A stretch of DNA of 64,000 nt, from positions 7,059,607 to 7,123,606 of the forward strand of contig NW_002060945.1 of assembly GCF_000150275.1 (NCBI RefSeq), read 5' to 3'. Position 1 is the stretch's first letter, and each line of letters begins with the position of its first letter. The position numbers were made by a program, and so were the translations under genes. This document shows positions 1-64,000 of this stretch, in pieces. This DNA is from Trichoplax adhaerens. Its lineage: Eukaryota > Animalia > Placozoa. Below the pieces are notes generated by a model. It was not told the DNA's origin. It saw only the letters and a program-made list of their open reading frames with translations, and did not search any database.

Positions 1-1256
1 GTCGTCCCTAATCTATTTCGTTGAGTAATAAATTGTTATTATAACCCCGACCCATCCTTTTAATTGTTTAGTGTGGCAATTTTACTTGTACTGCATTTGC
101 AATCAAATTGGTGTACGTTAATATTAACTAGATAGCACTGTCTTCCCATTTTTTCTCTTTTATATTGTATTAGCTGACTGCTTTTTTGTAATTAGTTGTC
201 AACTCTATTCATAAGAATAAAATATCAAAGATTGACAATGATGAAAAAGTTGATATAAAATGCTAATCGTACGAACTTTTAACTTAAGGATAAGTACTGC
301 ACGTTATCATACAGTATGCACTTAAAATTACATACTGTATGTATTCACGATATTGAAACCGTCATATAATAACAACTCATCGTTGTTTTAATGATATTAT
401 ATAGCGAAAACGGTTGCCTGCTGATTAAGATTTTACAATGAAATTAACAAATTGATTGAATTCATCGCAATCACAAGACTACAAAATCGACAGTGCAATA
501 CTGCATACCCGTGTTTAGTGTAATCTACAGTATAGCTATGATGACACTTTTACACTAGGACTTCTACTAACACAATGTAATGATGCAATACTTTAAGACT
601 AAAATGGCGGATAACTTAAATATAAATACCAGTCCATGCTTAAATACAGTAAATGACAGATACAAATACCCAGTAAGATGACAGCTAGCCACAGTGAGAT
701 TTCTCGTATATGTGAATGAAATCCTTAAAATTAAATGACTTTCGATAGCACTGTTTACTATATGTTTACATTCACATATTAAGAAAAATTACTGAGTTCT
801 CAAAATTGAAATCATTTTATTTTGACATAAATCGAATTATAAAAATGCGATTTACAGCTACAGTGCGTACTTTAAAAGTAATACAACCATCCAGTTGAGA
901 GTACATTCTGATCATAACTAGTTATCGGGTACATGCAATTAATTAAATTATTATATTAAAAGATGCTAATGTTTGCGGACCAATTTTCATCATATCAACC
1001 ACTGATTGTAGATTTCAAAATTTTTAACATAACTAAACAACGCAACAGTTACAGTACTGAGTAAATTTATCCATAATAAAATAAAGAGCGACTCTAACCA
1101 GATTATGATTAAACGCTGTAAGCTTCAAATTCGCGATTTAACTACTTGCATGATACTATACAAAAATCAAATAGTTGCGATATTCTATCAAAATATCGAT
1201 AGCAAAAGCTTTGAGCGCCCTAGAAAAAGTAATGCAGTGGAATTTCTCTCGTTGCC

Positions 1257-4200
1257 TTATGATTGAATAAATCTTCTAAAAAGGGTAGCACCCCGTCTAA
1301 TCTGACCCTGCATAAGAAAAATTCTCAGCATTATTTTACTATTTATTATAAGGAGTTTACACGGAATATCTGTGAAGTTTACCTCGCTACGTAAAGATGC
1401 CATGCAGTCTTGCCAACTTGAATAGAATACCATATTAGGAGGAGCACCAGCTGCAAGGCTACAACGCAGGCATGAAAATTCTCATATCATGACACGTAAT
1501 AAAATGCAATTAGTTACTATAGAGCGCAGGGTCTTACCCACAGTTATTCACAGCCATAACGTTAGATACCAAATTAAGTGGATAAGTTATGTAACCGGCA
1601 ATATACTAATAAAGGTACAAAGCGATAGCTCAGTAATGAAAGTAAAAATAAGTTATATAGCGTAGTTTAAGTCTATCACTTACGTTAGAAACTGCTTGCA
1701 AATACAATTGATTTTCCTTCTTGCCTCCAATCTAATGATTAGAATAAATAGCATTAAAGCATACGATCCATTAATTTCTATCATAAGTATAAGCAAGTTC
1801 ATTAATTATCATAATAAGGTGAATTTAGCGCTATCTTACGCTTGTAACAATATATTTCTGGGTCACGTATAGCACTATATTGTATAACCAAACTGACATA
1901 AATTCGGCTACAAGTCTTGGAACAAAACCCCTATAATGGTTGAATTAAAATTTTTAAGTACAATTATTCTTGCACGATAATTTTATGAAACTTATTCAAT
2001 CTATATTGAAAATCGGGTGTTGAAGTATTAAATTTAGGTTCAACTTCAAGACTTACGAGAAAAAACCTTTAAAGCCTTCTTCCCTGTAAATTTCCGAAAT
2101 TGAGGATATTACACCCCTATATTATGAAAGAACATAGAGCAACAACAGTCAAGTTTTTCTAACTAACCCTGCATAACTCAGACGTCTGTGTCTTACCGGT
2201 ATACGTTTTCTTGACCAACAAATTGTGCCATCATTCTAACACTTATAACTGTAATAAACAAAATGTTAGCATATAAATAACTCGACAGTCTGCAAAAAAT
2301 TTTCTTTAAAGTTTATATATAAATATTCAGAATGTAAATTTCTTGTATTATTCAAAAAAAATACAACTAACCATGGAGTGGATAAGATACAGTAACGGCA
2401 GCCATGCTTGCTAAGCATTGTTCTGAGGTCTGCAGTATTCAAAATTGTAATTAAAATGATATTGCATATAATTTCTTACATCGGTGCATTCTTTGAATCA
2501 CTATCACTGAATAAGTGTACCTTACATAGATAGATATATTAATAATCGAATAAATCTACTAGTTAATTAATTAATTATTGATACATAGTAACAAATTATT
2601 TAACCTTGATAGCAAAAACTTTAATTTCTTCGACGGCGGTCTGTGGAACCTGTAACAAAATCAAATAAATATACTACAAACGTACCATAATGACAGCTAA
2701 AAGGACAATAGTATAATTAATCTGAAGATACAATTCATCCTGTTGATGCGCATGGTTAAATAAACATAATATTACGAACATTTTCTTCCTCTTCATCTTG
2801 AGATTTCTCTTCTCTAATAACCTAAAAATAATAAATATTCACATTTTACTATCACAGTAAACGAAAATATACTTGGAACTGAAAACAGTATAGAGCTTCT
2901 AATCTTTCAAGATGTACAGTGCCTAACGACTGGACTGACTAAAGAATATTACTATTAACATACGGGTATACGCGTATATAGATATTGATAGATATAGGAC
3001 TGAACCTAGAGACTTGAATGCTAAAAACAGTGACTAATCTAGATTGCAAATTATGAGCGGAATTTATAAATTACCAATAAGTATTATACCTTCAGAACTG
3101 AAGCATTGACGTTCGAGCTTATAATAGATTGAATTATCCTAAAATTTAATTCGGATAATAAATGATTCGGTTACTCTCTATTTACACTATTTACATAATG
3201 TGTACAGCAATAAATTGCCAATGAAGAACATAAGATATGTAAATTACCTACTATTCACAAAAGATACATTAAGGTTAAAAATGAAATAGAAATTGTTTAC
3301 ATATCTTATTTTCATAATTTCATACATTAATACTATATTAAAGTGTCCAAAATAAGAATAATACTTTACTTTACTAGCGCGAACTGATATCATTTCATAT
3401 TACCTTGGCGCAAGTCCTTTATACATGCCAAAAAATCCATCTGTTTTTCTGATGTAAGCCGCTAATATCATATAGAACAATTAAAATATAGTTAAAATTT
3501 GTTACGTGTGTACATATAAACAGACAAGTTAATAAATAAAGTAACTAATAAATGAGAGATGATTAATCGTTATAAGATACCGATAGATATTACTAGTAAT
3601 AAAACCCAGTAGTGCAATATACTTAGTGAATGATTAATTATAACAATAACGGAATGACGCCGTCTATCAACAGTCTATAATCAACTATTCGTATTGATGA
3701 AATAATTGCAACTTAGTCAATTGGTAATAATGGGAATTTAATCTATACGACGTTTACCAGTTTAGCTGTAATTCATTAGTGTATTTGTACTATATAATGA
3801 ATGTACGGATGTTAAACTAATACGATTCATTTTTGAGACAGAATTGCTTTTACCGTAGGTAAAAAAACCAGGCAGTTTTTGAGCGTTACGTCCAAACAGT
3901 GTAACACCATCAACCGGCGCAATAGGCTCATGACCAAGCTACAGGTTAGAAGATAAAAATAGTTTAAAAACGCTTATCTCATTCATGCTAAGCCAGGATA
4001 ACATGTTTACATGGCATTTAATTTGTGCACCGAAGTTACTTTGCTATTTTTGTAAAACTTAAATGAATGCGTATAGTATATAGTATACTGCAATAAGATA
4101 AGGTAGCTACTAAATAATACGCTTGTATTTTGCATTTTCTTTAAAGCTCCTTAAACTACAGTACCGTATTGTTGCCCAGTTAATGATTTATGAATGATAT

Positions 4201-5981
4201 TTGGCACCATCATTTCTTAAGAATTAGCGAGTTAGAATAATGATCTCTATTTGAAGTTTAACAGAATCCGAACAGTCCCTAGCGCAACGTTAGAGTTGAG
4301 AGTTGATGTTATGGAATAATAGCATGACCCCTTTGAATTCAGCAGTATAGTGTAGTATACGAATAAAAATTTCAAATAGTCTATTACGGATCAAGAATGG
4401 ACTATGAACCCGATTAGATTATAATATTTATTTATTATTATTCATGAATTGAAATAGCCCAAAATTCGTTATAGTAAGAGCGCCAATGCTCCAATACATA
4501 CATTATCTATTTCATCCCATGTAAAAAGGTCAAGTAAAAGATTGTTCAGTCATACTGTAGTTCATAGCGTAAGGAAGACAATATCGAAAAGTAAATAGCT
4601 ATCGTAATCATCAAGAATCGGAAATCGGATAGACTTTATGCGCAATTAGTGTAGGAAATACAGTTTTTATAAAAGAAACAACTGTAGCATGTGTATTGCA
4701 TATTTCTAGATCATTTAAAAAGAAATAATATAATACGTCTACACAGTATGTACAGTAGGACAGTTTCAGCTAAATACTTTAAGAACTTTATGTAAGGTGG
4801 CGGGGGCTAATGTACATGTCATACACTGTAATGTAATTCGATATGTATCAATCGAGCAAGTATTGTGTTTAGTCAGCATTTATCATCAGTAATCGTCGCT
4901 TAAGAATTTGACTGCACGCAGTTGCTCGATTAATTAATTGATGAAGGTAGCGACTGTGATGAGATGATACTGTATACTACACCGTGGCTGCATTGACTCC
5001 AGGATTATAAATATCGCAAGATATCTATCAATGATACTGTATGTGTATCATATGATGATGATACTATCATACTCGTACATCGATTTCTCCTCATGTCAAC
5101 TAAGTGATATTAATTACTATTCACACTGCTGTACTACAATAATGGATGCAGCTAAATTCACCAAACATGGCGGACATCTAAACATTTTTATCGCATTAAG
5201 TGCTTAGCCAGAAAGAGTTGAAAGGCCTATGAGAATACGAACAGTACATAGTGGAGTGCTGCAGCGACGAAAAGTTTACTCTAGAATATCAAATTAACAT
5301 TTGCAATCAGTTGTAATACTCGTATAATTAATTAATTAATGAATTCATCAAGGCGTGCTCGTATACAGAAGCCTAACTACACTGTGCGTCATTGACTGCA
5401 TCCCTTATTTGAGTGATTAGCTAACTTACAGAGATATTAAAAGATGTGAATTAGGTGTAAGAACTGGATAAAGCCTCGGAGCTATCAATCTATAACACTA
5501 CATGTCTCGATATTCCGCTATTGGGAATCGATTTTGTTGTGTAAACCATAGTGATATGCGTACGCCACCCAATGCAGTTGATGGCGTAGCAACAATCTGT
5601 TTTTCTTGGCATTTAAATACATTATACCTACTAGTTTTTACAATCCTTTCAATGGAAAATTAAGCAATAAGTGATATTTGGCGGAAGACTAAAGTAAAGT
5701 ACAAGAGATGTTTCAATCATTGCTGTCATCATTTTTAATCACATCACTCGATTTAGTCTACCAGTCAACTTGTCAGTCAACATCAACTTGTAGCAGACAT
5801 TAACCCCATCAGCGGATATCTTCTAAACATGATGGAGAGCTGTTTCACAAGAGGTTGTCGCAACATTATCCAGTTCATATCATGATGAAAAAAATTGATT
5901 TCATACCTGTATTAAAGTTTTGACGTAAATGAAAGGATGGCTAGCTAAATTAATAGCCACAGAGGACAAAATTGCCGTCAT
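1257..5981 (-). CDS. MTCH2: Mitochondrial carrier homolog (MTCH1/2-like outer-membrane insertase), 13 exons
   Basis: The spliced translation reads MTAILSSVAINLASHPFIYVKTLIQ (5981-5907) | LGHEPIAPVDGVTLFGRNAQKLPGFFTY (3938-3854) | AAYIRKTDGFFGMYKGLAPR ... SYPLHVISVRMMAQFVGQE ... EEGFKGFFSGFVPRL ... YPLNLVSNVMAVNNCGLAAGAPP ... GQIRRGATLFRRFIQS* (TAA 1257-1259). This matches the MTCH2 signatures (PLMYVKVLIQVGYEP; MAVNNCGLAGG; GNMSRGNSLFFR). All introns are GT-AG. Confidence 0.93.
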
Positions 5982-6129
5982 ATTCTAGCTGAAATTTGGG
6001 TTCTACTCCAGTGAACAATTCCCGCACTGCCGCTTTCCTGCTCGACATCCAAAGCTGTAAGTCTGGTCCAATGGGAAATCTCTTGACCTCAGAGGATTGC
6101 ACACTGTTCGGCGCCTGCATGCTGGCTAT

Positions 6130-6376
6130 TTACAGTACTGTACCGTACCGCGCCGTGCTGTACCGTGCCGTACTGTACTCTAGCGGACCGGACTGCACCA
6201 TAGTGTATCGGACTCAGACCGTATCAACTCCGAAACAGAAAACTGGTCTACAGTACAGTACAGTACATGTACTGTAGCCTAAGCCTTCTAATCGTTACGC
6301 AACTGTACAGTACTGTACTGTACAGTACGGTACGGTGAGGACGGTGTGGCTATGGTGTGGCCGTACAGTACTGTGT
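6130..6376. repeat. (GTACN)n pentamer-periodic tracts upstream of MTCH
   Basis: TACAGTACTGTACCGTACCGCGCCGTGCTGTACCGTGCCGTACTGTAC (6131-6178) and the opposite-polarity CTGTACAGTACTGTACTGTACAGTACGGTACGGT (~6303-6336). Confidence 0.8.
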
Positions 6377-7889
6377 ACATCAACATTAACTTCTTCAACG
6401 GTGGACAGACAGACGGTCGTCAAGTATTATCCGTATTAAATGAACATACTGACTTTGGGTGAAAGAGGCTAGACTGATGTCATACCGCCTGGCACGTTAT
6501 TACCCGGCTAAAAACCAGAGACTACTCAGCTAAAAATTCTCCCTCAAAAGCCGCAACTAAAACATTTTCCCCTATACTAAAATACACGTTCATTCTTTTA
6601 GTACATTTATTCCAATGGATTAAAGTTATAAAATAGAGTGCTTGATATCCGTATATAGAAAAAGATGATACAGCGAAAAATTCTCCTTCCAATATAAACT
6701 AGGTTACACCTAGTCTCAGCCCGGTGGATTGCATGTGTCAGAATACTCATAACTTAATTATCAGAGTTTGCATTATTACAAAATGTAAATCGAAATCTCA
6801 ATTTATTTTGTTGAAGTTTCAAGATTTGGCGGTAGACGATATTCTTAACTGTAGATGATAAAACTATTATTAAAGTGATCAGTGCTGCTTATATTAAAAG
6901 CCGTCAATAGCAATCTCAATTTATTTCTTTAAATATTGGATGATAGAGATGATACTTGGTCGTATAATTGACTGTAGTGAGTGATGTAGGATAAATCTTG
7001 AACGAAATATGCATACAGTGGTATGGCATAGTGTGCACAGTAATCAAGACAGTTATCTGATCGATACTGTACTTTGATCTAAAACAAAAGCGCAACAACA
7101 GGTAGACGTTTCTTCAAGTTAAGTGCTATACAATCTACAATCGAGCCAGATCTTGTGACTGACTATGCAATAGAAATTCGGAAAATATTCACCTTTTTAT
7201 TCAATTGAACAGTCGCTGTAGCAGATATTTTTAAGCCCTTTTAATATACACTTACAGCGACTGGTACTGAATATATGGTGATAATAGAGTACTGCAAATT
7301 GAATGAAATGCTTGTTGCTCACTTATGGATGGATACAAGCTTTGATTTCCTGTCAGATAATATCGTCATTCTATCAAGAACAATTCTTCATTTTATTCAT
7401 CTTACTCGTACTTTCCAAATTGATATACAGTACGTATGTAAATAAATATCAATGTGACACTCCTGTACAGGCTAATACCAATCTAATGTCAAATGGTGCG
7501 ATTTGAGCATAACAGTATCTTTTGATTATGATCAAATAAAATATATCATACCGCTTGTACCTACTAACTGAGATAATTATAATTAATCAATAGTATCAAT
7601 CTTATACCAAGTCACAAAAGTGTTGCAACCCTAAATTATATTATTTATGTTATAGGCTCATGTATCATAACGCAGAGCATAGAACATATCATTTAGTTCT
7701 TACTAAGATATGCAAAGACACTAGTAGAAAGTACTAGCACAGTAACATCATGCAGTAATTTAATAACAGACAATAGTCGACAATTTATTATAATTATTTC
7801 AGACATAACCAATTCTACTTGTTTATACTTCATGTATAACAAACTCGTAGAAGCGTATACGTTATGTATAAATATGCAGATGTATGTAT

Positions 7890-10800
7890 TTACCAATTTG
7901 ATGACACAAGTGAATTTAGTGCTCTCATAAGACGAGGCAAATCTCTCTTAAGAACTTTTCTATTTCCAAATTTTCTATGAATAGCCTAGAATGGGTAGTA
8001 AATCATATTCGCTATTCCTGATTGATTTGATATTGCCCTTTTAGCTATAACGTAAAGTCGGATAAACATTTAAACGATACATTTACGTACTTGATATTTG
8101 GAAGTCCAAGATTTCCAGGCAAGCTTAGCAATCTGACGAGCAACAGGTTTTAAGCTGTCTTCAGAATAGCTGGAATAATATTGCAGAGTCGGTGTCCATG
8201 ATTTATCAAATATCTTCAGCGATATCAGTGAAGCTGCTGCAGCAATTTGCGATGGCAGATATGATAGAAGACTATATTCTATCAAAGCAATCTCTGTGAG
8301 ATACCGCGCGAAGGTATGCTGCTCGATATCAGCCTAAATACAAATTGTATAACAGATATTGCAAGCGTGTTCATTGAATTTTATAACATCGAATTTAAGA
8401 TTATTTACTATTATTCCCAAAAGTAAAGCGCAAGATATTTTTATACGAATACTTACCGATGCAGCCTTTGATATACGTCTTAGGAAATGTATGGAAGTAG
8501 GCCTACTCAGGCTAAAATCCAAAGCTTTAAGAATTTTAGCTTCCATTTGTATAAATTCATTAATTTCATAACTGTTTTCTGTAAGATATAGGAGGTCGTC
8601 GGTAGAAGCTAAGAATATTTCTTCGTATTTAATTGCGATATAGAATGCAGCGATACCAACCAGCTGCAGTTTCTTTCGATTCACTTGGGTTGTCTGGAAA
8701 TTAGCATGCATATGTACAAACAATTCAATTAGTTTTAAGTACAAGGAGTATAGCGATAACCGCATTCAATATATCCAGGTACTTAGAAAATGAAATCAGT
8801 AATGTTTACATTATTTCAACTGTCATTTTATATCTTAAAATTTAGCTGTTATCATCTAAATATGTGAATTTTTAACCTTTTAACGGTCCTAAATCCGTAC
8901 CTGAAGATATCGATCAATAATATAAGTAGTCAGATATAAGCTCTCCGGGTGGAAATTGTATCGTAAATGAACATCAACAAGCCAATCAAGCAGAATTGCT
9001 CTCATTCCCTTAGTAATCACGGGCTGTCCAGTCATGTAATCTGGATCGAGTGTACATCTCTTCTGTAACGTAACAATTTACAGTTAGCATTTGATGCGTT
9101 AAATTAAAGTAATGATGAGTACAGCTCATAATCGTTTGCTACACTCAAGAATGTCTGATCTAGCTCTTGAATATGAAAGCTTGTTAATGCAGTGTAATCA
9201 TTAAATATACGTATCTTAGGATTAGAATTATTTACTATAAATAAGGATAGCTAGCAGTTTTTCATTTATTAAAACTTCTTTACGATGCAGGGGATAACTA
9301 CTATTTTAGCCTGAAAACAATATAAGTGAATGTTAGGCAAAAAACTGTGTAATAATATTACCTCTTGCTTGAGCATATTTTTGTAAATATCACTAATATA
9401 ATCGCTACACAACAAAGGGTCGTTATAATCCAAGGCATCGATGTCGACGACATAAGCCGGCAAGTATTCATTGTTGCGAAATATGGTCGTCAATACTTCA
9501 GATTCTCGTGTAACAGCGGTCTTCTTTTTTATTTCCTGATGAAAATTTTATATCGTCACATTTTATAATACTGTATTGATTAATCAAGTAAATATGAAAA
9601 TAGCAATAGTATTCAATCTTAAGCAAAATTTGCATTTCTTCACGATAAATACAATGTTAAAAGTACAAAGTCTGTTAAATATCGATAAATTTATGAAACG
9701 AGAATGTACTCGTACAGGTATATGAAAACGTACATCTGTCTAGCTACATTATTGTAAGTTGCGTCTAGTAGTAATAGTTCATCATATTGACAGATCAATA
9801 AAACAAGCTTATTAATATTAAATTCATACGATTTTGCGATCGATCTTCCCGTGAAAGACATGGTTACCAATATCTGAAAGGACTGTCCTATTCCCTTGCT
9901 GTACTTTATTCACATTAACACGAAAATTCTCATTGCTAGGCTTCATTTTTGAAGGTTTATGCTATAAAGAAATTATTAATTACATCGAAAAAATACAATA
10001 AAGATTCAGAATCCATAATATATTTCAAGAAAATATATGTAAATATAAAACTTCTATCGCCTATTGCTAGATTTAATCCAGCTACTTTAAAGATATGTAT
10101 ACCGCAAATGGACTACCGTAGCATTTAACTTTCAATATTTAATACAACAGTCTATGAAGGATCGTACAAGATTTAATTTCAGTTTTGAATCCATCTTAGA
10201 GATTAATTTAAACAATAAATCGTATTGAATATCCCAGGGATTCTTTCTTAGTTACTACACAAATATCGATCTACGCCAATCTCTAGCCTTATAAAACGAT
10301 TTACATATATGAAGATGTGGGAGAATACAGTAATTTTATTAATATTCGTACAGTACTAGTATTGCATCTAACAACTCGGAAGCTAGCTGCAGATTAGAAA
10401 CACTAAATGCATATACTGAATATGCTCTAATATCAGAAAAAATGTTTTATTAATACCAGGATATTAAAAAAATGGAAATTCACGACTTTTTAAATTATTA
10501 TAGTGGGATATCACAGCATTAAGGGTTTAATTGTACAAAAATAATTAGTTAGGCAGATTATACATATTAATAGATTATACTAATATATTATCATGCAAGA
10601 TCACTTCGAATTCTTAGGTAGCTATTCTGTAAAACTTACGAATTCCAATTAGCACGCTCTCCCCTGTTGGTAGGAATCGTAGAGTTAAACAGGGAAATCA
10701 CTTTTCAGTTAACAGCAAATACTGTATAATTTATATCCGATAAACAATTATATTATTACACTACACCAGAAATTAGTTAGTGGGTATAATTAGATCGTAA

Positions 10801-11074
10801 GATAGATGACTAGCTATCGTAAATACAATACGGAAATTGCAATGGAATATCGAGCAATTTACACCTTTTATTACATGTGAAATCGTAAGTTAATCTAACG
10901 AATTGAAGGCAATTAATTTCGTGTAGAAATTATCGTCAATACAAGTACAATGCACCAAAGTCCGATGTTTACAGTGTACAAGTATACCTCCTAAAGGGTT
11001 AAGGAATCAAATCATTTTGTTACGGTGTTATCTAATTCAAGAATGAGAATAAATGATACCAACTGCTGCTTCAT
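7890..11074 (-). CDS. CCNB: G2/mitotic B-type cyclin (somewhat divergent); first exon tentative
   Basis: The D-box RTVLSDIGN lies in exon ~9830-9961, followed by DPLLCSDYISDIYKNM, the cyclin box MRAILLDWLVDVH...IIDRYLQ (8901-9062), KKLQLVGIAAFYIAIKYEE and the cyclin-B signature FLRRISK. The last exon AIHRKFGNRK...SNW* ends at 7890. The start is either a 15-nt exon MKQQL|gt (11074-11060, phase 0) or the internal ATG at 9946. Confidence 0.88.
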
Positions 11075-12737
11075 CGCAGTACTACATGTACTGTACGGCT
11101 ATAAAAGTGTTCAACTTCTGTTTGAGGGTTCTTAGAGCACTTTTACTGAACGAATTCGAGTTCGATAACGCTACTGTTGCTATTTCAACATCTTAATCCA
11201 ATAGTGATCTCCTAGTTCAATAACCATCGATGATGATGATTCTGTAATTTTCAAAGTTGTACTCGCTGTATGGCTGCAATATATCTCTTCCTTTCTTGAT
11301 GATATATATTAAGTAAGTATGAAATATTCTTTTTAACAGAAAAATTTTACAATGCCCAAACCAATTTACGCAGATAGTAGAGCAAATATCATACTGTGAT
11401 AAGTAATACCGATTTTTGATCAGGGCAATCGTTTCCATTTGTAAATACGAGTAATTTAGTAATCATGTTTATCATTACGACATTGAGAAATATAAACATT
11501 ATACATGAGAATAACATATGAAAATATACAATTTGATAATTATTGCAGCGATAACATTAAACAGAATGCCTTAATGAACTACTTTACGCCCCATTTTATA
11601 TATAGCCATTTCAATGGCTTTATACTGATTGCACTATCTCGCAATGTAACAGAATAATCTCGTAAAATTCAGGTTGTTAATTAGCAAGTTTTGCGATCAT
11701 AGAATGTATGTAAGGGCGTGCTTAAGGAATGACATCTTGATAATATGCATTTGAGAACTTGTAAAGTGTACAGTAGTAGAATACGATAGCTGAATCTATA
11801 TCATCTAGCAACATGTGTTGTTGTATGGGTACGTATCGTCCAATAAACTTAGTGCGTACCTGTCAGGACAAAGCATCCTAATAAATAAATTAAATTTTAA
11901 AAATTGCTTTAAAAAAATCTTGCTTTCATAAGCTAGACTGTGCAATGCTTAATTTCTCGATTAATGCAATATATAATTTGAGCAATCGCAATTCACTCAA
12001 TTATATTATTTATACATGGTTAAACCAGATCGTATACAGTACGGACAAACGTCATATTCTGTATTGTGTTGTACTATGAAGCACTGTACGCTCATGTTTT
12101 CAACAGTAGATATTTATATGTACGATCTTTGTTTTGTTCAGAAAACCAACTAAAGAATAAAGATACATAATGCTGGTACTTTACTATAATTTATAGACAC
12201 ATACTACGAAAAGCGATTGTAACCATGCCGACAATTGTATATAGCAAAAAACGGTCTATAAGGCAGTGTTTATAATTTTAGAATACGGGTAAGCATATGC
12301 CGAATGGGATATACTCGTTGATAGTAGCGACACTCAATGTGACAGGTGGCTACGTAAGTTTTTATTTCATTCACATGCAGATGTGCTCAGTGAGCAAATA
12401 CTTTTTTATGTACTACTTAGTAATCAATGGTCCATGGCTATTACTCTAAGCAGTAAAAAGAAAATTCCATAAATACAGATGCCAATTGTATTGACATAGA
12501 CAGTTTTTAAACGTGAGTGTATGTGCACTGTATAATAACGTTCTTGTCAAATAACTTCATTCAGTCAAGCTGTTGTACTCTATGTACAACTCGTCCTGTA
12601 GCATAATAATGATCATCGTAGCTTACAAAGCTTTCACGTCTTTTCTTGTCAAAAGTATTACTACTGAGCAATAGGCCGAATTGTTGATTTCTATCTTTCA
12701 ATCAAAACGCTAAGCTGGTCTACAGACGATTTAAAAT

Positions 12738-13017
12738 TATACAGTACAGTATATTAGTTACGAGCTCCAAGTATCGGCTAGAATCAGATACAGTATGTAC
12801 TGTACAGTACTGTACATTGTACAACATACGAACAACACTAAAGGGTGGATTACGTCATTTTTGTGGTTGTGTACTGTACTGTACTGTACTGTACTTTTAG
12901 CCTTTTCACTTTCATCTTTGGTCTTCATACTGTAGTTTTTACTGTATCGTACAGTACATTGTACTGTACGAACGATAAATGAGTACTGTACAGTACTGTG
13001 TACTGTACAGTGTACAG
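12738..13017. repeat. (GTACN)n tracts between divergent cyclin B and CREB3L genes
   Basis: For example (GTACT)5 at 12871-12895 and a dense GTACT/GTACA run at 12940-13017. A CRE-like TTACGTCA lies at 12850. Confidence 0.8.
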
Positions 13018-13529
13018 CAGTTGGACGACTCCAACAGTATATAAATGCGCTAGAATTTGTCCATATAACAAATTTGGATGCAATGTGTCATCATCGAAAT
13101 CATTAAAGCTATCTGAAGTTGCTATTAATCCGTTTGCTTGTTTACAGCGTTTACAGGTATGGATGACAAATAGAAAAAGGATATACATGTGTCATTGACG
13201 AATATGAAGAGTTTATTGCAATGTGCTCTACTAAACGATGCTAACTTACTTACTGTACACGTACTGTATCGATGATTTAACTTCTACCCACTACCAGTGC
13301 TACATTAAACTAACGGTACAAGTACGCAAAGTACTGCAGAACGAACGAGGGATCGACTAGTTGATCAAAATTCGCCTCTCTTCCGTTAGGCTTTCTCCTT
13401 TCTATCCTCTGTATAAGTGGCTACACGACGTTATCGTAAGTAGACACAAGCTGCACAACAAACTGCTGCTAAGTTATATCAACATTGTCATATCCGTCAT
13501 ATACTGGCGATCCGTATGGTTTGCAAAAC

Positions 13530-16500
13530 ATGTCAACTCTTACGAACCAAATTCAAAACGAAAATCTGAGTGACAATCCAAGCGACGAATTAATGGGAGA
13601 TCAGAAATCCACCACTGCGCTAACTCTACTGGACGAACTTTTCGATTCTCCAGACTTTCAGGTACACCATCTACTTACCGTTCACTATTTTTCTATTTTT
13701 ATAAGTTGTTAGCCAACTCTCGCACGCCCAGCAGTACATCTTTATTATACAGTACTCCTTCAACACATTTAGTAATGTTATGATACGAACTGTACGAATA
13801 AAATGCATCAATTCTTAGGGAGTAGTATGAAGTACAATATTACGAAAGTTAGGACTTTGTAGTAGTTCGTTAGTGACAGCTAGTGGAGTGTAAATTAATT
13901 ATAAATTGAGACTCATAAATGATATCGGGCCTTCATTCTTCAGATTTACAGTAGTATGTTGTGGTGAGTGCTGAGAATTCTAATAATGACTCTAACTACA
14001 GTATGCAGTATACTTGTATGCGCGTTCGTAATGTAGCACGCTCGATTGGTTAAAAAAGAAAAGCAACGTTGCTGTTAGAATATTGTTAGCTGCAGTGCTA
14101 TGATTGCAATACACAGAGTATCCACTGTAAACGGTGTATAAATCGACCTCGATAGACTTGTCCAAAGTATGACTTAACTGGTGGATTGGCATCGACCTGA
14201 GTGCGTTGGACTAAAAATAAATAAGTCTTAGCCAGAGACTTTCTTTTGAGGAGTGCGTATAATGTAGTACTGTATGACTCATAGCTAATTATTTTGATGA
14301 AATAGGGGAGCCAGCTACATATTCCTACTTATTCGTATATATATATATACTATTAGTACGTAAGTGTTACCATTAGAGTCAAATCAATTGTTGAATATCC
14401 CTTTCAGTTAATTATTATAACAGTTTAAGCATAAATATCTGAATCGGGCCTTTGTAGTGATCACTTTGCCAAGTTTGCAGCTTCTTTACATTCTTAAAAG
14501 ACTGTTTTTCTTTCTACAGTACACTGGTATTTATTCGCCCTCAGAGATGACAAGCGCATCTCTTAAATCTATGATTGCTATGAACTCTTTGATGTACATT
14601 TTGTGATTTAGCTTGCTATTTACTGTAATGGTATCGTCAATAGACGCCTGAGAATTGAATTTCATTAATTATAGATATTAAATCTTTCCATTTTTCATGA
14701 AGTACTTTTGGGCGGGATATTCAATCCTGTACACTACTATTAGTATAAAGCTGAATACAGCCCAGAAACTTTCCATCTATTACAGTAATATGTCTAATAT
14801 TGATGTACAGTACTGTACTGTATACTCATTTGTAAATGCTGTATTAAAAGACTTCATACATGTAAATGGCAGGAATAACTCTCATCGAGGTCCTTACAGT
14901 TTCTTATGTCTTTTGAGACATAGAAATCCAAATCACATGCTGTCACTGCTGTACGTACTGCATTCAATTCTTGCTCTCTATTATACAGTAGTACTGCACA
15001 TGCACCGTACATTTACAATTTTCAAGCTTATTCTTCCTAAATTTGTTTTAAATTAGAGAAGTAAGGGCGGTAGAACAGTATTTTTATTTCTTAGCTTATC
15101 ATTTTTTTTCATTAAATTGTATGGGAACTATAGAATACAATTTATTCGCTAGATGAACTCATCAAGTCGCGATACTATGCTGTAGTTCAAACTTTTTTAA
15201 AGGGAAAGGAAATATTGAGACCAAAAGAATTTTTTTGGGGGGGGGATACTTGACACGTCACCAAATGAGGATGGCGTGTACTTTCTATCTCTGCGCACGC
15301 GTATTCGGTGACTCACCATACAGCATTGTACTGTACTGTATTATCTCATTTCGACGCACAGCACTGTACAGTGTACAGTGTACAGTATATATACTGTACT
15401 GTACTGTAATTGTAATAATCAGACTGTAGAAACTCTGGTGCAGACGGGTTAAGACAATCAAACACCTGTCTACTCGTTGCTACCGTTATACTGTACAGTA
15501 CATTGCAATTCTCAAACAAAGCAGGTACAGTATAGTACTGCATGTGAGCAAGTTTATACTGGCGTTTCTTCATCTACACCAGTATGTGCTTGTATAAATT
15601 CAAACTTGATAATTGAAAACGAATTGAACATTTTTTGTAAACAAATTTTCGATTAACAGTAGTAGAAATCGAACTTGTTTACATTGTACTTTGGGCTAAT
15701 GTGCAACCTAAAATCCTGTTTTACAAAATTTCAATTTCAATTTTAAAGCTTTTTGCCAGCTCTGACAAACAATTGACTTGTCTAGCCATTAAATCAAATC
15801 GAGCTGAGATTCTATAATCCTATATTCTCAGGGTACGGTATCGTAGCATCTTGTGCTACGATGCAAGATTTAATAACATTGCATATTGAATAACAACACG
15901 AACTGACAAAATTTGGTACAGATCAATGTAATTTGTTGCAATAAATCTCACTAAATACATCGAGGAAAATCATATACAAAATCTTATACTTACGGTAGAC
16001 AGTACTGTGCGTACGTATGTATCAAGAATAATTGAATTAAACAGTGTTTCTAATATAAAATATATCGAATGGCCTATTTTCTGTTTCTCTTTAATTAGAT
16101 AATGGCATCCATTTTGTAGCTGTCATAAAAAAGGATGTTGCTAATTTTTCTTTGCTTTACGTAGCCTTTGAGCGACAAGGATACCGGATTCCATTGGTTA
16201 GAAAATGGCTTCGATGAATCAATGTTACCAACCGAGAGCGATGCAATAGATTTTGACGAAGTTACCTTAATGGACTGCATCCAATCAGAAAGAGAAACGA
16301 ACTTTCAAATTTGTGACGAAGTTGAAGAAACTTCTAAGTAATTGACGATAATTTTAATCATTATAAAATAAGGACTTGGCATCTTAACACTTGGCCAACC
16401 GATCAAATCAACATTAATTTTCTATAATTACTGACCTTCTAAATTCTACTTAAATATTTAACCTTGGAAACTTCAAATCTTTGTAGTAATTTTACAATAA

Positions 16501-18953
16501 TTTGTACAATAGGAACTATATTCCTGAGATTATAGAGGAGGATACCGAGGCTGGAACCACTCCAACAGATCACGATTATTGTGTGAAAGAATATACCTAT
16601 GCAACGACCAGTCCTTCTAGTGCAGAGCTAAGTCCCAAAAGCGATCGCTCTGTTAAACGACTATGTACTGGTTCCCCTTCAGAAAATGATACAGGTATGG
16701 AGAATGAAGATTCAGATGACAACATAATTAAAATTACAAAATTTAGTAAAGCAATCTTTTATTTATTAGGCAATGTTACTGTATTAAAGTATCTGTTACA
16801 CTTGTACTTGTAACAAGCATTAATTTCACTGCTATGTAACCTGCTACTGATAGGATACTCTTCTGCTGCATATACGGAAACTAGTGAAAACGACATCCCA
16901 GTAAGCCCTTTAAGCGATGATAGCAAACCTCCGGTAAGGAGTTAAGAAATATAGTATATCATCCTATCAATGCATCGTTTGAGTTAAGCTCATGAATATA
17001 GCTGTATCTGAAAATAAATCTGGCCTTCTAGGACAATGTTACCGAAATCAAGAAATTGTTAAAATTGACAGATGAAGAGATCAAAATTTTTCAGACCGAA
17101 GGCCTGGTTATTCCTCAAAAATTGCCTTTGACAAAGGTTATTTAAGTTTAACTCTTCCGTTATGATATCATAATCTACTATCTATAGCTATGTGACAAAT
17201 TCTGTTCTTTATATCTCATCGATCATATTTATTTTGAAGAGTATTTTGTTCAATAAGTATGTTCTACTAATTAATTATTTCCCTCCATAGCTGAAGTTAT
17301 TATAATTACTTTTGTCATTATTTACTTCAGACTGAGGAGCGTGCTTTAAAGAGGGTCAGAAGAAGAATAAAAAACAAGGTAACAGATTAACGTCATAACT
17401 TTTTCCACTATTGTTAGAGCGATTTCTTATTTGAGGAACTATTCAAATTTCTAAGATCTCAGCCAAAGAGAGCAGACTTAGGAAAAAATGTCATATGGAA
17501 AATTTGGAAGCCAAGTAAGACTGCAATAAATTGCACATGATTAGGCATTTTTTAACCTAAAAAATATTCGTAATCGATTGAGATGTTCCAATGAACTGTT
17601 TAAACCCAAATATATGTTGCAAATTAGACTAGCAGATACCAATGCTGATATGGGCGACTTAAAGAGAAAAATTGATTGTTTAGAAGACGATAAAAAGTAA
17701 GTCTAAATATTCCATTTTATTTGCTGTAGAACTTTTCTTGTAACCATATCACTTCCTTCTTTTGCTGTAATTACAATGTGAAATTTATAATCGTGTTACA
17801 TATATGTATTTTACATTTGCATACTTATCACTTTCGCCAAGATGTAACAATAGTCAGATAGCATGATTGCAGTTTATCATAACGTTATTTTAATGCTTGC
17901 TTGAAATTTTTTATTAAAAAGATAGCTAGCTAGCCGTAGTAGTCCTTTATCTTCCTTTTCAAATCACCACTGCGTGTATACAGAACTAGTTCACGACTGA
18001 TAGTTTACTCAAACAGCAAAATCGCATCTAGATGATTTAGTCTATATGATGAGACGAGTGCACTATCCAGTAATAAAAGGAAACTCTTAAACTGCAATAC
18101 ATAGGTCTTTATCCGCGCAAGTTCTATACTGGAAAAACCTATTTTACGACAAATTCAATCAGCCTAAGCGCTCTGCTGCTACTCAAACCGGAACTGTTCT
18201 AATGGTAAGTTTATGAATTACCTTCTGTTGTAACTAATACTTTATCAGCTATGTGGTACTTTAGACTGGGTTTTAGTGACAACTTGCTGTACATTTAATC
18301 ACGGCTTTGGGCATTTTCTCATTTTCTAAGTCTCTTATAATATTGTATAAAATGTGTGAGGAAATTGCAACAATCGAAATATTTACATTGAGTAGTAGTA
18401 TTCTTATTGCATGTCATCCAAACTGTTACAATTTGGATGTCAGTGATGTCGAAACAGTTTTAAACTTTGGATAACAACTTTCTTGCTTGTATGTATGCAG
18501 GTTGTAGTTTTATGCTTTGCTCTCGCTGTTGGAAGTTGGTCACCATTTATGCATGTTGATCCAAGTAAAGATGGAGTACTACAGAAAATTCAAAATAAAA
18601 CGAATATAAATATTTTGTCCGATGCACTCCAAGACACAACATATGATACTCCTCCAGGTATCAACTCATTACTCTATTAGTCATGATTCGTAGTATTACT
18701 ACGTATCGTTTTGGTTAATTTATTAAACTAATATAAATAATGTCGAAAGCATCATTAATGATAAATTTTTGTTATGTTGCCTGCGTTATATTGGACATGC
18801 ACCAAAATCGCAGTTCGTAGCCGCGTCCTGCTAGGTCTCATGGAAGGTGAAGATAGCGGTTTGCTCTTTACGGCATCAAATGAATCGACCAAAGTTTCGT
18901 TGGATCCCGATAAATATGATATCAAGATCAACGAAACTGAATTACGAAGATGA
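13530..18953 (+). CDS. CREB3L2: CREB3-family (OASIS/BBF2H7-like) ER-membrane bZIP transcription factor, ~11 exons
   Basis: Exon 1 (13530-13661) contains LLDELF, and an HCF-binding motif DHDY lies at ~16568. The ATB + basic region reads LTDEEIKIFQTEGLVIPQKLPLTK|TEERALKRVRRRIKNK|ISAKESRLRKK, followed by a leucine zipper, AATQTGTVLM|VVVLCFALAVGSW (TM helix), the site-1-protease motif RSRVLL and luminal N-x-S/T sites; stop TGA 18951-18953. The CREB3L1 vs CREB3L2 label is arbitrary for a pre-vertebrate gene. Confidence 0.9.
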
Positions 18954-21900
18954 TGTCAACGATACTATATTCACTTTCATAAATTGCTATTATCCTGTCT
19001 TCTGTCTCTATAAAGCTACTCTTGACCATAGAGTCAGTTCGATATCAGTTGTACTTTGATGGTTTTCATATTTCGTCTTCAAATACAGTACTGCGTCACT
19101 GTATTATATCACATCTGTCTACCAAGCGGAGCAGTAAAGTATATCGTCGCATAATTAATGGAAATCTGCGGTAAATAGATTATAAATAGGATATAATAAA
19201 AACCAACGCATTGATGGCTTTGATATCCTTAGCTGTCGCGGTTTGTGCTTTATGAAACAACCTGACATTGTGTAAGTCTGCAGATTAGGTATAACAACAT
19301 GTAATTATGATATATGGCTATCAATGTATAATTTAGTTCAGTAAAAATTCACTACAGCGTTTGTAAGTTCTCATGTGTACTCAAATATTGATTTTAGTAT
19401 CTTTGATTAACCACCTGTTATATTGCTATTGTAAATGATCACGATCATGAACATGATACCTGATAATTATATAATAGTAATCATACATATAGACCATTCC
19501 TATCTGATACTGATACTTTTACAGACGTTGGAAAATCAGTACCTTGCCTTGCGCTCAGTTGTGAATATATCTCGGCTATAAGATTGTAAATATATAGTAT
19601 AACCCGAAGTGATAAACACTAAAATTTTGTCGGTTTACACTGTAGAGGTTATTGATAAGTAAGAACTCCCTAAATTCTAATATATCTGTATTAAATGAAG
19701 AATCTAATTAATAAAACGGAGCCATCCTTGATTTTAACCAACTGTTTCTTAATTAACTTTGAGACAACTGAACTATAGTCATCACATGCCATAGACATGG
19801 CAATGCACAGCAATACTTTAGACCATCTTCAGTACTATAAAAACGCCTCCGATTATAATTATAATAATAAACTACTAAAAATGTAAAGATCTAATTCACG
19901 CTATGATCAAGGTTTTTTGGATAAGGTTGTATCCATCATCAGTTCTATTTTTGTGACCTCATTGACGCATTACAGTACTTGCTAGGTAACGTTGTTAAAG
20001 TGATCAAGCTTCTTTGAGTAAAACCGCGAGAAAGTGCATATAAATACCACGCGAATATATACAGTAAGTTAAAACTCCTGGTATAAATTTAAGATAAACG
20101 ACGTTTGGAGAATATTATTATGCTTTATGTGTAAATATGAATTTCGAATTTGTAGTAGTACAGTATCCATAGTATGCGCGTATGGTATGCGAAGTTTATA
20201 CGCGTAAGTTATCATTTCGGAACTGAAAATATAAGATGTCGACTAAATCTTATCAGTTGGACAGCAAATACGCTTATGTATTCCTCTATCAGACTTTATA
20301 TTTGTACCCATAGCTAGCGAACTTGGATTAATTCTCCTTCGTATTAATTCGTACAATAAATTATAATTCTTATATCAGGTTATATGTTGTTTTCTGATAT
20401 AAATCCGAGCCTATAAAATAAAATAATAACTAGTAACGTATTAGTAGATACCGTGTCGGATAGTGATAAAGCTGTATACAACAATAACTGGATGAGGTAG
20501 CTATGCTTAGCAATAGTAAATACTGTATTAGTTAATTGTATATTATTTACCTAAGTAATAAAATTATATTGTAAGTTGATAAGCAGTGATTATTGAATGC
20601 TGTGTATAGCTGGCGCCTATTTAACCCTTGATTTCAGTAATATTTAACCAAAACCATAGCAACAGCACGTGTAATTAATTGGTATGACAGTATGGTGTCT
20701 ATACTGAATAAATAGGGTTATTTGCCAAGTAACTTTATATAGTTTTATTTGTTGACTCAAGTAAGAACACCAATTAATTACAATGCCATTACATTGGTAC
20801 GATGTAATCATTAATTTAATATGGTTTGCTCATGAAATAGTACCTTGACCATGACCGTACATCGTTTTCATAATTAGTAAAATCGATTTTAATATTGGAT
20901 TATTGCCATATTTATTTATTGGAATTTTAGACAAAGCAGTATGCAGTATGTTAAATAGATAAATATTGTTGTGTAGTCATTACAATAGCATATAATATAT
21001 TATTAATTACTCTTATAGATAATAATCGAAGATATAAAACAATGAAAGCATGAATGCAATATTTTGTACAAAGATTGTGCCCAGCTACCTGAAGGCTTAT
21101 CCATGCACAGTATACGCTAATTCAGTACGACCCGAAAGAGGCTAGTTAGGCTAACTCAGTTATGTATCTCATTCTTTCATGCTGCACAATTAGGGTGGCC
21201 AGCAATCTGCATATTCTATTGCACAACGTGAGAACTCTGACATTAGTTCATCACCAATATAATTACACTTGAGGGAAAAGTAAAACAAGCATGGATACGT
21301 TACAATATGCTGATTGATTTTACGAGATGAAATACTACAGAACTTTGATGAATATATTATCCGTTATAACTATTTATTGATAAGAATTTTTATACCGATT
21401 TTGTTATCAGCAATATTATAATAAGTAACTTTTTGTCCTATGAGATACTCGTATAAATGTGTTGCACATTTCTGTGATTGCTCTCAAAGTAACACAATTA
21501 CATGATCAGTGATTAGTGAACTTCTGCAGAAATTATTGTGACGCAATCGCAAGAGTGATATACTACTGTATAGACTACTAAACTGCATTGATCATCAATA
21601 TCAAATATGGATTGTTAATTCAATTTAAATTAATACTAAATTAGATGATGCATGTAAATCAGAGACATGAACATTACAAAATGACACAACTTCCAAGGCG
21701 GCTATAATCTGAAAATTGCGATTAAGTTATAATTTCATGAAGTATATATATACAGTACTTATTAGCCGAAATTTGTTATACGTTGGCACCCATACACTCA
21801 ATTTTTTACTGATTAATTAGTGAGAGCTAGAGATTTTTTAAAGATTTGTTTGTAGCTGCAATGAATTTTCTTGTACTCTTTATTACTTAGTTGCGAAATA

Positions 21901-24900
21901 TTTTCCAGTGTTATAGCAGCTAACTTAATCAAAGGTGAAAGAGGAGTTTAGTATTCCCTAACATCCGCTTAAATATTTATTCAGCCTCACAGCAGGAGCT
22001 AAGTGGAGACGGTAAGACACCATTTAAACTTGTACACTGTATACCATTATAGAGTACGCATAAAGTAAGATGTTGTATCACCTCGTTAAAAAAACTTGAA
22101 AGGCAGAAGTAAGAATTTTAAGAAAGTAAAATTAAAAACTTTTAAAATCACGGCTTACGAGATCTTATTCGTTACTGATATCTTAGCATGAGTATTGTAA
22201 ACTCTAATAAGCAATATCTCAACTGAGATCCCATTAGTAAACTAGAAGTGCAATAAAAATTTTATGCTATTGCGTATAAAGCGATTGAATGACCAGTTGA
22301 CCACGCTTTTGAAAATTGACTTCCTATTGACAAATACTTAGTTCAGTATATCAAAAGTCAACAACATATTGATCGCATTTCGAGCTATTCTTACACTACA
22401 AATATTTTGCTATTATAGGCTATAAATATATAATACATATATATTCTACCGATGCTGACAGAATCTCTAATTAAAAATTAGAAATTTTATTGCTTTATAT
22501 AGGAACACTACAGCAGTCAAGGTTAAGAGATATCAGCATGCAGGACTGTATAAGTGTACGGGTATATCGACTTATTACGATTAAAGTATTTAATCGCAGA
22601 AAGTCGTAAGCGTAGTTAACAATATGTTTCGGATTAGATTATGCAAGCGTAGCGTCAGTCAAGGTTATGCAGTATAGTTTTCGGAATACGGTAGATCTGT
22701 AACTGCATTACAGCTATTATCATGTCATTTGTATGATCGACACCTTCAAATTGATCAGGCAGACAGCGGCCCAATTAATTCATTTTTTTTATTACAGAAA
22801 GTAACCAGTTTTGTACGTGAGACGTAAGTATGCTAATGGCTAAGCTCAAAGGCCAAGTACTGTATAGAGCGAAACAGTATTCTAAATAAATACGGGTGCA
22901 ATTCATTTGCAATCGACTAATTAGTTGATACATATATATCATCCTGAAAGCATCTAATGCTGCTCATACTGATACTGTATAATGATACATGAAATTTAAA
23001 TAAATAATTTATAATTATAGGAGCATACGTGTATGGAAATTGAAGGTAAACAAATTCAGGTTACTATTTGATCACAAGGTTTGTTATTAACAAGTCACTG
23101 ACGCCTATATATCATCAGTACAAAAATTAAGGGGCATCATTAATGCATAGCTCTCATTCATGCACTACTAAATTATATTGTAGTATGATCACGTAACAGA
23201 GCTGTAATGCATATTCATAACGCAAGGAGTGCACTTACATAGCATGTAAATGTCATTACTGCACTCCCATTGCCGTTTGATGGTGGTGCGATCTATGGTT
23301 ATTGTCATTACACAATACGATAAATCTTTGAAGTCTTTTAATGTACAATGCAAGTGATACTTGCTATTTTATAAAATTATTTCATATTGTATAATTCGGA
23401 GGCATAAAAGCACCATAACCCTGAGACCTCGTTAGTTGTTACTTAGGATTCCAATACACTACTTTTTTTAACACGTAGTCCTGATACCATAAACTGGCGG
23501 ATTACAAATCACATGCTGGGTAATACTGTATGCATACAGTACGTGCAGTAAAGTAAAAGTACATGGAAATGAGCCGCTACTGTATGTACATTGTATGCTG
23601 TCGTAGCGATATCATCAACAACATTCATTTACCTATCAATGGAATTAACTAATGATTAGAAATGTCTGGTGATAATTAATATCGTCGGTTTGGTCGCCAC
23701 TTTGATACGGATAATAACTGTCTCGCCACTGATTAGTTACTGATGATAACTACGGTAGGCGATGATGATAATAATTATAATGCATATAATAATTTTTAAT
23801 CTGAATGAAGAGAATTTTATTACTGCGATGGTCTTTGATCACTCGCAAGTCGAACACTACTGTGCACTGTGCAGGGTGCAGCAAGTCCGTCTTATATATT
23901 ATTTATTTTTTATCTTATATCTTAAAGTCTTGAGTAGTGGTGATACTGTTCTGGTAAAATGGGAAGACCTCTTAGTTTGTTAACCCTTCCGATCTTGTCT
24001 ATTTATTAACTTGACATTTGACATTTTATTTACATTGATTGACGTATTAATAGCCAAAAATGCTGGATTTCAGCCAATCATCATTAAAGTGACGTTAGCT
24101 GAATCGAGGGTTTGGTTTACTGCAATGATGGTATTTTGCAAAGTACAGTACAGTACTGTACAGTATAGCTCACGTGAGACTACTGTACTGTATGATGTAC
24201 ATAATTCCTTAGAGACTAAAACTAAGGGTCTCTAAAATGTACATCATACTGGGTAAGTTAGCACTCCATGTTTTTTTCTGAACCCTATGACCGCACCATA
24301 TTAGATATGATGAGTATGATACAATCCTCAATCAATTAATTATTTATTCATCATTATTATTTATTATAATGCAAGAAAAAGATTTGCCTCTAGCAGACCG
24401 GCATTATTACAGTAAACTATATGGTGCAGGCAAATATAGCATTAAGAATTTATTTATGTACAGTACAGTATTTATTCAAGTCAGTAATTGAGAAGAAAAA
24501 ACGGCATACCACAATTTGTACAATACGTTTCGAACTTCTGCCTTAAAATACGCTGCGGTATACAGGCACTTGACCATATTGTAGCAAGCGATGTAAAAGG
24601 GTCAAATAGCTCCAATTTCCTATCATCATGTAATTTCCCCTAACTACGGATACTCACTGCTGTTCTGATTCAGATTGCTGCAGTTACTAATGCATACAGC
24701 ATATAGTACAGTAGGATTTGTTCAATTCTCTTCTATTCTATTCGAAGAAGTTGCTGATTATTCTTCTGCCAGACTTGAGAATTTTAATTAATTAATTTAC
24801 TTGTTTGTGACATTACAGCAAATAATAATAACAAGTAAGTAGTGACTGCGTTATAATATTATGTACACATCCATATGATTCATTGTATGGCATGCATAAT

Positions 24901-26003
24901 GCCTTTTAGGTACAGCATCAGTGCTAGAATGACGGTAGTCAGTTTAGTTGCCATTGCTACTGACTCACTGTATTTGTACAGCATTATTGAGCTAGTAGAG
25001 CTATAGTATTGTACCCAACTTTATTGTAATTATTATTGCCAAGGACCACCTCTTTTCCATTCTTCATTTTATTTTTGTTAATATTGTAAATCATTACATG
25101 CGAACAAAAGCTGCATGAATGAATGCAATGGGAAGGAAAATAACACAACACCCATTTACGGTACTGTACCAATGTTAGTGCTAAGTAGTTTTGCAGTCAG
25201 TACCGTATCTAAAATGGTGGGCAGCATGAAGAAATGTAACAAGGTTGCAGGGGTTGAGGTAAGCTCTATTGTATTGAATAATTGCATTGCATTTTTGGGC
25301 ATTGAAATAATGTACGCATGCATTGCGATATGCATTAAGGCAGGGGGGTGTCAAATCATATTATTATCGACTTATCATGTGTACTGTACAGCGGCGATAA
25401 ATACATACATTAATAATTGAATAATTTAGAATAAAAATTTTTGTTCTCGATCGATACAGTACCAGTAGCAACAGCAATCCGACAAGAAAGGACGTTGGTT
25501 GTTAACGACTATCGGTGTGAAGAGGAATAGATAGTGGTCGATTGTACAACAACTTTTCCATCCATTTGTTCCACATTATCTAGTGGTAGTCATCCCGCTA
25601 AAAAGGCAACGTTTGAACTGTTTGGTTACCGGTACTATCGTTGCTTCTATTCATTTATCCTAGATGTTATCACTCTCGATTGAGAAATTGTCAAATTAGC
25701 TGCTGCATGCGTGATTGTTCCTTTTATATCCAAGTACTTGAGCTGATAGGCGTGTAGGTGTAGATTCTACAGCATTTTCACTAAAGTAATCACCGAAGGC
25801 ATCAATATTGTGACCCTCTATTGCGTTGAGGCATCGATCGACATTACTGCAACCTCACAACGGTACAATATTGGCTAATATCAAATAATTTCGACATCTT
25901 ACTCTACGCTAGACGATTAGTTCATTTTCAAAGAAGGACAATAAACAGATAAACTAGTCTCCAAATTGACGTTTTTCAAGCAATCAAGCCGCAACGAAAA
26001 AAG

Positions 26004-29000
26004 ATGGATTTATTGTGCAGTGAGGGTTTCGAAAAGCAAGCTTATAAAGATCCTGTATTGCAAAAAGAACGTGTTTTACAGAATTTGCTCAAGCTAGAAG
26101 AAAATTACCTTCCTAATCGTGACTACTTCACGAACGTCCAACGTGAAATTAAACCTTTTATGCGATGCATGGTCACTAATTGGATGTTGGACGTAAGTAA
26201 ATCTGGCTGAAAAATGTTATTTATTAATACAGTATCTAGTTCATATTTTAATCGTAGTTTGTCGAAATGGAGTGAAAGCATTATCAGCATCATAAGTGAT
26301 TATATTATATATTGGTAAGACTTTCCATGAAAGGCCGAGCACAGCAGCAGTTTTTCATGCAGCTTTAACACGATTTGCACGTGTAGAATGTACATATATA
26401 CTGTAATTATTTTACAACTACCTGTACGATTCATGGATTACTGCCACTCGATGCTATAGTTTCATAAATTCTCTACATAACGATAGTTTTTTAGGATAAA
26501 TTGCATATAAAAATTTTATTATTTGCCCGGTGCATTTCACCTCATGTAGTGGCATTCTCTCCTCGATGCAGCAGCAGAAGCAGCATATTCGAATTCTTAT
26601 ACTGCACTGCATACCTTATCAAATCTTACATTTGCACACACTACTCTAGTACCCATTCAGTCAACCGCCTTTTTGGAGAATGATAAGAATTATATCGTTA
26701 GATAATGGTATTAATTTTATAGATATGCGTAGATACCGTACATGTATAGACTTTAATGGTATTAAACGGTACAGTACAAACTGTTATCCGATAATAAAAG
26801 GTCTAAATTTAAAGGCTGTTGAATTAAATTTTTTACTAGGTATGTCATGGAGAAAATTGTAACGATAAAGTCTTTCCATTGGCCGTTAATTATTTAGATA
26901 GATTTTTATCTATGGTTAGTATCCGTAAAATTCGACTGCAATTGGTGGGCAGTGTTTGCTTATTCTTAGCTAGCAAGTTAAAAGATCGTATCCCATTAAC
27001 TGCTGAAAAATTATGCTCCTGGACCGATTATTCAGTTACTTGCCAAGAATTATTGGTAAGTTTTCAAGTATTGTATCGCTACACTTATTTCGATCTGTGT
27101 CGGTTGCACTTGCCTACGGTAATAGATTATACTTCACAAGTTTTCTTTTTTACCGCATTTTTTATTTCAATATATCATACTGTATCTACCCTATTGATAG
27201 TGGTTATTTTTTGTCCTGTATTGAAACACATTGACATTGTACGACACAGCTTTTATAAGTGTAGAAATGAGTCATTCTCACACACGTTAACATATATATA
27301 CAGTATCTATATATAGAGATTAAATTGCTACAGTACAATGTATATAGATCCTCGACTATAGAACCATTTCGACAGGCATAGAAACCTTCAACAATTTGAC
27401 ATCCTCGTGTTGCCTGTTGCTATATTTTGCTTAGAAACGGAAAGCAATTTTTACTAAATCACTACAGCTTTTGAAAGTTTCTCATTTAACGATGAGTAGC
27501 ATATAATACTTTCGATACAGCTTTCTACTGTACTGTAATTAAACTAAATGGTGTTTCACACAATGATGCAGTATATAAAGTCCGTGATTTCGCCATTGAA
27601 AGTACATTGAACACTTGATATGATATTAGCAACCTACTTCAAGTCATCACTCCTGAAAGATATTTACTACGAGTTACCATAAATGATATTAAACTGCAAT
27701 ATATGCGTAGATTATGCACTCAATGTAAAAAATGTAATCTACAAATGCTTCGAAACCAATGAGGTTGACGGACATAATTGAAGTATTTCGTCACTGTAAA
27801 CGATGAAATTTAATTACCTATACTGTAAGTAATATGTATTATTGCTCATCTCTGACCAGAATATATCGTACTACTGTACTTATTTATTTAAAATCCTCTT
27901 TAATTAAACGCTTTAAGTGATATTATTATATTGCGGTTTTTCGTCGATCTAATTTCGAAGAGAAGTCTTACTAAATCGACAGTAGATCTTATTTGACAAT
28001 CACGATGTCACTTTTTATACATAAAGAGTGGCAAGATCTCAAGAATAGCTTTTCTTCTTTGCTCTATTTTTGTTTTAACACAAGTGATTAGTTTCTGATT
28101 CTTTGTTTTTGATTACCATTTGTATGCAATCAGTAAATAAAAAGTTTCCATCACCATACTGTACGTATATGTATATATATAACATTATACTGTAGACATC
28201 ATATTACACCCGTGATTATTCTGTCAATTTTACCATATTAAACCGTATATAATTGTTGAAATCTGCTAAAACGAAAAATCGAAAATATTTAGACCAGCAA
28301 TCATGCACAATTTAGGATCACTAATATAGCGCGGCATCATATCTTGTGATATTGAAATTATTGAATAGAATTTGCTCATGTGTTACTGTACCATAGTTCA
28401 AAACTTTAATGATACATTAATACACCCAATTTTTTTTTGTCTACAAATCGGAGATATGGCAGATTGTTATTTACTGCAATTAGTATAAAATTTATGTCAT
28501 ATCGATAACGCATTGTTCCTCCGCGCATAAATTGCAGTAAGTATGCATACTCTTGTTTTATTTGTAGCGCTGATCTATTTTATGTATTATCCTTTCCTAT
28601 TCTATTTTTTTCTCAATCCGTACACAATCGCTTGTGCCTCATTAAACGTAGCCGTCTTTGTGTCCAGAATAATGCTGAAGTATACATTATAATTATTTAT
28701 ATTTGTTGTCTTTGCTCCCGGCGCTGCCTTAAAGAATGTAAAATAAAATGCCACAGCAAATAAGGATCTATACCTATAATCGTTCATAAATTTATCCAGT
28801 CGTCAACATAGTAACGTCAACCCAAAGAGGTTTTAAGTTTTTACATTTCTGTAATACTGCTATCGATAATAATTTAGATATTTACAAACATAATACACTT
28901 TGCTAAGTGCTTGATCACGGACTCGTAAAATTTTATTCATCGCACCACTCTTTTATAATGCGAGATCCCTATATTGATACCGTAATTATTATTATTGTAA

Positions 29001-31121
29001 TTATAACAATTCAGTATGATGATAGTTTTGGTGATGGTTGCTATTTGTAGATCTGCCCATTAGTATTTAAATACGTTTCACACAAGCTCAGAAAATCTTA
29101 TAATTTTTAAATGCCTAACATTGGAGATTACTGAATGTACGATTCTAGTCGTATTGTCATGAATTCGATCCACTTTTTTACGTTACTTGCGCTTTATAAT
29201 AAACGTGCGAAATTAAGCGTTGCGCCATAAGCTTCTATAATTGTTATATACTTCCATGTGCAATTTATGCGAGGATATTTTTAAAATTCTGTCTTATTAA
29301 GAGTAATTGTGTATCTAGCAAATTACTCCTCCCGTCTATCGCGATATTAATTAATTTGAGGAGTGGACTTTAGTGCTATAATTTCTTAGTATTGAAGAAA
29401 CAACTTGTTGATTACAATCATAATCAAATCAACAGTTATTACTGTATTGCATATAGTCAGCATCGTGGAGTATGTACATTGTACAGTATCCATTATAATA
29501 TTGTATAGGTCATGTAATCAATCCAACGTCATTTGATCTAAAGGACCGCTAACAATATCGATGCCCAGCATTGTTATGGAGAACAGGTTATATTCAATTT
29601 TCGTCAAAAAAACAGAAAGGTCCGCTGACTGGATAGACACACAGTACTGTACATTAATGCATAATGTAATTCATTAACAATATGTCCGTCACTGTCATCA
29701 CCTTACATAATTCATAATTGAAGAAATGCATTTATAATATATACAGTATATATATATATACTGTATTTAATGATTCATAATATTGTAAACTATCAACATT
29801 TTTGCAAGGCTTCAAAAATTACTTTCGAACGTTAATTTTATTCTACGTATATACGACTGTAATCGAATTACTGACTTTTGTTGGCGACAAAATATTGTTG
29901 CATATAGTAAACAGGACAATATGACGTACAGTGCTGTTTAATTGATGTACTGTATGTTCAACGACTTTCTTTGATATTTACCGTAAATGAGAAGTGCCTG
30001 ATTGCACTATTTTTCTTTTCATGTATTTTAATTACAGTATCGACCTGTAATTAGACCACTATTATGAAAGTAATTTCTTACGCTGACCTTTATTTCGTGT
30101 TTTTATTAACGTGTGCCAGAGTGTAACCGGTAGCTGCAACACTATGCTATTTCATTTCTGTCACGTAAAATTTTAATGCATATTAAATGGGCTTAAAAAT
30201 ATTTTGTCTTCCGGCTGATTATTCATTGATGCATGACATGACAATGCATAGTTACTCTATTGCATGCTGATATCAAGACTACATCTGGATTTGCTTACTT
30301 GCATTGCATTCTAGTCTCTAGATTAATGTATAACGTAATGTTTATTATGAATGAATTGAAACTAACTATTTTTAAATTTTCTTTTATCTTATTTCACTGT
30401 AGGATTGGGAATTACTCTTATTAGAAAAGCTCAAATGGGATTTGGGCTCAGTTACTCCGCTAGATTTTTTAGATCAAATCCTTTATCGATTGAGTTTTGA
30501 ATTAAAAGATTATGTTCATATGCTCAAAAAGCACGCATATACATTAATTGCATTATGCTGTACAGGTCAGTATATCAAAAAAGATCTCATTCTTGATATC
30601 TTTTAATTTTGACGTAAACCTTATTGTATCTGTCAAGCATTGCTGAACATCCCACTTTTTTTGCTCTTTAGACTTTCAATTGTGTACTAATCCACCGTCA
30701 ATGATAGCTGGTGGGTGTATCTTATGCGCCTTAGCTGGTGTCTTACCTCAAAATGACAACTCCATTGCCATAGTTAATCGTATTGTACAGAAAATAACTA
30801 GCATTGAACCGGTAAGAACTACTACATTATTGATGGCTGTGAATGTCCAAAAATACAAGTCCTAAAGAGTAGTTACTGTATTGGACTCCACTATTATTTA
30901 CTAAAGTAATGCAGCATATATTCAGTAAAATTTTATGCAATATAATTTCTGATTCTGAGCTCTCCATTTTACAGGATTATTTGATCTGCTGTAAAGAACA
31001 AGTCGAAGATCTTTTATCGAAAACCAATTCAAGCCATAAAATCGATCAAATCGATGGTGCTAATGGTTACATGAGTGAAACACCGACAGACTTAGACGAT
31101 ATGCAGCATCTTGTAACTTAA
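26004..31121 (+). CDS. CCND: G1/S cyclin D, 5 exons (26004-26192, 26840-27055, 30403-30565, 30672-30811, 30976-31121)
   Basis: It has an N-terminal LxCxE (LLCSE), the cyclin box [19 protein letters not shown]...[14 protein letters not shown]...[35 protein letters not shown] and the C-terminal phosphodegron TPTD. Phases join cleanly. Confidence 0.96.
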
Positions 31122-33454
31122 AAACTTTTCCTATTGCTGCTATAAGCGAGATATTGTAATTTGATCATCTTCAAAATAAAAAAATTGATAACAAATCATG
31201 CGCTAGTGCATCATTTTAAGAATAATAATATTACTATATATAAAATTTAATAAGCCTGCTTTTTCCAACGATACATGTTATGCTATCTTTTATCATTTAT
31301 ACGTATATCTTATTACAAGTATCGTAAGGCAACATATACATATATATATATCACACTTTGTGAGTGTGTAATTGATGACAACTCTAATGACAATAATGTA
31401 GAGCACGTTTTGACTTCTTTGCCTGAACTAAGGCTATGATACCATAGCGAAATAATAGTGGATATCAATCCTCGAATAGCATAATTATCACCTAGTACTA
31501 TGTTGCTTTTTCCTCATTCTAATGTAATGTAACACAAGATGCGATCATATTTCATTTATTTTTATTCGCATCTGATTGTACGTCAGTTTCTTGAAAATTC
31601 GTGTGCAGCGTTTAATGCCTTCGAAGTCTACACTTTAATGAAGACCCTTGGCGAGATGTTATAAATCGATATCCTAGTATCATGTAATTGAACGAATGTG
31701 TGATACAATATATGGGTGTTCAAGAATGCTTTCTTTCACTAGATCGCGGAGAGGTGTTATTCGTAGTAATTTTTATTCAACTCTTGTAATGTCCACCTTT
31801 TGTAAACTTATTTTATAGAAATAAAAATATTTTTCAATTGGAAAACTGCACTGCTGGCTCCATGTGTATATTCATTGGTATTGTATGTACTGTTTGCATC
31901 TATTGAAGGCAGTGGATATTATAATCCGTGATACGTTCAAAATTTAAAGCACCTTGATTCTTGGTGATAGTTTACGTTATCAACTGCATTATGCCAATCA
32001 CTAGAGTAGAGGTAGATAAGAAATTATAAAACACCATTGCCTATTAGAGTATGCGGATTAGCTGAGTATATAGTGAAATCTTTAGCTTGGCATGATTATG
32101 AGACTGCGAGCAATGTAATAAACAAGCTGTGGTACCTTAATCTAGGATTTTTGACATTATGGCATGACTTGACAAATTATTATGAGATATTTTCCCCGTG
32201 AGGCTACTGTACGTCTATCGTAGGTTAGAAATTGATCATTGGAATCGTTTGCTCCTCTCGATGTTATTGAAAGCAATGTCGATCATTGATTGATGCTAAT
32301 TAATACGTACTAGAAAGATACTAATAGCACATATGGCCCATTGCACATTTCTAATCAGTGATCGGATTTTGATAAATAATCTATTCGATATTACTTGATG
32401 ATTTGGCCTAGGTGATATCTTGCTATGGATGATTTACTTGTATGTATTGTACAGTAGTTGTATTCTAGGGCTGCACAATAAAGTCAAGAAGCATGAATGT
32501 GTGTGTAACTAGTAAAATAATTCATGGCTAAAAACTTTGCATATCGTTACTGTAAGTAATTGGACTACTAATTCTAATTGAAAGTAGCAATGTGGTAGCT
32601 TAGTATGGATAAGTATCAGCAACAATTATCACCCTATACAGCATATTGCGGTTATCGTATAGTGGTGACCATTGAATTGCTTTCGGTCGTAGACATCGAT
32701 GAAAAGTACTAATGCATTATTATAACAGACGAGCATCTGTAAAACAATATATAGAGTCTCAGGTATGGCACATTGCATCATCAAGTATGTATGGCATCCA
32801 GATCTGTACTCTACAGAGCGTAACATGCATATATAAATATACAAATCACTTTTATATTTTAATATTAATTAGTGGTCATGAAGTTAATCAAATTATAGAA
32901 TTATTTTTATTGATTTCTAAATCACACCATTGTCTATTGCATTCCTGATTGCAACGTACTGGATGATGGACCACTACAACACCGGCTTGCAATGGTGCAT
33001 GAATTGGTATCCAATATGTACAGGATATTGCACAACGAACTCACTAATGCATCTTTTTTGCTCGCTTACGACATAGCATAACCTTTACTCTGGACTTTCA
33101 AATTGACAGACAAGACGTCTCATTCTGCATATTAAATTAATTATTCATTGCACAGCATCATCCACTACGCACAAATATCATCAGTCTCTTTACTGACCAT
33201 TTACATGATTTTGCAGTATACTCGCTCTCCTGCATAAACCCTATTGCAGTCTCATTTGTGGATGCACTGTCGCCCCAAAATAACCCTCTAGCCTGTGGCT
33301 TTTGTATGGGCTTTTGCTGACTTGATGTTAACTATGCCTTCAACACAAAACTGAACCATGGAATCAAAGTTTTACGAGGACCTCAGCTGTACTCTACTGT
33401 GCTTACTGCGTGCTGTACAGTGTATATGTGGTATACTGTATAACCAATATCAAC

Positions 33455-35447
33455 TGATTCATCCTCCAGTCTATCAACCTAGTCAAAACAGAAGACTACA
33501 GTCAAAGTGATGCCACTATAATACCATTAGAATGCTGTCTACAAGTGACAATTATTTTTTCCCCTATACTGTAGTCATCACTTTCTGCTACAGTAATCCC
33601 AGTGGTCAACTAAACAGAGTTTATACGAGTGACTACTGACAGTCACTGACTCACTAACTCATCTACTCTATCAACCTAGTCAAAACAGCACATGATAGTA
33701 AAAGTGATATTACTATAATATCATTAGAATGCTGTCTACAAGTGATATTTGTTTTTTCCCTATGCTTTAGTCATCACTTTCTGCTACAGTATCCCAGTGT
33801 TCAACTAAACAGAGTTTATACGAGTGACTACTGACAGTCACTGACCCATCCAGTTTATCAACCTAGTCAAAACAGAAGACTACAGTACAGTAAAAGTAAT
33901 GTCACTATAATAGCATTAGAATGCTGTCTACAAGTGACATTTGTTTTTTCCCCTATACTTTAGTCATCACTTTCTGCTATAGTTAATCCCAGTGTTCAAC
34001 TAAACAGAGTTTATACGAGTGAGTGCTGACCGAAACTGACTCACTAACTCATCCACTCTATCAACCTAGTCAAAACAGCACATGATAGTAAAAGTGATAT
34101 TACTATAATATCATTAGAATGCTGTCTACAAGTGATATTTGTTTTTTCCCCTATGCTTTAGTGATCACTTTCTCCTACAGTATCCCAGTGTTCAACTAAA
34201 CAGAGTTTATACGAGTGACTAATGAAGTCACTGACCCATCCAGTTTATTCAACCCAGTCAAAACAGAAGACAACAGTACAGTAAAAGTAATGTCACTATA
34301 ATACCATTAGAATACTGTCTACATGTGACATTTGTTTTGTTCCCTATACTGTACTTTAGTGACAGACTACAGTACAGTAAAAGTAGTGTCACTATAATAG
34401 GATTAGAATACTGTCTACATGTGACATTTGTTTTGTTCCGTATACTGTACTTTAGTGATAGACTACAGTACAGTAAAAGTAATGTCACTATAATAGCATT
34501 AGAATTCTGTCTACAAGTGATATTTGTTTTTTCCCCTATACTTTAGTCATCACTTTCTGCTACAGTAATCCCAGTGTTCAACTAAACAGAGTTTATACGA
34601 GTGACTACTGAAATCACTGACCCATCCAGTTAATCAACCTAGTCAAAACAGAAGACAACAGTACAGTAAAAGTAATGTCACTATAATAGCATTAGAATAC
34701 TGTCTACAAGTGACATTTGTTTTGTTCCGTATACTGTACTTCAGTGATAGACTACAGTACAGTAAAAGTAATGTCACTATAATAGAATTAGAATACTGTC
34801 TACATGTGACATTTGTTTTGTTCCCTATACTGTACTTTAGTGATATCTACGAGTGACTGCTGAGCGTCACTGACTCATCCAGTTTATCAACCTAGTCAAA
34901 ACAGAAGACTACAGTACAGTAAAAGTAATGTCACTATAATAGCATTAGAATACTGTCTACAAGTGACATTTGTTTTGTTCCCTATACAGTACTGTACTTT
35001 AGTGATAGCCTACAGTACAGTAAAAGTAATGTCACTATAATAGCATTAGAATACTGTCTACAAGTGACATTTGTTTTGTTCCGTATACTGTACTTCAGTG
35101 ATAGACTACAGTACAGTAAAAGTAATGTCACTATAATACCATTAGAATACTGTCTACAAGTGACATTTGTTTTGTTCCGTATACTGTACGTTAGTGATAT
35201 CTACGAGTGACTGCTGAGCGTCACTGACTCATCCAGTTTATCAACCAAGTTAAAACACAAGTGTACAGTGTAGAAACAGTACGTGTCAGTGGTGACCACT
35301 GACCCTCAGTAAAAGTAATGTCATTATAATACGATCAGAATGGTGTCTACAAGTGACATTTATTTTTCGCGTATGCTTAAGTGGTAATTTGCTAGTACAG
35401 TAAGCCAGATGCGAAACTAAACACGGTTGATACGGTATAGTACTGGT
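33455..35447. repeat. Composite tandem array: ~190-200 bp units plus ~95 bp sub-units, 13 copies of the core
   Basis: The anchor TCAACCTAGTCAAAACAG recurs near 33474, 33671, 33858, 34061, 34249, 34635, 34887 and 35241 (degenerate). The core AAAAGTAATGTCACTATAAT...CTACAAGTGACATT recurs 13 times. There are no unique spacers. Confidence 0.95.
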
Positions 35448-35560
35448 GGTGGCGTGCTGAGCGTGTCGTGCACACAGTACTTCAACTGTCTTTTACAAGT
35501 CCCATGATTTTCCTCTTCAGTACCAGTTACACAAACTTCTCGAAGAAGGCGTTTAGCAAG

Positions 35561-38500
35561 ATGTGGCGAGCTGGTGTGGATACCAAATTTTCGACTACAG
35601 AAAGCCCTGAAGATGACGACTGGGAAACTGATCCTGATTTCGTAGTAAGTATTGTATACTAGTTATGATAGTTATACTATAAATTATGGAATTGACATTA
35701 GCACAGTGACTGTTGTGTAAGAAAGTTGCAATTCCATTGCGCTAAAACTGCACGGTACTGTACGCATGAATGATGTAAGTAGTTATGATGAAGTAGACGA
35801 CTAGAGAAGAGCGACAATTCTTACACAGTACTTTCATTACTGGATGCAATTCTACTTCGAAAACTTGAGTATTATAGTTGTCTAATGTATAGTTTGCAAT
35901 GCCATTCTTAAAGTATGAATCCTACTCATTTATACGTATACTGTTACACAGTGTAAGGAGATGATGGAGTTGTTCTACAAGTTGAATCATTGTTATTCAC
36001 TTCCTGGGTTACAACATGGTTAGACCTGAGGATATTATGATGCATACGAGTTTATCCACTAGTCTATCATCCATCAATTTGTAGACGGTACTGGGATAAA
36101 AATTGCCCTTTTTGATCAATAAAGTGATGAAGACTTCATGTTAGTCAGTAGCAGTACAGAGAGTCATTACTTTATAGTGATTTGTTTTGAAACTAAACTG
36201 GGATTATGTGTACAATTTCCCATCTCTATGATTGACTGTACACGTACGAGTATATTCTAATCAATGGGAGTAGTAATAAAGTGATCAAGAGTACTGTACA
36301 GCTAGTCGGCTTTTCATAGTTGTCCCTTGAAACGATATACTACATTACATCTTAGTCATTGGGAGTACCAATAGTTACTTTTCTTTACTTATAAGTATAC
36401 ATTGATACTAAATTGGGATTATGTGTAAGAATTAAGCGTACTGTATACTCGGTCAGCAAGGACACAAAGTATCACGAGCACTTACTCTGTACAGCCAATC
36501 GGATTTGTATATAAATGGTCAGCCTTTCATAACTACAGTACGTTTTGTTACTAAATCAGACATAGACTACGTGTAGAACTTTCTATTGCCTACTGTACCT
36601 TACGTTTGTTTATATGCTAGTCAAGATAAGTGCAGTAGCCAGCTTGTGATAGTTATACATTTTGATGTCAAGCTGTACGTCTACTATGTAATTTCCTGTT
36701 CCCCACCACAGTATATACCAAGCCTTCCAATTAATATGTTCAGTTAGGGTTAGGGCAATACTACCGGCTTAGGAAGCGATGTTGTCTTCTAATAACTATA
36801 ATGCGACAAGTATTAGCTGCAAAGGCTTGCACTAACTAAATACTGAAGTTAACGCAATACTGAAGTAGCAAGTCGAGCTCTAAGGCGTACATAGTTGTAG
36901 ATGTAGCCATATTTTGCGGTGTTGCATTCGTAGATCTGTCAAAATTAATACCATTGCTAAGTACGAAGTCGAAAAGGTACTTGCCCAAGACTTGGCTACA
37001 ATTTACAGTATTATAATGTACAGTTGCCAAAGTTAGTACCATTATTAAGTGACAATTCGAATAGGTACCTACTACAGAACATAACAAAATACTAGGTTAT
37101 ACAGTTGCAGATCCGGCCACTATTTCCAGTCTTATAAATTTACAATATTGTTCCACTCATTGCTTAGACTTTACTACCGCTGGCTCGTTTTACATTATTA
37201 ACACATTACGATCAAGTACTTCTATCATACAAACTAATTTTTTCTCCCCTGTTTATTTTTACACTTTCTAGAACGATGTTACTGAGGAAGAGCAGCGGTT
37301 CGGATCCAAAACAGTCGAAGGTTCTGGTTCACAGCGAGTCCTCGAGTGAGTTCTACTCTTACATACAAAGCACAGTATTTTTTATAATACAGTACGTTTC
37401 CCAAACTGCCAGATGAATGAACCTAAGACTGACATTTAATTGTTTACTTGCAACAAACCGCCATGTATAGTATTGATCTTCAACGTGTCTTTGATATAAC
37501 AAAGTATCTTCTACATTCTATACATTAGTTGAATCAATTTCCGTCTGAAGTAGAATGAAATAGTTAACAGAATCATCATGTTATCTTCCTAAGTAATTTA
37601 TCTTTAAATGATAGAAGAATATTGTCAAAATAAGATTTAACTTTGTCATTACTGTATATTGTATTTCATGTACTTGCATGTGATATTCCCTGAAACACAC
37701 TTTACTTATAATAGCGTAGATCAACTTAACATCTTAAGGTGCTCTACTTTAGTGTAAAGCTATATTAAAAATTATGTTACTTTCTTTACAGCATGAATAA
37801 ACTGAGAGATGATGTTAAGGACTCTGATAAGAAGAGTAAGGAGGGTAAGTTATTCCATGTAACGTTAATAATGTCGATAGGGTGATAAAATTTTTTATTC
37901 TTAAACTTTAAACTTTTTTAAATATCTATCTTTCATTTTATACATACATATATATAGCTCAAGGGTATCCTGAAAGACTATCAAATCCATCTTACTCTTT
38001 TGATATAATAATTACACCTACTCACATATTTCCATTGGAGCAAAGTTATTTGTAGTTAATGTACTCAATATCTAGTTTGAAACTGCTCAAACTACTACTA
38101 TATATGAAAGGTTTTTAAAACTTGTACTTGCTGGTTGTAACTTCGAATTTTAATAGGAAACAGAATTCTGCCAATATTCATGTGATCAGTTCTTGTACAG
38201 GCGTACCGGTAGCTAGTTTCGTTATATTTTCATTATCCTGCGGCACTAAATTTTTTATTCTAGTTGTTTTGCCTTTCTTTTGAGACTGGAGTTAATTCAT
38301 AAATAATAGTTTACAAAAGTTGTCAGCTTAACTGAAGTATATTAGACCTAAATACAGCTACGGATACGGCGGACAATTTGGCGTACAAAAGGACCGTATG
38401 GACAAGGTAATACGTTGTTTATATTATTATATATTATCATTAATTGTAAGTTTATTTAAATCATTGTAGGTATCGGATATGTTGTCGTAATGAAAGCAAT

Positions 38501-41500
38501 TAGTTTAGGCTGCTTAATTTGATAACACAAACTATCTTATCTAATAATTTCTATAGCTATTCACTTTATCATATTGTAACACTTAGTATGCATAGCCTTA
38601 AATAATAATCTTCTATAATCTCAATTATAATTATCATTACTTTACCAGTTTACCGTCATAGTAATCATATACGAATATGACTATAGCCTATAATCTATTT
38701 TATTTATTGATTGAGTAGAGTGCGGTCAGTAACTCGTATCAGTATGTACCGGAAAAGCATTCATCTCAAACTGATTTTAAGCAAGGATTTGGTGGAAAAT
38801 TTGGGATACAGAAAGATCGCCAAGATAAAGTACGTAAAATCATAGCTTAATGAAGGCTTTATACTAAGGTCTAGTAGTTACTTTAAGAAATTATAAAAAA
38901 GATGTCCTTTTATAGTCTGCAGTAGGCTACGACTATTCGGAGAAAACGGCACTGCATTCATCCCAAAAAGGTAGCTTTTATGGAAATAATAAATATGATA
39001 AATGCTGAATGATTCTTGGATAAGTATAAATATACAAAAAATTACAAAATGCTTAGTGCAACCCATCATTAATTACAATACATAATACTTTAGCTGAATT
39101 AATTTATAAGTATTGCTTTTCTTTTAGTATCGTGTATTTAGAAGTAGTTGATATTTTCATTGCCAATTTATACTCTGTGTGAAAATGACGTTTGCAAAGG
39201 TCAAGTGTCATAAGATTCTTAAATTTATTATTATTATTATTATTATTTCTTCCTAGATTATTCTAAAGGTTTTGGAGGTAAATTTGGTGTTCAGAATGAT
39301 AGACAAGATAAGGTTAGCAGATCTGATATAGCTTTATACTTAGTCCTGCAATTACATCAAAAATTATAAGAAAGATGTTTTGTTATAGTCTGCAGTAGGT
39401 TTCGACTATACGGAAAAAACCGCGTTGCATTCATCACAAAAAGGTAATGATATCAAATAATGATAAGTGGTAATTATTTAAAAAAATGTAAATAAGCAAA
39501 AAACTTATAAAACGGCTAGTGAAATCATTATTCGTTGCATTAGAATAGTAGTTTAGCTGAATTGATTTATTACCCTTTCTTTTTATGTATAACTCAGAGG
39601 CGGTTAATATTTTCTTGCCAATCTATGCTATTTACAAAGATTGTGTTTATAGTACTAATAAATTATTACCATTTCACACCAGATTATTCCAAGGGCTTTG
39701 GAGGAAAATTTGGAGTTGAGAAAGATAAACAAGATAAGGTTAGTAAATCTGTTGAGAATTTGTACATAAGTCCAGTGGTAACATTAATAAACTGTAAAAC
39801 AACTACTTTGTTATAGTCTGCTGTAGGTTTCGACTATGCGGAGAAAAATGCATTGCATTCATCCCAAAAAGGTAGTTACTTGATATCTAAATAAATGGTG
39901 CTTATTTTGGATAGATAAATATTTAAAAGATAATAAAATGGTAATGCAGTCATCATTCATTGCAACGGTAGTAATAGTTAGCTGAATTGGCTTATAGCTA
40001 TTCTATTTAGTGTATAGTATTAGAAGTAATTCATATGCCCTTTACCAATCTAGTATATTGTCTACGAGAATGATTTTAAAAGATTAAGAACTGTAAAAAA
40101 TTGTTATTATTTTAAACCAGATTATTCCAAGGGCTTTGGAGGGGCATTTGGTGTTGAAAAAGACAAACAAGACAAGGTTAGCAAATCTGCTAGCGCAGTT
40201 AAGCTTTTCAACTTTTAATTGTGGCATACAGAAATGAAATAGGATAAGCTTGATATTTGCGATACTAGAAATACTTAAGATCGTCCATTCTGACCATTGA
40301 TTTGTAGTCCGCCGAAAGCTGGAGTTACGTCGGTAAATCCGAACTTCATCAATCTCAAAAAGGTTTGGTGTATAATTTATTATAAAAACAGTACGATTTC
40401 TATCCTAATATGCACTGAAAATATGTGCTCACAGAATTTAGAATTTATTGCTTCAAATCTTTGGGTAGATATAGCTCTACAAAGAAGTGATGTAATACTA
40501 GATATTTACCTGTTAGGGTCTTATGATTTTATTACAGCCCACTTAGCTGCAATTACGAATACAAATTCCAATAGTTTTATTTATGGCTAATACTGTTTAT
40601 CGTTACTAGACTACTCGAAAGGTTTCGGAGGCAAATTTGGAGTAGAAACTGAAAAGCAAGATAAAGTAAGGATTATTTAGCTCGGTATTTCATCATATAG
40701 AATGACTTCTGTGTCAGTCTAGAAGTTTTATTATGTAAACTGTGCTTTACTATCTGGTATAAATTACATGATTATTTACATTTTATTACCTAGTCAGCTA
40801 ACAGTCACAGTTTGATACAATTTTTCTTCGTCAATCATTACAAGCTGCTATCATTCTTTAATTTATATCCTCAATTTTTTTGTAGTCTGCCGAAAATTGG
40901 AGTTACGTTGGAAAGAATGAATTACATGAATCTCAAAAAGGTTTCACATCCTATTATTTAAACTTCGTATTTTTTGGTTCTTAATAAGCTGATTGTACTA
41001 CTACACAGTTACAACGATAGTAAAATAGAATTGTCATTAAATGTACAATATTATGATACACTCTAATACTTTACCTTCATTTATGGTAAGATTACTCTCG
41101 CGGTTTTGGAGGAAAGTTTGGTGTTGAAAGTGATAGACAAGATAAGGTATGGTAATGCTTTATATTTTAGTAGTTGTCTTGGGAGCTAATTTCTATTCAT
41201 TTATTGCACCCCAGTCTGCACATAGATTTGAAGAAGTCACTAAATCTGAATTGCATTCATCTCAGAAAGGTAGGTATCGTACTTAAGCGTAACTACGATT
41301 AAAGTATAATTATAATAAAACTAGCGTGAAGATAGCACGTAATACGTATGTCTTTCCCGTTAAGATTATTCGAAAGGTTTCGGTGGAAAATATGGAGTAA
41401 GTGAGCAAGGATCGACGGAGGTAAGTTTACGGACTACAAAGTTTTATAATTAAATTGGATGGTTGACTTTAGACACAGTACATGAACGTCTTTGCTTATT

Positions 41501-43264
41501 AATTTCTTCTCGAACTAATCTTATTTAAAATTATGTACATACTGTATAATTAGCAAAACTCTGATCCCGAAACTGCTACTACAACAGAAACACAAACTAC
41601 ACACAAAGGTTATAGATTTATAACTTACCCTTTCAATAAATAATTATATTTTGCGATAATTCGTTACTGTACTATAATTGTTAATAATCAAGCTATATAG
41701 TAGTAAAATTGTGTAATGCTTTTAATATATTTAAACCAAAGTGTTAATCTAACATCGTAATGCAGTTAAAAATCTTACCGCCTTCCATGCGAGCTGATTA
41801 CTTTATAAAATTCCATACCCATAGATATTCGATATCTTTAGGTTATAAACGCTTGTAGCTATTTTGTCATATAATATTTATCTTCGTTTGATCATTAACA
41901 GTTGATATAGTCCCTGGATCTTTAAGTAATTTACGCAAACGTTTTGAAAAGAATGCGGTAAGTACATAAAATGGTAATAAAAGTATTTCATGATCTATCT
42001 TTCCCACTTACAAATGCATACTTTACTCCGCGATGTGATATTTACGGTCATTTAGCAGGTAATCGTTTTCGATCACAAAAAACATACACAACTAGGCTAA
42101 CAATACAGTAACATGCGTGATATTGTGACATAATACCTATCTAAGAACACAATGGAGCATGTGTTGGATTATTACTACTGAGTTTTAAGTGAATTCGCAA
42201 ATAGCTAGCACAATTATTAGCAACTCTAGAGCAGAAAAGTTTATTGAAGGTCGTTTAAGCAGCAACAAACGTACGGAACTATCCAGTCTCTGAATAGCGT
42301 AAATGTATAGTACTGTTTGAAGCCTCGCTAATTATATGCCTTCGTGCAGTACTTGCTTTATCTGAATAATGTAATGGCTTTTGCCTAGACCGCAGCATCT
42401 GAAGCCTATTCTTTTGTAGCAGCTGATTTAACATCGCATCAATACTGATGATGAAAGTAAATTTTTAAATCGTCCTTATACCATTTGAATTTAAGGAAGA
42501 AGAAGTCAAAACGGAAGCTGAAAGATCCATAGAATTATCTAACAATCCCGAAGCCACTCAGGCCGAAGTTAGAACTTAGTCGTTAGATTATTTCATCTTC
42601 TTTTATCTGTATACATCATTCAAATCGGGCTAAATGATTGCATTTTGGAATAATAGACGTCAACATCTGTAAATGAACAAAACGAGGCTCCAGAATGTGA
42701 TCAGCATCAAATAGACCAACAGCAAGAACTACAAGCAACTCCTGAACAACCTCCTTCCAACGTTAGTGACGTAATGAAAATACATGTTACCTACTTTTTT
42801 ATCAACTTATTATCTTATAATCTAAAATGCTAAGAACTTAAACATACGCGTATAGCTATAGAAAACCATCCTAACGCCAGATTACTACCTAATATTCACT
42901 TTATCAGGAATCAGATGAAATGGTTAAACCCCAAGAGGCTGCAGCAGATGCTAAAATAACAGCAAAAGTTATTTACGACTACTCAGCAGGTCTGCTTAAT
43001 AATGATATCTAACTCTTAATACAGTACTTTAGTATATACAAATGTTAAGATATATATGTATATATATTGTAAACGTTCTTGCATAGACAACTAACAATAA
43101 TATAATTACTGATTAATTATATGCAAGTAGCTGATGACGACGAAATCTCATTAGTCATTGGAGAGACCGTCTCTAACATTTCAGTAATAGACGAAGGATG
43201 GTGGTATGGAGAATGCAACGGCAAAAAAGGAATGTTTCCGGCAAATTATGTTGAAACTATCTAA
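35561..43264 (+). CDS. CTTN: Cortactin / HS1 family actin regulator with ~7.5 cortactin repeats and C-terminal SH3
   Basis: The N-terminal acidic domain is MWRAG...[11 protein letters not shown]|[19 protein letters not shown]. There are eight GGxFG/GGKYG repeat cores (38346-41420), a helical segment [10 protein letters not shown] (~41902-41957), and the SH3 domain AKVIYDYSA|ADDDEISL...[24 protein letters not shown] (TAA 43262-43264). Confidence 0.96.
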
Positions 43265-44369
43265 TAATTTTTGATAGGACGTAACACTTATGTTGATTAG
43301 TCTGATTAATTATTAAATATTAATGCGACAAAATAGAGAGCACTATTTTTTTGTGCGACAAATAGTATAGTACAATAATAATAGTTTACGTAATTTTACG
43401 TTTAGTGGAATATGTTTGATTACATTACCTGAAATAGAACAGTTAAAAAAGTCAGATTAGCTTCGACACCGTATAGTTTTGATTATCTTTTATATTTTAA
43501 TGAATTTATACAGTATATCATTATATCACTTTATGATCCATATTCCGATATTGATGAACAATGATCACAACAAACATTAACAAATACAACGTAAATACAT
43601 ACTGGCTGAAATACACGTTACGTAGTGCGAGTTACTAACAAAATTCGGCTTGGTTCGCTCAAGTAAGAGTTATAATTATAGCATGTTCGTATCGTACTGC
43701 AGAAATCTGATCACTATGAATTAGGATGCGGTATGAGTTCGAAGAAATAGTTTAAATAGTAACGTACGTAGGTAGCTATACAGTACAGTAAACCACTAGA
43801 TTAGATAATATAATATCAACATTACAATAGAAATCGTAAAAGCTATTTCATTTTTGCCTTGCTTACAATTCAACCGTGTTGTACATCTCATACATATACC
43901 TTGTACCATGTATACAATGTGTATCAAAATACAACTTTTTACTAACAAATAAAAGAAATCTTTAACTTCTTTAATATTCGTTTTACCTCGATTTCACTTA
44001 TTCAGTGTTGTCTCATCAGTAAGGTAGATATATTATACATTATAAAAGTACAAATTCAAAAGATGATAATCCTTTATACCGTTATTACAGTAAATTATTC
44101 CTGGTCTTCATCTATAATACATTCGAAGAATAGTATGTGTGGAAGCAGTAATTCGAATATCAAGGAAATACGACTAGTCAAGATGAACTCATTGTCGTCT
44201 TTAAGATAGCACAGTAAGTAGCATAAGTCATTCGCAAAACCAAAAAGCAGATCATATGGAAATCAAATGTATTGATTTTAATTTGCGATAACTTATCTAA
44301 TACGGACAAATACCATACCCCTAATAATAAAGCAAACGCCAATGTAGTACTCCATTTATTATTATATTA

Positions 44370-47300
44370 TCAACCAATAAAATTCTGCACAATAAGCTCA
44401 ATTGGTCTGCGACAAATTGGGCATTTTTTCCGTCTACGACGTAACTTTTCCGCACAATTGTAACAACAAACTTGATGACCAATACCTTCATTTATATGAA
44501 TAATACTTGCCGATCTCGGCTCAGAAAGGCAAATCATGCACATTCCATCAACAGTACTCAATCTCTTGTTTGACGCCGACTTGTACCTTTTAAGCTGACG
44601 TGATATTTTGCAATGTTTCTTCTTCCGTTGCTCCTTCTTTAATCTATTGTTGCGATTATTACTTCTAACAGGTGAATCAATGTGACTCTCCGAGCCAGAA
44701 CTATCTGATTCTTGCCTTAAACTAAAATCTATACTACTATTGGCAGATGTCGAAAGCTCCAAGTCATCATCTTGAGGTATCAAAGATAACGTACCGTCAT
44801 TGGTATCGTCTACAGCAATATCGTCATCACTAGGTAACCAATTTTCACGTAATTTCCAACAAAATGCACAATTACGAGCAATTGGATTATTTAACTGTTG
44901 GCAATACAAACACTTCCAGTGATCTTTTTCACCAATCTCTGGATCATCATCTCCAATGTTGTCGGCTGAATTTCTTTCATCCTTGATGCTCGATATTACT
45001 TCGACAACATCCGAAGAAGAAGAATTTGAATATCCTGAATTTGGAGCATCGGTTTCACTATCTGTTACTGGTTCCAATTCAAAAGTTGGATAATTAGTGT
45101 CCTCCAATGACCAGTCATTTTCTTCTGGTTCCGAAGCTGTACTGGTCTCATACCCAACGACAGAATCGAGCTGCTGCTGTACTTGAGCTTTTAATTTTTC
45201 TAATACACTAAATAATGTGGGTTTACTACCCTTGGCTACTTCTGTACTATCAGGAATCTCTTCTTTTGTTAATGAATTGTCATAGTGAGCCTGAGAATTC
45301 TGTCTTGATCTCCAGTCAACATTTATGACACTTTGTTCTAAAAAATAAAAAATAATGTCAACAAAATAGCGCTTTCATATCTGTATCTACTGAACAAATA
45401 ATTCTTCAGGTCCAGAATTACTGTATAATAGATAATTCATAAGCGAATTACAAGTTAAGCAAAGTACAGATAAAATTTACATAAAAGTAATTGAGAAGCG
45501 AAACAATAACTGCTTACAACAAGTGTAAAATTGTAAATAAATTCTAAGGATATAAGCATTGTAATTGTGTAACAATAAATACAGGAAGCGTTATAAAACA
45601 TCTAAAGTACTGTATAACAGCAGACAAAGGGTTTTTTCGTAAATTTCAGTAGTCCACATATACAACTTCCAATACAGTAGCTTATATCAAGGCAAATTAA
45701 TAATTATAATACTTGTACTTGTACGATACACAATCATAGCAATGCATTCTGTAACCATTACATAGACTACATAAATTACAAGAATGGCATAAAGCTTAAA
45801 TCAACGCTATACGGTAATATGGAGGGCATAATAAAATTAATCTTGAAATAATGTCTCTCTGTGTATCACTGCTTATCATTATTAAGAGCGCACTACATGA
45901 TCACGAGAATGGATAATGATGATTGCACCTAGTACTGCGATGTTACTTTTTCTGAAAACGCAACAAACTTGAACTACGTGTATAACGTGACTGATTAAAT
46001 TTATTTTCTAGAGTAAAAGCTGCTCTACACTTTGTCTCAATATACCGGCAACATTACTAATCACATAAATTACCGTTCGCAACCGGAACAACCTCTAGAT
46101 GCATTTTTAGTCGATCCCATAAATTGGCTACCGGAAATTGATCACAAGAAAGTAATTTTTCCAAAGGATCTCCTTTACAATCCACATAATCCGCTCTAAG
46201 AGGATTACACAACTTACGGCTAGATATATAATCAATCAGATATTCCATTACCTGCAGATATCAAAATAAGTTATGATTTAATATAATTTTTTTAAAATTC
46301 TATTTAATGATTACTGAAGCATTTTTTATCTGGCTAATCAGTGAATTTACTATTATTCGTCAGCAATTTTATGCAAATTCTGATTTCTTAATCTATTGCC
46401 GTTCAATACACTCGATGTATGATGAATAATATTAAGTAATTAATTGAACCAACTGACCTGTAGAGCTGTAAGTTCTTTACCATTCACATTTTCTGGAGGC
46501 AGAAATTGCATCAATTCGGCATTAGGCTTGACCACCTATAAAAATTGAAAATAGTGTTAAACTTACGAGTACGATACTTACAAAATGAATGAGTTAGAGT
46601 GCAGTTTAAATTTCACATATTAAAGAAGCACAAAGAAATTGGCATTAACATTGATAGTATTGATTTATGCTATCAGTCAAGATATAACAATTGATTAATT
46701 TCGAAGGTGAGGTAAAGCCATGAACTATTAAAATTCTATTTATTACTAGATATGACTGCTAAGACCGTAACCTTCGAATGCAGAATGCTGATATTTATAA
46801 CAGCATATTGAAAATTTTGAATGCCTAATGTAGTCTGAAGTAATGAAAGCCATCCACTATATGTAACGGCGTAGAGCAGCTAAGAGGTCATGCAATAATA
46901 GAATCAATGAATTTTGTAGTCATCCTTGGTTTACACGTATACTCGTGACACTTCTATAATACTCTTAATCATATTCTCTATGATCATTTTCTATTACATA
47001 GTTATCTACTGTACTGTACTGTACAATATCAGGTATTGTTGTTCGGCAAGGAAGGACTTGCGCGAATAACCATACTAATTTGTTGAACCCAAGTCAAGGC
47101 GCATTTACAATGGAGTCGGTGTATGCGATTTATTTTCTTTTTAAGTTTTTCATAATACTATTATTGTCAACTCACTACTTTATCGACATCAATGAGCTTA
47201 TTTCAAATGTTGTCCTGTACCATTCGTAGTTTTCCTACTACTGTATTGAAGGATAGCACTATCAAAAGTTCCAATCTACTGTAGGTGATTGGCTCAAGCT

Positions 47301-47686
47301 GACAGACAGACTCGTGGTCATCTTGACTCTTGGTGCAAATATGCGATATTTATTGCACGGTGACATTAACAATTTTCGAAACTTCTTTCTATCTATGTAA
47401 CAATTTCATTTTCATCAAAGTAAAGGTGTAGAGTACTTACAAGACGGTCACCATTATAACTGAAAGGATCTCTATCAGAAATGACAATGCGATTCTTTTT
47501 TATTTCCTCGTTCAATTCTCTGCTTCCATTATCATCCATCTTCTTGTGAAAATTGTCGTTGCATGGAATCGTTGCACTATCACAACTTGCCATTGGTTGG
47601 TTTCTTGAATTAATTGATTTATCTGTACAGCTTTTCAAGTTAACCGATCCAATACCACTCTGGCTAATTACACCTTTCAATTCCAT
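44370..47686 (-). CDS. MDM2: MDM2/MDM4-family p53 E3 ubiquitin ligase, at least 4 coding exons (47686-47441, ~46535-46458, 46251-46074, 45337-44370)
   Basis: The SWIB/p53-binding domain reads VVKPNAELMQF...QVMEYLIDYISSRKLCNP...VDCKGDPLEKLL. It is followed by an acidic region, a RanBP2-type zinc finger WKCLYCQQLNNPIARNCAFCWKLR, and the MDM-type C2H2C4 RING CMIC...H...GHQVCCYNCAEKLRRRRKKCPICRRPI with a terminal aromatic residue (NFIG*). Confidence 0.95.
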
Positions 47687-48220
47687 CTATCTTGACGTTT
47701 GTAATAACTCTATACGCTAAAAAATAATACGTCCACTCGTCCACAAAACGACACTGTGCAACTTATCTACTCTATCGGTATTTTTCTCTATTCCACTAGT
47801 ATCTAGCTTAACCAGTCTCAATTCGAGATTTTTTTGGTTGAATTTTTATAACATTACTAGAACATCATTCATACTTATAACTTCATTTGCTGCTATCGTC
47901 TCCATCAATTTTAATCCAGCTGTTGAAGCCATCTTGATCAAGGATTTCTTCCCTTTTCTTTCTTTGCTTCCAGCAATTGAATCCAATAATAACTTGGATC
48001 GCAGTGAATTTTATATCAATATGTACCGTATCCAACTAGAATAGGGTACACATTCCAATACAAGTCAATCAGAAAATCAATTTAGGAATTGCTGCTATTT
48101 GGTTCAAATTGTCAATCCGTTTCTATGGAGTTCTGCGTGTAAATGACTCGCTTCCACTTTGAATCCTGTAGCTGGCTTCAGTGGAACTGGTTGATTGCTT
48201 TCGTATACGATTTGATATAT

Positions 48221-48324
48221 CGTACAATACGGTACTGTACGGTACTGTACGGTACTGCACGGTACTGTACGGTATGGTCTGGTTCGGTGTGGTACGGTAC
48301 GGCGCGGTACGGTACAGCACGGTG
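48221..48324. repeat. (GTACG/GTACT)n pentamer tract upstream of MDM2
   Basis: (GGTACTGTAC)-type decamers x4 (one variant) followed by GGTACGGTACGGCGCGGTACGGTACAGCACGG. CCAAT boxes lie at ~48397 and ~48412. Confidence 0.85.
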
Positions 48325-48802
48325 ATCGCCATGGCTAATGACTGTCTGACGATAGCGGGATAGGAGTCAGTCCTAGATAGGACTCTCATTGGGTCGATTG
48401 GTAGAAACCGGCCAATAACAGTACTGTGACTTCAAACTGAGTCAACACTCTATGGAGTAGTAGGAGAACTATCTTGTCCGATCAAGGATAATAACAATCC
48501 ACTTGACTCACGACCATTTTCTATTATTTGCTTATTTTTACACGATTATTTTTTTTTTATTTTTTGTTATACTGTATAACCGTAATAAGAGTAAACACAG
48601 CCAAATTTTATGGAGTGAGTTTACAGCAACTTTTGACTGAGATAATCGATTGAAAGGAAATTAATCCCACCCATCTTCTTGAACCCCTTCACAATTTTAA
48701 TCCATCGACTCACATGATGTCAAATGAGTCTAGAAATATGGATTGCATAATCGGTAGAATCTGAGATGCAACGATATTGCAGGCTAGTTGCCATTCCAAT
48801 AC

Positions 48803-48822
48803 GGGCTTGCACGAGCATGTCT
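48803..48822. promoter_or_regulatory. Candidate p53-family response element upstream of MDM2
   Basis: GGGCTTGCAC+GAGCATGTCT gives two RRRCWWGYYY half-sites with zero spacer and a 19/20 match. Extra imperfect half-sites are at 48781-48790 (AGGCTAGTTG) and 48849-48858 (TTGCTTGTCC). Confidence 0.65.
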
Positions 48823-50635
48823 GCTGGCTATCTATCCTAGTCAACAGATTGCTTGTCCAACATCATTTCCCTGCAAATGCTTACATAGAGATCTTTTCTC
48901 GACAGTTACTGACTGCCCATCGAGCGCTACCCTAGTACAATAGTACACAAGAAGCAAGAAGTATGAGGGAATGGACAGTGAAACAGCAATAGTATGCATC
49001 GCCATTGCACTAGTTTAAGGCGCAAAAGTCCGATGCAAAGCAAAGGTGCCAGCGGAATCTGTACATACCTGCCCGCTGGAAACTGATTTTGATTGGGTAA
49101 AAAAAAAAGCGATGTTATGAGAGGAATTTGTTATTCTCGCGATTCGATTGGTCCATTTTCTTCGCGCATACTCAATGTTGATTCATCACGCAGGCGTCAA
49201 AGAACTACTACAGTACAATACAGTCAAGCGCACAGTACAAGTACTTATGTACTGTACACTGTAAACTGTAAAGTACAGGACAGGTCGGGGGTCTGCTGTT
49301 ATAGAAGAAGATGCCAACTATAAATGGAAGACCTTCAAGTCGGCAATACTGTAGATACCAAGTATCAAAATTTTTTTAATTTTGCTGTGCATCTTCGCTA
49401 ATATGAATCATATTGGTAAATTGCATTTGCAGTTAGAGCTTGAAAGTACGGTGCTGTACACAGTTTAGTGCCGAAACAACTAGAATTTACAAAAGCAGCT
49501 ATGAGCATCTGTAGACTAATACCATGGACTACTAGATGCACCTGTAATGGAGTAGTCCATGGCTTCATGCTAATATTGTACATTTGAAAAGCGACAGGTC
49601 TGCTGTCCGTCTGCTAGACTTCTTCACAGTTTCTCTCAAGTGATTCCTGCCATGGACTACTACAGCAAACCCATACCACGGATGTTACGGATGTAACGCT
49701 GTTAGAATACGCGTATATACAATAATTAGTCTATCGACTACAGAGTTCAGCTGCCGTATTGCCCTAAATGATATCTTTAAATTAAATTCTTCAGAAATTT
49801 ACGGTCTGTCCAACCATTTTACAAGTCACGTCATAATAATCGTCTAATGAACGGCAACCAGAAATGAAAAATAGATACGAGATTACTACAGTATTGACTA
49901 GTACAGCAGTGAATGATTGACAATTTCACAACGAAATCGACATCTGTCCATGGTATACGAGTACAGTACAAGTTGACAAGTAATTTGCAATATCTTCCAC
50001 TCTAAAACTGGTAATTTACCATATTCCTTTATTAATTATACGCATATTAATAATTGCTATTGCGTTGACAGTCAGTCAAATTGAATAAGGATTAGCCTAT
50101 AAACAAATTCATCTATAAGCACTAACTTTTACCCAAACTTGGAATAATTTGTATAAACAGTTACATCCTAATTAGTTTTGTACAAAACTGCAATATAGTT
50201 GAAAATAAAGTCAATTAATTATAATTACATACTTATAATATATATAGTACATTACTGCAGTAGTCACCGTAATATATAGCACAGCAGAAGACGTTCAAAT
50301 GATAGAAAAGTGTGCGTATATAGAATAGTAGCTTACCCAGCCGACATATGCGCATTAGAAATGGCATTTACAAGGTATAAGATTGCTAATGGTAATTTAA
50401 ATGACAATTAAACCTTTCTACAGAAGGATTTACTTACTTTAACAATATCAGATATAAAAGATAGCTGACTCATATGCATTTCATATACTATACGTAGATA
50501 CGACTCCAATCAAAATGATCTAAAATACGAAGTCAATTATTCGTCTGAAACAGTAACGAATAACCGCTGGATAATTAGCTAGAATTATACGTTCATTTTA
50601 AAAGATCAATAGTCGGCATTCTTTTCATGATAGCA

Positions 50636-53600
50636 TTATAATCTCCATGATTTCTTAATAACAGCATAAAAAATATCATCGTCTAGACCAAATGCTAATC
50701 CAATATAGTAAAGTAGAAAATCCTACAGGAAGATATTCAGAAGTTAATAAAAGAGAAAAACAAGCCCTCCATACCCTTACTGTGGAAAGATACAGTAGAC
50801 GTATATGCTGCATTATAATTATTGACAGTACATGTGGCCTGTACTATAGAGATCCTGAAAATATTGTATTACAGCATAGTTATTCTATCAGTATATAGGC
50901 ATCCAAAATATCTAGTTCGATTGATTAAAAGATATTGCGGATTAAAGGCATTCTACTCCGATAGAATACTAAACACCTCCTAAATAAAATTCCGTAAATA
51001 ATGATACCTACCCAAAAGTAAACTCTTCCATGTACTATACTATCACCAAAGGATTCTATAAATTGTACCGCGTCTGTATGTGGCGAAATGTAATCTTCGA
51101 TTGGAGAAAAATCACAATAAAATATAATTATAAAAAAAGTAGCAATATAGCTCAAACTATTAAAAGATCATTTTACTAGTGCACAATAGTATTTGATAGT
51201 AATACATGAATAACATTACAGTACTGCAAAATGCCGAAATAAATAAAATGCATCTATTTCAGCCTATCCTACTTTAATAGGATGCTTTTCTGGTAACTTA
51301 TTCTAATTTTATACTGTCACTTCATACTTATTTTGCACAATACTGTTGTTTTTATTAGATACTTTAATTTCATTGATTTACTGTCTATTAAATGTAAGAC
51401 CTGATTAATCTGTAATCTTACCTGGTATATTTGTTAACATATTAGTCGGAAAGGTATAAAATTTCTTGATTTCAAATATATTAACGACACCTTGCTTGCT
51501 TGAATCTAGTTTCCGGAAAGCCTACAATTGCAAAATTAGAAGGAAGAAATAATTTAAATTCAAAATTACCTTATTAATAACTGTGCCATTTTTTCAATGC
51601 TTATTCTTAATTAACTTACTAGTGTATAGTAAGATCTTTTTTATCAAATTTACTTGATCTAACATTAGATAATAAGATCTCATTGCCATATGATTGAAAA
51701 CTTTCAATTATATTCCTTTCATTTAAAAAAACTGTCTTTGAATAGCCTAAGCTACTATACCGTCAAAAGCATAAACTTCCTCGGCATAGCCCTTAGTATA
51801 CATGCCGGCTAAAATTTACTGAATATGAATAACATTATTACCGCTTGCTGCAACTTTACATTTTATACTGAAATATTATTCTTAAAAATGTATATATCGG
51901 CATATGCATAAATTTTGATACAGCTAATGCTTTAATATACGTATATGCAAATATGTACCACTGAAATTGCATAAGTAGAACAGGTTATAGGAGTGTATTT
52001 AGCAACTAACTAACTCTATAATTTCATACCTTTCGTATCAATGAATGTTTAGCCTCTCCAATTTCACCAACCAATAGTTGCATGAAAAAGGAATAATCTG
52101 CGTGGGTGCTTTTCTCTATATCTACTTCATACCATAAAATCTCAAAATCCTAACAAAATTAATATTTGGATATTTCTTGTTACATGTATTGATATTTGAT
52201 ATATTAAAAATAATGAATATTCTCTTCTCAGTTCCATTCAACATCATCTCATTATTGTAATTGTAAGTTATCCTAAAAAGTCTATTCGCTTATAGCTACG
52301 CAGCGGTATGAGAATGTATTCGATAAGCGAACCTTGTCGGTGATATCTATGTGATATCGCTTCAGAGCAAGTTTAAATTGATTTTTGTCTAAAGTGGAAG
52401 TAGATTGGCGATCTAGAGTTCTTAGATACTGTCCCAACCCAATTACAGTCTTGATGCCTCGTCGTTTTATTTCTTTCCGAATGCTGTCTTTAATTTTAAA
52501 TTACAAAAGTAAGCATACGAGTAAGTTCAGATGTAAATTACCTTCGAGGATAATAAATTACAAAATGGATAAATAAGTCTATTATGATTATGAGTACCAC
52601 ACTGGATCATAAAATATACAATTTCGAATCATTTACGTCATAAAATTTCCTTTACAGATATACTAAGATATTTTACCTTGAATTGCTAGTAAATTAGCAG
52701 CATGAATATCATTTTCTACATCCTCTTTTACACTTTCTTTAACACTGTAACGTACCAAAATTTAAAGATATCGTAGTTAAAATACACATAACGTGCACCT
52801 CAGATTATTCCATTTCTCTTACGTTATCAACTACGGCAATAACTTTAATCTTATGTAAAAAATTTTATGATACGTGATATAAAGAATAGCAATTAGAAAT
52901 ATATACAAGTCGATACTCACAGAGCCGCATCTCTGGCATCCTCATCTACATTTGTAATTCGAAGGATTAAAAACTTTTTGGCTGATAAAGACTTTGGCAG
53001 TGTTGTTTTATTATTGGTTTCAAAAATTAAATTATTTCCCTAAATTAAATCAATATAAAATGTGTATGAAAGTCAATACCAGTTTTAGTTTTAGAAGTTA
53101 TATCCTTTCACTTCATGTCAATTGCATTCAATGAAGACTTAATATCGAACCCCTCTCTAACATCGATGTCAGCCTACTCTTAGAAGCCAAACAAGTAAAG
53201 TGATACACTTGAGATATCCTCTTGCAGTACATAATTAAATGCCCGTACCCAATACGATATAAAATATAAACGAGAAAAACTTGTGGCATTCTCCGTATGT
53301 GCACGCATTTTCTCACCGTTTGAATATCTTGTAAAGATATCCTTTTGCCCTGCTTTAATCCATAGAAATGGTTGTAGATATCACGTTGAATTAACGGTAA
53401 CGCTGTTGATCTATACATATTATTCATTGTTATATAAGTTTTTTAGAAGATGCACCTTCAAGTGCTCAGTTAGCATAGTAGCTATTGGCTGTTAACATAA
53501 GTAATATTTCATATAAACGTAAAAGCCACACTTAGTCTTAAATGTGGCCATACACCACTTCCAAGCGATCACAACTAGACTTTACCTGCTTCCGATTTGA

Positions 53601-56600
53601 TGGTATTCATATATTGCTAAGCTTCCGTCATCAATGAAATAAAAGCCATCTAATTCCTTCAACGCATCTGAATTGGTGCTGTTTATAAGCATGTAAAGAT
53701 ATTAGAATTAAGTCGACTTTGTAAATTTTCAAGGCAAAGAGACTTTTAAATACAACATCTAATACGTATAAATGATATATTAAATTAATCCTATCTAATC
53801 TAAGAATATATTTTGTATCATTAACCCTCGTAGATTTAATGTGATCAGAAGCACAATAAAATTTTGTTCTACCTTGATATAATTCGAATACCAAATCTAA
53901 TTCGGTGTTGCAGTGAGTTATCTGAATGACGATTCTGGCTGTAGGCAGTTCTATAATCAATTATAATAATAATAAACAGTATTTGTAGCAAAGTCAAAAA
54001 CTTGGGAAATAAATTTCTTTAACAGTTACTGTGAAGAAGCACTGTTATAACTTTTAGTTCTCATTCAAGGAAAATTGCCCAAAATTTGAAGTGTAATCTT
54101 AATATATAGTAAATTATTTTAACTATTCAGTTCCAGTGATATTAATCATTTAATATTAAAACTTGCAATTTAATTAACAATTCTTAGTCGGGCGATGTAA
54201 CAAATGTCGTAATCAGTTTTATACAATATATGTAAGGAAAGAGGGATTATGTGGTACCTATTACTAATCAAGTGGCGTCTTGATCGGAATGCTTCTGAAC
54301 TATTGTCAGTTATTTTACTCGCAACTCTAGCGGATATATCAATCCTAATAAAAATGAAAGTTATACCGCATGTTAAATCAATACATAGCTGGATCAACTT
54401 AATAGGTTTCACCCTAATAGATAACAAGTTATCGAATACATTCGTTGATCAGCAAGTTAACAGGTATGAAATCCATTTCACTTCAGTAATGCTTTACAAT
54501 TAAGTGATACTTAATATAACAATATCCGCATGACTGAGATATGTTACTTAAACTGCACGATAGCATAAATGAATTTTTCGTACTTTTTTAGGTGCTCTAA
54601 AACAGCTTCTTCAGCAGCTTCAATTCGTTTAATTTCTTCTGGAGTCATCTAAGTTAGTCATATATTTATGTAGATATTAGAGTTATGTATTTAGCACCAC
54701 AATAGTATTCTTTAAATAAAGCGTCTTTTCGAAGTAAAATAGCCTCTTACCTTACCAATTAATGATTTTAATGTATATTTCAAATAAACAAAGGCGTGCA
54801 TTTATAATGTTATTAACGTTATAATAATAGACTGTATGCTGATATTGTGATATCGATACCTTAATATGTTACAATTTACCTGGCTCAAACTTTCTAGACT
54901 CTCCAATTTTCTCTGAGCTTGACGAAGAGATCTTGATACCAGTTTACCAGTAGTTTTGCCAACAGCATCTGGTTCCCTTGAATTGCATTCAAAAGTAAAG
55001 TATACTAACTATACCACGTTTCACACTAACAACGAATCTACTGTTCTAGTTGATAGTGATATTTCTATAATTTAAACGACGTTCACTTTGACTAAGCGTA
55101 AGTCTCCTGCCTAATCATCGATCTTAAGCATTTATTAGCCTCGACAATAATATTTATATCTTACTGTGCGTGGATATTTTTCTCCTATATAATATTGAAC
55201 AAATAATACAAGTTTTTTAATTAGCGATACTAAATAAATTTTTGCAATATTAAATAGAATACATAGGTATTCTCTATTACCCAGGAAAAGTTATATCAAC
55301 ACTATATGAATCCATAAGTTTTAATTTTTTTAGAATCTCAGATTTTATTGCTAACAGCAATGGCTAGTAACTCTGCTAGTTCTGATATTAGATTAAAACT
55401 TACTTGTATATCTACTTTCTGAACAAATCCTTCTCTATATGTATCAGGCAGTTTCAACGCTGGAATATCCTCGGGCTTATCGAATGTATCTGTCCTGTTA
55501 TATACTAATTTTTCCTCCAGTAATTTCTTCTCTTCTGCTTCTTTTCTAGCATCATTGACACGCCACCCACCTCCTCTACCGGTTGGCTGTGGCCTCTTAC
55601 TTGATAATGGTCGACCCCAACTTTAAAATATTAAATATAGTAGCATTAAAACATTTTATAATCACGAATTACACATAAAAAATTTCATGAAAATTTTTTA
55701 TGTAACTAGACATAGAAGCTTTACCTAACATTAGAGGTTGTATCAGATGTATCATATGTAGATTGAGAAAGCAATTGATGACTCTGAGGTTTAGGTAATC
55801 ATCCAATAGTTAAGAAAAATAGATTTGTTAGAGATTCATGATTAAATTCTACTTTTGTTGTTTAAAAGTGTCATAGAAACGAGTTTAAGAGATTTTTGAA
55901 CTTTAAATGGTAATTAACGAACTCTATCATCGCCTTGGGCCAAATTTCCAAGCTCTAGAGGAGGGACGCTAGAGATATATTATAAAATGCAAAAAGACAC
56001 TGATATTACGCCTGTATGTCATTAATATAGTGATCATAAATTTACATTCTGAAAAGTTATTTGGAAATATATGTGCCATGGTCAAAATAACGATGCAGTG
56101 AAATGTTACTCACTCACCCAAATGGAGTTTTCTTCTGGATACCCTTTTGATCATTGTCTTGCGTAACATCTCTTGCTGGATTCACTTGGTCTTTCTTTTA
56201 TAATTATAATCAAAAGAATTTATCGATCGACTTCATACTTACTCACTAAGCATATGATTGCTAACATGTACGGTATTTCGACTGTAGAGTACTGCTAATG
56301 ATATTTTTATCATAAAATTTCCCACGTAATAGCTGTTAATTCATTCAACGGTCAAAGTAATGAAACACAGTACATTATAAGAGTAAATAGCTACAGCATA
56401 TTAATGGATATTGAAGTTTTTATTAACACATTTGCAATTAAAATGTAGTTCTATAATCTAAGTTCTTTAGATAGGTGCCGTACCGTTGATACTCCAATTT
56501 CTCTTTTAGTAGCTTCTAAAGCTGACTTTGTAATAACTCCAGCCTATATACATATATTAAAAATATATCTTAGTAAACATATCAAGGAAATGTATCGCAA

Positions 56601-57036
56601 GTTGGCAGGAGAATAATCAATAGTAAATTTTAACTGTAAGTGTCAACTGACTGCAAGAAATCGTATTATAAAAGCAACTATCCGCAATGGCATTACAAGA
56701 GATAAGAGCTCTAACAATATTCAATTTATTCTATGAGATCACATCTAACGCCAATGATGTAATATACACAAGTGATTTACTAGACTGGCATTACATAAGA
56801 GTTGCATCTACAGCTTGATAGTGTAAAATGATGGACAGTAAATAAACCGTTACGATAATGCTTTCCGTTCATACTTTTTGAGATGGTTGATGTCCAGGGG
56901 ATTGCGGTAGATTTTGGTTACTCCCACCTAATAAATCAGCTACACCGAACCGCTGTTCTCTTGATTTCGCCGATCGCTGGCGAGGAGAATTCTCAATTCG
57001 CGAAGATTTACCGTGAACAGTTAAATCAAGAGACAT
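50636..57036 (-). CDS. CAPS2: Calcyphosin-2-like protein (DM10-like region + EF-hands), ~19 exons
   Basis: Exon 1 is MSLDLTVHGK... (57036-56875). The internal DALKELDGFYFIDDGSLAIYEYHQIGSR|STALPLIQRDIYNHFYGLKQGKRISLQDIQT|GNNLIF...LPKSL...LILRITNVD resembles CAPS2. The EF-hand region includes RGIKTVIGLGQYLRTLD and AFRKLDSSKQG, and the calcyphosin C-terminus DFLLYYIGLAFGLDDDIFYAVIKKSWRL* ends at 50636. Some middle exon borders are approximate. Confidence 0.82.
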
Positions 57037-57984
57037 TGATCGTGACTATTGTGTAGGGGATTTTTGCTATCTACGTAACAAATATTAAATTAGAAACGTT
57101 CAAAGTAAAATTATTATAGGTAAATAGCCTTGTAATTATATCAATTACAAAAAATGGCTAGAAAGGTGATCATAAAACATATCATTACAGCATAACGCAC
57201 TTATGCTCCTACATTAAACAAGTACACGTAGAGTATCATCATGCATGATCGTATTTATCCTGGAAGTTACTACTAATATACGGTAAGTTATGTAACTATG
57301 CCAATGCTAGCGATAATATTTATCATTGTTATCGCTATGAGATCATAATAGTTTACTATATCTGTTTCAATGATTGTTTATTACCAAGTTTAACTTTAAT
57401 TTCAAGTTATTTATAAAGTATTTTATACTTAAGTCTAATACTAACCAAACAAGTCCAATCGAAATAATAACAGTTCTTGAGTTTGCGATTTGCAAGTTAT
57501 GATGTATCCGTCCTCCGTATTGTAGTATTATCCGATTTAATGCTATCCTAGATATCAGTGCTCGCTATCGTACAGTATAATAGTTTAATCTTACTGTAAT
57601 CGTTAATATGCTTCTGTGTTATCATTTACTATGTCGAAATGAGTTGTTGAATTTTTTGGCTGCAAATCTGCAAAGTCGTTTCTAAGATACGATCTAGCTA
57701 AGCGAGCGAACATTGGAGACTGTAGTGAACAACTAACCATCATCTCGTGTCCGCTACAGTACTATAATAGTATAGTCAAGGACCACTAGAAAAATGAATA
57801 GTGCCGTACAGATTAAGTAGGACAGTAATATCCGACGGTAAAGTACTATACTGTGCAATAAACGCTGTTCAGTACACTATAGCGTAGCTCATAATAAGAC
57901 TAAGTATAGCAATGATGAACAATTATATGAAATTTACATATAATTATATACTTAATTATTATATTTCTTTATTTATAAATTCCC

Positions 57985-58287
57985 AACTATAATATTAGGT
58001 GCCATATTTGTAAATTTGCCTTCATAATTTTTGTAGTATATTAGTCTCCTGGGTAGTAAAAGTATCTCTGCTTGTAATAAAATTTAATTATAACATTAGA
58101 TGCCATTTTTGTAGATTCCCGTTTCTAACTGCTATAGTATGTTAGTCTCCTGTGCAGTGTAAGTATCTCTGCTTGTAGTAAAATCTAATTATAACATTAG
58201 GTGCCATTTTTGTATATTTTGTTTTATAATTTCTGTAATGTATTAGTCTCATATATAATATAAGTATCTCTGCTTGTAATAAAATTC
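57985..58287. repeat. ~101-bp tandem repeat, about 3 copies
   Basis: ATTAG(G/A)TGCCAT recurs at 57994, 58095 and 58196, and AAGTATCTCTGCTTGTA(A/G)TAAAAT occurs in all three copies. Confidence 0.9.
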
Positions 58288-60710
58288 AAATCCAGTTAAA
58301 ACTTCAGCGGACAGTAATGTCATTTATTTACAATTTTTCAGGGAGAATGGGACAGTCCAATATTAGCGGAGGATAAGAATGAACAATGACAGAAAAATCT
58401 CACTTTACATATAACCGACAATTAATAACTTCTACTACCTTACAAATAATTATAACTTCCTAATAGACTAGCGTTAACAGCTATTTAAGTTACTTAATCT
58501 TGCTAATATTACAATGCCATGAAGAAATAGTTTCAACTAGCGAAACTCCATGGAAATTCCACGGAATAAAATGTGCAATTTTAAGGTAATAACTGCGTAA
58601 CACACGCACAGTACAATCGCATTAATATGATTTGATATTTTTAATATTTCATAGTAATACAAGTAAAAATAGACAAAATGAACATTTTTAGGTATCAAAT
58701 ACATATATCACATTTGTAAATCACCTACTGTAACGTCTATTCAATACGAACGGAAATTCAATTTCATCTCGCATGTTAGGCATGCTTCATATTTCGAAGG
58801 TTGATCATGCAATATTATTCAAAGTATAATTCATTTAGTTAGAAAGTGAATTATGCATGAATTACGATTTGAATTGATCGCAATCTTGTATATTTTATTT
58901 TGCAAGTACAATCGTATGCATTGCTAGATTATGCTTACATATATGACAAATCACAGGATAGCCAATGACGCTACGTTATCACTGAAATGCCTATCATCTT
59001 TAGCCAATCGTAAATTCTTAACTAAACTTCTAACATAATTTTGATATTATAGCAAGGACAGCGTATAGTTGAGCGTCAGAGAATGTTAATTGGTCAAAAT
59101 ATAATCCAAATTTCGTTTAACTTTTGTCTTTGCAATTTATTAGCAGCGATTGCAAGAGCTGGATTAATTGAAAATTTTTTCATCTCTATATGAAAGGGAT
59201 AAAGAAAACGCCAAGGTTCTAGCTTATTCCTGCTATAAATCGAGACTTGTAACGAGGAAGTTACAACTTCTATAAGAAATTATTTAAACTATGAGTCTGC
59301 TCTGCCCTCTCCAATATCTACCTATAGCACGTGTCTAGATACAGACACTCTCCCCATTAATATTATTACGCAAGAATATCAGCAGATTTCTAGACTATGT
59401 GACCTACTGAACTGGGTAATTGGTATTATTGTCACTGATAGCTAGGCAGAATTTATTAACATACTAGCTATGTACAGAGATATCGACAATAATTTCAGTG
59501 TAGTAAATCATCTGAGATACCCTATCTTAGCAAATGCTCTTTGAACGGTTTATACACTCTCGATATACAATTATAAATAAGTTAATGACTTTCATTATAA
59601 CAGTAATAAAGTCAATAACTATAACTTAATCAAAAAATTGAAATAATGGATCTTGAATAACCAAACGGTGTATAGCTGATAATTACATTATAAGGATTAC
59701 AGTACTGTATAATACCCTTCTGAGTTGGACAGATCGATAATAAACATATATAGTGCTAATTTTAACTAGTAATTACATGATTGACAATATGATATCAACA
59801 ATATATTATATGCAGCATCTTTTCTCAATTGAAATTCCTATTGCTATCACATTGTAACGTTTTATTTAATATGCTAAACTACTGTGATACACTTTAAGTC
59901 TTATCTTAAAAATAATACTATCAATTAACTCAAAACACATGAAAGAAAAAGACATAGTGTATATACCCATGATGTATAATTACCAAAAAATAACGAAGAT
60001 CTATTTAAATTGAATTTTATGCTACCCCTCTAAAATTGGCCGGGTATCCTAATGTAAATACAAATATACCTTTACACAATAGTAATATAAACCTAATAAC
60101 TTACATTATATTATCTAATATCGCAGTTATCTAAGTATAATAATGAATACTCAGACTTTGCAATGAGCAACAATTAATGAACTACTATAGTACAAACCAT
60201 AAAGTCAGGTAGTATCTTAAAAGCCGCGGTAAATTTAATGTAAAATCATATAATAAACAATGATAATTACAGTTTTTAAATTTTAAAGCTTTCCTAATCA
60301 AAGATAAACTATCTTTATCCTCAATCACATAAAATAAATCGAAAATTTCTATTTAAACATTTCGAACAAACAGCATATCAGCAATTAATATGTAATTATA
60401 TGTATTAAGCTAGTCAAAAATTGAAGCCATCCATATAGCAGTTAATTTACCATTATAATATTACTGATGGTATGATACGAAAAATCAGTAATTTGATAGC
60501 AATATACTGTACAAAAGGTAGAGTAGAAAATTTCTCTTGGCGTACGCAAGTCAAAAACAACTTTTTAAAAAAGTTTTTAGCTCTAAGAAATAAACGATTG
60601 TGTAGAAATAATTTCCCTATCAAGACAGTATGAATAAATGTGCGTCTCAATATTTGCCGTAGGAAAAATCACGTAATTTAAACCGAAGCCACAATATATA
60701 AACAATGAAA

Positions 60711-63700
60711 TTATGAATTTCCATCCACGAATATTTTTAGAGATTTTTCTTTTCTAGTAGAGGTCGTCGACAACTTGGTATTATACAATCTAAGCAAAAA
60801 TATGTTTTGTCATATTTAGCATATAACTACTGCAACTTGACAATGTTTAATCCCTTTTTACTCAAACGTACTTGATATTTTCTTGCCTACGAATTTCATC
60901 CCTTTTTGCGGCCGATAATTCCATTGCTTTTTCCTTTTTATCCCTGGGACCAATAATTATTTTTGGATTAGTAAGGTCACTCTTGTAATTCTACATAAAG
61001 TTTTATTCTATTTAATCGATCTAAATATTATCGTATCGGATTTACAATTCAGTATATCAAATGATATAAAATCATAACTGCTTACTTATAAATGAATACA
61101 GTAATGCTAGGAATGCTGACAATGTGCCATTTTGAAGATGTTGCCGGATACCAATCATGGTTATCATCCAGCTCTAGAGTAGATATATTTACTGGAAATG
61201 TTCCTTGACCCTTAAATAATAAAAATTATTTTCACGTTTACGAGCAAAATGCGATATGCATGATGTAAACTTCAAACAGTAATCTAACAAAATACCTATA
61301 CCACTGACACCAATATCTATCTCGTATGATAACTTAATCTTACCAGAGTAATAACTATGTCTTCAACATGTAGTTTGCTTATTTCAGCAATCTATTGATA
61401 GAAAGAGTAACATTCTAAATGCTTACAATGCTTTCAAAAATGTCCAAGCTGATATTAATAAACGCTTAATAATTCGATTGCCTTGAAAGTTAAAAACAAT
61501 ACTTCAAATTCTTTACCTTCATAAATAAGTCATTTGAAGCTGGAGAATCTAGGATAACTTCTGTATAAGGACCAAGGGTAAAAGTTGATGGCTGCCAGTG
61601 TCTAACAAGCACTGGTACCTGGTTCATTGAAACGATCGCTTCTTCGGCTAATATAAAGAAAACAGACCTTTAATTGTACAATATATTGCAATTGTATATC
61701 GTAGTACTGTAGAAGAGTGCCAGTAATTCTTTCATGCCTGGTAAGATTGTAATATATAATTCAAAAGTATTCAAGGATAGACCAGAAAGAATTGAATCAA
61801 AAACATGATCATCCAAATAAACTTTTCCAGAACAAGTGTACCCTTTTTTTCTCAGACGTATTCTACAGTAGTCAAGCATGAAATGAATAAAAACCAAAAT
61901 TAATATTCGGTAAAAAATTGGATAAAGGTTGCTTATCATTGACATACCTAGATAATGGTATTTCTTTTCCTACTGCTTCATTGACTTGTTGCGAGATCTT
62001 GCTCTTGAATTCACGAGCAGTAGAACCTTCTTTTATAATCTCTTCGGTGAAAAACTGTACCGGCTTTAAACATAAGAATAAAGATTTTTCGTTAACTATT
62101 TTCAAACAACTACAACATACACAATCTTTTAATTCTCTTTTTCTGTACGCAGTATAAGAATCTAAATAAACATACCCGATCTGAATTTATGTCCAACCAG
62201 GATAAAGAGACACGGTGATCACCCTTCTCCAGTGCTCTTCCAGGTTTTATCAACAAGTGAACCTCGCTTGATTGTGCACTAAAGGTTTCATCTGTAGACA
62301 TCATTTCAATCTCACTCCCACTTCCAAGTATACGACATACCTACATGATGATGATTAAAATCATAATTAAATATGATAGAAAATTAGTGCGGCTCTGTTT
62401 ATTTGTTCTATTTCAAATGCAATATCAATTTCTAAGGCATGAGTTACTTTATTACCTTAAAGCAGTTCGTCGGCAAACCAACATCTGGTTGAATAAATTC
62501 CTTAAACTCTGATAACGACATTCTCTTGTCGATCTTCTTTGTAACCTCTATACCATAACACATGCAATAATAATGTTACCATAGAGAAATTGAACATGCA
62601 ATTATAAATTACCAATAAGCTATTTAGAAAATTGCTAATAACATTTAAGATACCTATATCTATCTAAAAATATTCTTTATATCATTAATCCTATAATTTA
62701 ATTATCAAAAAAGGCTATGTAACCTGTTGTATTCTTCTGATTCTGTGATAATGCCATTTTTATGTGAAGTGTAATTAAATTGTTGTGATAATCGAGAACT
62801 TTGAATAATTTCGAATTGTTAAACTCTTCTTTTGCATCTTCCTTATCTTTATATTCTATATATAGCTATAGAAATAGGCCAAGTCGTACATACGTTACAC
62901 TACATTTTTAACGTCAGGACGGAAAATTCTTTCAAAGATTGAAAAGCTGAAATTAAAATTTACCCTGCAAGCACGTGACGGATAGTCATGAACGTCATGC
63001 TGACGATCTAATAGCTTCAATCCAGTATAAGAAGACTGCGCAAATCTAATTGTATCATCCTCGGATAAACCTAAACGCTGCAGGAAGAAAGGTGATAACG
63101 GGGTTATTGTAGGCCAATTGCCAAGTCCGTTCTTCAGATATATATTCACATGAATATACGACAAACCTTTTTAGTTAGGTCAGCCAGTTCATATGCTTTG
63201 CTAGCGTAAGGAATTTTAACAAACACTGAATCTTCAACAGTTCCTGCTTCTAGATTTACTTCAAGTAACTTAATGCTCATGTCTATAATGTGCAAAATAT
63301 ACGGTATGAATCTGATGATAATTTTAGCTTGAATACAAGTAAGATTTGTAGTGTACCATCTGATTTAAAAGTTTGAAAATCTTGATGCTCGTGACACCAC
63401 TCCAAGAGTAGTTCAAATATCGGCCTAATGCCCTCGAAAGCTTCTTCAACTGTCTTCTCCTTAAAAAGAATTATGGAGTATATCAAAATAAAATACAAAC
63501 TCGTAATAATTGAAGAAGTACAAAATTGAACTATGCGATACGATGTACTTGTAAGTAACATACCTCAAGCCCTTCGAAAGACTTGTCTACTAACTCGTTA
63601 CAGGATTCATACTTTACGATCCGACAACGATCTAACGGTACGATGTTTTCAAGTTCAAGCAACTGTAGACAAAAGTAACACAGTTTAATACTAATACATT

Positions 63701-64000
63701 ACATCACACAATCAATTTGTCTAAGCCTTTACAATATGAATAATTACTTTGTGGGCAACTTTAGTTGCTTCACGAAGAGTTATATCCTTATTTATTTCAA
63801 GTTTCTTTTCTACCAATGTTTTCTGTATAGGGTGAGAACCAAAGAGTTTAAATCTATACGTCATTCGCTCGTATTCTAACTTCCTTTTGTGGTCATCTTC
63901 TTCTTTCTTCAAGTTTTCAATTGCATTATTGATATGTGGAGGAAAGTTACCAAAATCCATAAACTTGCTATTACGAGATCTGTCAATTTGTCGATACATC
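60711..64000 (-). CDS. USP47: Ubiquitin carboxyl-terminal hydrolase 47, C-terminal part (gene continues beyond window)
   Basis: Diagnostic segments are KRKLEYERMTYRFKLF, VPLDRCRIVKY, LLEWCHEHQDFQ, IKPGRALEKGDHRV, RIRLRKKGYTCSGKVYLDDHVF, VLVRHWQPSTFTLGPYTEVIL, GQGTFPVNISTL, DKKEKAMELS and the terminal RKEKSLKIFVDGNS* (cf. USP47 PRKEKALKIYLDG). The stop is at 60711-60713. Confidence 0.9.

What the first reader, a model, noticed from the sequence alone, without database searches (positions are those of the whole stretch)
47846..49280. p53 response element placed in a P1/P2-like two-promoter architecture upstream of MDM2
Seen: a 19/20 zero-spacer p53 consensus site (48803-48822) with extra half-sites at 48781 and 48849. 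A strong minus-strand donor CAG|GTATGT lies at 49069/49068, below a promoter-like zone (CCAAT at ~49091 and ~49146, E2F-like TTCGCGC at 49161, GTACA tracts 49207-49277). A second promoter-like zone (CCAAT x2, pentamer tract) is at 48221-48420, with a plausible acceptor CCCTATTCTAG at ~48036. Known: vertebrate MDM2 has a constitutive P1, a non-coding exon 1, and p53 sites in intron 1 driving P2; placozoan p53 and MDM2 proteins are already described. Inference: the transcriptional arm of the p53-MDM2 negative-feedback loop, with the same layout, may exist in this early-branching animal. A rough estimate at ~32% GC gives ~4e-7 per position for such a match, about 1e-3 within 2 kb of MDM2.
Basis: partly seen in the sequence, partly recalled or inferred. 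Interest (0 to 1): 0.88.

Follow-up and report, generated by a model that had tools for sequence, protein, structure and literature searches.

The report
Candidate p53 site upstream of placozoan MDM2
A near-perfect p53 binding motif lies 1.2 kb upstream of the Trichoplax MDM2 gene and is the best candidate so far for the DNA switch behind its known radiation induction, but the idea was published in 2016 with weaker sites and the proposed two-promoter layout is untested.

Summary
The motif is real. GGGCTTGCACGAGCATGTCT (48803-48822) matches the p53 consensus at 19 of 20 positions with no spacer. Half-sites flank it at 48781 (9/10) and 48849 (8/10). It is the only match with one mismatch or fewer in the window, and the surrounding DNA is unique in the genome. 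Genome-wide density is 1.2e-6 per bp, about 2-3e-3 for the roughly 2 kb upstream of MDM2.

The genome is Trichoplax adhaerens. MDM2 (TRIADDRAFT_54791) starts at ATG 47593, or at the in-frame ATG 47686.

Two papers temper the novelty. Siau 2016 proposed p53 elements upstream of TaMdm2 and showed that Tap53 binds them and a consensus site. Those elements map to 48047-48276, match 15/20 or worse, and two lie in the common (ACAGT)n repeat. Fortunato 2021 showed MDM2 rises 12-20 fold after X-rays. The 19/20 site lies just outside the roughly 1 kb that Siau appears to have scanned, so it is a new and better candidate.

The P1/P2 layout rests on motifs only. No RNA evidence and no other placozoan's promoter could be obtained.

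Side lead: 17-18/20 sites lie about 0.5 kb upstream of Ku70, Ku80 and LIG4.

The parts
48803..48822 (.). p53-type response element: two decamers, zero spacer, 19/20 to RRRCWWGYYY x2 (GGGCTTGCAC GAGCATGTCT)
   Evidence: It is the only match with one mismatch or fewer in the window. Genome-wide density is 1.2e-6 per bp. The surrounding 500 bp is single-copy in the genome.
48781..48790 (.). extra half-site AGGCTAGTTG (9/10, core intact), 12 bp from the full site
48849..48858 (.). extra half-site TTGCTTGTCC (8/10, core intact), 26 bp from the full site
48047..48074 (-). published putative element TXRe540 of Siau et al. 2016; best match to the p53 consensus is 15/20; bound about 30-fold over control by Tap53 in vitro
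   Evidence: exact match to the published oligonucleotide; consensus match; binding from PMC5039725
48221..48320 (.). (ACAGT)n / GTACN pentamer tract, the known promoter-proximal microsatellite; it contains the published TXRe350 (48229-48254) and TXRe320 (48248-48276), each 14/20 or worse to the p53 consensus
   Evidence: genome-wide 7632 hits against 0 for the control; PMC2871265
48388..48444 (-). proximal promoter-like cluster: three CCAAT boxes (48388, 48397, 48412) and a TGACTCA AP-1-type heptamer (48438-48444); motif level only
   Evidence: local GC 0.44 against about 0.30 in the flanks
49061..49071 (-). candidate splice donor CAG|GTATGT (last exon base 49069, GT at 49068-49067); usage untested
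   Evidence: top-scoring donor on the minus strand in 47400-49450
49092..49277 (-). distal promoter-like zone: CCAAT at 49092 and 49147, TTCGCGC at 49161, degenerate ACAGT tract at 49207-49277; motif level only
47441..47716 (-). MDM2 first coding exon. Annotated ATG at 47593 (MASCDSAT...). In-frame upstream ATG at 47686, directly preceded by a stop. Donor CTT|GTAAGT, with 47441 the last exon base. Strong candidate acceptor (T-rich tract, then TAG) with first exon base 47716.
   Evidence: the start matches the cloning primer of PMC5039725
44370..46535 (-). rest of the MDM2 coding region: SWIB exons 46535-46458 and 46251-46074, further exons, and a last exon ending at 44370 with the RanBP2-type and RING fingers
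   Evidence: Pfam SWIB 5e-4 and zf-C3HC4_3 1e-11; the NCBI model P0003 (458 aa) maps onto these exons

Best explanation
The 20-bp element at 48803-48822, with its flanking half-sites, is most likely a real binding site for the single Trichoplax p53-family protein (Tap53). It would contribute to the rapid induction of MDM2 after DNA damage. That would make it the cis-acting part of a p53-MDM2 negative feedback loop that predates bilaterians.

Proposed mechanism. After damage, Tap53 is stabilised post-translationally, since its mRNA does not change. A tetramer binds the two abutting decamers and raises transcription of MDM2 on the minus strand. MDM2 protein then targets Tap53 for degradation.

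Favoured layout. The site acts as an upstream element about 0.4-0.5 kb distal to a proximal promoter. That promoter would be marked by the CCAAT triple and the (ACAGT)n tract at 48221-48444. The site would work alongside the weaker published element TXRe540, not from inside an intron between two promoters.

Shown: the motif, its rarity, its position, the gene model, and (from papers) Tap53 binding to consensus DNA and MDM2 induction.

Inferred: binding to this particular site, its effect on transcription, and the position of the transcription start.
For: Motif and rarity:
- 19/20 match, zero spacer, both cores intact.
- Genome-wide density of 1.2e-6 per bp gives about 2-3e-3 for the roughly 2 kb upstream of the single MDM2 gene.
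- A 9/10 half-site lies 12 bp away.
- The DNA is single-copy, shows no coding signal and no RNA family.
- It lies in a GC-raised island at 48000-49500.

The factor:
- The genome holds one p53 locus. The equivalents of human R248, R273, A276, C277 and R280 are kept.
- Tap53 binds a consensus element in vitro (PMC5039725).

The target:
- MDM2 rises 20-fold by RNA-seq and 12-fold by qPCR two hours after X-rays, with TP53 mRNA flat (PMC8635375).

Independent hint that such sites are in use:
- In 1.5 kb upstream of seven damage-response genes there are 3 sites with two mismatches or fewer, against 0.23 expected. There are 7 with three or fewer, against 2.3 expected. The genome-wide density for two mismatches or fewer is 1.8e-5 per bp.

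Layout:
- (ACAGT)n tracts lie 550-750 bp upstream of the ATG in MDM2, Ku80, LIG4, RAD52, p53 and a POLQ/HELQ-like helicase.
- That repeat is known to lie upstream of genes (PMC2871265).
Against: - No binding, reporter, chromatin or transcript data exist for this site.
- Genome-wide, p53-consensus matches barely exceed a composition-matched control: 128 against 107, and 1903 against 1734. Most such matches are therefore chance.
- Conservation in other placozoans could not be examined. The only other placozoan contig stops inside the gene.
- Tap53 did not transactivate in human cells, and it bound a 15/20 site well. Its preference may differ from the human consensus.
- The sites near Ku70, Ku80 and LIG4, and TXRe540, lie 450-610 bp from the ATG. 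This site lies at 1210 bp.
- The enrichment test was set up after seeing the hits and covers only seven genes.
Confidence: 0.5

Rival explanations
1. Chance match. The 20-mer is one of about 100 background consensus matches in this genome and happens to lie near MDM2. Radiation induction of MDM2 would then run through other elements, such as TXRe540, or through other factors.
For: The reversed control pattern gives 107 sites against 128 real ones. 8 of 100 window shuffles give a match. The site is farther from the ATG than the p53-like sites near Ku70, Ku80 and LIG4.
Against: For the one MDM2 gene in the genome the expectation in 2 kb is only 2-3e-3. A 9/10 half-site is adjacent. MDM2 is the classical p53 target and is strongly radiation-induced here.
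Confidence: 0.27
2. A constitutive distal promoter (49092-49277) makes a short non-coding exon ending at 49069. The p53 element lies in intron 1 and drives an inducible internal promoter near 48221-48444, as in vertebrate MDM2 P1/P2.
For: CAG|GTATGT at 49068 is the best donor in 2 kb. A strong acceptor at 47717/47716 would give a 5' UTR whose only ATG is the in-frame 47686. Two separate ACAGT-type tracts and two CCAAT groups lie upstream of the gene. The upstream neighbour appears co-oriented (calcyphosin-like exon at 52500-52285 on the minus strand), so the distal zone need not belong to a divergent gene.
Against: CCAAT pairs are common, with 20 in 64 kb. The distal tract is degenerate. The two CCAAT boxes lie only 23 and 78 bp upstream of the donor, which leaves almost no room for a start site and an exon downstream of them. 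The 3' end of the upstream gene was not located, so the distal zone could be its terminator region.
Confidence: 0.2
3. The palindromic element is bound by another factor, or serves another transcript such as the upstream calcyphosin-like gene or an unannotated RNA, and does not regulate MDM2.
For: The neighbouring gene ends somewhere between 52.0 and 49.4 kb. A low-copy repeated 12-14-mer sits at 49522-49664.
Against: There is no ORF with family support and no Rfam match between 47.0 and 50.5 kb. The motif fits p53 at 19/20, and MDM2 is the nearest 5' end.
Confidence: 0.03

Closest known systems
Putative p53 response elements TXRe540, TXRe320 and TXRe350 upstream of TaMdm2 (Siau et al. 2016, Sci Rep, PMC5039725)
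   Same: Same gene, same upstream region and same proposed role, as evidence for a p53-Mdm2 feedback loop in Trichoplax. All three map inside the finding's span, at 48047-48276.
   Different: They match the consensus at 15/20 or worse. Two of them lie in the ubiquitous (ACAGT)n repeat. The 19/20 site lies 1210 bp from the ATG. It sits about 200 bp beyond the roughly 1 kb they appear to have scanned. That limit is my inference from their numbering. The site is not mentioned in the paper.
Vertebrate MDM2 P2 promoter with two p53 response elements in intron 1 (Barak 1993 and later work; from general knowledge)
   Same: A p53-type element 5' of the MDM2 coding sequence of a damage-inducible MDM2 gene, with more than one candidate element. 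Both share the half-site ending CATGTCT, which I recall from the human RE2.
   Different: In vertebrates the P1 and P2 start sites, the non-coding exon 1 and the intronic position are shown experimentally. Here none of these is shown, and the favoured reading is a plain upstream element.
Radiation-induced, p53-dependent genes of Drosophila, including ku70 and ku80 (PMC6724604)
   Same: An invertebrate p53 that drives DNA-repair genes after irradiation. In Trichoplax, 17-18/20 p53-type sites lie about 0.5 kb upstream of Ku70, Ku80 and LIG4.
   Different: Flies have no MDM2. In Trichoplax the dependence on p53 is untested.

Membership tests
Canonical p53 response element | Two RRRCWWGYYY decamers separated by 0-13 bp | tested here: met
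   19/20 match with zero spacer
Canonical p53 response element | Intact C4 and G7 of both CWWG cores | tested here: met
   The cores are CTTG and CATG. The single mismatch is at flank position 9 of the first decamer.
Canonical p53 response element | Rarer than background at the locus | tested here: met
   Genome-wide density is 1.2e-6 per bp, so about 2-3e-3 in 2 kb. The genome as a whole shows little excess over the control (128 against 107).
Canonical p53 response element | Bound by the cognate p53 protein | not testable with these tools
   Published only for a consensus site and for TXRe540, TXRe320 and TXRe350 (PMC5039725), not for this 20-mer. The DNA-contact residues of Tap53 are kept.
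Canonical p53 response element | The linked gene is induced by p53 activation or DNA damage | not testable with these tools
   Published: MDM2 rises 12-20 fold after X-rays (PMC8635375). Dependence on p53 is not shown.
Canonical p53 response element | Conserved in related species | tested here: inconclusive
   The only other placozoan contig (L001, 2708 bp) begins at the first SWIB-domain exon, inside the gene. Exon 1 has no retrievable homologue. A metagenome scan found nothing.
Vertebrate-type MDM2 P1/P2 two-promoter architecture | A non-coding first exon transcribed from a distal promoter and spliced to the first coding exon | not testable with these tools
   A good donor at 49068 and acceptors at 47717 and 48036 exist as sequence.
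Vertebrate-type MDM2 P1/P2 two-promoter architecture | p53 elements inside intron 1, immediately upstream of an internal inducible start site | not testable with these tools
   The position is compatible: the site lies 246 bp past the donor and about 390 bp upstream of the CCAAT triple. No start site is mapped.
Vertebrate-type MDM2 P1/P2 two-promoter architecture | Two promoter regions distinguishable from background | tested here: inconclusive
   Two ACAGT-type tracts and two CCAAT groups are present. CCAAT pairs are common (20 in 64 kb) and ACAGT tracts are generic.

The most novel reading that the evidence does not exclude
The transcriptional arm of the p53-MDM2 loop, with a vertebrate-like layout (non-coding exon 1, p53 element in intron 1, inducible internal promoter), already existed in the common ancestor of placozoans and bilaterians. 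The same Tap53 element type would also drive the end-joining genes Ku70, Ku80 and LIG4, defining an ancestral p53 regulon of MDM2 plus double-strand-break repair.
Probability: 0.15. Interest if true: 0.75.

Novelty: new member of a known kind. Interest (0 to 1): 0.42.

Why it matters
Whether MDM2 was already a direct transcriptional target of p53 in early animals is still open. The published Trichoplax evidence rests on weak sites, two of them inside a ubiquitous repeat, and on induction data with no cis element attached.

A 19/20 zero-spacer site just outside the region examined before gives experimenters one concrete 20-mer to test. The tests are binding, reporter activity and occupancy. It could link the 2016 binding work to the 2021 radiation-induction result.

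If the sites upstream of Ku70, Ku80 and LIG4 hold up, they would suggest that p53 control of end-joining repair, known in flies, is ancestral.

Tried and rejected
Start sites and splicing remain untested.
- Transcript contigs by protein look-up. The NCBI MDM2 model P0003 is not on record in the contig index. The 489-aa model that would start at ATG 47686 is a joined sequence, so I did not build or search it.
- Conservation. A search with the last exon found one other placozoan contig, L001 (68-70% amino-acid identity). It begins at the first SWIB-domain exon. L002 is only 694 bp. The exon-1 ORF found no homologue by either protein search. A JGI metagenome scan found none.
- Coding or RNA gene under the site. 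No Pfam hit for five local ORFs. Only sub-threshold miRNA-model hits on the pentamer tract.
- Repeat or transposon origin of the site. 48600-49100 is single-copy in the genome.
- Pentamer tracts as specific promoter evidence or as p53 elements. Rejected, because they are the known (ACAGT)n microsatellite.
- CCAAT pairs as promoter evidence. Common in the window.
Rejected.
- 3' end of the upstream gene. An exon at 52500-52285 resembles calcyphosin (E = 0.002). A guessed last exon at 49797-49925 had no support, and Pfam found nothing in ten ORFs.
- The two perfect 20/20 sites in the genome. One lies in the first intron of a POLQ/HELQ-like helicase and one about 1 kb upstream of a serine carboxypeptidase. 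This is suggestive for the first only and was not pursued.
Full report
**What is in the sequence**

The 20-mer at 48803-48822 reads GGGCTTGCAC GAGCATGTCT. Against RRRCWWGYYY twice it has one mismatch, an A at position 9 of the first decamer. There is no spacer and both CWWG cores are intact. Further half-sites with intact cores lie at 48781 (AGGCTAGTTG, 9/10), 48849 (TTGCTTGTCC, 8/10) and 49007 (9/10). It is the only match with one mismatch or fewer in the 64-kb window, and 8 of 100 dinucleotide shuffles give one.

The window lies in a 105.6-Mb assembly of 1414 contigs. That assembly holds 128 such sites against 107 for the reversed control pattern. The 500 bp around the site is single-copy. 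It has no ORF with Pfam support and no Rfam match. It lies in a GC-raised island of 0.38-0.44, against about 0.30 in the flanks.

**The gene**

MDM2 is on the minus strand. The last exon, ending at 44370, carries the RING finger (Pfam 1e-11). A SWIB exon lies at 46251-46074. The NCBI protein TRIADDRAFT_54791 of Trichoplax adhaerens (P0003, 458 aa) maps onto exons 47593-47441, 46535-46458, 46251-46074 and onward.

Its start, MASCDSAT, equals the cloning primer of Siau et al.. An in-frame ATG at 47686 is directly preceded by a stop. The p53 site is therefore 1210 bp upstream of the annotated ATG and 1117 bp upstream of the earlier one.

**What was already published**

*Siau et al. [quoted passage not shown] Tap53 bound all three and a consensus element in vitro, with TXRe540 about 30-fold over control. 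They read this as evidence for the feedback loop. Tap53 did not transactivate in human H1299 cells.
- Their oligonucleotides map exactly to 48047-48074 (TXRe540), 48248-48276 (TXRe320) and 48229-48254 (TXRe350).
- These match the consensus at 15/20 or worse.
- Their numbers 320, 350 and 540 fit distances from a point near 48600, which is 1 kb upstream of the ATG. I infer that they scanned about 1 kb, which would put 48803 just outside it.
- TXRe320 and TXRe350 lie in the GTACN pentamer tract. That tract is the (ACAGT)n microsatellite, with 7632 hits genome-wide against 0 for the control. It was described in 2010 as the dominant microsatellite, with 54% of copies within 1 kb upstream of genes (PMC2871265). 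Earlier notes of this scan say the same.

*Fortunato et al. 2021 (PMC8635375).* MDM2 (TriadG54791) rose 20-fold by RNA-seq and 12-fold by qPCR two hours after X-rays. TP53 mRNA did not change.

So the concept and the induction are both known. The specific 19/20 element is not mentioned in the papers I could search.

**The factor**

The genome has one p53-family locus. Its DNA-binding exons keep the equivalents of human R248, R273, A276, C277 and R280, while R283 is a serine. This fits the reported binding to a consensus element.

**The two-promoter idea**

CAG|GTATGT at 49068 is the top donor on the minus strand in 2 kb. CCAAT boxes lie at 49092 and 49147 and at 48388, 48397 and 48412. TTCGCGC is at 49161 and GTAC-rich tracts are in both zones.

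Several points weaken the reading:
- CCAAT pairs within 70 bp occur 20 times in the window, and the pentamer tracts are generic.
- The two distal CCAAT boxes lie only 23 and 78 bp upstream of the donor. That leaves little room for a start site and an exon downstream of them.
- An exon starting at the proposed acceptor (48036) would carry seven upstream ATGs.
- A stronger acceptor, with first exon base 47716, would leave only the in-frame ATG at 47686.

The upstream neighbour appears to be co-oriented. An exon at 52500-52285 on the minus strand resembles calcyphosin (E = 0.002). Its 3' end was not found.

(ACAGT)n tracts lie 550-750 bp upstream of the ATG in MDM2, Ku80, LIG4, RAD52, p53 and a helicase gene. 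This makes 48221-48444 look like the ordinary promoter region of MDM2, with the p53 site about 0.4-0.5 kb further upstream. None of this decides where transcription starts.

**What could not be done**

The joined spliced protein models were not built or searched.

The only other placozoan contig (L001, Logan run SRR30664517, 68-70% amino-acid identity) begins at the first SWIB-domain exon. Exon 1 has no detectable homologue. A metagenome scan found nothing. Conservation of the site is therefore unknown.

No contig that I took for human was met.

**A side test**

I asked whether p53-type sites accompany other radiation-response genes. I located RAD52, two Ku genes, three ligases, a BRCT-bearing PolX (taken as pol lambda) and p53 itself in the genome. 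I then fetched 10 kb around each.
- Ku70: an 18/20 site lies 473 bp upstream of the ATG, and a 17/20 site lies 755 bp upstream.
- Ku80: an 18/20 site (GGGCATGTCA ACACTTGCCC) and a 17/20 site lie 560-610 bp upstream.
- LIG4: two 17/20 sites lie 470-570 bp upstream, next to its ACAGT tract.
- RAD52, pol lambda and p53 have none upstream. Two other ligase loci, whose start codons I did not map, have none at a plausible upstream distance.

In the seven 1.5-kb upstream regions, MDM2 included, the counts were as follows:

| Sites | Observed | Expected (first-order Markov model) |
|---|---|---|
| Two mismatches or fewer | 3 | 0.23 |
| Three mismatches or fewer | 7 | 2.3 |

Three control patterns gave 3 each at three mismatches or fewer. 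The genome-wide density for two mismatches or fewer is 1.8e-5 per bp (1903 sites against 1734 for the control). Without MDM2, that means 2 observed against about 0.16 expected in 9 kb.

The test was framed after seeing the hits and the sample is small, so it is a lead only. It matches Drosophila, where ku70 and ku80 are radiation-induced in a p53-dependent way (PMC6724604).

The two perfect 20/20 sites in the genome lie in the first intron of a POLQ/HELQ-like helicase and about 1 kb upstream of a serine carboxypeptidase.

**Verdict**

It does not hold for the promoter-like features. My odds are:

| Reading | Odds |
|---|---|
| Real Tap53 element in a plain upstream position | 0.50 |
| Real Tap53 element in an intron between two promoters | 0.20 |
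| Chance match | 0.27 |
| Serves another factor or transcript | 0.03 |

It is a new and better candidate inside a system that has already been proposed and partly tested. I class it as a new member of a known kind, of moderate interest.

Noticed in passing
L009:7285-7304 and 7567-7586 (Ku70, ATG 6812 minus); L010:3901-3950 (Ku80, ATG about 4510 plus); L011:4436-4535 (LIG4, ATG 3966 minus): p53-type zero-spacer decamer pairs (17-18/20, all cores intact) lie 470-775 bp upstream of the start codons of the three core end-joining genes. Ku70 and LIG4 are among the published X-ray-induced genes. In seven 1.5-kb upstream regions there are 3 sites with two mismatches or fewer, against 0.23 expected.
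   Followed up: partly
window 48221-48320, 49207-49277, 47011-47024, 6135-6333, 12797-12996, 24143-24161; also loci L007, L008, L010, L011 and L015: (ACAGT)n / GTACN pentamer tracts lie at a fairly regular 550-750 bp upstream of the ATG in MDM2, Ku80, LIG4, RAD52, p53 and a helicase gene. The repeat itself is known (Wang 2010). I did not find the regular distance to the start codon stated.
   Followed up: partly
L007:5981-6000 (G000:C1410:6398180-6398199): One of only two perfect 20/20 p53 consensus sites in the genome. It lies in what looks like the first intron of a POLQ/HELQ-like helicase gene, a DNA-repair gene. ACAGT tracts lie upstream of that gene.
   Followed up: partly
L006:5997-6016 (G000:C1409:3454396-3454415): The other perfect 20/20 site lies about 1 kb upstream of a serine carboxypeptidase (cathepsin A-like) gene.
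   Followed up: no
window 49522-49664: Three copies of the 12-mer CCATGGACTACT, two direct and one inverted, within 140 bp. The 14-mer GGAGTAGTCCATGG occurs 8 times in the genome against 0 for the control. This may be a low-copy repeated element or a terminal-repeat remnant between the upstream gene and MDM2.
   Followed up: partly
window 52285-52500 (minus), perhaps also 52027-52149: An exon resembling the N-terminal EF-hand region of calcyphosin (PDB 3e3r, E = 0.002). This indicates a co-oriented gene directly upstream of MDM2. Its remaining exons and its 3' end were not found.
   Followed up: partly
window 47594-47686 (minus): An in-frame ATG 31 codons upstream of the annotated MDM2 start, directly preceded by a stop and 30 bp downstream of a strong acceptor-like site (first exon base 47716). 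The real protein may be 489 aa and not 458 aa.
   Followed up: no
L014, upstream of the pol lambda-like gene (ATG 3786): A perfect 20/20 match to the reversed control pattern YYYGWWCRRR x2. I did not look at its sequence; it may reflect GTAC-rich promoter tracts inflating that control.
   Followed up: no
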